From Terriglobia bacterium (lineage in GTDB: Bacteria > Acidobacteriota > Terriglobia > JAJPHL01 > JAPKYU01), in assembly GCA_965223005.1 (NCBI GenBank), contig CBDCVK010000005.1, forward strand, positions 32,001 through 96,000: 64,000 bases of DNA, written 5' to 3'. The notes below the pieces were generated by a model. The model worked only from the letters and a program-made list of their open reading frames with translations. It did not search any database and was not told the DNA's origin. The translations under genes were made by a program, and so were the position numbers. Of this stretch, positions 1 through 64,000 are shown one piece after another; within the stretch, counting starts at the first letter, position 1, and the number at the start of each line of letters is the position of its first letter.

Positions 1-431
1 GGGTCGCCCGTAATCCGCTCATCCTCCGGCTTAGCCCGGTCGCCAACCTCCGCCAGGTTGGATGCCTTTACCATGTGCGGCAGCTTCTCGAACTTGACGG
101 CAATCTTGCGGACTGCGTCCTCAGCGAGCTCTTCGCTCTCAGCTGCGACCACAGCCACGTCTTCCATTTCCCACTGAATCGCATCGCCCGGCTTCTTCAG
201 CACTCGGACCGCCTTGACCCCCGGCATGCGCTCGGCAGCGCTGGTGTCAATGCTGAGGAGGCGAGCATGCGCATAAGGACAACGGAGGGCGCGCGCGTAA
301 AGCATGCCCGGCCGGTTGATGTCGTAGGTGTATTTCGCCTTGCCGGTCACCTTCACCGGTCCGTCCGACCGGTCGTATCGTCCGCCGATGTGGCTACGCT
401 TCCCTGCTTTGGGCCAGGAATAATCAGGCAT
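1..431 (-). CDS. Xanthine dehydrogenase/aldehyde oxidoreductase family molybdopterin-binding subunit (N-terminal part, runs off the window)
   Basis: My translation from ATG 431: MPDYSWPKAGKRSHIGGRYDRSDGPVKVTGKAKYTYDINRPGMLYARALRCPYAHARLLSIDTSAAERMPGVKAV; KVTG.A.Y..D motif; start overlaps the stop of the 2Fe-2S subunit. Confidence 0.9.
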   Translation of the reverse strand, partial: MPDYSWPKAGKRSHIGGRYDRSDGPVKVTGKAKYTYDINRPGMLYARALRCPYAHARLLSIDTSAAERMPGVKAVRVLKKPGDAIQWEMEDVAVVAAESEELAEDAVRKIAVKFEKLPHMVKASNLAEVGDRAKPEDERITGD

Positions 432-1068
432 TGGCGCTCCCTCCTCTCCGGGCCTTGGCGGCCTCTAGTACCGCCTCTTCTATACCCGCGTAAGTGCCGC
501 AACGGCACAGGTTGCCGCCCAGGCCCTGGCGGACCTGCGCGCGGGTGGGGGTAGGATGCTTGTCCAGGAAAGCCTTGCAGGCCACGACAAAACCCGGAGT
601 GCAGAAGCCGCACTGCTGTGCGTCGTGCTTGACGAAGGCCGCCTGGACGGGGTCCAGTTGGTCGCCCTCACCGAAGGCTTCCACTGTGGTTATGGCCTTG
701 CCCCGGGCCTCGATGGCGAGCAGGCTGCAGGCATAAACGGGGGCGCCGTCGAGCATGACCGTACAGGCACCACAAGTTCCCCGGTCGCACACCTTCTTGG
801 CCCCGGTGAGGTCCAGGTGATTGCGCAACGCGTCCAGCAGCGTCACCCGCGGCTCCAGTTCCACCTTTTGAACCTTGCCGTTGATGCGCAGGCTGAAAGG
901 CACCTTGCGCGGGCCCAGCACCGGCGCCTCATGCCCGGCCGCTTCCGCCGGGCCGACTTCGCTCACCAACAACCCGGTCGGAACAGCCACACTCGCGCCT
1001 CTCAGGAAGTCGCGGCGCGAAAATCCTTTCCTGCCGGGAGGCGGTGCTTTTCGTTTCTTTTTGCTCAT
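424..1068 (-). CDS. (2Fe-2S)-binding subunit of an aldehyde oxidoreductase (PaoA/YagT-like) with Tat signal
   Basis: SRRDFLRG twin-arginine motif; CDRGTCGAC, QCGFCTPG and NLCRCG cluster motifs. Confidence 0.92.
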   Translation of the reverse strand: MSKKKRKAPPPGRKGFSRRDFLRGASVAVPTGLLVSEVGPAEAAGHEAPVLGPRKVPFSLRINGKVQKVELEPRVTLLDALRNHLDLTGAKKVCDRGTCGACTVMLDGAPVYACSLLAIEARGKAITTVEAFGEGDQLDPVQAAFVKHDAQQCGFCTPGFVVACKAFLDKHPTPTRAQVRQGLGGNLCRCGTYAGIEEAVLEAAKARRGGSANA

Positions 1069-1269
1069 CAGGGCTCTCCTCTGAGGGCTGCGTCCAGCTC
1101 AATGGGAACATCGGAAATGGTCTTTTCTCAGGCAAACGGGTCGGTCGTGGACCCCCATGTTACTCAAAAAGCACCTGGGCCGGAAGCGCTTTTTTGGGCT
1201 TCTTTGGGCTGTAAGTTTTGGCCCACGGCCGCCTGCTTGCCCGTTGTATAATCCCTGCGGGAGGAGCCT

Positions 1270-2136
1270 ATGAGCGCTGCATTGGCGCTGAAGCTCACCG
1301 TTCTCTGCTCCGGTGTGGACGCAGCCGGCAAGCCTTTCGAAGAACGCACACGCACGACGGCCGTCGAGAAACGAGGCGGTCGGCTGCTCACCCAACACCT
1401 GTTAAAAAAGGGCAGCCACCTTCAATTGCGCCTGCTGGCACGACCCGATGAGGAAGCCGAAGTCGAGATTGTGAAGGCGCTGGAGACTGGCAACGAGGGC
1501 ACGGAGTGGAACTTCCAGTTCCTGGTCCCCGTGGAGAATTTCTGGGGACTCCGGTTTCCGGCTGGAACAGCGGCGACGTCGTCCCCGGAAAGCATCGACG
1601 CCACCACCGCGCTGGCTGGAGTGACCGAGGAACTGGTCCTGCTGCGGGCCCATGCCGACGATCACCTGCGCCACTGCACTCAGGAAATTGACGCACTTCG
1701 CGAGCGGTTTACCCGCGAACTTCAGGGCGCTATGGATACCGCCGGTCGGCAGTTGCAACAACTCGCCCGGAGCACGATCCAGACCACTTTCCGCAGCTTG
1801 TTGGAAGACTTGGCCCGCAGGGCCGAAGAAACGGTGGACGAAAACCTGAAGCGGCTGCGCGAAGCGGTGGACCAGACCGGCGTGCAACACGCCAAGTACC
1901 TGGACGAAGAGGCGGAAACGGAACTGCAAAGGTTCCAGGAGCGCCTGGAGAAACAGGGCCGCCAGCTGACGACCCGCCTGGAACAGTTGCGGGTCGATGG
2001 CGACCGTGCCCTGCAGCAAGCGGGGCAGGCCGCCCTGGCGAACTTCCAGGCTGGCTGTGCGGACCTGCTGCGCGACCTGCTCCACTCCGCTGAGCCCGCT
2101 AAACCGTCCCGCCCACCGGCAACGCGCCGGAAATAG
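1270..2136 (+). CDS. PilZ-like N-terminal domain (degenerate) plus helical coiled-coil protein
   Basis: SGVDAAGKPFEERTRT...ENFWGLRFP N-domain followed by amphipathic E/Q/L-rich helices; GGAGGAG RBS and TATAAT at 1247. Confidence 0.6.
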   Translation: MSAALALKLTVLCSGVDAAGKPFEERTRTTAVEKRGGRLLTQHLLKKGSHLQLRLLARPDEEAEVEIVKALETGNEGTEWNFQFLVPVENFWGLRFPAGTAATSSPESIDATTALAGVTEELVLLRAHADDHLRHCTQEIDALRERFTRELQGAMDTAGRQLQQLARSTIQTTFRSLLEDLARRAEETVDENLKRLREAVDQTGVQHAKYLDEEAETELQRFQERLEKQGRQLTTRLEQLRVDGDRALQQAGQAALANFQAGCADLLRDLLHSAEPAKPSRPPATRRK

Positions 2137-2313
2137 CCGGCAGTACTTCATCGGCGCTCCGAGCCGACGCCGCGGTCCCCGCTGCGAGGAATCCGCTCCT
2201 CGAACGCGCAAGCCAACGAACCATTCGTTTCCCTCAAGAGGTATCCCTTTCGTCGCCCCTGGGGCGGTTGTCCAACGCCTCTGGAAGCTCGGTCTTCAGA
2301 TATCATTATCTGA

Positions 2314-3414
2314 GTGCAGAGCAGCCACCTCCAGATCCTCGAGAACGTGCCCCTGGCGCCGCTGACCACGCTGGGCATCGGCGGGCCGGCGCGTTTTTTC
2401 ATGGAGGCGCGTGACGAGCAAACTGCTGTGGCTGCGCTGGACTTTGCCGGGCAGCGCGGCCTGCCGTCGTTCATCCTGGGCGGGGGAAGTAACATCCTGG
2501 TAGCCGACGAAGGTTTTCCTGGCCTGGTCTTGCGCATGGGTGTCAGCGGCGTCTCCGAACAGCCCCAGGGCGACAAAGTGGTCGTGACGGTGGGGGCTGG
2601 AGACGATTGGGACGGCTTTGTAGCTTCCTCGGTTGAGCGCGGACTGGGCGGCGTGGAATGTCTGAGCGGAATTCCCGGCTCTGTCGGGGGGACCCCCATC
2701 CAAAACGTGGGCGCCTACGGCCAGGAGGTCTCCGAGACGATCGTGGCGGTTCGGGTGTGCGATCGGCTCAGCCGGCGCATCTTCGAACTCAGCAACTCAC
2801 TCAACAACGCCGAGTGCGGTTTTTCCTATCGGCACAGCATCTTCCTGAGTACTGCGCGGGACCGCTACATCGTGCTGTCGGTCACCTATGCTCTGCTCCG
2901 CGACGGCCAGCCGAGCTTGAAGTATCCCGAGGTGCAGAACTATTTTGCCGGTGGTGGCGGTAATCCTGGCTTGCGCGAGGTGCGCGAGGCGGTCCGCGCC
3001 ATTCGTGCCAGCAAGGCAATGCTGTTGGTCTCGGGCGACCCCGACTGCCGTAGCGCGGGCTCGTTCTTCAAGAACCCCATCGTCAGCGAGCAGCAATATG
3101 CGGAGATTTCAGCCCGCGCCCCGGCTCCGGTCCCGCGCTACCCGGTCCGTAACGGCGCCGACCGGGTAAAAGTGCCGGCAGCCTGGCTGATCGAGCGCGC
3201 GGGCTTCTCCAAAGGCTACCGGAGCGGCCGGGTTGGCCTCTCCAGCAAGCACACTCTGGCTTTGGTCAACCTCGGTGGCGCTTCGGCTGGTGAGGTGTTG
3301 GCTCTGATGCGCGAGATTCAGCAAGGCGTCGGCGACCGGTTTGGCATCCATCTGGCTGCCGAACCCCAGTTCGTGGGATTTCCAACGGACCAAAGCAGCC
3401 GCCAAAGCATCTGA
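2314..3414 (+). CDS. murB: UDP-N-acetylmuramate dehydrogenase
   Basis: TTLGIGGPA, LGGGSN, GIPGSVGG..QNVGAYG, FSYRHS, SAGSFFKNP, HTLALVN motifs. Confidence 0.96.
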   Translation: MQSSHLQILENVPLAPLTTLGIGGPARFFMEARDEQTAVAALDFAGQRGLPSFILGGGSNILVADEGFPGLVLRMGVSGVSEQPQGDKVVVTVGAGDDWDGFVASSVERGLGGVECLSGIPGSVGGTPIQNVGAYGQEVSETIVAVRVCDRLSRRIFELSNSLNNAECGFSYRHSIFLSTARDRYIVLSVTYALLRDGQPSLKYPEVQNYFAGGGGNPGLREVREAVRAIRASKAMLLVSGDPDCRSAGSFFKNPIVSEQQYAEISARAPAPVPRYPVRNGADRVKVPAAWLIERAGFSKGYRSGRVGLSSKHTLALVNLGGASAGEVLALMREIQQGVGDRFGIHLAAEPQFVGFPTDQSSRQSI

Positions 3415-3492
3415 TCGAAATGAAGCGCCGATAGTGGCCGAAAACACGCCGACAGGGTATGATGATGCCTCGAAAAAACCCCGGGAGAAGGA

Positions 3493-3744
3493 ATGGCTGA
3501 AACCAAGATTACCGCAAACAACAACGGCCCGCTGCGGGTCGAAGGGCAATTCACGATCCACGACGCACAGGGCAACGCGTTCGACATTGCCGGGCGCACC
3601 GTGCTCTCCTTGTGCCGCTGCGGGCATTCCGAGAATAAACCGTTTTGCGACGGCAACCACAAGCGGGCCGGTTTCCAGTCGGAAGTGAAGGCGCGGGCAC
3701 TTCCTCCACCGGCTCCCAAACCGCCTCTGGTCAATCCCGGCTGA
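3493..3744 (+). CDS. CDGSH iron-sulfur domain protein
   Basis: NGPL and LCRCGHSENKPFCDGNH motif. Confidence 0.93.
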   Translation: MAETKITANNNGPLRVEGQFTIHDAQGNAFDIAGRTVLSLCRCGHSENKPFCDGNHKRAGFQSEVKARALPPPAPKPPLVNPG

Positions 3745-3767
3745 AATCCCGGGTAAATCCAGGCTGA
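3733..3767 (+). repeat. Three imperfect ~12-bp tandem copies (AATCCCGGCTGA) at the CDGSH stop codon
   Basis: aatcccggctga aatcccgggta aatccaggctga. Confidence 0.6.
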
Positions 3768-3865
3768 GAGGCCGGACGGCAGGTGCTCGCAGGGGAATCC
3801 ATTCTTATCCCCCGCGCTACTTCTTACGGTCACAATGGCTACGGCCACGATGGCTCACGATACCT

Positions 3866-4768
3866 ATGGCTACGCTAGTTGTCGGCTCAGTCGCGTTTGA
3901 CGCCGTCCAGACCTCCTTTGGACGCGTAGACCGCATGCTAGGCGGCTCGGCCACCTATTTTGCCCTGGCCGCCAGTTTCTTCACCCCGGTGCGGCTAGTA
4001 GCGGTGGTTGGCGAGGATTTTACCGACGCTGACCTGGCCGTCTTCGGCGACCGCAACATCTCAACCGACGGTCTGGAGCGGCGGCCCGGCAGAACTTTTT
4101 TCTGGTCCGGCGAGTATAGTGCCGATCTCAATGAACGCCGCACGCTGGAAACCCAGTTGAACGTCTTTGCGGAATTCCAGCCGGAGCTGCCCGCCGCCTA
4201 CCGCCAGAGTGAGTTCCTGTTTCTGGGCAACATTGACCCGGAACTGCAACAGAGCGTGCAGTCGCAAATGTCGGCGCCGAAGCTGGTGGCCGGCGACACG
4301 ATGAATTTCTGGATTGAGCGCAAGCCGGAGCAACTGCGCCGGACGCTGGCGGGCCTGGACGTGCTGCTGATCAACGACAGCGAGGTGCGTCAACTGTCGG
4401 GGGAATACAACCTGTCGGTAGCGGCGCGGCGCATTCAGGCGCTGGGCCCTCGCACGTTGGTGGCAAAGCGGGGAGAATACGGCGCAGTGATGTTCCATGA
4501 CGGGCACGTCTTCCTTGCGCCGGGATTCCCGCTGGAGCAGGTGTGCGACCCTACCGGTGCCGGCGATAGTTTCGCCGGAGGTTTCATGGGAGCACTGGCC
4601 GAGGCCGGCGCCTTGGACGAAGCGGCGCTGCGACGCGCCATGATCTACGGATCGGTGCTGGGCGGTTTTACAGTCGAGCAGTTCGGCGTGGAGCGCCTGC
4701 GTAGCCTGACGCGTCCGGAGATTGACCGTCGCTACCGCGAGTTTCGGGAGTTGACCGCGTTCGACTGA
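3866..4768 (+). CDS. PfkB family carbohydrate/nucleoside kinase
   Basis: LGGSA.Y N-terminal motif; DPTGAGDSFAGG signature. Confidence 0.93.
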   Translation: MATLVVGSVAFDAVQTSFGRVDRMLGGSATYFALAASFFTPVRLVAVVGEDFTDADLAVFGDRNISTDGLERRPGRTFFWSGEYSADLNERRTLETQLNVFAEFQPELPAAYRQSEFLFLGNIDPELQQSVQSQMSAPKLVAGDTMNFWIERKPEQLRRTLAGLDVLLINDSEVRQLSGEYNLSVAARRIQALGPRTLVAKRGEYGAVMFHDGHVFLAPGFPLEQVCDPTGAGDSFAGGFMGALAEAGALDEAALRRAMIYGSVLGGFTVEQFGVERLRSLTRPEIDRRYREFRELTAFD

Positions 4769-4794
4769 CCCGGCTCCGCCTCATGCGGCACCCT

Positions 4795-5610
4795 ATGGTT
4801 CAAGTTCCTTTCATAAAGGCACACGGCTGCGGCAACGATTTCCTGATCGTGAGTGAAGATCCCGACCGGATGGCGCCGCTGGATGGCTTTGTGCGCCGTA
4901 TCTGCGACCGCCATTGCGGCGTGGGCGCCGACGGACTCTATTTGCTGTCGGGTGCCTCGGGGGATGCTGAGGCCGAAATCCACCTCTATAACTGCGACGG
5001 CAGCCCCGCCGAATTGTCGGGTAACGGCACGCGTTGCGTGGCCGCCGTTCTGGTGGCCGAGGGACGGGCCGCCGACCCGGCGCGGCTCCGCATCCGCACC
5101 GGAGCGGGGCTCAAGGAACTGCGGTTACTGGACCGCGACGACAATCGGTTCCGCTTTGAAATGCGTCTCGGGGCAACCAGCGTTTCCCCTGGTCCGGAGG
5201 AGACGCTGGCCGTGGGGCTCGGGAACCCTCACTGTGTGGCGTTTGTGGAACGCTTCGGCTTCGACTGGGAGGCGCGCGGCCGCGCGCTGGAACGTCATCC
5301 GCAGTTTCCCGATGGCTCCAACGTGGAGTTCGTACGCGTGATCGAGTCGCACCGTGTGGAAGCGCGCTTCTGGGAACGCGGCGCCGGCCACACGCTATCT
5401 TCGGGCACCGGCGCGGCAGCAGCCGCAGTGGCTGCTATCCACGCCGGGCGCGCCCGCTCGCCAGCGACGGTTTCGACCGAAGGCGGCGACCTGGAGGTGC
5501 GCTGGGAACCTGAAACGGACGTCTCCCTAACAGGCCCTGCGGAAATTGTCTGCCGTGGAGAGTTTTATTGGGAACCCAGCTCGTCTGGGACGCTGGGCGG
5601 CCGGGCTTGA
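4795..5610 (+). CDS. dapF: Diaminopimelate epimerase family protein (both catalytic Cys replaced by Ser); start may be 4783
   Basis: KAHGCGNDF, DRHCGVGADG, GNPH, NVEF, WERGAG motifs; SGNGTRC and SSGTG at the catalytic positions. Confidence 0.85.
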   Translation: MVQVPFIKAHGCGNDFLIVSEDPDRMAPLDGFVRRICDRHCGVGADGLYLLSGASGDAEAEIHLYNCDGSPAELSGNGTRCVAAVLVAEGRAADPARLRIRTGAGLKELRLLDRDDNRFRFEMRLGATSVSPGPEETLAVGLGNPHCVAFVERFGFDWEARGRALERHPQFPDGSNVEFVRVIESHRVEARFWERGAGHTLSSGTGAAAAAVAAIHAGRARSPATVSTEGGDLEVRWEPETDVSLTGPAEIVCRGEFYWEPSSSGTLGGRA

Positions 5611-5656
5611 ACCCGCAAGCCGGGCGGAGGCATGGCCGTTTGCGCCAGTCCAGCCC

Positions 5657-6148
5657 CTAGCGCGCGTACTTCTCGTCTATGGTCTTCTTGATCTCGGGGA
5701 TCGGCATCCCCTGGTTCTGCAGTTGTTGCGCTTCCAGCGCAATCACGCGGCACAGTATTCAAGTCTCACCGTGCCTGTCCACAAAGCAATCCAAGTTATT
5801 GCCGTGTCCGGGATTGATATAGCAGCCGCAGTAGCAGGGCATCCGCTCCAGCAATCGCGGATTGTTGCGGGCCACCTCGTAGGACTTACGGATCATCGGG
5901 TCGGCGAATTGCTCGGGCGGCAGCGCCACGGGGCGGGGCCGTCGGGGAACGGCCGGCAGAATCACCTTCGCGCTCAGACTGCTCTTTGCCTTAGCCTGCG
6001 GCTTGGCTGGCGCAGACGCCGCAGGCGGCCGCAAGGATCGAACGGCCAGGTAGCTCCCAGCACCCACCAGCAGTGCCACAGCCGCCACAGCCGAAGTGAT
6101 CCATCGCCGTGAGGCGCCAGGGCCGGAACGAGCTTTCTTCTGTGCCAA
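5657..6148 (-). CDS. PCYCGC-motif membrane-anchored protein, probable selenoprotein (UGA at 5759-5761 read as Sec, giving UxxC)
   Basis: GGAGG RBS + TTG start; TM helix; PCYCGC...GH.NNLDCF..HGET-UGA-ILCRVIALEAQQLQNQGMPIPEIKKTIDEKYAR-TAG; the post-UGA part matches the normal family C-terminus. Confidence 0.82.
5726..5742 (-). promoter_or_regulatory. Putative bacterial SECIS hairpin
   Basis: Minus strand TTGCGCT-GGA-AGCGCAA perfect stem with G-containing loop, starting 16 nt downstream of the in-frame UGA. Confidence 0.7.
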
Positions 6149-6174
6149 AATCAAGTCCTCCCGAAACGCGCCGG

Positions 6175-6318
6175 CTACTGCTTGTTCATCTTTCTCTCCA
6201 CGATGAACAGAAACCCGAATACACCGAACAACAGGATGGTCCCCACCAGGCACACCAGGGTCAGGCCGTCCAGAAACAGAAAACTCACAGACAATGCAGG
6301 GCAACTAAGCGACAGCAA
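6175..6318 (-). CDS. 47-aa single-pass membrane protein (below the ORF-track cutoff)
   Basis: AGGAGGTG RBS, TTG start, MLSLSCPALSVSFLFLDGLTLVCLVGTILLFGVFGFLFIVERKMNKQ; TATACT -10-like box upstream. Confidence 0.65.
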   Translation of the reverse strand: MLSLSCPALSVSFLFLDGLTLVCLVGTILLFGVFGFLFIVERKMNKQ

Positions 6319-6511
6319 TCACACCTCCTCTGGTTCAGTTACCCAGTATAACAGCACGCCCCCGCCGGGGGAACCCGACCGGGCGATTCTGCCCTTCGCT
6401 TTTGGATTCTGCGATTGAGCTGCAGAAGATTCAGTTACACAGACCAGTTACATAGAGAAGACCCGCCGGATGTCCTGATGAGCTTGCGGACCCGTGCCAC
6501 GAAGGCTGCGG

Positions 6512-7309
6512 TCAGAAGCGGGGAAAGGGGAGCGGGAGGCCGCGGGAGCGTTCCTGTCTGTTGGCGGGCGCTGAAGCTGCCGGAACGCTGCTCCGAAACT
6601 GGGGTCCCTCAAAGCTCACTTCTTTCTCGGTAAATACCAACTCGCGGTCCAGCACCATATCCAGTTGGGTTCCCCGCAGCAGCAGTACGTCGCGACCGCG
6701 GGTCAGCAGCACCGCAACCAGCCCGGCTGCCGCTCCGGCGGCGGCGCCGATACCCGTGCCCAGACCTGGGCGTCCGGTGGCCGAACCGGCGATGGCGCCA
6801 ATGCTGGCTCCTGTCGCAGTTGTGCTGGCGATCGTGCCTGCGTCGGCCCCCTTGGAGGATTCGCTTTCTATCTTGCCTTCCTTCTTCTCCAGCGTCTCGC
6901 CGATACCCGCCTCGACCGAACCTACCCGCCCGCGAAAATCCCGGGTCACGCCATTGGGCAGGGTCAGGGTATCAAAGCGGACGTAGAGCTCGCCGCGCCC
7001 CTTCACCCGTCCAGGTCGTTTCACCTGGGTAACGGTCCCGAGCACATAGCTGCCCGGAGGGATGACAATCTTCTGATCCACCACAATGGGGAAGCCTGTC
7101 TCCAGGTACACCCGATCGCCCTCTTGGGCGTTGCGCGTGCTGATGCTGTTGATCAGAAGCAAGGGAATGCGTGTGCCGGTCGCCACCGTATAGGTGGTCG
7201 GCTTCGGCTCCTGTTGGGTCGGTGAAGCTGCTTCCTGCGCCCACACGGGAACAGCCAGCAATAACATCATCAAGGACAGGGCCATCAAGGACAGAGTAAG
7301 TCTCCTCAT
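6512..7309 (-). CDS. Secreted TrbI/VirB10-like protein with glycine-zipper segment
   Basis: Signal peptide; GTRIPL...ISTRNAQEGD, IPPGSYVLGTV, GRVKGRGEL.VRFD, Gly/Ala zipper, TRGRDV.L.RGT. Confidence 0.72.
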   Translation of the reverse strand: MRRLTLSLMALSLMMLLLAVPVWAQEAASPTQQEPKPTTYTVATGTRIPLLLINSISTRNAQEGDRVYLETGFPIVVDQKIVIPPGSYVLGTVTQVKRPGRVKGRGELYVRFDTLTLPNGVTRDFRGRVGSVEAGIGETLEKKEGKIESESSKGADAGTIASTTATGASIGAIAGSATGRPGLGTGIGAAAGAAAGLVAVLLTRGRDVLLLRGTQLDMVLDRELVFTEKEVSFEGPQFRSSVPAASAPANRQERSRGLPLPFPRF

Positions 7310-7658
7310 AGCCAACTCTCACAAAATAATAACCCGAATCGGTCGAGATAGTTACATCTTTTCCACAACCTTGAATCAGATGGGGAATTTCGTTCCTGGT
7401 GTGGCAAAGGAACCTAGCGGAGAAATCCACCAGGATTGCTAACGCCTTGAAAAAGCGGAACGCACATCTTGGCCACCCAATTGCTTAACTCTGCTACGTA
7501 ATAGCCGGGTCAATGGTTCGCCCCAGAACCATAGCTCCCTGGCTTAGGTGTCTTCATGGTATTGGTCCTCATCCTCGCGCTCCTGGTGCTGCTGCTTTTT
7601 CTAGTAAGCCTGAGCGGGCCCCCCGACCTCGGGACCGGTGCCCGCTAGGAGCGCTCAA

Positions 7659-8974
7659 CTACCATAACCTCCGGTACAGGTTGAATCCAATGCGGAGATC
7701 GTCCAGCCCGTCGGTGAGCGAGCGGGTGGTGGTGGTGGACTGCGTGTTGGAAAGGGTGAGCCCGAACACGTGCCGGTTGGTGCTGCGCTGAATGCCGAAG
7801 GCAAACGTGTTGCGCGAGCCCAGCCTGCGGAAGCCGGCCACCCGAGGGCGCCACTCGACAATCAGCGCCGTGCGAGGGCGAATCCGGATGCTGGCGCCCA
7901 GGCCAACCGAGACCATGTGATCGCGGAGTTCTCCCGGGGTCAGGTCGCGGCGGTCCCCGGGGATCAGGCCGGGTCCGAATTCCCCGGGGGGCAAAACCGA
8001 GTTCAGCGTGCGCCGTGGCACCCCGAGGTTGAAGGTGGGCACCACGAATAGCTCAGCCACGTTGCCGATGGAGCGCGAAATCACTGGAACCAGGTTGGTC
8101 GTAAAGCGCTCGCTAAAGTTGTCCTCTCCATCAACGGTGGCGCGGAAGGAGAACGACACGGGGACTCGCTGGCCTTGTTGCAGCAGATGGAAGACCGGAC
8201 CCAGCTCAATGGTCGGACCGCCGAGCCTGCGCGGAATGGGGCTGCGGTAGGTGACGAACGAGACGCGCTCCAGCAAACCCACTTCGACACCAAAGGAGGA
8301 AATGGAGAAGCTGTCGAAACCGAACAGGTTGCCAAGGCGGTCCGGCCCCTTGAACGTCGGATCATCGAAGCGGTGAGAGAAGCGCAGGTGAAGGCTGCGC
8401 GGTGGTCGCACCCGGTTGGTCGGCAGGTTCACCAGGTAGTAGTCGAAGGTAAGCCGGGGTTCCAGGACTTCCTCCGGCTCCTCGGCGCGCGGAGGCACCG
8501 CCGGCGGCGTGCGGAAAGCCTGCACCTCGGCTGCATCCACCTTCTTGACGCTGCCTTCAGCGCGGTTCAGCAGGTACTGTTCGCCACCGATTTCCACCAG
8601 GACCTCCTCGTCCTTCCCGGCCGCCCAGGTGGCCTTCAGGGGTGCTTCTTGGGGACCGGGAACTTCAGCGCTAATACTCTGCAGGAAGTGGTCGGGCCAC
8701 TGCAGGCGAAACGCCGGCGTGACCCGATAGTCGTTGCGGTCGAACGCCCGACCAAAGGCATTGCGCGGCCCGCTGCCCTCCGGATTGACGTGGCAGGTGC
8801 CACAAGAACCGCGCAGCTCCGGGCGCGAGAACGGGTCGCTAGCGTAGCGCAGCAGAAATTCCGGCCTGCCGGTAACAAAGGTTTTTCTTGGAGACATCGT
8901 AGTCAGCAACAGGCAGCCGGTAGGCCGCTTAGCAGGGCGGCACCGGCCTGGGCCGTGATTTTCAGGCGGGGCAT
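7659..8974 (-). CDS. DUF5777-family outer-membrane beta-barrel with N-terminal CxxCH heme-c domain; 5' end probably frameshifted near 8920
   Basis: SCGTCHVNPEGSGPRNAFG; LVNLPT, FSHRF, HVFGLTLSNT, GFNLYRRLW barrel motifs; signal-like MPRLKITAQAGAALLSGL (ATG 8974) is in a different frame from GCLLLTTMSPRK. Confidence 0.7.
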
Positions 8975-9406
8975 GGAGCAGCCGTGAATTTGACCTGCAG
9001 GGGTTGGGCCAGCATTGATAGAAAACGAGCCAGCCGGTAATGCGGTCGCAAAGGCCTCGCAAAGTTCGCCGACATGGCTCCCTCGTTTCTCCAGCTGGCG
9101 AAACCGGGCAGGCTGCTGCCTGGAAAGCTTTGTGAGCTTATCTGCCTTCGGTGTTTCCTGCCCGATACATGTGGAACGGTAGCGAGACACACGCCGCAGC
9201 AGCGCTTCCCTCGCTGCCCCGTCACCCGCCGCCGTTGCAGTTCCCTGTCCACCGCGCCAACTCGATCCGCAATTCAGTCCGCTATCGCCCACAGATCAAC
9301 TTGTCTGCCACCACCTCTTCACCCCGGGACCAAGAAGCCGTGGGTGTCGCGATCGTCGCCCAACCTCTAAGACGCGCCTACCGGCTAGCCTTATGTACCT
9401 TGCAGA

Positions 9407-10316
9407 CTAGCCCCTTTCGATGAGGTAAACTCCAAGAAAAACCACGGCGGCGCCCACCAACAGATGACCCGTTACCGGTTCCTCAAGCAGAACCAACCCC
9501 AGCGGGATGGCAACCACCGGTTGCAGATAGGCCAAGGCCGCCATGCGGGTGGCGGAAATGAAGCGCAGCGCGTAGCAAAAAAAATCAGGTAGGACGCCAC
9601 AGAACCGCAGACAGCCATGTACGCCAGCGCTAGCCACGCCGTGCTGCTAGCCGCTGGGACACCACCGACGATCAGGCTGCCGACTGTGATCGGAAGGAAA
9701 ATCAAGGCCCCCAGTGAATAGATGAAGGTGGTCAGCGAAAGCGCGTCAAAGTGGGGGGTGAGTTCCTTGCCGAGTACGACGTAGCAGGCGAAAGCCAGCC
9801 CAGCGGTTAAGCCTGAATTAACAGGTCACCAAGCAGCGTGGGCCCGCGCCCCGGCGGCTGCTCTCCAGCCAGCACCGCCACCCCGACCATCGAGATGGCC
9901 AGCCCCGCGATCTTCAGCGCAGTGAGCTTCTCCAGCCCGTGGAGGCGGGCAAGGATCAGCACGAACACCGGGGTGAAGCAAATAATCAGCGAGGAATGCG
10001 CGACGCTGGTGTGCTTCAGCCCAGCTATGAAGAATAGCTGGTTAAAGACAATCCCAAACAGAGTCAGCACGCCCAGTAGCTTCCATTCGCGTCGCAGCGC
10101 CTGGAACCCTGCCACTCCTCGCCTGGCGGTAAAATAGGTCACCAGGAAAAAGGCCGCTAGCATGATGCGCAACCCGCCCAGGGTCAGGATGGGAAACTCT
10201 CGCACGGCGAGCTTGCCGATGACGAAGTTGCCCGACCATAGCAGGACCATCAGGCCGAGAAGCAGGTAGAGGCGGAGGCGAGAAATTGGTGGCGGGCGGT
10301 GCTCCGCTTCCAGCAC
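9407..10316 (-). pseudogene. EamA/DMT transporter with two frameshifts (~9812 and the T8 run at ~9577-9584)
   Basis: LWSGNFV..K, GLKHTS..HSSLI...TPV in one frame; LAFACYVVLGKEL in a second; YALRFISATR..YLQPV..LLEE in a third. Confidence 0.8.
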
Positions 10317-10360
10317 CGCCGGCCGCACTTCCTCCGGCGCGGGGAGAATCCCGTGGTGCT

Positions 10361-11467
10361 TCAGTGCAGTTCCTCTTTCCTGGCAGTGAGCGCTTCGATG
10401 TAGTCCCAATCCAACTCGAAGCCCAGCCCGGCAGCCTCGCTCGCCAGGATGGTCCCGCGCGGGGTCACCTCCACGGGCGGGACGATGATGTCGCGCGCCC
10501 AATAGCGCTGGCTGGCCGAGACATCGCCAGGCAGAACGAAGTTCTCCATGGTGGAAAGGGCGATGTTGTGCGCACGGCCGATGCCCGACTCCAGCATGCC
10601 CCCGCACCAGACCGGCACGCCGGCCGCCTGCGCTGCGTCGTGAATGCGGCGCGCCTCGGCAAAGCCGCCAACCCGCCCCAGCTTGATGTTCACGATACGC
10701 GCCGCGCCCAGCTCGATGGCCTGCTCTGCCAGCCTGAGGTTCCGGATGGACTCGTCCAGGCAGATCGGCGTCTGCAAACGCTGTTGCAGGCGGGCGTGGT
10801 CCAGAAGGTCGTAGTAGGCCAGAGGCTGCTCGACCATCATCAGATAGTAATCGTCCAGCCGCTTTAGATGGTCGGCGTCGGCCAGCGTATACGCCGAATT
10901 GGCATCCACCATCAAGCGAATGGCAGGAAACCGCTCTCGTACCTGAGCCACCACATCCACGTCCCATCCCGGCTTGATCTTGATTTTGATGCGCTGGTAG
11001 CCGGCATCCAGTTCGCGCTGGATGAGCTCCAGCAACTCCTCCACTGTATTCTGAATGCCGATGGAGACCCCGCACGGAATCTCCTGTCGCCGGCCGCCGA
11101 TGTGCTGCCACAAGGGCCGGCCGTTCAGGCGCGCCTCCAGCTCCCAAGCGGCCGCTTCCACTCCTGCTTTGGCCATGTTATGGCCGCGGATGTGTCCAAG
11201 CAAACTGCTGATCTCCCCGGCGCACCCCAGCGAGCGGCCGAGCAGGCACGGCGCAACGTAGTCGCGCAGGATGTGCCAGGCGGTCTCGGTGGTCTCCTCG
11301 TTGTACAGCGGATGCCTCGGCGCCGTCACCTCGCCCCAGCCCGAACCGCCTGCGGCCTGCACCTCGACCAGCACAATCCGCCGATCCGTGGTGCGCCCAA
11401 AGCTGGTTTCAAAGAAGGAAACCAGCGGCATGCGGATTTCGCGAAGCACAATTCCTTCAAGTTTCAT
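10361..11467 (-). CDS. menC: o-succinylbenzoate synthase / N-succinylamino acid racemase (NSAR/OSBS, enolase superfamily)
   Basis: FETSFG, IKIKIKP, VDANSAY, EQP, LDES, NIK.GRVGG, WCGGMLESGIGRA, PGDVSAS. Confidence 0.92.
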   Translation of the reverse strand: MKLEGIVLREIRMPLVSFFETSFGRTTDRRIVLVEVQAAGGSGWGEVTAPRHPLYNEETTETAWHILRDYVAPCLLGRSLGCAGEISSLLGHIRGHNMAKAGVEAAAWELEARLNGRPLWQHIGGRRQEIPCGVSIGIQNTVEELLELIQRELDAGYQRIKIKIKPGWDVDVVAQVRERFPAIRLMVDANSAYTLADADHLKRLDDYYLMMVEQPLAYYDLLDHARLQQRLQTPICLDESIRNLRLAEQAIELGAARIVNIKLGRVGGFAEARRIHDAAQAAGVPVWCGGMLESGIGRAHNIALSTMENFVLPGDVSASQRYWARDIIVPPVEVTPRGTILASEAAGLGFELDWDYIEALTARKEELH

Positions 11468-11530
11468 GGCGAGGGTTTCTGCGCTGCTTGGAGATGTCCC
11501 AGTGGCTGTCCGCAAGATTGGAGATCGTGT

Positions 11531-14500
11531 TCAAAATCCGCTTTGCGCAAACTGGCCGGGGTGGAATCGCCACAAGTATTCGACTTGTTCCTCTTTTGTC
11601 AACTCTCCCCAAATGGATCCAGCCATGCAGGAGGCTGCCCAGGGAAAATTTATATTGGACGTATTGACCTCACCGGTTTCTGGATTCCAGTGTTCCACTG
11701 CTCTCCCGTCTTGTAGCGTTCCAACGGTACGTTGCACAATGTACAGATAGGGCATTTGATAACCGTAGGAGTAAAATCCATCCATCACAGGTCTTGTTGA
11801 CGCCATCCATGCTGGTCCGAGCCAATATCTGTCCGGATCGTAGACCCGATTTGAAACATACTGACCGTCAGCGTTCTGTATCATCATGGGCTGGGTGGGA
11901 ATGGGAATCCCATTCACTGGCCACCACATCCACGGGTTAACCAATTGCAATGCTAGCTGAGAGGCTCTTTCTGCGCTGGGAATATGGCCGAACATCGGGA
12001 AGAAGCCAGCAATGGCGGGCGAACGAAGCACGTCACCCTCTTCAATCCTGCGGGCGCCTTTTGCCATAAGCCCTACCGCCCGCTCATTTAGCTCGCAGTG
12101 CCTAGCGCCTTCTTGATCCTCCAGACACGTCCAGTAGTCCCCCTCCGGTTCATACCAGAGGTGTCCCGCTTCGTCCTTGTTGGGGCGGCTAAATTGTTCG
12201 ACTATGAAAGGATCTCCTGCTCGCACATTCAACCGATAACGCCCATTGCCGTGCTTGCCCGCGACCCATGTCCAATACTGCGGAGTAAATTTGTATTCGT
12301 ACCGGATCGTCCCATTCGAATCGAGGCCAACCGAAACTAGCCGCTCGTCAAGGTCCACAGACTCGCGGGCCTCTTGGGTTAGCACGCAATGTCCCCTTCC
12401 CTGTTTGGCCACTTCACAATTCCAATATTTCATTCTAGGTTCGCAAAGAATTTGACCTTGCTTCCTGACACCAGGTCGGCAGAACTGCTGTTCCACTACG
12501 CTTCGAAACATTCGCGTTACATCACGGTTGTAGTACGTCTTATCCTGCGGCTCCCAGAGGTGCTCGTTCATTGCCTTCTTCATCCGATCCAGATAGACCT
12601 GGTAGCGGACAATTTCTTCATTCCAGGAGCCCACAATTTCCCTCTTGCGCCCTCTCATCGCGCTTACGCGGAGCACGTTCGTATCCGTGCTTCTCAGTAC
12701 CTTTGCCATGGCGATTTGTGCTTCCAGACTGCGCGCCATCACCGCCGTGAGTGCAACATCCTTGGCGTTGTAGGGGCTTGCGTTGTAAACGGCCACCGGT
12801 TCCAGCTCCAGTTCCTTGATAATGCTGTAGAACACGATCTTCGACGCGTAGTAGTACTCACTGGGTCGGCCTCTCGCGAGTTTCGGATCCACGGGGTTCC
12901 CAGGCTTCTTATCAACACGATTGTCCACTCTATTCTTTTCCACCATCTCCATCGCCCAGTCAGGAATCAGGCGGTCAGGAAGATGCCTCATCATCACCAT
13001 GAGATGGTACCAAGCGTTGTCCATGCCGTTCACCCAGGCGTCTCGTCCGGAAAGAACCCCTTCGCCATAGGGATCTAATCCCGTGCGAATTGCCTCCGTA
13101 TTTGCCCGGACATAAGGGTAAACCTCCTTGAGGAAGGCCACACCGTCCTGCTCATGAATCTTCGTCAACTCCTCATACACACGCCAGACTGTCCAGCCAA
13201 AAAACGGCAGTTGCATGATCTCGCTAGTCCGATTGCGTTCTTTTTCCGAATCTATCTTTCCGGTCGGTCGAAATCGGAAATCGGGAAAGTAGTAATAAAT
13301 TTTGTTCCTGAATTTGGGCAATCTCCCCGTTTGCCTGTCCCCGAAAATGATCTGAGACAGCCACCCGTAGAGGCCGAGGCTTTTTGCTTCCTCACTCCTC
13401 CACATGCCGTGATAAATGATAAACCGCACTGCCTGAGCTGCCTCATATGGATCCACATTGGCAAGAAGCAAGGCGATATTAACCTCGTTGTCATGTTTCC
13501 ATTGATAGGGGTACGTCTCGCCGGCCACAATCATGGGAAAGTCTTCAACGAAACGATATGCCCGGTGACCTTGATTGCCTTTGAAAAGAAAGACTCCCCG
13601 GACAAAGGGAAACCGGTAAGGTTGGCCGCGACCGGCTAGTATGGTTCGTACCAGCCTTAAAACCATCTTTCTCGGGGCGTCAAGCTCCATCTTGATGCGC
13701 TGACAGGGGGCGTTACCGAGCGACTCGAGAAGTTCCTTTTTCTTACGGATGGACGTTTTTGTAGCTTTGGTTTGAGCGCTATCTTCGTTAGAAAGGATGT
13801 CCCCATAGATTCGATTCAATCGTTTTAAATCGCCAGCAAGGTCACGATCCAGGATAGCATATGCAATGAGCGGCTGCGTCTCAGCCGATTCACACGCAAC
13901 ACCCAGCGTTTGGATAATTTCAGCTGCTTCGGCGGCTGATTTATTGTTCAACTCGGCAAGGTCAGTGACAACGACAAATGGGCGCTTTCGCTGCTCGAGG
14001 GTCCTCTCCGCGTTGCGCATCATGGCGAACATTTCCGGTTTACTAAATGGTAGGCGGCGACCTGCTCTTCCCGCCGGTTGTGAGAGCAGTTGCGAAATGA
14101 CGGCACGCCACTTGGTCGCGGCGCTATCGTCGATGTCCGTTAAGGCTGCACGGCGCTTTTCTTCAAGAGCACGGAGCAAATCCCGATCCTGCGGCGTCTG
14201 CGGTCCAAAGCCGTCCTTGGCCACGACAGTATCCCGGAGGGTGGCAAACTCCTCTTCCTCGCAGTGTCGAAGGGCATACTCCAGTTCGTGGGGAGCCACG
14301 CTTGCCTTGACCAACTCAACTCTGCCTGCTCGGCCAGTGGTCGTCTCGCTAAAGTTCCGGACAAACTCGTAGTAGCTTTCCCTCCGGCGCATCCTGTTAA
14401 TCTGTGCTAGGACCTCCAGTTCAATATCGTTTCGGTTGTCGGGGTCAATTCCATAACGTTGTAGGAATGCTTCAAAACCGGTCTCACCTACCTGCGCTCG

Positions 14501-14833
14501 GACAAAAGTGTAGAGTGGTTCGGGTTTCAGTTCTTCTTTCTCAACCATCCCGCGAAGAAAAGTTCCCCGTTTTTGTGGTTGGTTTCTAAGGGCGATTTCC
14601 CGTTCATGCGCGCTGAGCCGTCTTAGTTGTTCCGCTTCCCGCAAAAGGACATAAACCTCTTTCAAGAATTGGGGATACTGATCAGGGAAAATGTTGTCAT
14701 CGAGAGGGCGGATTTGTGCTTGAGTGGAATTGGCCGCGGACGCGCCCGGTGTTAAGTATGCGGTGAGGTGAGCTAGGCAGGCGACCCGGATAAGAACCAG
14801 GATAAGAAAGAGAGCCGACCGAGATGCCCTCAT
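11531..14833 (-). CDS. Large secreted GH63/MGH1-like (alpha/alpha)6 glycoside hydrolase with N-terminal extension and internal repeats
   Basis: Signal peptide; YPYQWKHD, GMDN, YWLGPAW, EHWNPETG..NFPWAAS motifs; visibly lower GC than neighbours. Confidence 0.72.
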   Translation of the reverse strand: MRASRSALFLILVLIRVACLAHLTAYLTPGASAANSTQAQIRPLDDNIFPDQYPQFLKEVYVLLREAEQLRRLSAHEREIALRNQPQKRGTFLRGMVEKEELKPEPLYTFVRAQVGETGFEAFLQRYGIDPDNRNDIELEVLAQINRMRRRESYYEFVRNFSETTTGRAGRVELVKASVAPHELEYALRHCEEEEFATLRDTVVAKDGFGPQTPQDRDLLRALEEKRRAALTDIDDSAATKWRAVISQLLSQPAGRAGRRLPFSKPEMFAMMRNAERTLEQRKRPFVVVTDLAELNNKSAAEAAEIIQTLGVACESAETQPLIAYAILDRDLAGDLKRLNRIYGDILSNEDSAQTKATKTSIRKKKELLESLGNAPCQRIKMELDAPRKMVLRLVRTILAGRGQPYRFPFVRGVFLFKGNQGHRAYRFVEDFPMIVAGETYPYQWKHDNEVNIALLLANVDPYEAAQAVRFIIYHGMWRSEEAKSLGLYGWLSQIIFGDRQTGRLPKFRNKIYYYFPDFRFRPTGKIDSEKERNRTSEIMQLPFFGWTVWRVYEELTKIHEQDGVAFLKEVYPYVRANTEAIRTGLDPYGEGVLSGRDAWVNGMDNAWYHLMVMMRHLPDRLIPDWAMEMVEKNRVDNRVDKKPGNPVDPKLARGRPSEYYYASKIVFYSIIKELELEPVAVYNASPYNAKDVALTAVMARSLEAQIAMAKVLRSTDTNVLRVSAMRGRKREIVGSWNEEIVRYQVYLDRMKKAMNEHLWEPQDKTYYNRDVTRMFRSVVEQQFCRPGVRKQGQILCEPRMKYWNCEVAKQGRGHCVLTQEARESVDLDERLVSVGLDSNGTIRYEYKFTPQYWTWVAGKHGNGRYRLNVRAGDPFIVEQFSRPNKDEAGHLWYEPEGDYWTCLEDQEGARHCELNERAVGLMAKGARRIEEGDVLRSPAIAGFFPMFGHIPSAERASQLALQLVNPWMWWPVNGIPIPTQPMMIQNADGQYVSNRVYDPDRYWLGPAWMASTRPVMDGFYSYGYQMPYLYIVQRTVGTLQDGRAVEHWNPETGEVNTSNINFPWAASCMAGSIWGELTKEEQVEYLWRFHPGQFAQSGF

Positions 14834-14910
14834 GATGTTGCCTCCGATTCATATGTTCCGCACCCTGCCTTCTAATCTTAAGAGCTCTGCCAGCCAGACG
14901 AGCTTTGCCG

Positions 14911-15651
14911 CTACAACGAAACTGTTTCCCCTTTTTGCAACAAATACGCGCCCTTCCGGTCAAAGCCGGTCACGATCCATCCTTCGGCGAAGGCCTTTTC
15001 GAACTCGCACCGGACGCGCTGTTGAATTTCAAGCGCCCGCTCCCGGTCCGCACGCTTGATCTCCCCAATCTCTGGCGGTACATGCAGGCGAAGCACCGGG
15101 TCGCAACTGCCCGACCCGCCCCCGAGCACCCGGGCCACGCGGGGCGTATCTACCCACCACTCGGCTACCAGCCGGTCGGTCGGCAAGCCTGCCTGAAGCG
15201 CCGAGGAGCTCGCGCCATACAGGTTGGGAACGTAGCGACTCACCACCACTCCCAGGCGCTCCAGATTGATGAAGGCGTTTTTCAGCTCCAGCGGATCGAA
15301 GGTCCACTCCACCGAGCGAATGCCGCGTGCCAACGCGTCGTCGCGTTGCATCAGCTTGAGTCGGCGGCCCACCCCCCGGTTCTGGTACTCGGGCAAAACG
15401 CCCAGCATGTGGGAATGTAAATAGGATTGACCCCTGCGGATCCCCGGCAGCGCCACCAAGAAGCCCACCATCCGCGCGCCTGGCGCAAACGCCCCGAAGA
15501 CCTGGCCGCCGATTTTCCGCGCCACCACGAACAGGCGGGCCGGAACCACCTCCGGGTCGGCATAGCCCCACACGGCTTTCTGCACCTGCACACACTGGTG
15601 AAAGTCGTCCTCGCTGGTGCAGGCGCGACAGGTGAGTTCCCCCTGGCTCAC
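14911..15651 (-). CDS. GNAT N-acyltransferase (D-amino-acid N-succinyltransferase type)
   Basis: YLHSHMLGV, GVGRRLK, WTFDPL..KNA..N, GLPTDRLVAEWW; GTG start overlaps the mazG stop. Confidence 0.88.
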   Translation of the reverse strand: MSQGELTCRACTSEDDFHQCVQVQKAVWGYADPEVVPARLFVVARKIGGQVFGAFAPGARMVGFLVALPGIRRGQSYLHSHMLGVLPEYQNRGVGRRLKLMQRDDALARGIRSVEWTFDPLELKNAFINLERLGVVVSRYVPNLYGASSSALQAGLPTDRLVAEWWVDTPRVARVLGGGSGSCDPVLRLHVPPEIGEIKRADRERALEIQQRVRCEFEKAFAEGWIVTGFDRKGAYLLQKGETVSL

Positions 15652-16475
15652 CGCAGCGCCTCGCTCTTGGAGCGCTGCCACAACTCGTCCATCTCCTCAA
15701 GCGTGGACTCAGCCGGCTTCTTGCCCCCCTCGGCCAGGCGCGCCTCCAGCCAACCAAAGCGCCGGCGGAACTTCTCATTGGCGCGGCGCAAGGCGGTTTC
15801 CGGTTCCAGCCCCAGGAAGCGGGCCACGTTAACGGCCACGAACAACAGGTCCCCCACCTCTTCCTGGCAGTTCTGGCGCCGGTGCTCGGGCTCGGGCTCG
15901 GCCTCGGCCAGCGCCTGGCGCAGTTCGCCTAGCTCTTCGCTGACCTTCTCCAGCAGCTCTTCGATACGCCGCCAGTCGAAGCCCACAGACGACGCGCGGG
16001 AGTTAAGCTGGTAGGCTTCCAGGAGCGCCGGCATCGCGCGCGCCACCCCGTCCAGCAGCGTCGCGCCCGTCGGCGCTTCGCCGTGTCGTTCAGCATGTTC
16101 CCGCTGCTCCTCGGCCTTGAGTTCCTCCCAGCGGCGAAGCACCTCGCCAGGGGTCCGGGCCTCGGCGCCACCAAATACGTGTGGGTGCCGGCGCACCATC
16201 TTGGTGTGAATGCGCTGGACCACGTCATCCATCGTGAAGCGACCCTGCTCGGCCGCCATCTGGGAAAAGAAGACTACCTGCAGCAGCAGGTCGCCTAGCT
16301 CGCCTGCGAGTTCCTCAAAGTCGCGCCGGTCAATGGCGTCCACCACTTCGTAGGTCTCTTCCAGCAGGTAGGGTTTGATGGAATCAAAGGTTTGGGCGCG
16401 GTCCCAGGGACACCCGTCGGGCGCCCGCAGCCGCGCCATCAGCGTCACCAATTCGGCAAATCGCTCACCCGGCAT
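15648..16475 (-). CDS. mazG: Nucleoside triphosphate pyrophosphohydrolase
   Basis: LRAPDGCPWDRAQT, LEETYEV, ELGDLLLQV, RRHPHVF, EEVGDLLF, ANEKF.RRF. Confidence 0.96.
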   Translation of the reverse strand: MPGERFAELVTLMARLRAPDGCPWDRAQTFDSIKPYLLEETYEVVDAIDRRDFEELAGELGDLLLQVVFFSQMAAEQGRFTMDDVVQRIHTKMVRRHPHVFGGAEARTPGEVLRRWEELKAEEQREHAERHGEAPTGATLLDGVARAMPALLEAYQLNSRASSVGFDWRRIEELLEKVSEELGELRQALAEAEPEPEHRRQNCQEEVGDLLFVAVNVARFLGLEPETALRRANEKFRRRFGWLEARLAEGGKKPAESTLEEMDELWQRSKSEALR

Positions 16476-16641
16476 ACGTTGTGAAGACAAGCGAACAAGA
16501 CTAACAGAGGGTCGCGCCCAGGACAACGTAGTCGGCCGCACAAGCGGTCGCCGGCTCCCACAGCCCGGCGACGCAGCTGTGCTAGACTTAGAATCTAACT
16601 GGGAATTTAACTGAGAATTCACTGGAAGCGTGCAGGGGCCG

Positions 16642-17172
16642 ATGGACGAGGAGAAAGAGCCGGAATTTCAGGTCACTGACCGGCGTAGGCTGACGTCGGA
16701 AGGAGACCCGCGCGAAGGGGCCCAGTATACTCCTCGTCCGGAGCCTACGCCTCCACTGCCGCTCTCGCGCCCGGCGGCGCAGCCAGCCGGGCCCACACCC
16801 TCAGCACCCACACTCTTAGAACCAGTACCTTCTGCACCGGCACCCTCGGCCCCAGCACCTTCAGTCGAAGCCGAGCAGGCTGCACAGAAATACGCAGCCG
16901 TCGGAACTGGCATTGGTCCCTCCTTTGACAAGATTGTGGTCTTCTTCACTCAGACGGCCATGCTGCAACTGGGCCTGCTGACCACCGACCCGAGCCAGCC
17001 GCTCGAGCCGGACCTGTTCGGGGCCCGCGACACGATTGACATGCTGGCCCTGCTCGCGGATAAGACCCGTGGCAACTTGACGCCAGGCGAGCAGCGCCTG
17101 TTGGATAGCAGCATCTACGAGCTGCGCATGGCCTGGATGGAACTCAACCGTAAGTACTCGAAAGCGCCGTGA
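16642..17172 (+). CDS. DUF1844 domain protein
   Basis: FQVTDRRR N-terminus, Pro-rich linker, AMLQLG...ARDTIDMLALLADKTRGNLT.GE..LL...YELRM. Confidence 0.85.
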   Translation: MDEEKEPEFQVTDRRRLTSEGDPREGAQYTPRPEPTPPLPLSRPAAQPAGPTPSAPTLLEPVPSAPAPSAPAPSVEAEQAAQKYAAVGTGIGPSFDKIVVFFTQTAMLQLGLLTTDPSQPLEPDLFGARDTIDMLALLADKTRGNLTPGEQRLLDSSIYELRMAWMELNRKYSKAP

Positions 17173-17939
17173 CCGGGCTACTGACAGTGCTAGGCTCGGG
17201 AACCTCACTGGGGGTGCCCACCATTGGCTGCCGCTGCCGCGTCTGCCTTTCCCAGGATCCGCGGGACAAACGCACCCGTCCGTCGCTCCTGGTGCAATAC
17301 GGGGGGCGCAACGTGGTCATTGACACCACCCCCGACTTCCGCTGCCAGGCCCTGCGCGCCGGTCTGTCGCGGCTGGATGCCGTGCTGTTCACGCATCCCC
17401 ACGCGGACCACATCTTGGGGCTGGACGACGTCCGACCCTTCAACTTCCACCAGAAGAGTGCGGTCCCCATTTACGGCAGCCGCAAAACGATTGAGTCCAT
17501 CCGCCGGACTTTCCACTACATCTTTGGCGGCAACGCGCCCTTTGGGGGAGTGCCGGAGGTGGCGGCCCACGTGCTGGACGGACCGTTGGAGCTGTTCGGC
17601 GCGAGCTTCATCCCCGTCCCGTTGCTGCACGGGTTCATGGAGGTGCTGGGCTTTCGTTTTGGCAGCGCCGCCTACCTGACCGACTACGGCCAGATTCCGG
17701 AGGGCTCCTACGGGCTGCTGGAAAACCTGGACGTGGTTTTTCTGGACGCGCTGCGCCACGCTCCGCACCCCACGCACTGCACCGTCGAGCAGGCGCTGGA
17801 GCACGTCGCCCGCCTCGCGCCGCGGCGCGCTTTCCTCACCCACATCGCCCACGACCTCGCTCACCAGGAAACCAACGCCAGCCTGCCGGAGCACGTCCAG
17901 CTCTGCTACGACGGCCTGCAGGTGGAGGTCGATCTGTGA
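17169..17939 (+). CDS. MBL-fold metallohydrolase (PhnP-like)
   Basis: LGSGTS.GVP.IGCRCRVC, IDTTPDFR, THPHADHILGLDD, THIAH. Confidence 0.92.
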   Translation: MTGLLTVLGSGTSLGVPTIGCRCRVCLSQDPRDKRTRPSLLVQYGGRNVVIDTTPDFRCQALRAGLSRLDAVLFTHPHADHILGLDDVRPFNFHQKSAVPIYGSRKTIESIRRTFHYIFGGNAPFGGVPEVAAHVLDGPLELFGASFIPVPLLHGFMEVLGFRFGSAAYLTDYGQIPEGSYGLLENLDVVFLDALRHAPHPTHCTVEQALEHVARLAPRRAFLTHIAHDLAHQETNASLPEHVQLCYDGLQVEVDL

Positions 17940-18886
17940 GGGTGTGGCGCAGCCTGTCGGAGTTTCCCAGGGGACTGCCCTACCCCATTTTCACCATCGG
18001 CAACTTCGACGGAGTTCATCTGGGCCACCGGCGCATCCTGGAAATCGTCTGCCGTCGAGCCACCGAGGCCGGCGGCACGCCGCTTCTGCTCACCTTTGAT
18101 CCGCACCCGACCCGGATTGTGGCTCCCGAGCGCGTGCCTCACCTGGTCACCCCGCTGCCCATGAAGCTCGCCCTGCTGGAGCAAGCGGGCCTGGCCGGCG
18201 TGCTGGTGCTGCCCTTCACTCGGGAGCTGTCGCAACTGACCCCGGAACAGTTTGCGCGCCAAATTCTGACGGAGCGTCTGGCCACGCGGGAAATCATTGT
18301 CGGCGGAAATTTCCGCTTTGGGCACCGGCAGGCCGGTGACGTGCACGCGCTGGTGGACCTGGGCCGGCGGTCCGAATTTGCGGTGAAGATGGTACCGGCC
18401 GTGCGTCTGCGTGGCCAGGCGGTCAGCAGTACGCGCCTCCGCCAGCTCATTGCGGAAGGGCAACTGGGTTTGGCCAACCGCCTTCTGGGACGTTGCTTCT
18501 CGGTTCAAGGCCGGATCGTGCCGGGGCGCGGCATTGGGCGAACGGAGGTCGTCCCCACGCTGAACCTGGAGCCCTATGCCCATCTGCTGCCGGCCTGCGG
18601 CATCTACGTCACCGAAACCATCTGCGACGGGCAGCGCGCCACTTCGGTGACCAACGTCGGCTACAGCCCCACCTTCGACGTAAACCAATTGCGCGTGGAA
18701 TGCTTTCTTCTGGAAGCGCCACCGCCGCCCGGAGCCAGCCAGATGGAAGTGGTGTTCTGGCACCGGCTCCGCGATGAGCTGAAGTTCTCCTCCGCCGAAG
18801 AGCTCAAGGCCCAGATCGCCCGGGACATCGAAGCCGCACGCGCCTTTTTCCGCCGCCTACGCAAACCCCAAACCGCCCCCCGGTGA
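17936..18886 (+). CDS. ribF: Bifunctional riboflavin kinase/FAD synthetase
   Basis: IGNFDGVHLGH, TFDPHP, FRFG, VSSTRLR, PTLN, NVGYSPTF, LRDE.KF. Confidence 0.95.
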   Translation: MRVWRSLSEFPRGLPYPIFTIGNFDGVHLGHRRILEIVCRRATEAGGTPLLLTFDPHPTRIVAPERVPHLVTPLPMKLALLEQAGLAGVLVLPFTRELSQLTPEQFARQILTERLATREIIVGGNFRFGHRQAGDVHALVDLGRRSEFAVKMVPAVRLRGQAVSSTRLRQLIAEGQLGLANRLLGRCFSVQGRIVPGRGIGRTEVVPTLNLEPYAHLLPACGIYVTETICDGQRATSVTNVGYSPTFDVNQLRVECFLLEAPPPPGASQMEVVFWHRLRDELKFSSAEELKAQIARDIEAARAFFRRLRKPQTAPR

Positions 18887-19175
18887 ACTTCGAAGGATGG
18901 CCCTTTCGGCTCGCTTGCAGTCCGGTTGAGGAAGCCGTGTTTTCTGCCTGCCACAATGCATGGCCTGCCAACCGCGAACTGAGGCGAGCAGTTCCGGAAC
19001 TCCCAACGCTGGTTCGCCAGCGCCGCTTCGCCGACCTGGTTGATTCACAGGTGAATCCACGTTAATCGAGGTGGCACGCCGCCTGCTGCTGTTACGACGC
19101 AGCGTGGTAGCATCACTCATCGATCTTGCTTGTAGTCGATTCTGCTTTGGCCGATTCTGCATGTGAGGAGCGTGC

Positions 19176-20648
19176 GTGAGGCTGGGCTATGTGGATTTGG
19201 CGGTGATCGTTGTCTATCTGCTTGGCATCACCGCCTTTGGCGCTCACTTCCGCAAGTCCCAGCACTCTCTGAAAGACTACTTTCTGGGTGGTCGCACTGT
19301 CCCCTGGTGGGCGATTGCGCTCTCCATCGTTTCGGCTGAAACCAGCATCCTGACCATCATCGGCACGCCGGGCATTGCCTACTACGGAAACCTGGGCTTC
19401 CTCCAGGTGGTGTTTGGCTACCTGCTGGCGCGGGTGGTCATCAGCACGCTGCTGCTGCCGCACTACTTTAAGGGTGAGCTGTTCACGGCTTACCAGCTGA
19501 TCGAGCGGCGCTTCGGCTCGCGGCTGAAGCGTGTCACCGCTGCGGCGTTCCTGGTAATCCGAAGCCTGGCCGAGGGAGTGCGCGTGTTTGCCATCGCCAT
19601 CCTGGTGGGCGTGGTGCTCGGCACGGGGGAGCTGGCCTCGGTGGTGCTTATCACTGCGCTAACGATTTTTTACACTTTCGAAGGTGGCCTGACCGCTGTG
19701 ATTTGGACCGAAGTCATCCAGATGTGCATCTACATCGCCGGCGCACTGCTCAGCTTTTGGATGCTGCTCCAGTTGGTGCCCGGCGGCTGGAGCGAGGTCG
19801 TGGCGCTAGCTAACGAGCATGGAGATAAGCTGTCGGTCTTTGATTTTACCTTCTCCGTTACCAAGACCTACACCTTCTGGGCAGGCATCCTGGGCGGAAT
19901 GTTTCTAACCACGGCCAGCCACGGCACCGATCAGTTAATGGTGCAGCGGCTGCTGGCCGCTCGCGACGAGCGGCAGAGCCGCCGGGCCTTGTTCGCCAGC
20001 TGGGTGGTCATCTTCTTCCAGTTCGCCCTGTTCCTGGTGATCGGGGTCATGTTGTTCGCCTACTACCAACATTTTCCGCCGGCGCAGCCGTTCCCGCGCC
20101 CCGACGCCATCTTCCCCATCTTCATCGCGGAACATTTCCCGCCGGTGCTAGCCGGCCTGGTGGTGGCCGCCATCCTGGCGGCCGCCATGGCCAACCTGAG
20201 CGCCGCGCTGAATGCGCTGGCCTCCACCTCGGTGGTGGACTTCTACCGGGCACACCTGGCACCCGGCCGCAGCGAGGCGCACTACCTGAGAGCCTCGCGG
20301 GCAGCCACGCTGCTGTGGGGCGTCATCCTGATTGGGATTGCCATGGCCGCCGCCCAGTGGCGCACCTCGGTATTCGAAATGGGACTGAGCATTGCGTCGG
20401 TTGCCTTCGGCTCTCTGCTGGGCACTTTCATGCTAGGTGTGCTGACGCGGCGCGCGAACGAGAACGGCTCCATCATAGGCATGGTCGCCGGGCTGGCGGT
20501 GATGATCTACGTGTGGCAGTGGACCCCAATCGCCTGGACCTGGTACGTGCTGATCGGAACCACCGTCACCTTTTCCGTGGGCTACCTTGCCAGCTTGCCT
20601 TGGACTCCCGCCCTGGTAAGCCCCTCAGCAGACACCGATGCTGCCTAA
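19176..20648 (+). CDS. Sodium:solute symporter (SSS) family transporter
   Basis: DYFLGGR, SIVSAETS, GGLTAVIWTE, GTDQLMVQRLL, AAAM.NLS..LNA. Confidence 0.92.
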   Translation: MRLGYVDLAVIVVYLLGITAFGAHFRKSQHSLKDYFLGGRTVPWWAIALSIVSAETSILTIIGTPGIAYYGNLGFLQVVFGYLLARVVISTLLLPHYFKGELFTAYQLIERRFGSRLKRVTAAAFLVIRSLAEGVRVFAIAILVGVVLGTGELASVVLITALTIFYTFEGGLTAVIWTEVIQMCIYIAGALLSFWMLLQLVPGGWSEVVALANEHGDKLSVFDFTFSVTKTYTFWAGILGGMFLTTASHGTDQLMVQRLLAARDERQSRRALFASWVVIFFQFALFLVIGVMLFAYYQHFPPAQPFPRPDAIFPIFIAEHFPPVLAGLVVAAILAAAMANLSAALNALASTSVVDFYRAHLAPGRSEAHYLRASRAATLLWGVILIGIAMAAAQWRTSVFEMGLSIASVAFGSLLGTFMLGVLTRRANENGSIIGMVAGLAVMIYVWQWTPIAWTWYVLIGTTVTFSVGYLASLPWTPALVSPSADTDAA

Positions 20649-22005
20649 GTCCAACAGCGAGCTAGTACGCGGCCTGGGCATCTGGGCTGCCGCTTCGTTG
20701 GTCGTAGGCAACATCGTTGGCAGCGGCATCTTCCTGGTTTCCAGCTCGATGATGCGCGGCGTAGGAACGCCGGAAGCGGTCTTCCTAGTGTGGATCTTTG
20801 GCGGCCTGCTCTCGCTCAGCGGGGCGCTGGCCTACGCTGAGCTGGGGGCGATGCTGCCGCACTCGGGCGGTGACTACGTCTACCTGCGGGAGGCCTACGG
20901 CCGGCTGTGGGGCTTCCTCTACGGCTGGACGAAGTTTTTGGTGATGACAACGGCGGCGATGGCGACGCTGGCGACAGCTTTCGCCTTGTACTTGACAATT
21001 CTCTTCCCTTCCCTTCATTTAAAAGTAGTTGCAATTGTAGTCATTGCCGTGCTCGGGGCCGTCAACTACTTCGGCGTCCGCACCGGTGGCGCTGTACAAA
21101 CCGTCTTTACCCTCCTGAAGGTGGCCTTGCTGCTGGCCCTGGTGCTGGCCGCGTTGGTCTTCGGGGCCGAGTGGGGAGACGCCCAATGGAGTCACCTGCG
21201 GACCTCGATACCCGTTCAGGCGCCGGTCGCCGGTTTCGTGCTGGCTCTGGTGGCCGCGCTGTGGGCCTACCAGGGGTGGAATGACCTGAACCTGGCCGGG
21301 GGCGAAGTGGCCGACCCACAAAAGAACATTCCCCGCTCGCTGCTGCTGGGAACTGTGGCCGTGGGACTGCTCTATCTTCTGACCAACCTAGCCTACTTCT
21401 ATGTCCTACCCGCGGCCGAGGTGGCCGCCTCGGAGCGGGTGGCCGGCGATGTGGCGCGGCGCTTGTTCGGCGGGTGGGGTGGTGACGCCGTTGCCTTGGC
21501 GGCCTTGATTTCCATCTTTGGCGCCCTCAACGGCTCGATCCTCTCGGGCGCGCGCGTGCCCTACGCTATGGCGCGCGATGGGTTGATGTTCGGCCAGTTG
21601 GCAGCCGTGCACCCGCGCTTCTACAGTCCTCACGTCGCCGTGGTCGTCCAAACCATTATAGGAGCGTTGATCAGCCTGACTGGAACCTTCCAACAGTTGT
21701 TCACCTACGCGATTTTTGCCAATTGGTGCTTCTACGGACTGGGTGTCGGCTCGCTCTTTGTACTGCGGCGCAAGCATCCGGAGTGGCCGCGGCCCTACCG
21801 CGCCTGGGGTTACCCGGTGCTCCCGGCGCTGTTTGTGGTTGTCAGCGCAGCCCTGGTGGTGATGATCCTGCGCGAGCAGGAGTGGTGGCGCTCGCTGGTG
21901 GGCCTGGGGATGATCGGCCTGGGCGTCCCCGCTTACTTCTTTTTCCGCAGCCGGGCCTTGGGGAGGAATGAAGCTAGAATTGCAGATGAATATGAAGCTC
22001 AGTGA
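20638..22005 (+). CDS. APC family amino acid permease
   Basis: VGNIVGSGIF, YAELG.MLP.SGGDY.YL, GEV.DPQKNIP, RPYRAWGYP. Confidence 0.93.
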   Translation: MLPKSNSELVRGLGIWAAASLVVGNIVGSGIFLVSSSMMRGVGTPEAVFLVWIFGGLLSLSGALAYAELGAMLPHSGGDYVYLREAYGRLWGFLYGWTKFLVMTTAAMATLATAFALYLTILFPSLHLKVVAIVVIAVLGAVNYFGVRTGGAVQTVFTLLKVALLLALVLAALVFGAEWGDAQWSHLRTSIPVQAPVAGFVLALVAALWAYQGWNDLNLAGGEVADPQKNIPRSLLLGTVAVGLLYLLTNLAYFYVLPAAEVAASERVAGDVARRLFGGWGGDAVALAALISIFGALNGSILSGARVPYAMARDGLMFGQLAAVHPRFYSPHVAVVVQTIIGALISLTGTFQQLFTYAIFANWCFYGLGVGSLFVLRRKHPEWPRPYRAWGYPVLPALFVVVSAALVVMILREQEWWRSLVGLGMIGLGVPAYFFFRSRALGRNEARIADEYEAQ

Positions 22006-23098
22006 AGCTATCGGCGTTGCCCGCCTGGCCGGCCGAGCGGTGCTGGCGGCCGTGGTGGCCTGTCTGGCGCTCAACCCGGCCACCGGGCAATGTGGGGACA
22101 GGGCTGCTGGACTGTCCCGAAGTGCGGTGCGCGGAGCGGCAGTGGACGGAAGGAAGGCGCTCCCCAGCCCAGGCGCCGGCAAAGAAGTTGTCTTGTTTGC
22201 GCTGAACGAGGAAGTCGGGCTGGCATCGCTTCGGCTGTACGGCGACCGTGCGACCTCGGTTTCCCCGCAGTGGTTCGCCGCTCATGCCAACGGCAGCCTT
22301 TCCGGCGAACCCTGGACGCCGCTGCTGGACCATTGCCGTCAGTCGCGGATTCCTCTGACGCCTCTGGTCATAAACCGCGACTTCTCGCCGGAAGTGGCGG
22401 CCCAGCTGCTGCGCTCACGCCAGGCGCGAGCGCGGCTGGTCCGCGAACTGCTGGAGCGGGCGCGCCGCTATCACTTCCAAGGATACGTGATAGACTTTGA
22501 GAGTCTGCGGGCCGACGCAGCTCAGCGGCAGCAGTTTTCCGAGTTCCTTGCTGAGATGCGCGCAGCTCATTCCCGAGCTGGGCTATCCCTGGGAGTAGCG
22601 TTGCCAGTTCCTTCGCCACGTCACCGGAAGACCTTTGACTACCGCGCGGCCGGACGCTTGGCTGATCGCGTCGTGCTGATGGCTTATGACCAGCATAGCC
22701 GCCTTGGCGCTCCGGGACCGATCGCCGGCTACCACTGGGTGGAGGAGGCGGTACGTGAAACCGTGGCTCTGGTTCCGCAGCGCAAGTTACTCTTGGGACT
22801 CGCCTTCTATCACCGCAAGTGGGGCGAGGCTGAAGGCAGCTCCGGAAGCTACTATGAAGCGCTAGCTCTGCAACGGGAGCATGGAGCCGACTGGCGCTGG
22901 GACCCGACGCACCGCGCGCACTGGTTCGGCTTCATGTGCCAGGGCCAGCGACACACGGTCTGGCTAGAAGACGGTTGGAGCATCGCTGAAAAGTTAGCTC
23001 TGGCCTGGCGCAATCAACTGGCCGGCGTGGCCGGCTGGCGTTTGGGGCAGGAAGACCCGGCCATCCGGGTCTTGTTGCGCCAGTTCCAAAGCAATTGA
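21968..23098 (+). CDS. GH18 family glycoside hydrolase (YaaH/SleL-like); start uncertain
   Basis: FQGYVIDFE, LMAYDQH, PGPIA, KLLLGL.FY, VWLED, GWRLGQE. Confidence 0.85.
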   Translation: MKLELQMNMKLSEAIGVARLAGRAVLAAVVACLALNPATGQCGDRAAGLSRSAVRGAAVDGRKALPSPGAGKEVVLFALNEEVGLASLRLYGDRATSVSPQWFAAHANGSLSGEPWTPLLDHCRQSRIPLTPLVINRDFSPEVAAQLLRSRQARARLVRELLERARRYHFQGYVIDFESLRADAAQRQQFSEFLAEMRAAHSRAGLSLGVALPVPSPRHRKTFDYRAAGRLADRVVLMAYDQHSRLGAPGPIAGYHWVEEAVRETVALVPQRKLLLGLAFYHRKWGEAEGSSGSYYEALALQREHGADWRWDPTHRAHWFGFMCQGQRHTVWLEDGWSIAEKLALAWRNQLAGVAGWRLGQEDPAIRVLLRQFQSN

Positions 23099-23598
23099 TG
23101 AAGCTCGTGCGTACCGGTTGGCTGGCCCTCATCTTGGTCATGTTGGCAGGCGTGGTGGCCGCTTTTTTGTGGGGCCGTCGCCCAGCCGCGCCCGAGCAGC
23201 CGGTCACCTTTGACCACAGCCTGCATCTCGAGCAAAACCTGAAGTGCACAGATTGCCATCGGCTCGTCGAACATTCCGAGAAGGCAGGCCTACCCACAGC
23301 CAACCTGTGTATGACCTGTCACCAGGTGATCAAGAGCGACAGCCCCGAGGTACAAAAGATTGCGCAATTCCAGCAGACGCGGCAGTTTATTCCCTGGGTG
23401 CGCCTCTACGAAGTGCCTGAGTTCGTTTATTTCAACCACTCGCGTCATGTGAAGGCAGAGATCGAATGCGCTGAGTGCCACGGCAACACCGGCACTACAG
23501 TGGTCTCAGCCCCCGAAAAAGAATTCACTATGGCCACCTGCATGGATTGCCACCGGGTTCGAGGGGCGTCCAATGACTGCCTGACGTGCCACAAGTAG
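23098..23598 (+). CDS. Membrane-anchored pentaheme cytochrome c (ActA/QrcA-like)
   Basis: N-terminal TM; five CxxCH (CTDCH, CMTCH, CAECH, CMDCH, CLTCH); QPVTFDH, WVRLY.VPEFVYFNH. Confidence 0.92.
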   Translation: MKLVRTGWLALILVMLAGVVAAFLWGRRPAAPEQPVTFDHSLHLEQNLKCTDCHRLVEHSEKAGLPTANLCMTCHQVIKSDSPEVQKIAQFQQTRQFIPWVRLYEVPEFVYFNHSRHVKAEIECAECHGNTGTTVVSAPEKEFTMATCMDCHRVRGASNDCLTCHK

Positions 23599-23661
23599 CT
23601 CCGCGGATCAAAGTCGTGAGTGACTCCGAACCTTCGACCTCGGACTTTAGGATTTCGACTC

Positions 23662-25698
23662 ATGGATAGACGCGACTTCATCAAGATTTCCAGTGTGCTG
23701 ACCGCCGGCAGCACGATGCTGACCAGTTGCGGCAAGGGCATGCGTCAGACCATGCCTGTGCTGGTCCCAGAGGACCAACTGGTTCTGGGTGAAGAGAAGT
23801 GGGTGAAAAGCGTATGCGGCGGCTGCGGTGCCGCCTGCGGGATGGAAGTCCGCCTGGTAGACGGGCGCGCCGTGAAGCTGGAAGGGTTAGCCGATCACCC
23901 CATCAACGCCGGCCGTTTGTGCGCGCGCGGGCAGGCTGAACTCCAGGCGCTATATAACCCTGACCGCATCCAGGCTCCCCGCCGCGGCGGGCAGGAAGCG
24001 GCGTGGGAAGAGGCGCTGGAGGCCGTCGCCGAAACGTTGCGTGAGGCCCTCGCGGAACCCCAGCGCATTGTGCTGGTGACGCGCCGGCTGAACGGGCTGC
24101 GCGGCCAACTGCTAGGAGAGTTTCTCAGGGCGCTGGGCGGGGCCAGCCATCTCATCGCCGAACCGCTGGATGACGCCGCGATCCTGGAAGCAAACCGCCT
24201 CACTTGCGGCCACGCTTCGCATGCCGCCCCGGATTTCGGCAACGCCAACTATGTGCTGTCGTTCAGCGCCCCGTTGGTCGAGGCCGGACCTTCGCCGGTT
24301 CGCACGCAGCGTCTGCTGGCTCACATGCGGCAGGGACGGGCGGGCCGTCGCGGCAAGTTGGTTCAGGCGGATGCACGTTTTTCGCTGACAGCCGCCTACG
24401 CTGACGAATGGTTGCCCTTGAAGCCGGGAACCGAAGGAGCGCTGGCGCTGGCCATCGCCCACGTGCTGCTGCGCGACTCGCTACTGGACCAGCAGTTTCT
24501 GTCCCGCAACGCGCAGGGCCTGGACCGTTTCCGGCAGATCGTGGCGGCCTACCCGCCGGAGGCAGTGGCGGCTACTACTGGCCTGGACGCCAAACGTATT
24601 GAGCGCGTGGCGCGCGAATTCGCCGCGCACCGGCCGGCGGTGGCGGTCGCGGGCGGCAGTGCCGCGGGCCACTCCAATTCCCTCCCCGCACTGGTGGCCA
24701 TTAATGCCCTCAACGCGCTGGTAGGCAGCTACGGAGTGCCCGGCGGGCTCTGGTTTGCCCCAGGAAAGCCGGTACCGCCAGCGCGAAGTCTCTCCAGTAG
24801 CCTCGGGCAGGCGCTGCTCAGCTCGGCGCGCGTGGTCCTGGTCTACGGCGCGAATCCGGTCTACGAATTCCCCACTCTTCCCTGGGACAAGGTTCCCTTT
24901 CTCATCAGCCTGTCCGCATTCCCCGACGAAACTGCCGAGCGGGCACACGTGGTTTTGCCTGACCACACCGCGCTGGAGCGCTGGGACTCGCGCTCGGCGG
25001 GCGGCGGCCCGATCGGTGCGGTCCGATCGGTGGCGCGGCCGGCGCTGACACCGCTTTACCAGACACAAGACGCCGCCGACTCTCTGCTGGCCCTGGCGGC
25101 GCGGGTGGCTAAACCGCTTCCTTACGAGAACTGGGAAAGCGCCATCGCCGCGTCGTTCACCTCCGAAGACGAACTCTCGGACGCTCTGGAGCGTGGCGGC
25201 GCATGGACCGAGGAGCCGGTGCCTTTCGCCTTTGCCACTTCGTCGAAAAAGTACCAGTTTGTACCCAGCCTGGAATCGGGTGAGTTGGGCCCCGCCTTTG
25301 AGCCCCCGCACTGGACGGGCGAAGCGAGCGGGCTGGCGCTGCTAGTCTACGCCGGAGTGAATCTGGGAACGGGCGAAGGGGCCAACCTGCCATGGCTCCA
25401 GGAATTGCCCGACCCTTTAGCGCAAGCAGTGTGGACCACGGCCGCAGAACTGAATCCCAACACGGCTGTACAGCTCGGCGTTGCCCATGGCGAGAGGATC
25501 TGGCTGGAGTCGCCGCAGGGAAAAATCGAGGTGCGTGCGGCGATCTCGCCTGCCGTTCCGCCCGATTCGGTGGTCGTCGCCACCGGCCAGGGGCACACTG
25601 CCTACGGACGTTATGCGCGCCACCGCGGCGCCAACGTGTGCGCGTTGCTGGATCCGGCGGCGTGGGCTGCAACTCGTGTGAAAGTCAGCAAAGTTTAG
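23662..25698 (+). CDS. Molybdopterin-oxidoreductase-like subunit (QrcB/ActB1-like), Tat lipoprotein
   Basis: MDRRDFIK...LTSC; CGGCGAACG...LCARG FS0 motif; PWLQELPDP; C-terminal molydop-binding-like domain. Confidence 0.85.
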   Translation: MDRRDFIKISSVLTAGSTMLTSCGKGMRQTMPVLVPEDQLVLGEEKWVKSVCGGCGAACGMEVRLVDGRAVKLEGLADHPINAGRLCARGQAELQALYNPDRIQAPRRGGQEAAWEEALEAVAETLREALAEPQRIVLVTRRLNGLRGQLLGEFLRALGGASHLIAEPLDDAAILEANRLTCGHASHAAPDFGNANYVLSFSAPLVEAGPSPVRTQRLLAHMRQGRAGRRGKLVQADARFSLTAAYADEWLPLKPGTEGALALAIAHVLLRDSLLDQQFLSRNAQGLDRFRQIVAAYPPEAVAATTGLDAKRIERVAREFAAHRPAVAVAGGSAAGHSNSLPALVAINALNALVGSYGVPGGLWFAPGKPVPPARSLSSSLGQALLSSARVVLVYGANPVYEFPTLPWDKVPFLISLSAFPDETAERAHVVLPDHTALERWDSRSAGGGPIGAVRSVARPALTPLYQTQDAADSLLALAARVAKPLPYENWESAIAASFTSEDELSDALERGGAWTEEPVPFAFATSSKKYQFVPSLESGELGPAFEPPHWTGEASGLALLVYAGVNLGTGEGANLPWLQELPDPLAQAVWTTAAELNPNTAVQLGVAHGERIWLESPQGKIEVRAAISPAVPPDSVVVATGQGHTAYGRYARHRGANVCALLDPAAWAATRVKVSKV

Positions 25699-25707
25699 GG
25701 GGTATAG

Positions 25708-26415
25708 ATGCGCTGGGGAATGGTCATTGATCTGGATCGCTGCACCGGCTGCGAGGCCTGCGTGGTGGCTTGCCGAGCCGAAAACAACGTGCCGGTTGTG
25801 GGCGAGGAAGAATGCGAAAAGGGGCGGATGCTGTCCTGGATTCGCATCGAGCGCTACTACGAGGGGGAGTTCCCCGACGTCCGGGCCCGCTTCATGCCGG
25901 TGCTGTGCCAGCACTGTGGCCAGGCGCCTTGCGAGCCGGTTTGCCCGGTCTACGCCACCTATCACAACGAGCAGGGTCTGAACGTGCAGGTGTACAACCG
26001 CTGTATCGGAACGCGCTTTTGCGCCAACGCCTGCCCCTACACGGTGCGCTACTTCAACTGGTTCGACTACTCGACGGATCCGCCGCTCGACCTGCAGCAC
26101 AACCCGGACGTCTCCCGGCGGAGCCGCGGCATGATGGAGAAGTGCACCTTTTGCTCCCATCGTATCCAGCGCGCTCAAATGAACGCCAAGAACGAGGAGC
26201 GCCCGTTGCGCGACGGCGAGGTAACGCCGGCCTGCGTGCAGGCCTGTCCGGCCGAAGCGATGTACTTCGGCGACCTGGACGATTCCGAAAGCCGTGTCTC
26301 GCAGACGGCCCACTCAGGCCGCAACTTCAAGCTGATGGAGGATTTGGGGACCGAGCCGGCGGTCATTTACCTGAAACGTGATGACTGGAAGGGCACGCCT
26401 GATGCAGCAGAGTAA
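25708..26415 (+). CDS. 4Fe-4S dicluster electron-transfer subunit (QrcC/ActB2-like)
   Basis: CTGCEACVVAC, CQHC..APCEPVCP, CIGTRFCANACPY, RGMMEKCTFC. Confidence 0.93.
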   Translation: MRWGMVIDLDRCTGCEACVVACRAENNVPVVGEEECEKGRMLSWIRIERYYEGEFPDVRARFMPVLCQHCGQAPCEPVCPVYATYHNEQGLNVQVYNRCIGTRFCANACPYTVRYFNWFDYSTDPPLDLQHNPDVSRRSRGMMEKCTFCSHRIQRAQMNAKNEERPLRDGEVTPACVQACPAEAMYFGDLDDSESRVSQTAHSGRNFKLMEDLGTEPAVIYLKRDDWKGTPDAAE

Positions 26416-27838
26416 CTCCAGTCCCGGCGCAGAAACGCTCGGCACCGTCAATGAAAGCCGGCGGATCAACGCTGACCTGCTGCGTCCGCTTCTCGAAACC
26501 ACGCCCCGGTTCTGGATCGCCATCGGCCTGCTGAGCCTGGTGATGGCCTGGGCTCTGGTGGCTTTCTCCTACCAGGTGACGACCGGCATGGGGGTTGCGG
26601 GCATCAACCAGCGGGTGATGTGGGGCGTCTACATCGTCAACTTTGTCTTCTGGATCGGCATCAGCCACGCCGGCACGTTGATCTCCGCTATCCTTCGGGT
26701 GACCAACGCAGGTTGGCGCCACCCCATTACCCGTGCTGCCGAAGCAATCACCGTATTCGCGTTGATGATCGGCCCCATGTTCATCCTGATCCACCTGGGC
26801 CGCGTCTGGTTGTTCTACTGGGTGATTCCCTACCCCAGCCTGCGCGACCTGTGGCCGAACTTCCGCTCGCCGCTGCTGTGGGATTTCTCCTGCATCAACG
26901 CGTACCTGTTGGGCAGCCTGACTTACCTCTACCTGCCGATGATCCCGGACTTGGCGCTCGCGCGCGATGCACTGCCCAGCGGCGGCTGGCGCCAGCGGCT
27001 CTACCGGCTGCTGGCGCTGGGCTGGGTGGGCAGCAGCCGCCAGTGGGCGCTGCTGGAGAAGACCATCGCGGTGATGGCCATCATCATCATGCCCCTGGCG
27101 GTTTCGGTGCACACGGTGGTGTCGTGGGTCTTTGGCATGACGGTGAACCCCATGTGGCACAGCACCATCTTTGGACCCTACTTCGTGGTGGGCGCCATCT
27201 TCTCGGGCATCGCCGCCGTGATCGTCGCGCTCTATGTGATCCGGCGCTCCCTGAAGCTGGAGAGGTACCTGGAGGACGCGCATTTCAACAACCTGGGATT
27301 GCTGCTGCTGGCCTTCTGCCTGCTGTGGAGCTATTTCACTTTTGCCGAGTACCTCACCGTCTACTACGGTCACGGCGAGCACGAGATGCCGGTGTTCTTG
27401 TACAAGATTTCCGGCGGGATGGCTCCCTACTTCTGGACCATGGTGGCCTGCTGCCTGCTGATTCCGCTGCCCATTCTGGCCTTCCGGCGAACGCGCACGC
27501 CGCTGGGGACCACGGTGGCTTCCCTGTTCGTGGTGGTGGGGATGTGGTTGGAGCGCTTCACCATCGTGGCCGGCACGCTGTCCCACCCGCGCCTCAGCTT
27601 CATGTGGCACGAATACCGGCCAAGCTGGGTTGAGCTGTCCATCATGGCCGGTTCCTTCGCCTACTTCATTCTCCTTTACGTGGTGTTCTCCAAGCTGTTT
27701 CCCATCGTCGCCATATGGGAGTACAAGGAAGGCCGGCGGTTGCTGGGGCAGCGGTCGGAAACTGCGCCCCACAGAGAGCTGGCGCCCTCACCCTCCTCAG
27801 TGACCGCCTCGCCCGCTGGCTTGGAGGCAGGAACATGA
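26402..27838 (+). CDS. NrfD/PsrC family quinol-binding membrane subunit (ActC-like)
   Basis: NFVFWIGISHAGTLISAIL, HLGR.W.FYW, NFRSPLLWD, SVHTVVSW, WHSTIFGPYFVVGAIFSG, GMWLERF. Confidence 0.93.
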   Translation: MQQSNSSPGAETLGTVNESRRINADLLRPLLETTPRFWIAIGLLSLVMAWALVAFSYQVTTGMGVAGINQRVMWGVYIVNFVFWIGISHAGTLISAILRVTNAGWRHPITRAAEAITVFALMIGPMFILIHLGRVWLFYWVIPYPSLRDLWPNFRSPLLWDFSCINAYLLGSLTYLYLPMIPDLALARDALPSGGWRQRLYRLLALGWVGSSRQWALLEKTIAVMAIIIMPLAVSVHTVVSWVFGMTVNPMWHSTIFGPYFVVGAIFSGIAAVIVALYVIRRSLKLERYLEDAHFNNLGLLLLAFCLLWSYFTFAEYLTVYYGHGEHEMPVFLYKISGGMAPYFWTMVACCLLIPLPILAFRRTRTPLGTTVASLFVVVGMWLERFTIVAGTLSHPRLSFMWHEYRPSWVELSIMAGSFAYFILLYVVFSKLFPIVAIWEYKEGRRLLGQRSETAPHRELAPSPSSVTASPAGLEAGT

Positions 27839-28338
27839 GCAACGAGGCGCAAGTGTGGGCGGTGTTCCATGACGAGCGCGCGGCGCTGTCTGTGGCGGCG
27901 CGCTGGCCCGATGCGGAACTGTTTTCCTCCGCCCCGCTGGAAATTCCTCATGGGACTCCAGACAAGGTGAAAGCGCGCCTGGGGCTTGCCACAATAGCGG
28001 GCGGCACCTTGGGCGGTCTCTTGGGAGGCTTGCTGGCTGCAGCCACCGGCATCTGGATGGGCCTGGACGTCGGTGGCCTACCCCGGCTTCCTGCGCCCCC
28101 GATCGGTATTGTCACTTTCGCCGGTGCTGCCCTGGGAGCCATCGGGGCCGCGCTAATCGTGCTGCTGGTCCGCGGGCGCATCCTTAGCCTGAAGCTGGAG
28201 GTGCCGGAACCTACGCGGCGCCAAGTGGCCGACGGTGCCATCGCGGTGATGCTGCGAGCGCGGCCAGAGGAGCGCGCTGCCCTCCTCAGGGAGCTGGCGA
28301 CAACGGGCGCGGAAGTGCAGGTGCTCGAGGTAGAATAG
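27835..28338 (+). CDS. Divergent ActD-like (DUF3341) two-TM subunit
   Basis: VWAVF..E, FSSAP, Gly-rich TM, LDVGGLP, PPIGIVTF; position right after ActC. Confidence 0.65.
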   Translation: MSNEAQVWAVFHDERAALSVAARWPDAELFSSAPLEIPHGTPDKVKARLGLATIAGGTLGGLLGGLLAAATGIWMGLDVGGLPRLPAPPIGIVTFAGAALGAIGAALIVLLVRGRILSLKLEVPEPTRRQVADGAIAVMLRARPEERAALLRELATTGAEVQVLEVE

Positions 28339-28344
28339 AACAGC

Positions 28345-29298
28345 ATGACCGGTGCCGGGACACTAGGACAGGCACACGAACACCCACACCCTGACTGGCG
28401 GTCGCAGAACCGGCGTCGCCTGCTCACAGCTTTACTCATCACCTTTGGCGTCTTTGTCGCCGAAGTCATCGGCGGCTTCCTCTCGAACAGCCTCGCCCTG
28501 CTGGCCGACTCCGGGCACGTACTGACGGACCTGGCCGCTATGGGGTTGAGCCTGATCGCCATGCGGCTGGCCGAGCGTCCGCCCACGCCCCAAAAAACAT
28601 ACGGCTATCGCCACGCGGAAACCCTGGCCGCCTTCGTCAACGCCCTGCTGGTGATGCTGCTGGCTCTGGTGATCGTTTGGAAGGCGTTCGGCCGCCTCAA
28701 CGCGCCCGAGCAGGTCCACGGCGGACTGATGCTGACGGTGACGCTGGCCGGGTTGGCGGGCAACGCGGTCGCCGCCATGCTGCTGTTCCGAGGCCAGAAG
28801 ACCAGCATCAATCTGCGCGGCGCTTTCCTGCACGTCATCGGGGATCTGCTGGGGTCGGTGGCCGCACTGGTGGCCGCCGCTGGTATCTTCCTGTTTGGCA
28901 CCATGATCCTGGACCCGCTGGCCAGTATGGTGGTCGCCGCCTTGATCCTTACCAGCTCCTGGACCCTGCTGCGCCGCAGCGGCTCGCTGCTGATGCTGTC
29001 AGTGCCGCCGCACATCGCCTTTGACCAGGTGGAAACGGCGCTGCGGGGAATTCCCCGCGTGAACCGAATTCACGATCTGCACGTCTGGTCAGTCGGCGAA
29101 GGCGCGGTGGCGCTGAGCTGCCACCTAGTGGCCGACGATGCCGCCAGCCGCTCCGACCTGCTGGCGAGCGCGCAGCAGGTGTTGCGGGAGCGGTTTGCCA
29201 TCGCCCACTCGGTCATCCAGATCGAATCGGGCCGCTTGAACTGCCCGGCCGAAGAATCCTGCTTTGTGTCGCAGGAAGACCCAAGGGCGCTGACCTGA
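28345..29298 (+). CDS. Cation diffusion facilitator (CzcD/ZitB-like)
   Basis: SLALLADSGH..TD, TYGY, NLRGAFLHV.GD, HDLHVW, H.VIQIE. Confidence 0.93.
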   Translation: MTGAGTLGQAHEHPHPDWRSQNRRRLLTALLITFGVFVAEVIGGFLSNSLALLADSGHVLTDLAAMGLSLIAMRLAERPPTPQKTYGYRHAETLAAFVNALLVMLLALVIVWKAFGRLNAPEQVHGGLMLTVTLAGLAGNAVAAMLLFRGQKTSINLRGAFLHVIGDLLGSVAALVAAAGIFLFGTMILDPLASMVVAALILTSSWTLLRRSGSLLMLSVPPHIAFDQVETALRGIPRVNRIHDLHVWSVGEGAVALSCHLVADDAASRSDLLASAQQVLRERFAIAHSVIQIESGRLNCPAEESCFVSQEDPRALT

Positions 29299-29458
29299 GG
29301 CTGCTCTTGTGATATAAAAGGAGGGGAGACGGCAGTATGACCGAATCGTGGGAACCCCACCCGGCTCCTGGCCGTCTTCACATTTGACAATCTCACGAAA
29401 AGACCTTACTTTGCCCTGTGCCCGAGGCGGTCTTACTGTGGTTGGAGGATCAAAGACG

Positions 29459-29833
29459 GTGAAACCAAACTTCCTCAAGTTCCTGGTGCTGATCCTAGCG
29501 GCGGCTCTCACTCTAGCCGCTGCCGACAAGAAACCCGCCGAGAAGAAGAAAGGCGCCAAGGCTGATGATGCCAAAGCTGCCAAAGCCGGCGATGCGATCT
29601 TCTCCAAGAACTGTGCGATCTGTCACAACACCGACAGCACCGCTGAGAAGTTTGGCTCCCCAGGGCTAAAAGGTGTTTACAAAGGCAAGAAGCTGCCCCA
29701 CTCCGGCAAGCCTGTCAGCGATGAGAACGTGAGTGAGCGTATTCTTAAGGGCAGCGACAAGATGCCCCCGTTCGAAAAGAAGCTGAGCAAGAAAGAGCTG
29801 GCCAACGTGCTGGCCTACCTGAAAACTCTCTAG
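29459..29833 (+). CDS. Periplasmic monoheme cytochrome c
   Basis: Signal peptide, CAICH, PGLKG, KMPPF distal Met. Confidence 0.9.
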   Translation: MKPNFLKFLVLILAAALTLAAADKKPAEKKKGAKADDAKAAKAGDAIFSKNCAICHNTDSTAEKFGSPGLKGVYKGKKLPHSGKPVSDENVSERILKGSDKMPPFEKKLSKKELANVLAYLKTL

Positions 29834-30004
29834 CAACGAATTGTCCAGGCAGTTCGCGCGGGCCTCGATTCAGGTGGGGCCCCACTCCGTGTTCCCTGCG
29901 AAAGTAGTTCTCCCGCTGGCCTTCTGCCATCCTCGGAAGTGTCGTACCAGAGGACAGGATCTCTATGCTTCTTGACACACTTAGCCACGCGGTATTATCA
30001 TGAG

Positions 30005-31846
30005 ATGAGCGTGTTCCTCGTGTCGAGAAAGCCTCAGTTGAAGACTTGGTTTGTCCTTGTTTTTCTGGTCAGCGGCTTCGTGGGCCTTCTCCGCGCCCAA
30101 GATGAGAAGACCGGATCTGCGAGTACTCCCCAGGTCTTTTCCATTTTTCCTTCTGGCGGGCAGCAAGGCACAAGTTTACAGGCGGAGGTCCGGGGAATGA
30201 ATCTGGGCGAAGCCTACGCTGTCTGGTCTGGTACCCCGGGCCTGAAAGCCAGCCTGCGTAAGGTTGAAGAGATTGCAGCCCCAGAGGGAGAGAAAAAGGC
30301 AGCAACGGGTAGCTTGCCCGGACCGCACCCGGCGGCAAGTCACCGCGCTCTGTTGCAGGTGGAAATCGACGCCAGCGCCAAGATCGCCGTTCACTCGTTG
30401 AGGCTCGTTTCGTCCGCAGGAGTTTCCAATGCGCTGAAGTTCTTCGTCAACTCTGAATCCCTGATTGCCGAAAGCAAAGATCCTCATGATCAAGCTCACG
30501 AGGCACAGGTGGTGAACATTCCCTGTGTGGTGGCAGGAAGGATCAGCAACAGGGGGGATTTGGATTATTACGCTTTTGAAGTCTCCGAGGGGCAAGAGAT
30601 CGCGTTTCGGGTTATCTCCAGCAGGCTGACCCGACAGAACGCGCGTGTGGCTGCTCAACTAGCTCTTTACAAAGTGACTGGCAGCTGGTTTGACCCGAAT
30701 CGCCCAACACAACTCGCATCCAGCAGCAGCAGGGGGCGATTCATCTACAAGTTCGGCCAAGAAGGCCGCTACGTGGTGAAGGTTAGCTCGTTCTTGGGGA
30801 CGGGTGGGCCGGATTTCACCTACCAACTGCGAATCGTTCCGATTGACGTCATTCCGAAACAGGAGCTTCGTACCGCCCGACTGAAACAGTTCCGCTATGC
30901 GACCCCGTGGGACCCCTCCAAGTGGGAGGAACGCGCCTGGGACAGGCGACTGGAGCAGACGCGGCTCTCGGCACTGGCATCCAGAGCGGTGGTTACGGAC
31001 GAATTGGAGGAAGTTGTAAACCAAGACCTCTCCGTACTCTTGGTAAAGGAAAACGCGACGGAACTAAAGCTCCCAGCTCTCGTGGAGGGAACTATTGAAG
31101 AGCCGGGCGATCTGCATACCTTCAAGTTTCATGTGAAGGCGGGAGAGCAGTTAGCGTTTGAACTGGAGACTCCTGATCTGGTGCCACCCGACTTTAATCC
31201 TCATTTCGTGATTCTTGACAGCGATGGCAAAGAGCTGTCCTCGAATATTCACCGATGGGTATCGGGGGCTGGCAACGAGTACGCTAAGGAGATTCAACCC
31301 AAGACGATTCACGCTTTCCCGCGGCAAGGCGCCTACACCTTGAAGATCGGTGATATTACGTCTCGACACGGCAACCCACACTTCACCTATCGGCTCCTGA
31401 TCCGGCCACAAATTCCGCACGTTGGTAAAGTCGAGTTGAGCGAAGATCACATCAACCTCGTGCCTGGACAGGCAAGCAAGTTGACTATCATCAGCGATCT
31501 GGAAGAAGGATTGTCCGGTGGTATCGTTTTCGCTGTTGAGAATCTCCCCGCGGGGGTACAGGCCTTCCCCAGCTCGGGGAACAAACCGGTGCTTTCTCGA
31601 GGCGCAATCGTGGATGCAGGCAGAAGAGAGCTTTATCTTCCGAAAACCGAAAAAATAGTCGTCATGCTCTTAGGCAGCGAGAACGCTCCGGCTACGAGGA
31701 TGCCCCAGATGGTTCGGGTCAGCGCAAGACCGGTGGTTGAGGGCAAACTGGGCGCGCCCGTCACAGTGCGGGAATTTCCCCTTATGGTCATCCGGCCGAG
31801 CGAAGGTAGGAAGGCATCTGCTCGGCTGCGAGAGGAAAACGATTAA
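30005..31846 (+). CDS. PPC-domain (pre-peptidase C-terminal) secreted protein, Planctomycete type
   Basis: IFPSGGQQGT, two GDLDYY.F / GDLHTF.F PPC repeats, GGPDFTYQLRI. Confidence 0.75.
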   Translation: MSVFLVSRKPQLKTWFVLVFLVSGFVGLLRAQDEKTGSASTPQVFSIFPSGGQQGTSLQAEVRGMNLGEAYAVWSGTPGLKASLRKVEEIAAPEGEKKAATGSLPGPHPAASHRALLQVEIDASAKIAVHSLRLVSSAGVSNALKFFVNSESLIAESKDPHDQAHEAQVVNIPCVVAGRISNRGDLDYYAFEVSEGQEIAFRVISSRLTRQNARVAAQLALYKVTGSWFDPNRPTQLASSSSRGRFIYKFGQEGRYVVKVSSFLGTGGPDFTYQLRIVPIDVIPKQELRTARLKQFRYATPWDPSKWEERAWDRRLEQTRLSALASRAVVTDELEEVVNQDLSVLLVKENATELKLPALVEGTIEEPGDLHTFKFHVKAGEQLAFELETPDLVPPDFNPHFVILDSDGKELSSNIHRWVSGAGNEYAKEIQPKTIHAFPRQGAYTLKIGDITSRHGNPHFTYRLLIRPQIPHVGKVELSEDHINLVPGQASKLTIISDLEEGLSGGIVFAVENLPAGVQAFPSSGNKPVLSRGAIVDAGRRELYLPKTEKIVVMLLGSENAPATRMPQMVRVSARPVVEGKLGAPVTVREFPLMVIRPSEGRKASARLREEND

Positions 31847-31867
31847 CAAAGTTTAGAGGAACTTGTA

Positions 31868-34453
31868 ATGGAAAGACGGAACGGTAGATTTGGCTGGTTG
31901 GCTCTGATGGGGATGCTAGTTCTGAATTGCTGGGGCGTCCCTGTGGTCAGTGCTGCGACGAAACAGCCGCGGTCCGGCTCTGCCGGGACAGCCAAGCTGC
32001 TGTCGGTGCGTTTGGTGCCCGCGAATCCAATATTGAGGGGAGCGAAGGCATCGCAGCGATTTCTGGTGCTGGGGAAATACGCCGACGGCCTCGAGCGCGA
32101 CCTCACGAGCAAGAGCCAATTTTCGATCTCAAAGCCACGGATAGCCAAGGTTGAGTCAGCAGGACGAGTTATCGGGGTGGCTGACGGGAAGGCCGTATTA
32201 ACTGCTTCCTTCAGCGGACGTTCTGCAAGCACTGGCATCAGCGTGGAGAGTTCGCAGCAAGAGCGACCATTCAGTTTTCCGCGGGCGATCGTCGGGATCT
32301 TTACCAGGAAGGGATGCAACGGCAGTGGTTGCCATGGCGGAGTCAAGGGTAGGGGAGGATTCAAGCTTTCCTTAGGCGGCCTGGACCCTCGCGAGGATTA
32401 CGAATGGATTGTGCAGGGGGGTACCTATCAGGTGTTGAGCCCGGATCCGGGGACCAGGATTCCGCGGGTCGATTCGAAGGAACCCGAAAAGAGTTTGTTG
32501 CTGCAGAAGCCCACTTTCACTGTGCCGCATGGCGGGGGTGAGCGATTCAAGGTTGGCTCCCGCGAGTACGAAGCAATTCTCAGCTGGATTCGTAGTGGCA
32601 CCCCCTATGGCCCGGACGATTCCCAAGAGGTCCACATTGAAAGATTGGAGGCATATCCCATAGAGGTTGTCCTAGACCCGAATGGTAAGCATCAACTCCT
32701 GGTCAGCGCCCGGCTTTCCAACGGTCAGCAGGAGGATGTTACCGATCAGGTCCGGTACACTTCCAGCAATCCGGAGGTGGTGAAAGTCACATCCGGTGGT
32801 TTGGTCGAAGCCGCAAGGACCGGCGAGACACCGGTGTTGATCCGGGCGGCTGGACGGACGGTAAGCGTCAGAGTTGGAGTCATTTCAAAGCTCATGTCGA
32901 ACTACCCGGAGATACCGCGCAACAACTTCATTGACAAGTACGTTTTCGCCAAGCTGCGCAAGCTCAGCATCGTCCCCTCCGAGCTCGCCAGCGACGAGGA
33001 GTTTCTCCGGCGGGTGTGTCTTGACCTGACCGGGACGCTGCCCCCTCCCGCGCGCGTTCGGGAATTCCTCACCAGTAAGGATCCTGGAAAGCGAGACAAA
33101 CTGATTGAAGCGCTGCTGAACACTCCCGAGTACGTTGACTATTGGACGTTTCGGTTTGCGGACCTGTTCCGGGTCGCGCGCTATGCGCAAGGGGTAAATG
33201 GAAGATTTGCCGAGACCTATTGGGAATGGATCCGAGACAGCATCACAGAGAACAAGCCCTACGATCAGATGGCCCGCGAACGTCTTGCGGCGCAAGGTTA
33301 CAACGGTCCATCGCGGCACTACTTTGGGTTTACCGCTAAGGACCCCGAAAACCGGATGGCCGAGGAGCTTCGGGTTTTCATGGGACGCCGGCTGGACTGC
33401 GCTCAGTGCCACAACCATCCATTTGAGGCCTGGAGCCAGAATCAGTTTTGGGGCCTGGCTGCTTTCTTCGGCCGGATGAACATTGTCAAGTTTGGTCCTC
33501 AGGATGATGCGTACGGTTCGGTGCTGTATGACGACCCAAAGGGTGTAGAAATTGCTTATGGGGAAAAGGGGAAGAGTCGGAAAACTCTACATCCTCGCAC
33601 GAAGATGGAAGTTCAGCCGACATTCTTTGACCGCGAAGTTCTGCCGGCAGCGAAGCGGGAAGACTTGCGGCTGGAACTGGCGAAATGGATGACTTCTCAT
33701 CCTTACTTTGCCGAAGCCACGGTCAACCGGATGTGGGGTCGATTCTTCTCGCGAGGAATTGTGGAGCCGGTAGACGATTTCCTGTCTACCAATCCCCCGA
33801 CACACCCCGACCTTTTGCGGGCACTGGCCGAGGACTTTCGTGAACATGGATACGACTTGAAGGATCTCATGCGTAAGATTGTGAGTTCCAGAACATATCA
33901 GCTCAGCAGCCAGCCAAATGAAACGAATCGGGAGGACCAGATAAACTACTCCCATAGCATTCCCCGGGCTCTGGACGCTGAAGTTCTGTTGGACGCGATC
34001 TCCTACATTACGGGAGTGCCCGAAATTTTCGAACACCGCACCGACAATGACTACCCGGGAACAGCGCCCCCTGGAACCAGAGCAATCAACCTGAGGGAGG
34101 CCGACATCTACCCCCACCGGTTTTCCGACATGTACGGGCGTTCACTCCGTTACTCTGTGCCGGAGCGAAAGGTCGCGCCCAATCTGGTGCAGGCGTTGCA
34201 CATCCTGGTAGGCTCAACCTACACGGATAAGATCTCCAGGCCAGGTGGGCGGGTTGATCAGCTACTGAAGGCCGGTCGTTCAGACGCCGAGCTTATCGAG
34301 GAGCTCTACTTGCTCGCCCTCTCCCGGTTCCCGGCGGAGAAGGAAAAATCGAAGCTACTGAGGGCCACGTCTCAGGGATCCTCGCGTAAAGAAACCATCC
34401 AGGACTTGACTTGGGCGCTGGTCAGTTCTCGAGAATTCGCCGAGAACCACTGA
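31868..34453 (+). CDS. DUF1549/DUF1553 (PSCyt) protein with Ig-like domains
   Basis: GCNGSGCHG, NNFIDKYV, EFLRRVCLDLTG.LP, CAQCHNHPF, VNR.W..FF.RGIVEPVDD, PTHPDLL, L.AEVLLDAI. Confidence 0.93.
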   Translation: MERRNGRFGWLALMGMLVLNCWGVPVVSAATKQPRSGSAGTAKLLSVRLVPANPILRGAKASQRFLVLGKYADGLERDLTSKSQFSISKPRIAKVESAGRVIGVADGKAVLTASFSGRSASTGISVESSQQERPFSFPRAIVGIFTRKGCNGSGCHGGVKGRGGFKLSLGGLDPREDYEWIVQGGTYQVLSPDPGTRIPRVDSKEPEKSLLLQKPTFTVPHGGGERFKVGSREYEAILSWIRSGTPYGPDDSQEVHIERLEAYPIEVVLDPNGKHQLLVSARLSNGQQEDVTDQVRYTSSNPEVVKVTSGGLVEAARTGETPVLIRAAGRTVSVRVGVISKLMSNYPEIPRNNFIDKYVFAKLRKLSIVPSELASDEEFLRRVCLDLTGTLPPPARVREFLTSKDPGKRDKLIEALLNTPEYVDYWTFRFADLFRVARYAQGVNGRFAETYWEWIRDSITENKPYDQMARERLAAQGYNGPSRHYFGFTAKDPENRMAEELRVFMGRRLDCAQCHNHPFEAWSQNQFWGLAAFFGRMNIVKFGPQDDAYGSVLYDDPKGVEIAYGEKGKSRKTLHPRTKMEVQPTFFDREVLPAAKREDLRLELAKWMTSHPYFAEATVNRMWGRFFSRGIVEPVDDFLSTNPPTHPDLLRALAEDFREHGYDLKDLMRKIVSSRTYQLSSQPNETNREDQINYSHSIPRALDAEVLLDAISYITGVPEIFEHRTDNDYPGTAPPGTRAINLREADIYPHRFSDMYGRSLRYSVPERKVAPNLVQALHILVGSTYTDKISRPGGRVDQLLKAGRSDAELIEELYLLALSRFPAEKEKSKLLRATSQGSSRKETIQDLTWALVSSREFAENH

Positions 34454-34480
34454 AGGGCAGCTCGCAGTAAGGAGATACCA

Positions 34481-35842
34481 ATGGAAAAAGTAGGCTGTTT
34501 GCACCGTACCGAAGAGAATCTGAGCCGCCGCGCATTTTTGCGGGTGGGCAGCTTGACTTTCTTAGGCATCGGGCTGGCGCAGTATCTGGAAGCCAGGAGC
34601 TTGCTGCCGACTTCCAAGGCGAAGGCTCAGTCCTGCATCATGCTCTGGCTGGAGGGCGGACCGTGTCAGATTGACATGTGGGATCCAAAGACCAACAGCG
34701 CGTTTCGACCGATCTCCACGAATGTAGCGGGAATCCAGATTTCCGAACTGCTCCCGCGCGTAGCCCGGCACATGGACAAGTTGTCCATTATTCGCTCTCT
34801 TCACACCCTGGAGCTGAACCACACGGAAGCCACCTACTACGCGGTGACCGGCCATCGACCGAACCCAGCGATGGAGTTTCCCAGCCTGGGCTCAATCGTT
34901 GGCAAGGAATTGGGCGGACGCAACAATGTTCCTTCCTACGTCCTAGCTCCCAAATGGGAGCGGGATATAGCGACGTACGAGAGGCCTTTTAAGGCCGCTT
35001 TTCTTGGTCCCGAGTACGACCCTTTGATGCTGTCCGACCCGAACGTATGCGTGAAGCCGAAAAGTGGCGTCTGTCCGACACAAAGAGACTTTGAGGTTCC
35101 TGACCTGAAACTGCCAAAGGGAATCCCCGTTGAACGCTTGGGGCACCGACGTTCGCTTCTCAACATTGTCGATGAGATCTACCGGGAAAAGGTCAGCCGC
35201 GCCGAGCATGCCGCTATGGACAACTTTACGGAACAGGCGCTCAGAATGATCTTGTCCCAGTCCGTGAAGGAAGCTTTCGATCTCTCGAACGAACCGGAAA
35301 AGGCAAAAGATGCATACGGCCGCAACGGTTTTGGCCAAAGTGTATTGCTGGCCCGGAGGCTTGTGGAGGCAGGCAGCCGTTTTGTAACGGCGGCAGGATA
35401 CACGTTCAACTCCTGGGACTTTCATTCAGCCAACCAGGAGGGACATCAGAAACTGGTCCCTCATTTGGATCAAGCCTTGGCCACCCTCCTGGAAGACCTC
35501 GAGCAGAGGGGACTGTTGGAATCCACGGTCGTCCTTGCGATGGGGGAATTCGGCCGGACTCCCCATATCAATTCGGCGAATGGGCGCGACCACTGGCCCC
35601 ATTGCTGGTCCATGGTCTTAGGAGGCGGTGGCATCCAGGGCGGCCAGGTTATCGGCGCCAGCGATTCGAAGGGCGCCTACGTCGAAGACCGGATGGTGAC
35701 GATCGGAGACGTCTTTGCGACCGTGTACAAGGCACTCGGCATTGACTGGCACAAAGAGTATATGACTTCCATCGGTCGTCCGATTAAGATCGCCAACTCG
35801 ATTGACGATACAACTGCTCAGCCTATAAAAGGGTTGATCTAG
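34481..35842 (+). CDS. DUF1501 protein (Tat-exported)
   Basis: SRRAFLRVG, WLEGGP.Q.D.WDPK, YGR..FGQS.LLARRLVEAG, WD.H, GEFGRTP..N...GRDHW. Confidence 0.94.
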   Translation: MEKVGCLHRTEENLSRRAFLRVGSLTFLGIGLAQYLEARSLLPTSKAKAQSCIMLWLEGGPCQIDMWDPKTNSAFRPISTNVAGIQISELLPRVARHMDKLSIIRSLHTLELNHTEATYYAVTGHRPNPAMEFPSLGSIVGKELGGRNNVPSYVLAPKWERDIATYERPFKAAFLGPEYDPLMLSDPNVCVKPKSGVCPTQRDFEVPDLKLPKGIPVERLGHRRSLLNIVDEIYREKVSRAEHAAMDNFTEQALRMILSQSVKEAFDLSNEPEKAKDAYGRNGFGQSVLLARRLVEAGSRFVTAAGYTFNSWDFHSANQEGHQKLVPHLDQALATLLEDLEQRGLLESTVVLAMGEFGRTPHINSANGRDHWPHCWSMVLGGGGIQGGQVIGASDSKGAYVEDRMVTIGDVFATVYKALGIDWHKEYMTSIGRPIKIANSIDDTTAQPIKGLI

Positions 35843-36008
35843 TCCGGCGACGAATACCCCAGGACAGAAGTCGCTAGACGAATCGCCCCGTCCGTAGGTA
35901 ACTCATCAAAGCGCAGGGGATATAAAGCAAGAATCAGGTCGGAAGCCACAGACCTACCTACGGATGGTCACGGGCTGGCACATTCGTGACTGGAAGAACG
36001 GTCCGCTG

Positions 36009-37034
36009 CTACTGGCGGCTATTTGATTGTCGGAATTGGTTGAACCGAGCGAAATGTTGATCCGCCAGCTCCTTTTCACCCACGCGGACCAAGACCAGAG
36101 CGAGCTGATAATGGGCGTCAGCGTTCCGAGCGTCTGAGCGGAGGACTGCTTCCAACTGAGCACGAGCGCCGGCCAGATTTCCCACTGCGGCCAATGCAAT
36201 GGCCAGTTTCACCTTCGCTTTGGCCCACCCCGGTTTTCGCAAAAGGGCTTCCTTGAGGTAATCGATGGCTTCCTGGGGGTGACCCTCTTTGAAGCGCAGG
36301 GCACCGAGGTTGAAATAAGGCCATTCGGATTTGACCGCCTGCTTCTGCTCCAGCTCAATGGCCTTCAGATAAGCCGCTCGCGCAAGGTCAAACTGCGCTA
36401 ATGCCTCGTGCGTCAACGCAAGATTGTTATGGGCCCTCATGCTGGTCGGCTCGATTTCCACTGCCCTTTGGAAGGCGCGCAATGCCGAAGGCATGTCATT
36501 CTCCGTATAAGCGAGCCTTCCCATATAGTAAAAAGCTTCGCCGCTTCCGGGGCTGAGCTCTGTCGCACGACGCAGTGAGACTTCGGCGTCCTGGTTTTTT
36601 CTTAGCATGAACTGACTCAATCCGAGAATCAACCATGCATCCCCGTTCTCGGGATCGAGCGTCGTGTAGTTCTGCATGGACAAGAATGATTGATAATATT
36701 TTCCCATGTTATACAGGATTCGGGCTCTAAGCAGGACTGCCGGGGTGTAGGAGTCGGACCGGCGCAAGATGGAGTCGAGAATCTCCATTGCCTTTTTCAG
36801 ATCTTTCCGTTCACCGTAGCATCGGGCAAGGCGAAAACGCGTCTCCAACGAACTTCCCGGAATCCCGTTCAGCAGTTCCTCGGATTCGCGGCATTGTTGC
36901 GCGGCCATCATTTGCGATGCTCGGGCGAGGGAATCTTCCGCAGACGGAGTTTGTGCCCACAGCGCTGCTGTTCCGAGGCAGAGCGAGACCAGTGCGCAGC
37001 AGACCGCCTGTTTCCATGGCCCAGGGCTTTTCAT
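36009..37034 (-). CDS. Secreted tetratricopeptide repeat protein
   Basis: Signal peptide; repeated TPR motifs (AFYYMG, AHNNLA, PYFNLG, AHYQLA). Confidence 0.88.
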   Translation of the reverse strand: MKSPGPWKQAVCCALVSLCLGTAALWAQTPSAEDSLARASQMMAAQQCRESEELLNGIPGSSLETRFRLARCYGERKDLKKAMEILDSILRRSDSYTPAVLLRARILYNMGKYYQSFLSMQNYTTLDPENGDAWLILGLSQFMLRKNQDAEVSLRRATELSPGSGEAFYYMGRLAYTENDMPSALRAFQRAVEIEPTSMRAHNNLALTHEALAQFDLARAAYLKAIELEQKQAVKSEWPYFNLGALRFKEGHPQEAIDYLKEALLRKPGWAKAKVKLAIALAAVGNLAGARAQLEAVLRSDARNADAHYQLALVLVRVGEKELADQHFARFNQFRQSNSRQ

Positions 37035-37145
37035 CCTCGTCTCTTCTGATTATACTCCTCACGGCGTCAAGGTCTTGCAGAGGCTGGCGTTTCCAATAGA
37101 CCTCTACGGGCCGCTATCAGGGCTATGATTTCACGGGAGGATGGT

Positions 37146-38210
37146 ATGGGCGATACAAGCAAATTTCGAATCGCATTTTCCGCCGACTTTCGGGATGAGA
37201 AGCAACAGCTCATTTTCCCGGATATTGGGTTGTCGCTGCTGGACGCCGAGCCGGGCGTGTCCTACGAATTCCTCAGCCCGTACCGGCCAGAGCACGTTCC
37301 CGAGCAGCTGGCCGGGTACGACGTTCTGATCACGGGTAAGCCTCGCGTCACAGCGGCTTCCCTGCGCGGTGTGGAGCGGCTGTGCGCCGTCGGGCGGTGC
37401 GGCGTCGGATACGACAACGTGGACCTGCAAGCCTGCACGGCGCAAGACGTGGCCGTGTACATCACGCCGGCCGGTGTTCGGCGCCCGGTGGCCGAGTCCA
37501 TTGTTCTTTTCGTCCTGGCTCTGTCCCATAACCTGGTTTGGAAGGACCATCTGGTCCGTCAGGGACGGTGGACCGAAAGTACTCGGCGACTTGGACGGGA
37601 ACCTCGTGGCCGCACAGTGGGCACGATCGGGATCGGAAATATCGCTTCCGATGCGGTCCGCCTCCTCCGCAACTTCGATGTCGCGCGGTTCCTGGCGTTT
37701 GATCCCTACGCGTCCGCCGAACATGCGGCTGCTGCTGGTGTTGAGCTTGTTCCGCTGGACACGCTGCTCGGGCTTTCCGACTACGTGCTAGTCAACTGCC
37801 CGTTGACACCGGAGACGCGCCGCCTCATCGGCGAACGTGAACTGCGCCTGATGAAGCCCGAGGCCGTGCTGATCAACACAGCTCGTGGCCCGATTGTGGA
37901 TGAGCCTGCCCTGATTAGCGCTCTGCAGAGCGGGAGGCTGCGTGCCGCCGCGCTGGATGTTTTCGAGAAAGAGCCACTCGATCCAGATTCGCCACTCTTC
38001 CACCTGGACAATGTGATTCTCACTTCGCACTCGATCTGCTGGACCGAAGAGGGTTTTCGCGACATGGGCCGAATCGACTGTGAGGGAGCGCTGGCGGTCC
38101 GCCGGGGGGAACCGCCGCTCAACGTCGTGAATCCGGAGGTGCTCGAGCGCCCTGGGTTTCGGCGCAAACTGGAGCTTTACCGAAAGGCGGGAAAGGGAGT
38201 CGGCACATGA
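37146..38210 (+). CDS. D-2-hydroxyacid dehydrogenase family protein
   Basis: GVGYDNVD, GTIGIGNI, CPLTPET, INTARGP.VDE, ALDVFE.EP. Confidence 0.92.
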   Translation: MGDTSKFRIAFSADFRDEKQQLIFPDIGLSLLDAEPGVSYEFLSPYRPEHVPEQLAGYDVLITGKPRVTAASLRGVERLCAVGRCGVGYDNVDLQACTAQDVAVYITPAGVRRPVAESIVLFVLALSHNLVWKDHLVRQGRWTESTRRLGREPRGRTVGTIGIGNIASDAVRLLRNFDVARFLAFDPYASAEHAAAAGVELVPLDTLLGLSDYVLVNCPLTPETRRLIGERELRLMKPEAVLINTARGPIVDEPALISALQSGRLRAAALDVFEKEPLDPDSPLFHLDNVILTSHSICWTEEGFRDMGRIDCEGALAVRRGEPPLNVVNPEVLERPGFRRKLELYRKAGKGVGT

Positions 38211-38288
38211 ATCGGTAAAACGCAACTGGCAGGCGGGCGAGATTCCCCTCGGGCAGATCGTGCTAGAACGATTCACTCTTGCCGAAAC

Positions 38289-39800
38289 TCACTGTTGCTT
38301 GTCCCCCTTCTTGAGCTTCTGAAAAAGGCTCAATGCTGCTCGCGCTTTTGCGCCGTCGCCCATCTTTCGATAGATGGTGGCCATTCGATAATGCGGAGTG
38401 GCATTCTCGGGGTCTAGCTCAACTACTTTGCGCAGGTACTGCAGCGCTTTCTGGTATTCGTCTCTGGAAGTGAAAATCCGCTCTACACCTAGATAAGCCT
38501 CCACCATCCTTGGATCGTATTCTAGGCTCCGCAGATAGTACTTTTCAGCCTCGTCGAGGCGCCCCCGAGTATAGAAAATCTCGGCGATTTCGTACAAAGC
38601 GCTCGGATGATTCGGGTCGAGCTGCAGCTCCTTTTCCAGCTCAGGAAGAGCCTCGTCGTCCTGGTCTTTTTTCCAGTACAGATTTCCGATCGCAAAGTGC
38701 ACGTTCCGCAGGTCAGGCCTCAGCTCGAGCGCCATTTGATACTCCCGGATCGCCTCTTCATCCTTGCCTGCATCTTCATAATATTGGCCCCGAAGCAGAT
38801 GGGCACGGTAGGAATCAGGATTGGCCGCGGCAACCCAAAGCGAAGCGAGATAGGAAAGCGCTTGGTGGTATTCGGCAAGAAAGAAGAGTGTTTCGCTGGA
38901 CTTACCTGACTCTTTTTCGAGCTTGCGCACGCGATTCCGATAAAGCTCCAATAGCTCCTGAATCTTCTCGCCAGGCGGGGGGTTATAAAGAAAGTTGGTA
39001 GAGCCATCGACCAAATCGTCTGGGACCGCGCCCACAGTGCTCACCACCGACGGGTCGGATTTCTTCTGCGCTACGGCTTGCAGTTTCTGGTTCAGGCGCT
39101 CATTCGCCGGCTGCGCCTGAAGAGCCCGACGGTAGGCGAGTTCTGCCTTCTCCCAATTGCTTTCCGCTTCGTAGAGGTGCGCCCGCGCCAGGTGAATGTG
39201 GTAGGAATCCTCAAACTCCTTCTGCAGGGTCCCGAAAAACTGTTTTGCAAGCTGTCCGTAGGCTTTGCTCAGGTGGTAATACACGTCCTGGTCGACCGAC
39301 TCAACCTTCGCAACTTTCTCCAAATGAAGAGCCGCATTACGGAAATCCGACTGCGCATAATAGGTGTAACCGAGGTATACGTGTACGGCGACATTGGAAG
39401 GATCGAGCGCTTCCGACTTCTTGAGGTGGCGAAGCGCGACTTCGTGCTGCCGGGCGTTGAAGGCGATTAGACCCAGGAAAAAGTTAGGGGCGCCCAAGTC
39501 GGCCTTCAGCTTGAGGGCCGTTTGGAACGACTTGACCGCATCATCCACTTGGCGCTGCTGGTAGTAAAGAGTCCCGAGATTCGAATGCGCTTCGGCCAAA
39601 TCGGGACGTAAGTGTATGATCTGCTCGTATTTCTCGATGGCGGTCTTGGCGTCGCCAGCTACCTGCGCCCGGTGCGCCTCCTGGTAGAGCGTCCGCAGGT
39701 CCGGCGGCCGGGCGGACACGTGCGTGCAGAAAAGAACGATCCCTGCGGCGGGCAACGCGAGCTTAATTGCGCGGAGGGACACCTGCAGGAGCGTGACCAT
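38289..39800 (-). CDS. Secreted tetratricopeptide repeat protein
   Basis: Signal peptide; many TPRs (AHSNLG, VHFAIG, PHYRMA). Confidence 0.88.
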   Translation of the reverse strand: MVTLLQVSLRAIKLALPAAGIVLFCTHVSARPPDLRTLYQEAHRAQVAGDAKTAIEKYEQIIHLRPDLAEAHSNLGTLYYQQRQVDDAVKSFQTALKLKADLGAPNFFLGLIAFNARQHEVALRHLKKSEALDPSNVAVHVYLGYTYYAQSDFRNAALHLEKVAKVESVDQDVYYHLSKAYGQLAKQFFGTLQKEFEDSYHIHLARAHLYEAESNWEKAELAYRRALQAQPANERLNQKLQAVAQKKSDPSVVSTVGAVPDDLVDGSTNFLYNPPPGEKIQELLELYRNRVRKLEKESGKSSETLFFLAEYHQALSYLASLWVAAANPDSYRAHLLRGQYYEDAGKDEEAIREYQMALELRPDLRNVHFAIGNLYWKKDQDDEALPELEKELQLDPNHPSALYEIAEIFYTRGRLDEAEKYYLRSLEYDPRMVEAYLGVERIFTSRDEYQKALQYLRKVVELDPENATPHYRMATIYRKMGDGAKARAALSLFQKLKKGDKQQ

Positions 39801-39908
39801 AACGTTTGAGAAAGGGAATCGAACTTTCCTTGGACACACACGATTATAACACTATTGGTTGTCGGCCCCTCGTAGGCACCCCGCTGCTACATTTCTGCCA
39901 CACCCAAG

Positions 39909-41267
39909 TCAGCCGCCACCCTTCTGCAGATACAGCGTGCAAATCACGACCGCGAGTATGATGACGCTGCAGATCCACGAGATGACTCGCACCTGCGACC
40001 CGGGAGCCAGACCTTGCCGGCCGCGCTTATGAAACAGATAGATCACTGAAAATCCCAGCAGCGGAAGAAACACAGCGTGCAGGATCCCGCCAAACAGGAT
40101 CAGACCCACCGGTGTCTGGAGGAAAAGGAACGCCAGCAGGAAAACTGCGGCCAGAGAGATGGAGAGCCACCTGCACGACCGGTCCCACTGAGCAGGATCG
40201 GTCGCCGAGATCAGGCCGAGCTTCTTAGAGAAGTCGGCACTGAAGCGCGCCCAGGACGCGCAGGCGGCGACAAAGGTGGAATACAGGACCAAAAAGGCGC
40301 CCGTCATGAAGATCACGAAGCTCCACTGCCCGAAGGACTCCGTGAAAATCTTTGAGAGCGCCAGAGCAACGTCCAGGCCTTCCAGGTTCGCTGCATCGGG
40401 TTGGGTGCGGTGCAAAATGGCCGCCCCCAGCAGATAAAACACAATCGTGATCAGAGTGTAGGTGGCCGCAGAGACCATGATGTCTCTCCGCATAACGGCA
40501 ATCCAGCCCCGCGCGCGCTCCCGCCACTCCGGAGTTTCCTCGGGCGGCCCGATGTAACGGCCGTAGCCTTTTTCCAGACACCAATAGGTGTAAAAGATGA
40601 TTTCCGGCGCGGCGATGCCGGTGATGCCGAATGCGGAGAGCGCGATGTACATGCTTGCTGAGGGCAGTTCAAACCGCAGCCCGGAAATCAGTTCCGACCA
40701 GCGAATGGCTAGCTGCGTGCTCTGCGTCAACGCTAGAGCTACGCACATCGATAACGAGAACAACGCGACCATCGAAATGAACAGTTTTTCGATCCTGGCG
40801 TAGGTGCCGAACCACAGGAATAGGATGGTAAGAGCGGTGAGCGCCAGGGCCCAGAAGGAGACGCTTCCCACTCCGGTCGCAAGTGCCGCCGTGGTCGCTG
40901 CCATCCCAACCACACCGGCTGCTGGCAAAATATTGAGGATGAAATAAAGGAACAGTAGCCAGGTCCACAACGAGAGCCCGCGCACCCGTGGGCCGGGAAG
41001 AAAGGAAGTGGCGTCGAGCAGGGTGCCCCCTGAGGTGATCACGTAGTAGGCCCATTGCTCTTGAATGATCACCTTGACTAGGCATGAAACGATGACCAAC
41101 CAAAGGACGACAAATCCTACCTTGGCGCCGAGCAGGGTGGTCGTTACGAGTTCGCCGGAGCCGACGATTGTTCCAACGATAATCACGCCAGGCCCGATTG
41201 AGCGCAGCGAATTCAGCCATCCGGTGGGTGGGTACTTGACGAACGGCTGCCCACCCGGTAACGCCAT
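39909..41267 (-). CDS. Nramp-like divalent metal/solute transporter
   Basis: IGPG.I.VG.IVGSGEL, FGITG.AA.E..FYTYWCLEKGY; ~11 TM segments. Confidence 0.82.
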   Translation of the reverse strand: MALPGGQPFVKYPPTGWLNSLRSIGPGVIIVGTIVGSGELVTTTLLGAKVGFVVLWLVIVSCLVKVIIQEQWAYYVITSGGTLLDATSFLPGPRVRGLSLWTWLLFLYFILNILPAAGVVGMAATTAALATGVGSVSFWALALTALTILFLWFGTYARIEKLFISMVALFSLSMCVALALTQSTQLAIRWSELISGLRFELPSASMYIALSAFGITGIAAPEIIFYTYWCLEKGYGRYIGPPEETPEWRERARGWIAVMRRDIMVSAATYTLITIVFYLLGAAILHRTQPDAANLEGLDVALALSKIFTESFGQWSFVIFMTGAFLVLYSTFVAACASWARFSADFSKKLGLISATDPAQWDRSCRWLSISLAAVFLLAFLFLQTPVGLILFGGILHAVFLPLLGFSVIYLFHKRGRQGLAPGSQVRVISWICSVIILAVVICTLYLQKGGG

Positions 41268-41880
41268 GCTCCTGACTTCCCTGTCTTTCTCGCAGAAGAT
41301 TCTTCCGGGGGCACTTTCCGCGAAAGGCAATACGAGTCTCAGGCTTCGAGCAGCGGCCCAACTATCGTGCGCTCGCTACCTCTGCCCAGCCTTGTGGCTG
41401 CACGAAAGCTTCCCTTGGCCCAGGCCAAAGGTTAAAGATTAGAGAAAGAGAATGTAGCAAACGCGCTGTCTTTCTTGCAGAGCTCCTGCGTGTCGCGAAT
41501 CGCACTTAAGATGACTGGCCTGCGTCGACGGACCTTCCTGGACTGACAATCGGTATTGTAGGCGCGCTTAGAGAGAAAGCGGTAGTCCAAGAGTCCGGCA
41601 CCCTAGGCTCACCCTCCGGCGCGCTGTTAGGCGCTGAGCTTATAATCAACGAGGTTCCCTTGGAACGTCTGCCTGGAGCCTTTCGGGGTAAAGAGACTTG
41701 AATAGCGCATCCGAGAAAGGGAAGATTATGCAGTGGACCCGCCGTCTACGGAGAGGCCGGAGAGGAGTCGCTGAGCGAAGATGCATTGCGCCCTGTTCTC
41801 TCATATGCAGGCAAACAGCCTAAGGGTCTGCCCTGCAACGAGGCCATAGGAGAGGCCGCGTCTACGTCAGGAAAGCACTG

Positions 41881-42516
41881 ATGGATATTCATGATCTTTA
41901 CCAACCGTTTCTGCGTTATTTCCGCAGCAGAAGGATGCGACATTTTCAAGAACTGTTTTCTGCAAATATGAATACGACCATTCTCGATGTGGGCGGAACA
42001 GGCTTCAATTGGTCCCTTCTCCCAATCTCTCCGCGACTCACAACTTTGAACCTTCCAGGGCAGATTGAGGAGGCGGATGCGAGTGTGATCGCAGATGGCC
42101 GATGTTTGCCTTTTAAAGACAGGGCTTTTGACATCGTGTTCAGCAACTCGGTGATCGAGCATCTTGGAGACTCAGCCAGTCAGGAGGCGTTTGCCCGAGA
42201 GATTGCTCGCGTTGGCCTTGGCTACCATGTCCAGACGCCGAATCGCTTGTTCCCGTTTGAACCCCATCTCCTTACTCCTTTCGTTCATTATTTGCCCAAA
42301 AAGTGGCAGCTGCGTCTTCTGCGCAATTTCACTGTCCTGGGATGGGTCACCAGACCTACGCCAGAATATTGCCAAGAGTTCATCAAGGAGATTCGGCTTT
42401 TGGACTACACCCAGATGGCTTGTATGTTTCCGGGAGCGCAGATTTACAGGGAGCGATTCTTGGGGCTCACCAAATCCCTGACTGCAGTCAAACCCCCCGA
42501 TGAGCAAGGTGGTTGA
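41881..42516 (+). CDS. Class I SAM-dependent methyltransferase
   Basis: ILDVGG, DG..LPF.D..FDIVFSNSVIEH, VQTPN..FP.EPH. Confidence 0.9.
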   Translation: MDIHDLYQPFLRYFRSRRMRHFQELFSANMNTTILDVGGTGFNWSLLPISPRLTTLNLPGQIEEADASVIADGRCLPFKDRAFDIVFSNSVIEHLGDSASQEAFAREIARVGLGYHVQTPNRLFPFEPHLLTPFVHYLPKKWQLRLLRNFTVLGWVTRPTPEYCQEFIKEIRLLDYTQMACMFPGAQIYRERFLGLTKSLTAVKPPDEQGG

Positions 42517-42537
42517 TGAAGTTCACTGGCCTCTGAC

Positions 42538-42624
42538 GCAGCTATCCTGGATGCCTCGTTCCAACTGGTGACGGCGCAGAACCCGGTGCGTGCAGGAGAC
42601 ACGCTGCAGATCTTCTGCACCGGC
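42538..42624 (+). pseudogene. Fragment of a TIGR03437 (Solibacter C-terminal) domain gene
   Basis: Translates AAILDASFQLVTAQNPVRAGDTLQIFCTG with no start or RBS. Confidence 0.55.
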
Positions 42625-42697
42625 CGTTCAGCGTGGGCACATTTGTGGCACAGACAGAAAAAGGAGCCGTAATCAATTGAGCAGAAAAGGGGAAAGC

Positions 42698-42784
42698 TGG
42701 TGCGGAGAGGGGGATTTGAACCCCCACGAGGTTGCCCTCGCCAGCCCCTCAAGCTGGTGCGTCTGCCAGTTCCGCCACCTCCGC
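42698..42784 (-). tRNA. tRNA-Leu(GAG)
   Basis: GCGGAG...CTCCGC-ACCA acceptor; anticodon arm CCAGC-TTGAGGG-GCTGG; long variable arm; GGTTCAAATCC T-loop. Confidence 0.97.
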
Positions 42785-42803
42785 ACTTGAAGGATTCGGC
42801 CCG

Positions 42804-42812
42804 ATTATACCA
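42804..42812 (-). promoter_or_regulatory. Extended -10 promoter of tRNA-Leu
   Basis: TGgTATAAT about 20 nt upstream of the tRNA. Confidence 0.6.
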
Positions 42813-42900
42813 AAAGCCCTAGACGAGCAGCGGAAACCCTCCTTGCCCGCTTGGTGGAGGCCTCTGGCGTTACTTTGGCGGCGGCGCAGGCGTTGCCGGG

Positions 42901-43254
42901 CTACTGCGGCTGGGGTTGCGGTTGCGGCTGAACCGGCGCCGCGGGTTGGGGCGCTTGTTCCGAGCCGGCCGGTTCGGTCGTTTCTTCCTGCGCGCTCTCT
43001 TCCAGCACTGAGCCTGGGCCGACCCGTTGCGTGGCCATGATAGTCAGCGTCAGAGAAGTCAGCATGAAGAGGATGGCACAGGCGGTGGTTGCCTTGGAAA
43101 GCAGAGTGGCGGCGCCGCGTGGCCCAAAGGCCGTCTGGCTGCCCATGCCGCCGAAGGCGCCGGCCAAGTCGGCCGCCTTCCCGCTTTGCAGCAGCACCGC
43201 CAGAATCAGCACCAGGCAAACCAGCACGTGAAGGATGATCAGAAAGGTATACAT
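42901..43254 (-). CDS. secG: Preprotein translocase subunit SecG
   Basis: VLLQSGKAADLAGAFGG.GSQ; downstream of tpiA, upstream of tRNA-Leu (conserved order). Confidence 0.96.
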   Translation of the reverse strand: MYTFLIILHVLVCLVLILAVLLQSGKAADLAGAFGGMGSQTAFGPRGAATLLSKATTACAILFMLTSLTLTIMATQRVGPGSVLEESAQEETTEPAGSEQAPQPAAPVQPQPQPQPQ

Positions 43255-43278
43255 CGTGTTTGGGTCCAGGCCTTCGCT

Positions 43279-44028
43279 TTAGAAATTCACAATTGCCGCA
43301 AACGACTTTGCCTCCAGACTCGCACCTCCTACCAGCGCTCCATCAATGTCGGTCTGGGCCATCAAGCCCTTGATGTTGTCCGGCTTGACGCTGCCGCCGT
43401 AGAGGATGCGCTGGCGGTCTGCCACCTCCCGGCCAAAACCGGCTGCCACCACGGAACGAATGAACCCGTGCGCCTTCTGAGCGATTTCCGGCGTGGCCGT
43501 CCGCCCGGTGCCGATGGCCCACACCGGCTCGTACGCGATAATTATACGGGCAAGTTCGGCAACGGTCAAACCATCCAGGCCCTTTTCACCCTGTTGCTTG
43601 AGCACTGCTTCGGTCCGGCCCGCCTCGCGTTCCTTCAGTAGCTCACCGATGCAGACGATGGCTTCCAGCTCCGCCTCCAATGCGGTACGAATTTTCTTGT
43701 TCACTGTCTGATCCGTCTCCCCGAAGTATTGGCGCCGTTCCGAGTGCCCAATAATGGCGAAGCGGCAGCCAGCTTCGGCCAGCATCGGTGCGGAGACCTG
43801 CCCAGTAAAGGCGCCCTGCTTTTCCCAGTAAATGTCCTGCCCCGAGATGCCCACACGGGAGCCGCGGGCTAGCTCCACCGCTGTTCCGATAGCGGTAAAC
43901 GGCGGGGCGATGGCAATCTCGGAATGGGTGGAATTGGCCACCAGGGGCAGGAACTCGAGGAAAAACTGCTTGGTCTCAGCGAGCGTCTTGTACATTTTCC
44001 AATTGCCGGCGATCAGGGGAACGCGCAT
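43279..44028 (-). CDS. tpiA: Triose-phosphate isomerase
   Basis: AGNWKM, GHSERR, AYEPVWAIGTG, YGGSVK, GALVGGASL. Confidence 0.98.
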   Translation of the reverse strand: MRVPLIAGNWKMYKTLAETKQFFLEFLPLVANSTHSEIAIAPPFTAIGTAVELARGSRVGISGQDIYWEKQGAFTGQVSAPMLAEAGCRFAIIGHSERRQYFGETDQTVNKKIRTALEAELEAIVCIGELLKEREAGRTEAVLKQQGEKGLDGLTVAELARIIIAYEPVWAIGTGRTATPEIAQKAHGFIRSVVAAGFGREVADRQRILYGGSVKPDNIKGLMAQTDIDGALVGGASLEAKSFAAIVNF

Positions 44029-44187
44029 CAGTCGGGTCACCTCCTCAAGAAAACTGGTCCCGCAGTCCAGTTGCACCCGGATTCTCCACGATCCCGCAGA
44101 TGTTGAGCGCGATCAGGATCACCCGCTCGAATCGTGGCATAATCGGCACGTGTGTCAATGTAGCACGTTGCGGAACCGAGGTGCTCG

Positions 44188-45093
44188 ATGAACGTGTTCC
44201 TGACTGGCGCCACCGGCTTCGTCGGGAGCCACCTGGTGAAAGGGCTACTGGCCGCCGGCCACAGAGTGCGCGCACTGGAGCGCTCGATGGGCAAGGCCAG
44301 GACCAGTGCGCCCGGCATCGAATATGTCCCCGGCGACATTCTGCAGGCAGCCTCCCTGCGGGACGTGATGCCAGGTTGCGACGCCGTCATCCACCTGGTA
44401 GGGACTATCGCCGAGGCGAAGGGAGCCACGTTCGAGCGCGTCCACCACGAGGGCACCCGCAAGGTGGTGGCTGTGGCGAAAGCCAGCCGCATCCGTCGCT
44501 TCGTTCACATGAGCGCGCTGGGCACGCGCCCCAACGCGGTCGCCGCCTACCACAAGACCAAGTGGAAAGGGGAAGAGGCGGTCCGGGCGTGCGGCATCCC
44601 TTGGGTCATTCTGCGCCCTTCCATAATTTACGGGCCAGGGATTTACGGTCCCGACGACGGCTTCACCACCCACATGCTCGAACTGATGCGCAAAGCGCCG
44701 CGGCGGCCTATCGTTGGTAGCGGACAGTACCCGGTTCAGCCCATATACATCGAGGACGTGGTGGATTGCTTCGTCCAATCGCTCACCAACGACGCGGCGC
44801 TAGGACGCGAAGTGGCCCTAGCGGGGCCACGGGCCATGCCGATTGAGGAGATGCTGGACGCACTGGCCGACGCAGCCAGCATCCGAAAGGGGAAAATTCA
44901 CCTGCCCTTTTGGTTGATGTACGCCAACGCCGCGCTTCTGGAAGCCTTCCTTCCCTTCCCGCCGGTGACCCGCAACCAGTTGACGATGATGCGAGAGGGC
45001 TCCACTTGCGACACCGCCCCGATGCTCACGACCTTCCGTATGAAGCACTGGACGCTGGAGGAAGGCTTGAAGCAAATGAAGTTTGAGGCATAA
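44188..45093 (+). CDS. NDUFA9-like atypical SDR / NAD-dependent epimerase
   Basis: TGATGFVG, HMSALG, YHKTKW, LRPS.IYGP, QPIYIEDV. Confidence 0.9.
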   Translation: MNVFLTGATGFVGSHLVKGLLAAGHRVRALERSMGKARTSAPGIEYVPGDILQAASLRDVMPGCDAVIHLVGTIAEAKGATFERVHHEGTRKVVAVAKASRIRRFVHMSALGTRPNAVAAYHKTKWKGEEAVRACGIPWVILRPSIIYGPGIYGPDDGFTTHMLELMRKAPRRPIVGSGQYPVQPIYIEDVVDCFVQSLTNDAALGREVALAGPRAMPIEEMLDALADAASIRKGKIHLPFWLMYANAALLEAFLPFPPVTRNQLTMMREGSTCDTAPMLTTFRMKHWTLEEGLKQMKFEA

Positions 45094-45132
45094 GGGCTGG
45101 CAGCTTGTGGCTTGTGGTAGGCTTGGGGTGCG

Positions 45133-46044
45133 ATGCCGCTGCCGGCCACGATCAAGATTGGGACCGCCGGCTGGTCCTACGCCGACTGGGTGGGCCCTGT
45201 TTATCCGCGCTTCCGACATCCTGGCTTCCACCAGGCGGCCTACTTGGCCCAGTACTTCGATACTCTGGAAATCAACACTTCCTTCTATCGGCCCGTCCGC
45301 CCTGAGCACGCCCGGCTGTGGGCCCTGCGCGTGGCTTACAACCAGCGCTTCCTGTTCACTGCCAAACTCCACCGCTCCTTCACCCACGACGGCAATGCCG
45401 GCCCCGAAGAGGAGCGAGCATTCCGGGCCATGGCCGACGTGCTGATGGAGTCGGGGCGATTAGGGGCGGTGCTGGCCCAATTCCCCTGGTCCTTCAAGCA
45501 CACGGTGGAGAACCGGGCCTATGTGGGCGCGCTGCTGGAACGCCTCCGCGACTACCCGATGGTGGTGGAGATGCGGCACGGCGACTGGCTCTCCCGACCC
45601 TTCCTGGAACTCTTGAACGAACACGGCGCCGGCTTCTGCAATATTGACCAACCCACGCTGTCCCACGGCATGGGCCCCAGCGCCGTGCTCGCGGGCCGAA
45701 TTGGCTACATCCGCTTTCACGGGCGCAATTATCAGTCCTGGTTCGCCAATGGCGAAACCGAGTCGCGGCATGAGCGCTACAATTATCTCTACTCACCGGA
45801 AGAGATGGAGCCGTGGCGAAAGCGGATCCAGCAGGTGGCCGCCGGCGCGCATACCACTTACGTCATTACCAACAACCACTACCAGGGAAAGGCAGCCGCC
45901 AACGCCCTGCAACTGATCAGCATCCTGCTAGGCAAGCCGGTCGAGGCGCCAGCAACTTTGGTTGAAGTCTACCCGGAACTGGAGTCGTTTGTCGAGACGG
46001 AGCTTCCCGCCCAACAGGCCCTATTCGCAGCCCCCCATTTGTAG
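45133..46044 (+). CDS. DUF72 protein
   Basis: GTAGWSY.DW.G..YP, EINTSFY, QFPWSF, VEMRH, YIRFHGRN, NNHY.G.A..NA. Confidence 0.93.
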   Translation: MPLPATIKIGTAGWSYADWVGPVYPRFRHPGFHQAAYLAQYFDTLEINTSFYRPVRPEHARLWALRVAYNQRFLFTAKLHRSFTHDGNAGPEEERAFRAMADVLMESGRLGAVLAQFPWSFKHTVENRAYVGALLERLRDYPMVVEMRHGDWLSRPFLELLNEHGAGFCNIDQPTLSHGMGPSAVLAGRIGYIRFHGRNYQSWFANGETESRHERYNYLYSPEEMEPWRKRIQQVAAGAHTTYVITNNHYQGKAAANALQLISILLGKPVEAPATLVEVYPELESFVETELPAQQALFAAPHL

Positions 46045-46200
46045 CCAGCGCGGGGGGCGTAGCGTTTCGAAATACAACCAATTTCCCATTTTGGAATAGT
46101 CCTGCCTAACCACGGCCTGGTCTCGCACGAATTTTAAAAGAGTTGCAAGCATGTCACGGCGGCGGCAATCGGCTAGCGAAGTGCCTAACTCAAGGCTGTC

Positions 46201-46665
46201 ATGCGCGCGAGAAGCTGGGCCGCTTTTGCAGTGCTGAGCGTCGTCATCCTGGTGTACTCGACCGATTTCCTCACTGGAGAAAGCGCTTATTTGGCAATGG
46301 TGGAATCCCTTTCGGGGAAGCCGGTCGACGTCGAGGACGACCTCACCCTCTTCGGGCACACCGTTTTTCGCAAGAGCAATCATGTCGTGGCCTTTTTCTT
46401 GCTGGGGCTGAGTACGATTCCCTTCAGAAAAGTGGCCCGCGACGCTCGCCGCCTCGCTGTTTTCTGTTGCGCCAGCGTCGCGCTGGCCTCCGAGACGATC
46501 CAGGTATTTTCTGTGTTTCGCCATCCGGCGGCGTACGACGTGGCTCTGAATCTGGCCGCCGCGCTGCTCGGGCTTTGGCTGGTGTTTCACCCGCCCCGCT
46601 TTCTGCGCACGGTGTCCAGAGATAACTTCCCGCTCGCGCGCCTCCGGGCACACCCCACTCGCTAG
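46201..46665 (+). CDS. VanZ-like membrane protein
   Basis: RK.NH...F, SE.IQ.F...R......DV..N. Confidence 0.7.
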   Translation: MRARSWAAFAVLSVVILVYSTDFLTGESAYLAMVESLSGKPVDVEDDLTLFGHTVFRKSNHVVAFFLLGLSTIPFRKVARDARRLAVFCCASVALASETIQVFSVFRHPAAYDVALNLAAALLGLWLVFHPPRFLRTVSRDNFPLARLRAHPTR

Positions 46666-46698
46666 CAACGTGTCCGGCATCTCCCTTGCTACTGGCTT

Positions 46699-46720
46699 GT
46701 AGCGCCGCCGTCCCGGCGGC
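46699..46720 (+). repeat. GTAG-type REP-like hairpin
   Basis: GTAG-C-GCCGCCG-TCC-CGGCGGC between convergent genes. Confidence 0.5.
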
Positions 46721-46739
46721 CCGGTGCGGAATACATCTT

Positions 46740-46765
46740 CAGCCGGGCACAGCAGCCGGGCACAG
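46740..46765 (+). repeat. Perfect 13-bp tandem duplication CAGCCGGGCACAG
   Basis: Read directly just past the ino1 stop. Confidence 0.8.
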
Positions 46766-46767
46766 CA

Positions 46768-48099
<1,332 letters not shown>

Positions 48100-48317
48100 A
48101 ACAGACTCCAAATTCGAACCTGCGCCCCTATCATGGGCGATTGTCGCCGGTTTGGGCAAGGTTTTTGATACGCCTCCCGGCCCCTCCGCCGGCGGGCCGC
48201 GCCCACTCTCCGGCCGGCAGTTACCTCACCCGTTCCCATAGTCAGTCCAGACGGGCTGATGGTAGAATGGCGGCGACTTCGGCGCGGCGGGCAAGCGCGT
48301 CGGGCACGAGGTGCGAA

Positions 48318-49496
48318 ATGCAATGTTCTGTCGCGACAAGGACCGCCTTCTCCCACGCTCTGTGGCTGCTTCTGGTACTCGGGACCGTACAGGCGGCCCA
48401 CGGTCAAGGTTCCCTCCAGGTGCGGGATCCGCTGCCGGTCCCTGACCTTCCCGGCTACAAAACACTGAAGGGCGACTTCCACATCCATACCGTTTTCTCC
48501 GATGGCCAGGTGTGGCCGACCGTGCGGGTCATCGAGGCCTGGCGCGACGGTCTGGATGTGATCGGGCTGACGGACCACGTCGACTCCCATATCCACGCCG
48601 GAGACGTAAAGGTGGACGGCACCCGCTCCGATGCTCTGGCCCGTCCGCTGGCCGACGAATTGGGCCTGATCCTGATCCAGGGCCTAGAAATCACCAAGAC
48701 GCAGCCGCACGGGCCGACGCACTTCAACGCCCTGTTCGTCACCGACCCCAATGCCCTGAATGTACCCGACCTATTCGAGGCACTGCGTCGGGCGCGCGCT
48801 CAGGACGCCTTCGTTTTCTGGAACCATCCCGAGTCTGGCGTCGCAAAACCGGAGTGGTTCCCACCTGTCGCGGCCGCCCACCAGGAAAAGCTGTTTCAGG
48901 GCATGGAACTGGTGAATGGGACCAATTTCTATGCCGGGGCCTATCCGTGGATTGAAGAGAAGAAACTGACGATTATTAGCACCAGTGACAGCCACGATCC
49001 AATGCCGCCCCGCATCGTGAGTGGGATCCGACCCATCACTCTGCTGTTTGTGCGCACGGCCGATGCTGCTGGCGTCCGCGAGGCGCTGCTGGCCCGCCGC
49101 ACAGTGGCCTGGATGGGTGGTCAGCTCTGGGGCGCGGAGTCCTTCCTGCGCGGGCTTTGGCAAGCCGCGGTGACGGTGGAGAACCCTGAGCTGAACTATC
49201 GCGGTCGCGGCACTTACCTGGCCCTCCGCATCCGCAACAACTCCGCCATCGGCTTCCGTCTTCGCGTCCGGCAGGCGCCTGACTGGTTCAACCTCCACAC
49301 CAACCTGATTCCCGCCGGCACTTCGGTGTTCTTCCCGTACCTTGCCCGCGGGGCACCCGAAGGCACCCATCGCTTCGAATTGGAGTTGGAACTCACCAAC
49401 ATACACACTGGCCCGGGACGCAACCTGGTGGTGCGCATGCCTCTCAGTGTGAACATCGGCCGTGAGGCAGCGCGGACCCTAGTAGGACCCCGCTAG
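48318..49496 (+). CDS. Secreted PHP-domain phosphoesterase
   Basis: Signal peptide; GDFHIHTVFSDG, TDH, HFNALF, WNHP, SDSH. Confidence 0.88.
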   Translation: MQCSVATRTAFSHALWLLLVLGTVQAAHGQGSLQVRDPLPVPDLPGYKTLKGDFHIHTVFSDGQVWPTVRVIEAWRDGLDVIGLTDHVDSHIHAGDVKVDGTRSDALARPLADELGLILIQGLEITKTQPHGPTHFNALFVTDPNALNVPDLFEALRRARAQDAFVFWNHPESGVAKPEWFPPVAAAHQEKLFQGMELVNGTNFYAGAYPWIEEKKLTIISTSDSHDPMPPRIVSGIRPITLLFVRTADAAGVREALLARRTVAWMGGQLWGAESFLRGLWQAAVTVENPELNYRGRGTYLALRIRNNSAIGFRLRVRQAPDWFNLHTNLIPAGTSVFFPYLARGAPEGTHRFELELELTNIHTGPGRNLVVRMPLSVNIGREAARTLVGPR

Positions 49497-51391
49497 GAAT
49501 TGGGGAGCGCCTGCGGGGGCCGGGTGATCTGGCCCTGGTAGGCTTCGTCCAGGATAATCCTGTTCTTGACAATGGTTTCGCCGGTGGAGCGGTCCAGCTC
49601 GACCCGCGACTTCATGTAATCACCCAGTGCCCGTACGACGGCGCCCTCCGCCTCGGCCAGATCGCGTTGCGCCTGGATGACCAGGAAGATCGTGGCGGCG
49701 CCGAACTGGAACTTCTTCTGCTCGGCGTCCAGGGTACGCTGCTGCAGCTCCCGCGCCTTCCGGGCGGCGTCCAGACGGACGCGGTTCTGCTGCAACCCAA
49801 TCACCGCATTACGCACCTCGGCGCGCACCGTGTTCTCCAGTTGGCGCAGTCGCAATTGCGCCTGCCGCTCCTCGACCTGGGCCTGAGCGGCGTCAGCCTG
49901 CGCGGCCCGGTTCTTGATGGGGATGCTGATTTGCAGCCCAAATGCGTAATCGGGGAAATCGCCGCCGAACATCTGGTTCAGCGACCTGCCGAGGCCGCCT
50001 CTGAATTGCTCCGCAATCTCGACCGGCTCGCCCGTGATCGGACTGGTACCGGCCTGGCCACCGATCCCGCTGCCTCCCCAGTAGGCGAAGGCATCCAGTG
50101 TAGGAAGCATGCCGTTCCTCGCTGCCCGGATGGAGATTTCACGGTTGCGCAGGTCAATGCGGGATTGGGACAACTCGGGCCGGGCTGACAAAGCCGTTCC
50201 AATCAAGTCCTGAACGGGCACCACCGGCTCGACCGGCGGAACAGTGATGCGATCGGTGGGTACAACGCGAGCCGCCCCCAGCCCCGGATCGCTCAGGTCG
50301 CGCAGCACTATGTTCTTCAGCGAAGTTTCCAATTGCTGGGCCGTGGTCTGGGCCACGATCAGGTCCTGGCGGGTCCGCGCCACCTCGGCCTCGGCCCGCA
50401 CGATCTCGATAGGGGCCAGCGTGCCAATCTCCACTTGGCGCTGGTTGTCTTTGTGCAGTTTCTCGGCTACCGCGACGAACCGCTCGCGCACTTTGACGTC
50501 CTCCAGGGTGCTAACCAGGTCCCAGTAGAGATTTTGGACTTGGGTCACCGTCAGAATGACCTGCTGTTTGAACACCAGGTCGCTGACCTCTCGGTTGTTC
50601 TTGGCGATCCGGATGTTGCGCGTGTTGGGGCCGAAGCCGAAGCCCTGCAACAGCCGCTGCGTGATCTGGAACTGGTAGTTGGCATTGATCCGCGGGTTGA
50701 TAGTCTCCGTTCGGTTGGTCTGACGACCGTTGTTCCACCCCAGGCTCAGTGAGGTGCCGCTGTGGAAGGCCTGCTGGTAGGTGAAATTGGCCGTCCCGGT
50801 GTTGGTTTGCAGCTGGTCAACGCCCAGGAACTGTGAGAAGAAGAAGCTTGTGATGGGGGTGGTGCGATGGTTGATGTTGAGGTTGGCGGTGACCACCGGG
50901 TCGAAGCTGCCGATGGGGGCGCCACCGCCCAACGCCGAAGTCACCAATCCTCCGGCGCCCTGGCCCACACCGCCGGCAGCGGTTCCTGTACCTCCCTGGG
51001 CACCTGCGCCGCCGCCGCCTCCACTAACATCCGAGGCACCGGTCACCGTCGTGCGCACGCCCCGGGGCGAGGCCCCGGCCTTGGTGCGCAGAATATCCAG
51101 GTCAGCGATCCTCGGGTTGTAGCGCTGGATGGACACGTCCAGATTATTCTCCAGCGCCAGCGAGATGGCGTCGCTCAGCGACAGAATCAGCTTGCCTTCC
51201 CGAAGCAGGTCCTCGACCCGCCCGGAGTTGCCCAGCACCGGTGCGGGTATCCCCATAGGCCGGTAAGACGAAAGAAAATTAGGAAAGGCGGAGTAGCCCT
51301 TCGTATAGTCCGGTTCCTGGGCCACCAACAGCAGCGGCTGGAGCACCAACCCGGCGATCAGCAACACGACCCATGCTCTCATCATAGACAT
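49493..51391 (-). CDS. TolC family outer-membrane protein
   Basis: LSLSDAISLALENNLD, YWDLV, GTLAPIE, IPIKNR, E.KKFQFG. Confidence 0.92.
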   Translation of the reverse strand: MSMMRAWVVLLIAGLVLQPLLLVAQEPDYTKGYSAFPNFLSSYRPMGIPAPVLGNSGRVEDLLREGKLILSLSDAISLALENNLDVSIQRYNPRIADLDILRTKAGASPRGVRTTVTGASDVSGGGGGAGAQGGTGTAAGGVGQGAGGLVTSALGGGAPIGSFDPVVTANLNINHRTTPITSFFFSQFLGVDQLQTNTGTANFTYQQAFHSGTSLSLGWNNGRQTNRTETINPRINANYQFQITQRLLQGFGFGPNTRNIRIAKNNREVSDLVFKQQVILTVTQVQNLYWDLVSTLEDVKVRERFVAVAEKLHKDNQRQVEIGTLAPIEIVRAEAEVARTRQDLIVAQTTAQQLETSLKNIVLRDLSDPGLGAARVVPTDRITVPPVEPVVPVQDLIGTALSARPELSQSRIDLRNREISIRAARNGMLPTLDAFAYWGGSGIGGQAGTSPITGEPVEIAEQFRGGLGRSLNQMFGGDFPDYAFGLQISIPIKNRAAQADAAQAQVEERQAQLRLRQLENTVRAEVRNAVIGLQQNRVRLDAARKARELQQRTLDAEQKKFQFGAATIFLVIQAQRDLAEAEGAVVRALGDYMKSRVELDRSTGETIVKNRIILDEAYQGQITRPPQALPNS

Positions 51392-51606
51392 GAACCTCTT
51401 CCTGTGTGTTTTATCAGGCCTTGTGTCTGGTTTGGAAAGGACACAGTAGTCTTCCTAATACAAAAGGGGACAGACAAACATTCCGCGATTTCAACAACTT
51501 GGCCGCAGACCCGCTCTTGCTCCCGCGGACCAAGGGCGAACCTTTTCATGCTAGCATCCACTCACTCACCTTGACAACGCAGAGTAGCTCGAATAGAAGC
51601 AATTAC

Positions 51607-52182
51607 GTGTCAAACCCCGAACAAGTGCGGAAGTTGTTGGAGGAAACGGGCGCGCTGCTGGAGGGCCACTTCCTGCTGTCGTCAGGGCTGCACAGCTCGC
51701 ACTACCTGCAATGCGCCCGCCTTTTGGAAGATCCCCAACGCTCCGAACACCTGGGTCGTGCGCTGGCCGAGAAGTTTGCCGGCCAGATGGTTGATCTGGT
51801 GGCTAGCCCAGCGGTGGGAGCGCTGATCATCGGCCACGAGGTGGCCCGCGCCGCTGGGGCGCGCTTTATTTTCACCGAGCGCGACGCCAGCGGGCAGGCG
51901 GCCTTGCGCCGAGGCTTCCAGGTGATACCCGGCGAGCGTGCGCTGGTGGTAGAGGACGTGGTCACCACCGGCGGTTCCACCCGCGAGGTGCTGACGGTAC
52001 TGCGTGCCGGAGGCGCCGAAATCCGCGGTGTGGCAACCATCGTGGACCGAAGCGGTGGCCACGGTGATTTCGGCGTCCCCCTGGTCAGCCTCCTGCAATT
52101 GTCTCTCCCCACCTGGGCCTCGGACCAGTGCAACCTTTGCCGCCAGGGAGCTCCGCTGGAAAAGCCCGGCTCACGCCGCTAG
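51607..52182 (+). CDS. pyrE: Orotate phosphoribosyltransferase
   Basis: GHFLLSSG.HS..Y, VVEDVVTTGGS, KPGSR. Confidence 0.95.
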   Translation: MSNPEQVRKLLEETGALLEGHFLLSSGLHSSHYLQCARLLEDPQRSEHLGRALAEKFAGQMVDLVASPAVGALIIGHEVARAAGARFIFTERDASGQAALRRGFQVIPGERALVVEDVVTTGGSTREVLTVLRAGGAEIRGVATIVDRSGGHGDFGVPLVSLLQLSLPTWASDQCNLCRQGAPLEKPGSRR

Positions 52183-52191
52183 TGGTGAGTC

Positions 52192-52953
52192 ATGCGTGCG
52201 ATCAAGCTGACGCTCTCCTACGATGGGAGCGAATTCCACGGCTGGCAAATCCAGCCGCGCGAGCCGACCATCCAGGCCACGCTGATGGAAGCAGTGGAAC
52301 GGGTCATTGGCACACGCGTGCCAGTCGATGCCAGCGGGCGCACGGATGCTGGTGTGCATGCGCTCGGGCAGGTGGCCAGCTTCCACACGCATGCCACCAT
52401 CCCGGTGGCCAACCTGGCCAGAGCGCTCAACGGCAAGCTTCCCCACAGCATCCGGGTGCTGGCAGCCGAAGAAGCTCCCGCCGGCTTCCACGCCCGCTTC
52501 CAGGCGCGCTCCAAGACTTACCGCTTTCGCCTGTACCGCGCCGAGGTTTGCCCGCCCTACCTGTGGCGCTACGTGCACCACTTTCCTCACACGTTGGATG
52601 AAGCGGTGACGATAGCCGCGGCTCCGCTGTTTGAAGGCACCCACGACTTCACCGCAATGGCGTCTTCCGAAGGCCGGGGCGGGGCGAGTCCCGAGGATGT
52701 CCCTGAGGAATCCAAGACCCGGATCATCCATGAGTCCAGTCTCACGCGGGAAGCGGAGGAGTTGGTGTACACGGTGAGAGGCAGCGGCTTCCTTCACCAC
52801 ATGGTCCGAAACATGGTTGGCACGCTGCTGGAGGTTGGCAGGGGGCGGTTGGCCGCAGACCAGATCCCCAAGATTCTGGCTGCGCGGGACCGCACCGGGG
52901 CCGGACCTACTCTGCCCGGAAAAGGCCTCTGGCTGGTTTCCGTGAAATACTAA
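52192..52953 (+). CDS. truA: tRNA pseudouridine(38-40) synthase
   Basis: YDGS.FHGWQ.Q, SGRTDAGVHA.GQ, FHAR, GTHDF, FL.HMVR. Confidence 0.96.
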   Translation: MRAIKLTLSYDGSEFHGWQIQPREPTIQATLMEAVERVIGTRVPVDASGRTDAGVHALGQVASFHTHATIPVANLARALNGKLPHSIRVLAAEEAPAGFHARFQARSKTYRFRLYRAEVCPPYLWRYVHHFPHTLDEAVTIAAAPLFEGTHDFTAMASSEGRGGASPEDVPEESKTRIIHESSLTREAEELVYTVRGSGFLHHMVRNMVGTLLEVGRGRLAADQIPKILAARDRTGAGPTLPGKGLWLVSVKY

Positions 52954-52991
52954 GAAACGTCACACTTCACTCATAATTCGTAATTTGTCTT

Positions 52992-53084
52992 ATGGTGAAA
53001 TCCATCAATCCCGCGACCGGCGCGGATGAGCGGCCTGCCGGGCGCGATCCGCGCCTTGTTCCACCGCAAACTATGAGAGACTGA
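52992..53084 (+). pseudogene. 5' remnant of an aldehyde (succinate-semialdehyde-type) dehydrogenase gene
   Basis: MVKSINPATG then loss of similarity and a stop after 30 codons. Confidence 0.45.
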
Positions 53085-53164
53085 AGAAGCCATAGCGGCC
53101 GGCTTTAGCCTGCCTCTACATGGCACCCTGAAGGTTGCCATTACGGAACGAAAGGAGAGCCTGG

Positions 53165-53455
53165 ATGGCCGTCAAACCCCGCACGACTGTTGAGAATCCT
53201 CCCGTTTCGGAATTGCTGACCACCCTGTCCAGCGGCCAGAAAGTGAAGCGCCGCACCCTGCGAATGCGTGCCTGCAACGAAAAGGACGCCAAGGACAAGC
53301 TCTGCTGCGGGCACCTGAAACGCTGGCGCGGCTTCGGCGACGAGGTCAAGAAAACATTTGGCGAGAATGCCGAAGTCTACCGCTGTGAACGTTGCAAGAC
53401 GCTCTACCTGCCCCACACGTCGGAGGAACCCCGCACCGCCATCCTTTCTTTCTAG
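53165..53455 (+). CDS. Small putative zinc-binding hypothetical protein
   Basis: AGGAG RBS; ACNEK...LCCGHLKRW...[10 protein letters not shown]. Confidence 0.75.
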
Positions 53456-53487
53456 GTGGCTGGCAGGTCGGCGGGAACTGTGGCCGT

Positions 53488-53940
53488 ATGGCAAACAAAA
53501 GGCACCTTGAGCTTCTGGAGATAGAGGAAGTTGAACGATGGAACTTCATACGCGCGCAGAGGCCGAAAGTAATCCCGGATCTCGGGGCGGCAAGTCTTCC
53601 AGGCGCGGACCTCCGGTCTGCTGATCTGAGCAAGGCAGACCTCAGCGAGGCCGACCTCTCCGGCGCTAACCTTGAAGAAGCGGATCTCAGCGGAGCAAAC
53701 CTTAGCAAAGCGTCGCTCGTCGGGGCGAACCTTTGCAGGGCGAATCTGACCGACGCGAACTTAAGCTACGCGAATCTCAGGAGCGCAATCTTCACCGCCG
53801 CAAACCTTCAAGGTGCGGATCTTCGCCGGGCCGACCTCAGTAAGGCGGATCTCGAAGTAGCCGAAAATGTCACAACAGAACAGGTTGCTTCAGCGACCAC
53901 CGATGAAGACACACTGCTTCCAATCTATTTAGAATTTTGA
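53488..53940 (+). CDS. Pentapeptide repeat protein
   Basis: Tandem A(D/N)Lxx repeats. Confidence 0.93.
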
Positions 53941-54139
53941 ATTGCTCCGCTGTCTTTCGCACCGATGGTTATCCACTTCTGTCGCATCCCCTTTCACTTC
54001 GGCCTTCAAAAACGTTCGCCCCATCCCTGGAATAGGGAGACGTGCGTGATGGCTTGGAGTCCCATAGCCTGAGGTTTGAGACTCGAGGCTTGGGAGCGGG
54101 AAGGCGGAGCCTCCTAATCCCGTGCTAACATGATCGGGC

Positions 54140-55372
54140 ATGCTGGCAAGCTCCACTGCCGCTCCGACAACCGAGACGATAGCGGTGCTGGCGAGCCGCG
54201 CAATGGTAGCCCGGGCGCTGGAGTTGATCGCGCAAGAGGCGGACTGGATTACTGACCGGCATGTCGAATTCACCTCGATCCCGGCGCCCACCTTTGCGGA
54301 ACAGGCTCGGGCCGATTACTTCTTCCAGCAGTTCAGCAAACTGAAACTAGACTGCGTGCGGCGCGATGCTGCCGGCAACGTGTTGGGCGAACTGCGAGGC
54401 ACCGCGCCAGCGCGGCAACGGCGCTTGTTAGTGCTGAGCGCCCACCTGGATACGGTTTTCCGGCTATCGGATCGAATCGAGGTCCACCGCCACAACGGGC
54501 GCATCTACGGCCCAGGAATCACCGACAACGGTGCCGGCCTGGCGGCGCTGCTGGGCGTGGCGCACGTCCTGCACCGCGCAAACCTGCGCCTGCGCGACAA
54601 TTTACTGTTGGTGGCCAACGTTGGGGAGGAAGGAGAAGGCAATCTCCACGGCATGCGCCACTTGCTTGAGCAGAAAGAAATCTGCCGGCAAGCGCGTGCT
54701 GTTCTGGTGTTGGACGGGGCCAGCGTGGACCACATCACCGCCTCCGGCCTGGGCAGCCAGCGCTTCCGGGTCACCGTTGAGGGCCCCGGCGGGCATAGCT
54801 GGAGTGACTTTGGCCTGGCAAACCCCATCTACGCCCTGGGATCAGCGGTGGCCCGCTTCGCCCAAATTTCCGTCCCCAAGCAGCCGCGCACTACGTTTAA
54901 CGTCGGTGAAATCCAAGGAGGCACCAGCATCAACTCGGTTCCCTCGTTCGCCTCCATCAAGGTGGACATCCGGTCCGGTTCGGTGGAGGAGATCCGGCGG
55001 CTGGCGGCCATTTTGGAACGCGTAGTCCGGGGGGCGGTGGAAGAGGAGAACCAGCGCGCACAGGGTGACAGGCTCACCTATCAGGTTCAGGATATCGGCG
55101 AACGCCCCGCGGCCGAGCTGCCGCAGAACGCTCGCATCCTGGAAACGGTGCGGGCAGTGGACCGCTATCTGGGGATCCCCTCGCGTGTCGAGCGCTCCTC
55201 TACCGACGCGAATATTCCATTGGCGCTAGGCATCGAGGCAGTTTCCCTGGGTGGGGGCGGCCAAGGGGGCGCGACCCACTCCCCGCAGGAATGGTACGAC
55301 CCGGCTCGTCGCCAACTCGGGCTCGAGCGCATCCTGCTGGCTTTGTGCGCGCTGGCGGGGGTGGACAGCTAG
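54140..55372 (+). CDS. M20/M25/M40 family metallopeptidase
   Basis: SAHLDTV, GPG..DN..G, GEEGEG, GGHSW, STDAN, THS. Confidence 0.92.
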   Translation: MLASSTAAPTTETIAVLASRAMVARALELIAQEADWITDRHVEFTSIPAPTFAEQARADYFFQQFSKLKLDCVRRDAAGNVLGELRGTAPARQRRLLVLSAHLDTVFRLSDRIEVHRHNGRIYGPGITDNGAGLAALLGVAHVLHRANLRLRDNLLLVANVGEEGEGNLHGMRHLLEQKEICRQARAVLVLDGASVDHITASGLGSQRFRVTVEGPGGHSWSDFGLANPIYALGSAVARFAQISVPKQPRTTFNVGEIQGGTSINSVPSFASIKVDIRSGSVEEIRRLAAILERVVRGAVEEENQRAQGDRLTYQVQDIGERPAAELPQNARILETVRAVDRYLGIPSRVERSSTDANIPLALGIEAVSLGGGGQGGATHSPQEWYDPARRQLGLERILLALCALAGVDS

Positions 55373-55413
55373 CCGTTGCCTCGCAACCAGTCTTTTGCCT
55401 CTGGAGTACTGCT

Positions 55414-55541
55414 TTCCGCTTACTGCCCCGTGTGGCTGGCCCTGCTCGCTCTGCACCCAATCAGCGTCCTGTCCCGGAAGGGGGGGAATGCGCACCGATT
55501 TTGGGGGAGGCAAAACCATTGGTTTCCGCCGAGCATCTTTA
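55414..55541 (+). repeat. Imperfect direct repeat, copy 1 (copy 2 at 58239-58363)
   Basis: TTCCGC.TACTGCC...CTGGCCCT.CTC...CACCCAATC...CTGTCCC...AAACCATTGG(T/C)TTCCGCCGAGCATCTTTA. Confidence 0.85.
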
Positions 55542-55623
55542 CGGGACGTGCGCACCCTGCCTTGTGCGGGCGGAAGCCTGAGATGGCATCCGGCAGCCGT
55601 GAAGAAAAGGTGGGACGGACATC

Positions 55624-58236
55624 ATGAAAGGAATCAAGCTGTACCCGGCCGTGGTCGTGCTGGGCATCGCTTTCCTGTTGATCGAGTCCGTCTTCTGGGC
55701 GAGCGAGCAGAACCAGCCCTTGGAAGTTGCCGTGCGGATGATTCTGCTGCGCACCTCCGAAGAGGCGCGGCAGGTTCTGGCGAACCTCCAGCGCGGAGAG
55801 GACTTTGCCGAGCTGGCGAAAAAGCACTCGATCGATTCCACCGGGCCAGCGGGCGGCTATCTAGGCAAAGTGAAGCTGTCGGACTTACGCCCCGAAATTC
55901 AGGAGGCCTTGAAGGAGCTGCCTGCGGGGCAGGTGTCCGGGGTTGTCGAAACGTCGAGCGGCTACATGATCCTGAAGATGCTTAAAGAGGAAGCGGAGAG
56001 CACCGAAATCGAGAGCGCGCAACCCGCCCCGGAGCGCCGACTGACCACCGACGTCTCGGGAGCTGGAGAAGTTCAATACCTGTTTGAGCGCATCCAGAAG
56101 CCAGTCGGCTGGGAACAGGATTTGCAAACCATCTGCGCGATTAAGATCATGGCGGTTCGCATCGGATTTCAAGAGTTGGAAAAATATTTGGCAGAGGCCG
56201 AGAACGGAAGCGCGAGGCAGGTGGGGGACGCTGGACTCTTGGGTGTCTATCAGACACTGGCTCAGCAGTGGGCACACCGTGGGGATTTCGATCAAACGAT
56301 CAAGTATTTCCAAGCGGCGTACGAGCAGGCTGTCGCCCGCGGCGACAAGGAGGTTCTACTGGAATTGGAGGAGAAGCTGGGGATTGCCCACCTGGGATTG
56401 GCACAGGCTGAGAACCTGGTACCCAGCGCTCGCGTCAAAACCTGCATGTTCCCGATGCGTGGCAGGGCGCAGCCGGAGCAGACCGCCAATTGGGAGGCCG
56501 CCATCCGGCATTTTCTCAAGTTCCTGGAGCAGCAGCCGGAAGACCTGGAGGTGAGATGGCTGCTGAACCTTGCCTCCATGGCCTCGGGCAGGCACCCCGA
56601 GGCTGTTCCCAAGCAATACCGGATTCCTCTTGCGCCCTTTGAGTCCAAGGAAGACGTGGGCCGCTTTGTTGACGTGGCCCCTGTGGTGGGGGCCGACACC
56701 TTCAACACGGCCGGCGGAGCGATTGTGGATGACCTGGACAGTGACGGACTGCTGGACATTGTGACCAGCGCAATGGACCCTTGCGCGCCGATGCGCTACT
56801 TGCACAACAGCGGGACGGGAACCTTCACCGACCGAACCGCGCAGGCCGGGCTGATCAATCAGCTTGGCGGGCTGAACATGGTCCCGGCCGACTACAACAA
56901 TGACGGCTGCCTGGATATTCTGGTGCTCCGGGGCGCATGGGAACTGCCCATGCGCAACTCGCTGCTGCGCAATAACTGCGACGGAACCTTCACCGACGTG
57001 ACCCGCACGAGTGGGGTGGCGGTGCCCGCCACTTCCACGCAAACCGCTGCCTGGGCCGACATTGATCTGGACGGCAACCTGGACCTGTTCGTGGGCAACG
57101 AACGCTCTCCCAGCCAGCTTTTCCTCAACCAGGGCGACGGGACCTTCGAGGACATTGCGCCCGCCGCCGGCGTGGACCGGGTCATGTTCACCAAAGCCGT
57201 CGCTGCGGGCGACTACGACAACGACGGCTACCCGGACTTCTACGTCTCAAATGGATTTGCAGAGAACTTCCTCTTCCACAACAACCGGGATTTAACGTTT
57301 ACCGACATGGCCGAACCTTTGCGAGTGCAACAACCCATTTTCAGCTTTCCGATCTGGTTCTTCGACTATGACAACGATGGCTGGCTGGACCTGTTCGTCT
57401 CCAGTTACTATGGCTCAATCGTGGACATCGTCGGCAGTTACTTGCAATTACCGGTGGAGGTCGAGACGCTCAAGCTCTACAGGAACACCGGCTCGGGCTT
57501 CCAGGATGTGACCAAGGAGGTTCAGCTGGACCGGATCTTCACGCCTATGGGGGTCAATTTCGGCGACCTGGACAATGACGGATTTCTCGATTTCTACCTG
57601 GGGACCGGCAGTCCCTCCTACGCAGTGCTAGTTCCAAACGTGTTGTTTAGGAATCACGACGGGAAGTATTTCGTGGATGTCACCGCTTCCTCGGGGACCG
57701 GCTGTCTTCATAAGGGACATGGGGCGGCCTTCGCCGACATCGACAACGACGGCGATGAAGACATTTTTATTCAGATGGGCGGCATGGTGCCGGGCGACAG
57801 GCATGGGAACTTGCTCTTCAGAAACCCCGGGCACGGCAACAACTGGATCCGTCTGCGGCTGGTGGGCGTGAAGACGAACCGCGGGGCCATCGGGACCCGC
57901 ATCAAGCTTGGCGTGCGGACGCCCGAGGGTGGGCGCCGCTTCATTCACCGCCTCGTCGGCAGCGGTGGATCGTTTGGCGCCTCCCCGCTGGAGCAGCACA
58001 TCGGGCTGGGCAAGGCTGGCAGCATCGAAACCCTGGAAATCTGGTGGCCCACCAGCGACACGCGGCAGGTGTTCCACAACGTCGAGGTAAACCAGTTCCT
58101 GGAAATCAAGGAGTCGGAGAAAACATTCACGGCAGTCGAGCGACCCTCCTTCTCATTGGGAGAAGAGAGCCGGAGGCACCCCACAAGGCGCGAACCCCCA
58201 TTGTCTCCGTCTTCGAGAGTCGAACGAAAACCCTGA
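55624..58236 (+). CDS. Parvulin PPIase + TPR + FG-GAP/CRTAC1 + ASPIC/UnbV fusion protein
   Basis: FAELAKKHSID.T...GGYLG (PpiC); many DxDNDG.LD repeats; NRGAIG, GGSFG...EQHIGLG, IWWP. Confidence 0.9.
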   Translation: MKGIKLYPAVVVLGIAFLLIESVFWASEQNQPLEVAVRMILLRTSEEARQVLANLQRGEDFAELAKKHSIDSTGPAGGYLGKVKLSDLRPEIQEALKELPAGQVSGVVETSSGYMILKMLKEEAESTEIESAQPAPERRLTTDVSGAGEVQYLFERIQKPVGWEQDLQTICAIKIMAVRIGFQELEKYLAEAENGSARQVGDAGLLGVYQTLAQQWAHRGDFDQTIKYFQAAYEQAVARGDKEVLLELEEKLGIAHLGLAQAENLVPSARVKTCMFPMRGRAQPEQTANWEAAIRHFLKFLEQQPEDLEVRWLLNLASMASGRHPEAVPKQYRIPLAPFESKEDVGRFVDVAPVVGADTFNTAGGAIVDDLDSDGLLDIVTSAMDPCAPMRYLHNSGTGTFTDRTAQAGLINQLGGLNMVPADYNNDGCLDILVLRGAWELPMRNSLLRNNCDGTFTDVTRTSGVAVPATSTQTAAWADIDLDGNLDLFVGNERSPSQLFLNQGDGTFEDIAPAAGVDRVMFTKAVAAGDYDNDGYPDFYVSNGFAENFLFHNNRDLTFTDMAEPLRVQQPIFSFPIWFFDYDNDGWLDLFVSSYYGSIVDIVGSYLQLPVEVETLKLYRNTGSGFQDVTKEVQLDRIFTPMGVNFGDLDNDGFLDFYLGTGSPSYAVLVPNVLFRNHDGKYFVDVTASSGTGCLHKGHGAAFADIDNDGDEDIFIQMGGMVPGDRHGNLLFRNPGHGNNWIRLRLVGVKTNRGAIGTRIKLGVRTPEGGRRFIHRLVGSGGSFGASPLEQHIGLGKAGSIETLEIWWPTSDTRQVFHNVEVNQFLEIKESEKTFTAVERPSFSLGEESRRHPTRREPPLSPSSRVERKP

Positions 58237-58238
58237 CC

Positions 58239-58363
58239 TTCCGCCTACTGCCTTGCTGTGTCTGGCCCTTCTCACCTACACCCAATCTTGCCTCTGTCCC
58301 TGCAGGGGAAATGTGGGGGAATTGCGTGGCGACGAAACCATTGGCTTCCGCCGAGCATCTTTA
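58239..58363 (+). repeat. Imperfect direct repeat, copy 2; contains ECF-like GAAAC-N17-CATCT
   Basis: 3' 29 bp match copy 1 at 28 positions. Confidence 0.85.
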
Positions 58364-58369
58364 AACTAG

Positions 58370-58378
58370 TGGTATAAT
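58370..58378 (+). promoter_or_regulatory. Extended -10 promoter upstream of degP
   Basis: TGgTATAAT, followed by GAGGAG RBS. Confidence 0.65.
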
Positions 58379-58426
58379 GCACTTGAAGTTAAGGTCTGCG
58401 TTTTTCTTGATGAGGAGTATACCCCG

Positions 58427-59992
58427 ATGAATTCCAGGTTGGACGAACTGGTAGCCGGACTGCGCCGGCAAAAGTGGGTCTCACTGGCCCTGGTTTCGTT
58501 GACGCTGGTCGTGGGCATCGCAATTGGGACCGTCGTAACCCGAACGGTGGGCGCCCTGGACCGCTCGGTGGCCCCAGGGGCCAGTCCCCTGTCCATCCAG
58601 TCCCCGGCTCAGCTCTCTTCGGCCTTTGTGCAGATCTCCAAGGCAGTCCGGCCCACGGTGGTCAACATCAACACATCGGCCACCGTGAAACAGCCGACGC
58701 CCCGCCGCCGGCGGAGCCCTCGGGAACGCGAGCGTCAGGACCCGTTCGAAGAGTTCTTCGAGCGATTCTTTGAAGGGCCGTCTGCACCCGAAAGTGGCGT
58801 CCAGCAGCGCAGCCTGGGCTCCGGAATCTTGGTGGATGGAAATGGCTATATCCTGACCAATCGGCACGTCGTCGAGAGAGCGGATCGCATCCAGGTGAAA
58901 TTGTTCAACGATCCTAAGCAGTACAAAGCCAAGGTGATTGGTTCGGACAAGGAAACCGATCTGGCCGTCATCAAGATCGACGCCAAGACGTCCCTGACGC
59001 CAGCCAAGATGGGCAACTCCGACGGCATCCAGGTCGGCGACTGGGTGCTGGCAATTGGTAGCCCATTCGGCCTGGAGGAGACCGTAACGGCAGGTATCAT
59101 CAGCGCCAAAAATCGCGACCTGGTTGGTGCCCAACAGTTTCAGCACTTCTTGCAGACCGACGCGGCCATCAACCCCGGCAACAGCGGAGGCCCGCTGGTG
59201 AACATGGTCGGTGAGGTCGTGGGAGTGAACACGGCCATCGCCACCAACCGCGGCAGCTACCAAGGCGTGGGCTTCGCCTTGCCTTCCAACACGGCTGTCT
59301 ACGTCTACAACCAGATCATCGAACACGGCCGCGTGCCGCGCGGTTCCATCGGCGTGGAGTTCCAGGGCCAAAGCTCGGAAAACGAAGCTTTGCTGCGCAG
59401 TTTCGGCGTCAAGGGCGGCGTGATCATTAATCAAGTGATGCCTGGCTCCCCGGCCGACCAGGGTGGGCTGAAGTCCGGCGACGTGATCGTCGCCGTGGAC
59501 GATACCCCCATCCTCTCCGGCGACGAACTGGTCTCCAAGATCTCCGAAACTCCGGTCGGCGAGAAAGTTCGCATCAAGTACGTCCGCGATGGCAAGAAAG
59601 CGAAGACCAGTATCACCGTCGCCGAGCGTACTGAAGTCTTCAAGGAATTATTGGGCGGGCAAGAGGAGGAGCTGCAGCCCGAAGAGCCTACTGAGGCCAA
59701 GTTCGGCCTGACCCTGCAGAATCTCACCCCGCGGCTGGCCAGCCGTCTGGGACTCGGCGACGAGGAAGGCGTGCTGGTGACGAAGCTGGATCCAGGCAGC
59801 TTCGCCGGAGACGTGGGCTTGCTTCGCGGTGACCTGATCGTCGAACTGCAGCGGGAGCCCGTCCGCTCGGTGGAGGATTTGCGCCGAATTCAGCGTGGTT
59901 TGAGCTCTGGAGACGATGTCGTCTTCAAGATACTGCGCCGCGGACTCCGCCGACGAATGCAGACCCTCTTCCTGGCAGGCACACTGCCCTAG
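58427..59992 (+). CDS. degP: Do/HtrA family serine protease with two PDZ domains
   Basis: LGSG, TNRHV, DLAVIK, QTDAAINPGNSGGPL, two PDZ domains. Confidence 0.93.
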   Translation: MNSRLDELVAGLRRQKWVSLALVSLTLVVGIAIGTVVTRTVGALDRSVAPGASPLSIQSPAQLSSAFVQISKAVRPTVVNINTSATVKQPTPRRRRSPRERERQDPFEEFFERFFEGPSAPESGVQQRSLGSGILVDGNGYILTNRHVVERADRIQVKLFNDPKQYKAKVIGSDKETDLAVIKIDAKTSLTPAKMGNSDGIQVGDWVLAIGSPFGLEETVTAGIISAKNRDLVGAQQFQHFLQTDAAINPGNSGGPLVNMVGEVVGVNTAIATNRGSYQGVGFALPSNTAVYVYNQIIEHGRVPRGSIGVEFQGQSSENEALLRSFGVKGGVIINQVMPGSPADQGGLKSGDVIVAVDDTPILSGDELVSKISETPVGEKVRIKYVRDGKKAKTSITVAERTEVFKELLGGQEEELQPEEPTEAKFGLTLQNLTPRLASRLGLGDEEGVLVTKLDPGSFAGDVGLLRGDLIVELQREPVRSVEDLRRIQRGLSSGDDVVFKILRRGLRRRMQTLFLAGTLP

Positions 59993-60086
59993 GAGGTTTT
60001 CGAACCCTCCCGCTTGGGCAGGAGAATAGCCAGCCGTCGTGGCGGATCAGGACAAGGGAGCCGTCGCAAGGTTGCGGTTGGCCGCT

Positions 60087-60551
60087 ATGTCCGGTAAAGC
60101 TTCCCGGTACTTCGCGTCAATTCTAGCCGGTTTGGTGCTGGCCGCCGGTGCCTCAGCCTCGCTGGCCCCACCGGCCAAGGCCTCCCCAGCAAAGAAGGTT
60201 TCCAGCAGCAGCAAGAAAACCTCAGTTGCCCAGAACAAGCGTTCCCGGCGAAAAACCCGGCGACGCGCTGTCCGCCGGCGGCGCCGGCGGGTGGTGCGTG
60301 GCCAGAGAGTGCCCACAGCTCAGCGTATCCGCGAAATCCAGCAGTCGCTGAGCCGAAGCGGTCATTACGACGGAAAGCCGACCGGCAAGCTCGACTCTCA
60401 CACGGTGGCCGCCCTGTCAGACTTTCAACAGGCCCAGGATCTGAAGCGGACCGGAAAGCTGAATGCCCTGACGTTGAAGAAACTGGAGCAGTATGGATTG
60501 CCGCCGCACTCCCGCGCCTCCGTGGCGCCACCCCCGCGAGCGGACCCTTAG
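60087..60551 (+). CDS. Secreted basic protein with PG_binding_1 domain
   Basis: Signal peptide, Lys/Arg-rich linker, IQ.SL...G.Y.G..TG..D..T..AL..FQ....L..TG. Confidence 0.85.
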   Translation: MSGKASRYFASILAGLVLAAGASASLAPPAKASPAKKVSSSSKKTSVAQNKRSRRKTRRRAVRRRRRRVVRGQRVPTAQRIREIQQSLSRSGHYDGKPTGKLDSHTVAALSDFQQAQDLKRTGKLNALTLKKLEQYGLPPHSRASVAPPPRADP

Positions 60552-60666
60552 CCCCGGCTTGCCCCCGCCCCCGCGCTGCATTTGATGGGGTGGCCCGGCG
60601 CGCCCTCTCCGGATCCTTTGCTCTAGCCCACTTTCCCGGGTATGCTATCGCCAAAGCAGCGTGCCC

Positions 60667-61461
60667 ATGAATTATCTGATCTTCGACATTGAGACGTATC
60701 CGGACAAACCCCTGGTAGAGGCCGTGTACGGCCACAGCTACGCCAGCGTGAAGGAGCAATCGAACCGGCTGCTGCACCCATTGTTCCACATCCCCATCGT
60801 GATCGGCGGGCTAGTTTGTGACGAGAACCTGCGCATCCGCAGTTTCGGGGCCATGTCCGGCGATCCGGACAAGGAGCGCGAAACCCTGCAATTCTTCTGG
60901 GAAACGTTCGAGCGTTACGGTGGCGGCCGGCGCAACCCGCCGCCGGTGCCGGGCCCCGAATGCGCGTTGGTCACTTTTAACGGGCGCAGCTTCGACCTGC
61001 CGGTGATCGAGCACCGCTCGCTGCGGTACGGGATGGGCTCAGTTGATTACTTCACCGCGCGGGACAAATTCAACAATTACCGCTACCGCTACGCGCCGGA
61101 GTTCCACTTCGACATTGTCGAGTTCCTCACCAACTTCGGAGCCGCGCCCAAAGCCTCCCTGGACGCGGTAGCCAAGCTGGTCGGGCTACCCGGCAAGACC
61201 GAGATGGACGGCGCCGAAGTGGAAGGGGAATACGAACAGGGGAACCTGGCCGGCATTGCCGAGTACTGCATGGCCGACGTGGCCCTGACCTATCTCGTTT
61301 TCCTGCAATGCCAGCGCATGCGCGGCTTGCTGCGTCCGAGTGCGGATGCCGCGTGTGCCGAGGCGCTGGAATATTTCCGCGCTCAACTGGATGCGCGGCC
61401 TTTCCTGATCGACCTGGTGCGGGCTCTGGAAGGGCGCCTGGCGCCCTCAGCGCAAACGTAG
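60667..61461 (+). CDS. DEDD 3'-5' exonuclease (PolB-exo-like, WlaX type)
   Basis: FDIET, FNGRSFDLP, GLPGK, YCMAD. Confidence 0.88.
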   Translation: MNYLIFDIETYPDKPLVEAVYGHSYASVKEQSNRLLHPLFHIPIVIGGLVCDENLRIRSFGAMSGDPDKERETLQFFWETFERYGGGRRNPPPVPGPECALVTFNGRSFDLPVIEHRSLRYGMGSVDYFTARDKFNNYRYRYAPEFHFDIVEFLTNFGAAPKASLDAVAKLVGLPGKTEMDGAEVEGEYEQGNLAGIAEYCMADVALTYLVFLQCQRMRGLLRPSADAACAEALEYFRAQLDARPFLIDLVRALEGRLAPSAQT

Positions 61462-61594
61462 ACAGGCCTAGAACAGGCTGGACTTCCATCTGGCGCGTAT
61501 ACCTTAGGGACCCCTTGATTCCAGCTTTATTGCGCGCTGCGAGAAGGCCCGGCCCTGTAGCAGGGCGAGCCGGCGCGGCACGCTGAGTTCGCTT

Positions 61595-64000
61595 ATGGGA
61601 GCTACTGACATCCGCAAGCCCAATGGCAACCGTCGGCGCAGTCCGCGCCTGGCTCGCGTAGTGGAGGTGGAAATCGCGGGCCGGGGAGCCGACGGTAAAG
61701 TTCTGGTGGAATCCACCTCTACGTGCGACATCAGCCGGCATGGCGCCAGCCTTACCGCTCGGACTGCGTTTCCTCGCAGTGCGCCGCTGGCCATTCGCCG
61801 CTCCGGAGGCAAGCCTGCTCTGGCCCGGGTGGTTTCGGTGAAGTCGTGCTCCCAACCTGGCCTACAGCAGCTCGGAGTGAGATTCCTGGAGGATGAAAGT
61901 TACTGGGAGCACGGATTCCCTCCCGACTGGCAAGACAAGGATGCTGCAGCGGTGGAAGATGAAAAACCAGCCGAGGAACCTGCCGCGGCGCACCAGCGCG
62001 TTCATGCGCTGGACGAATCGCTGGAGAGAGTCCTGCGCAAAGGCGAAACGCTTCGCGCACAGGCCGAGACGATGCTCCGGGAGTTTGCCGAACAGATGGA
62101 AGCCGCACGGCGGCAAGGGGTTAGCGCGCTGGCGCCCCAGCTGGACTTGCTGGCTGCCCGGAAGAACATCGCCAGAGAGGAGCTTACTGACCAGGGGCGG
62201 TGCGCAGCGGAAGCCATCCGCGCCCAGGAGGAACGCGCCGGCGCCTCCTTGGTCCGGCAGGCGGCCGGGACGGAGGAAAAGATTGGGAAACTGGCCCAGC
62301 AATTCGAGGCCGCAATGCAGGCGGCCCTGGAGAAATATCAACAGACGCTAGCACAGGAAGGCAGCAAGGCCCAGGAAATCGTGGTGAGCTCGGCCGCCAG
62401 CTTGGAAGCGCACCAGCAGGGGGTGGCCGAACTGGAAGCGCAGTCCGCCAGCTGGCGCGAGCAGATGGCAGCCAGTCTGAACAGCCTGCGGCAGGACGCA
62501 GAGCGGATCACCCACAGAAGCCGCGGCGAAATGCATGGGGCGTCCCTGGCCAGCATCCAGGAATTCCGAAAACTGACACCACAACTCGTCGACGAGGCGT
62601 CCCGCTCGTTCGCCGCGGTGCTGGGCGAACAGAAAAGCGCTGCCACTCGCTGGATTGCCCAGTCGCTGGAGACTGCCCGGGCTAATTTCACCGAGCTGCA
62701 AAACGCCTCGCGGGCAACACTGGCCGAGCACGCGGGGCAGGGGTTGGAGCAGTTCAAGACGTCGCTCCAGAAGCGCTTGCGGGAGGCCAAGGAGGCCGGC
62801 TCCGCCGAGGCCGCGGCGGTCGAAGCACGCCTGCAGCGGGTACGTACCTCCCTGCAAGAATTGGCGAAGTGGTCAGAACGGGCAATTTCCAGCACCCAGG
62901 AAAAGCTGTCGGCGACGACAGGCCAAGCCGAAACCCACTTGCGGGAGACCGCCACGCGCCACCTCCGCGAACTGGGAGAGGCTGCGGCAAAGGCGTTCGA
63001 ACGTCTCGAGCAGCAGGCCGAATCGCTCAAGACCGGTGCCGCTGAAGCCACCCGCCAGCTCGGTGAGCAGGCGCGCGACGTGCAGCAGATGCGTCTCACG
63101 CTGGATCAGAGCGCCGAGCAAAAGCGGGAAGCACTCGACGCCCTGTTCAGTTCGCTGACGAATCGATATGACCAGCGGAAGGAGGCCTTGGACCGACTCC
63201 TGGAAACCTTGGAAAATGGCCGCGCCGACCTGCGCGCCAACCTGGATTCGCTGCGGACCTGCACGGAGGAGAACCAAGCACAGATCGAGCGCTTCGCCGC
63301 CGGGCAAGAAGCGTCACTGAAATCCAGGACGCTGGAGCTGGAGCAGAAACTGCGGGCCGGCGCCCTGGCGCTGGAAAAAGAGCTGCAGGAGCGCGCCGCG
63401 AGGCCGCTCGAATCCCTCCGCAACGCCTTTTCAGCCGGGCTGGGACAGGCCGCCGCCCATGCGCAGCAGAGATTCAGCCAGACGCTGGCCGCAGAAATGG
63501 GAAAAGCCGTCCCGCGTGTCGCCGAACTGGCCTCGACCCTGGATCGCCACACCGAAGAGCGTTGCAAGGAGCTGGGGGCGGTGTCGGCCGCTCTTGCGCA
63601 GCGGCTGCATCAGGTGCGTCAGGAAGTGGAAGCCAGCGCGCAGGCAGGCGTGGAGCACCTGGCCCAACATGCTGCGGACACCGAGCACTCGGTCAAGCAA
63701 GCAGCCCAGGACGCTGTGGGCGCGGTCGCCGACAGTAACGCGAAAGCTGCGACTGCCGGAGGAGAAATTCTGGACGCTATCCGGCAGACACGCGCTTCCA
63801 TGACGCGGGAGGGAGCCGAGATGGAAAACCAGGCCCGGCAGAGGCACCAGCGGCTGGAGGCGCAATTTGCCGGATTTTCCTCGGCTCTGGAGGATAAACG
63901 CACCAGCCTGATTTCCTTCTATTCCAGTGTGGACCAGACCAAAGCAGAACTGGCGCTGTCGGTGGCCGCCGCGGAGCGGCGGGTGGAAGACGCGCGCACG
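61595..64000 (+). CDS. PilZ domain + very long coiled-coil protein (partial, at least 802 aa)
   Basis: My translation: MGATDIRKPNGNRRRSPRLAR...TCDISRHGA...YWEHGFPPDW then amphipathic helices; in frame to the window end. Confidence 0.8.
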   Translation, partial: MGATDIRKPNGNRRRSPRLARVVEVEIAGRGADGKVLVESTSTCDISRHGASLTARTAFPRSAPLAIRRSGGKPALARVVSVKSCSQPGLQQLGVRFLEDESYWEHGFPPDWQDKDAAAVEDEKPAEEPAAAHQRVHALDESLERVLRKGETLRAQAETMLREFAEQMEAARRQGVSALAPQLDLLAARKNIAREELTDQGRCAAEAIRAQEERAGASLVRQAAGTEEKIGKLAQQFEAAMQAALEKYQQTLAQEGSKAQEIVVSSAASLEAHQQGVAELEAQSASWREQMAASLNSLRQDAERITHRSRGEMHGASLASIQEFRKLTPQLVDEASRSFAAVLGEQKSAATRWIAQSLETARANFTELQNASRATLAEHAGQGLEQFKTSLQKRLREAKEAGSAEAAAVEARLQRVRTSLQELAKWSERAISSTQEKLSATTGQAETHLRETATRHLRELGEAAAKAFERLEQQAESLKTGAAEATRQLGEQARDVQQMRLTLDQSAEQKREALDALFSSLTNRYDQRKEALDRLLETLENGRADLRANLDSLRTCTEENQAQIERFAAGQEASLKSRTLELEQKLRAGALALEKELQERAARPLESLRNAFSAGLGQAAAHAQQRFSQTLAAEMGKAVPRVAELASTLDRHTEERCKELGAVSAALAQRLHQVRQEVEASAQAGVEHLAQHAADTEHSVKQAAQDAVGAVADSNAKAATAGGEILDAIRQTRASMTREGAEMENQARQRHQRLEAQFAGFSSALEDKRTSLISFYSSVDQTKAELALSVAAAERRVEDART

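Follow-up and report, generated by a model that had tools for sequence, protein, structure and literature searches.

An open reading frame on the minus strand of the 64,000-nt stretch of Terriglobia DNA analyzed here (the window) was called with translation table 11 at 5759..6304. It ends in ...DRHGET at an in-frame TGA (5761-5759), and beyond this TGA there are 33 further codons before a TAG (5659-5657). This raises the question of whether the UGA is a stop codon or is read as selenocysteine (Sec) and, in the latter case, what kind of protein results. The initial annotation had argued for a hidden selenoprotein, noting the HGET-TGA stop, a frame that stays open to the TAG and a stem that begins 16 nt 3' of the UGA, and all of these coordinates were confirmed on the minus strand. 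The read-through tail is U-ILCRVIALEAQQLQNQGMPIPEIKKTIDEKYAR, followed by TAG. The gene starts at a TTG (6148-6146, minus strand), and database homologues have the same start residue. The positions of the features are collected in Table 1.

The neighboring genes in the window are murB, a PfkB kinase gene, dapF, a DUF5777 gene, an EamA transporter gene and a gene for a TrbI-like protein (a weak, sub-threshold match). A scan for promoters and terminators at both ends of the gene returned nothing useful. Directly upstream of the selenoprotein gene lies a 47-residue hydrophobic ORF, MLSLSCPALSVSFLFLDGLTLVCLVGTILLFGVFGFLFIVERKMNKQ (6175-6318, minus strand), which had no match in Pfam; its peptide is conserved in a locus of the same genus (L031), where it is in frame with the selenoprotein ORF.

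Table 1. Features of the selenoprotein locus, in window coordinates
Feature	Position	Strand	Basis or remark
Selenoprotein CDS	5657..6148	minus	Translation with TGA=U; 163 residues, Sec = residue 130
Shine-Dalgarno-like GGGAGGA	6156..6162	minus	Read from sequence; 7 nt upstream of TTG
N-terminal hydrophobic helix (residues 15-35), predicted signal-anchor after K/R-rich stretch	6044..6106	minus	AlphaFold2
PCYCGC/CYCXC domain (residues ~70-163)	5660..5941	minus	All-helical model, pLDDT >90
C105-Y-C107-G-C109	5822..5836	minus	Invariant in alignment A1; loop after helices 84-95 and 97-101
H126-G-E-T-U130-I-L-C133	5750..5773	minus	Sec codon UGA 5761-5759, just before helix 131-145
SECIS-type hairpin UUGCGCU-GGA-AGCGCAA	5726..5742	minus	16 nt after UGA; RNAfold and covariation
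Extended lower pairs around hairpin	5719..5748	minus	Predicted; minimum-free-energy fold

Decoding of the in-frame UGA

We propose that SelB and Sec-tRNA(Sec) would decode the UGA at 5761-5759 as Sec, and that the hairpin beginning 16 nt further 3' would direct them to it. The genome contains all four of the genes selA, selB, selC and selD that the initial annotation had named, each above its family cut-off (selA, 551 bits; selB, 341 bits; selD, 357 bits; tRNA-Sec, 78.5 bits, anticodon tca). The selD gene (G000:C10:916629-917552, L001) is itself a selenoprotein gene, with an in-frame TGA in ...KASGUASK.... TGA also serves as a normal stop in this genome: the convergent dapF, a full DAP_epimerase match, ends in TGA at 5608-5610. 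Genome-wide recoding of TGA was ruled out because dapF and many homologues terminate in this codon.

The UGA had been placed on the first Cys of a CxxC motif, and in all Cys-form homologues examined a Cys stands opposite it. Among 41 related genomes, 18 contained the family, with 19 matches, nine of them with one in-frame TGA and ten with Cys; in 19 of 19, the TGA or the Cys codon falls in the same column of H-x3-[C/U]-x2-C. Across 401 genomes of the phylum, 92 had a family match, giving 102 matches in all, a tally that takes in one Cys-form match from an unpublished genome (G063). One TGA was found in 18 of these 102 matches (a hand count of the table), and U occupied the H-x3-[C/U]-x2-C column in 18 of 18. 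The motif was present at 77 of 80 loci on named species-representative contigs (16 Sec and 61 Cys). Because both the genome collection and the named contigs derive from one set of species, the two collections are not independent, and related genomes have a history in common. The Sec site is the first position of UxxC, as reviews give for the CYCXC family.

Automatic gene calls in the public databases end at the UGA codon. This is what would be seen if the UGA were a real stop, or else a nonsense mutation or a sequencing error, with a 129-residue product and a downstream frame that is a relic. Truncation by gene callers had been foreseen, and 12 of 34 database homologues are indeed 125-131 aa long, covering 79% of the read-through product; the ...HGET C-terminus was found in all six of the short homologues that were fetched. 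Nevertheless, a true stop appears extremely improbable, since TGA is kept in the same column in 25 Sec-form sequences, the window's own included, and at 16 more loci. The frame downstream of the UGA is open and conserved in the Sec forms, and over the 24 codons that follow the UGA the window differs from the same-genus locus L031 by five synonymous and two non-synonymous changes (read by eye). The stem of the hairpin downstream shows covariation (see below), which likewise speaks against a relic.

A sequencing error or a strain-specific nonsense mutation is further contradicted by the retention of the TGA in three other genomes of the genus. Two further sequencing runs, of unrecorded type and from different studies, contained the region: one was identical throughout and is possibly the run from which the window itself came, and the other gave a contig with strain variants. 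Contigs from RNA libraries also extend across the UGA codon, one at 5599-5802 (identical) and one, a strain variant, at 5552-6328. Among the differences listed for the contigs of the other run and of the RNA libraries, none falls at 5759-5761, with 23 more differences outside that list, and this too argues against a true stop. One variant, at 5750, changes TGC to TGT in C133 and is synonymous. The RNA libraries are two 'sponge metagenome' metatranscriptomes whose contigs hold parts of window 5500-6400, and transcription is not thereby proven.

The hairpin 3' of the UGA codon

The hairpin follows a 16-nt spacer (5758-5743) and consists of TTGCGCT (5742-5736), a GGA loop (5735-5733) and AGCGCAA (5732-5726), which together form a 7-bp stem. 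It was recovered when 86 nt around the site were folded with RNAfold, the check that had been proposed for it; this fold had a free energy of -36.1 kcal/mol, as compared to a shuffle mean of -23.3 +/- 3.2 (z -3.96), and none of 200 shuffles was as stable. For the 48 nt after the codon, the mean fold was -16.9 kcal/mol in the Sec forms (n=25) versus -8.3 in the Cys forms (n=10), and in the second set, from the named contigs, it was -12.0 versus -8.7; a fold comparable to that of the Sec forms was missing from the Cys forms. One Cys form (L030) encodes the identical peptide IALEAQ, but the stem is broken by codon choice. A synonymous-codon control sampled codons uniformly, which understates stability in a GC-rich genome, and for this reason we relied on the comparison of Sec with Cys forms and on covariation.

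The SECIS-like hairpin first described from the window alone proved to be conserved among Sec forms, with compensatory changes in its stem. Eighteen distinct Sec forms in the same register as the window were aligned. Helix columns 20-26 and 30-36 were 86.5% paired in this alignment, and the five inner pairs had no unpaired cell among 90 (18 of 18 Sec forms). Compensatory changes were present at pair 21-35 (UA 14, CG 4) and at pair 22-34 (GC 9, AU 7, UA 2), neither of which had an unpaired cell. The covariation score of 0.297 was reached by none of 500 shuffles, and slid controls scored at most 0.149. Of the 18 Sec forms, 10 had no pairing at the loop-closing position and 7 had none at the outermost one; thus, the real element is small, with a 5-bp stem and a 5-nt loop. 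The conserved loop reads U-G-G-A-N, with G27 and G28 invariant in the 18 forms.

Two other subfamilies carry different hairpins, (A/G)UCGCG-CGUGA-CGCGAU and CAAGGAG-GKU-CUCCUUG, located a few bases earlier, and each of these has its own compensatory change. A second predicted hairpin in the window, with 9 bp and the UGA in its loop (5775-5749, minus strand), was rejected, as its arms are lost in L031 (read by eye).

Family, domain and relatives

The read-through product matched Pfam PF13798 (PCYCGC) with 67.7 bits against a cut-off of 25, and the NCBIfam equivalog model NF041379 (OS_HP4_CYCXC, "CYCXC family (seleno)protein") with 107 bits, where the cut-off is 90. A table in a 2022 review lists "Hypothetical protein OS_HP4 ... 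UxxC" (PMC9312934), and two reviews give the OS_HP4/CYCXC family with UxxC and one Sec. The OS_HP names were defined in a 2007 paper on Olavius symbionts (PMC1976440); "OS_HP4" is absent from its main text. Therefore, the Sec form has already been published and is part of an annotation library, as the initial annotation had allowed. The gene is almost certainly a genuine bacterial selenoprotein gene and an ordinary member of the catalogued CYCXC/PCYCGC family. The finding is correct, yet this selenoprotein family is already known. The expectation that its function is uncharacterized was borne out, as the literature searched on PCYCGC, OS_HP4, CYCXC and PF13798 yielded two reviews, a lipoproteome paper and unrelated papers but no functional study. 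For annotation, the outcome is a routine correction that replaces the 129-residue fragment by a 163-residue selenoprotein, a call for which the NCBI family model already provides. What is of scientific interest here is the family, which is widespread (592 loci or more among species-representative genomes), conserved and, in many lineages, worth the cost of Sec, and not the window copy.

The AlphaFold2 model, built with alignment A1 (32 sequences), had a mean pLDDT of 82.6, with low confidence in the linker. Helices were predicted at residues 15-35 (the anchor), 84-95, 97-101, 119-122, 126-129, 131-145 and 150-161. The linker between the membrane anchor and the helical domain (~90 residues) is rich in Pro, Ala and Lys. 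Homologues with signal peptides or lipoboxes were found, and a Parageobacillus PCYCGC member is a lipoprotein according to one report (PMC13068155), which suggests that the PCYCGC domain is extracytoplasmic. The sequence S-R-R-W (residues 13-16; 6100-6112, minus strand), common to the closest homologues, precedes the hydrophobic helix and is twin-arginine-like. Twin-arginine export was rejected: there was no match to a Tat-signal family, and the RR is missing from more distant members.

The invariant positions in A1 are Y90, C105, Y106, C107, C109, H115, C121, H126, U/C130, C133 and I153, among which eight Cys, His and Sec residues form the pattern C-Y-C-x-C, H, C, H-x3-U-x2-C. CYCxC was present in all 111 distinct sequences, where this motif was part of the selection pattern. 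H115 and C121, which lay outside the selection pattern, were invariant in 111 of 111. The H-x3-[C/U] spacing was kept in 109 of the 111.

When the model was used in a VIA-align wide search, the top match was a designed zinc dimer (Z 6.0). The best natural structural match was CcmH of Pseudomonas aeruginosa (2hl7_A; Z 5.1, rmsd 4.2, 67 of 82 residues, model residues 70-163), and a model of the fused form described below matched CcmH on its first domain (Z 3.9), with both CcmH scores falling inside the tool's quoted noise range for helical bundles. Foldseek placed E. coli CcmH at rank 10, not significantly, and against the PDB it gave no match at E <= 0.001 with either the window-protein model or the fused-form model. 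The A1 profile found nothing among PDB chains at E up to 10, nor did a protein atlas yield a usable match to a naturally occurring Cys-form homologue.

The genome's own CcmH (G000:C3:110408-110734; L061:1378-1989, minus strand; PF03918, 71 bits) is encoded directly after ccmF and contains ...LLCQCGCGQHLQGCNMHPC..., with the pattern L-C-Q-C-G-C..H..C..H.C, that is, CxCGC followed by His and Cys. Most CcmH proteins of the class have C-x-C-[GS]-C and then further Cys and His; the textbook CcmH has a CxxC motif. Profile comparison of PCYCGC with the class CcmH by hhalign gave a probability of 61% (P 8e-5, 62 columns), domain-only alignments gave 37-46%, and deeper profiles (111 versus 23 sequences) gave 58% (P 1e-4). 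Overall, P was about 1e-4 to 4e-4 over 56-64 columns, as compared to reversed controls with probabilities of at most 0.5% and P of 0.1-0.4. In these alignments CYCGC fell on CQCGC, the C-terminal G-x-s-x-x-(E/Q)-I...Y-(G/A) helix was also aligned, and the UxxC stretch was handled as an insertion relative to CcmH.

The link to CcmH did not show in single-profile searches. Pfam CcmH had no match in the 32 family members at E up to 10, and a genome-wide search with PF03918 returned the ccmF-linked gene as its sole match. A domain HMM run against the 37,365 six-frame ORFs of the genome found only itself, the next hit being at E 0.31, so that the link to CcmH is one of profile-profile and fold evidence. 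No ccmF or other ccm gene is present among the window neighbors. On balance, we lean slightly toward a distant kinship of the PCYCGC domain with CcmH.

Gene neighborhoods in relatives vary by subfamily, and the window's own gives no functional hint. Long forms of ~320-390 residues (L069-L078) occur in two families of the phylum, and all ten that were fetched are lipoproteins with a complete N-terminal PCYCPC domain, a CXXCH middle domain and a degenerate second PCYCGC-like copy. The middle domain has an invariant C-S-x-C-H and a conserved Met, and its sub-threshold matches were to dihaem cytochrome c (4 of 6) and Cytochrome_CBB3 (3 of 6). The fused-form model had a pLDDT of 77.8, and the best matches of its middle domain were the dihaem cytochromes c 3u99_A (Z 5.5) and 2fwt_A (Z 5.2), scores that lie within the tool's noise range for helical bundles. 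This fusion suggests that the haem may feed electrons to the cysteine site. Near the long forms, a SurA-like PPIase gene was found at 7 of the 10 loci and an mfd or HD/OB-fold gene at several.

In the subfamily with the CGUGA loop, a hybrid histidine kinase gene comes next after the Sec-form gene, on the same strand, at 7 of 10 loci (L160-L162, L164-L167); the kinases have HisKA, HATPase_c and receiver domains, often with PAS. Another locus (L056; G293:C1:2542000-2559000) contains three near-identical tandem cassettes, each with a beta-propeller gene, a weak 6-bladed (DUF5128) match, and then a Sec-form PCYCGC gene. A Cys-form gene (L036:1303-1821) is flanked on one side by a gene for a CusB/HlyD-type membrane-fusion protein and on the other by one for an AcrB-type RND pump, all on the same strand.

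Candidate functions and comparison with known systems

As a working proposal, held with some reserve, the domain may be a CcmH-derived, periplasm-facing selenol/thiol redox module. The selenolate of U130, positioned just before helix 131-145, would attack disulfides or oxidants, and C133 would resolve U130 as a selenylsulfide. The module might then pass electrons to, or accept them from, c-type cytochromes or further partners in the periplasm, or report the redox state to signaling partners, while a structural or switch metal would be bound by the CxCxC/His residues. However, the two invariant His and six Cys/Sec residues fit two Cys3His metal sites equally well.

That arrangement would suit a module whose main task is to bind metal, whether to deliver, buffer or sense it (Zn, Cu(I) or some other soft metal), which we consider nearly as likely as the redox function. 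In its terms, C105/C107/C109/H115 and C121/H126/U130/C133 would be putative Cys3His-type sites, with the selenolate as a high-affinity ligand. The invariance of H115 and C121 and the nearly constant H-x3-[C/U] spacing are in keeping with such sites. ZAS anti-sigma factors have the zinc motif H-x3-C-x2-C, and the pattern seen here equals it; nevertheless, the family had no match to a metal-binding Pfam model, zf-HC2 included, at E up to 10. The Cys form between the CusB/HlyD-type and AcrB-type pump genes also points to metals, as does the Parageobacillus lipoprotein, which adjoins an Fe3+-binding protein (PMC13068155), but these metal-related neighborhoods are single cases. Several predicted UxxC metal-binding selenoproteins appear in the review tables. 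In contrast, the cytochrome c fusions point to electron transfer. Redox catalysis is the more usual setting for Sec/Cys pairing at the first residue of UxxC, which favors the redox module over metal binding.

A disulfide-stabilized, saposin-like helical module in which the six Cys/Sec residues form three structural bridges, with no catalytic chemistry, would agree with the even number of Cys/Sec residues, the extracytoplasmic location, the small helical bundle and the weak SapB_1 matches that 9 of the 32 members gave, with a best E of 0.0043, but it is very unlikely, because costly Sec insertion gains nothing for a structural cysteine, the two invariant His would be unexplained, and the SapB_1 matches are far below threshold and confined to a minority of members.

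Returning to the redox module, a bolder version of it, which we regard as speculative, is that PCYCGC/CYCXC represents an unrecognized offshoot of the CcmH lineage, a Cys3His-type (seleno)cysteine redox switch with c-type cytochrome partners. Such a switch would be fused to cytochrome c in some lineages and in others may report the periplasmic redox state to a co-transcribed hybrid histidine kinase. If this were true, it would provide the first function for a widespread orphan family. The analysis offers three concrete hypotheses for the family: CcmH kinship, cytochrome c domain fusions and hybrid histidine kinase operons. The leads to CcmH, cytochrome c and the kinase are new as judged by the literature searched, and we present them as hypotheses only.

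Several known systems bear comparison with this locus. CcmH (PF03918) is likewise a membrane-anchored, periplasm-facing small helical domain with a Cys motif after its first helices, and the Terriglobia-type CcmH of the same genome shares the CxCGC. CcmH acts as the thiol-disulfide oxidoreductase in System I of cytochrome c maturation. The window gene differs in lying outside a ccm operon, and its protein in carrying an additional H-x3-U-x2-C segment and lacking a C-terminal membrane helix. Sco-cytochrome c fusion proteins exist and, similar to them, the long forms join a periplasmic Cys-motif domain to a monohaem cytochrome c domain. The fold and motif of the Cys domain are different from those of Sco, and the window protein is without a cytochrome domain.

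The bacterial SECIS of the E. coli fdhF type is a hairpin located within the reading frame, directly 3' of the UGA, and has G residues in a small apical loop. The element described here is similar in its location within the coding sequence 3' of the UGA and in its apical-loop G residues, ~23-26 nt from the UGA. It differs in its short stem (5-7 bp), which has no evident bulged U, and in that at least three unrelated stems are found according to subfamily, at offsets of +12, +15 and +17. The closest comparison is with the CYCXC family itself (NF041379/PF13798), with which the window protein shares the CYCxC, the H-x3-[U/C]-x2-C with Sec first, a similar length and the N-terminal anchor, and from which it differs in nothing essential.
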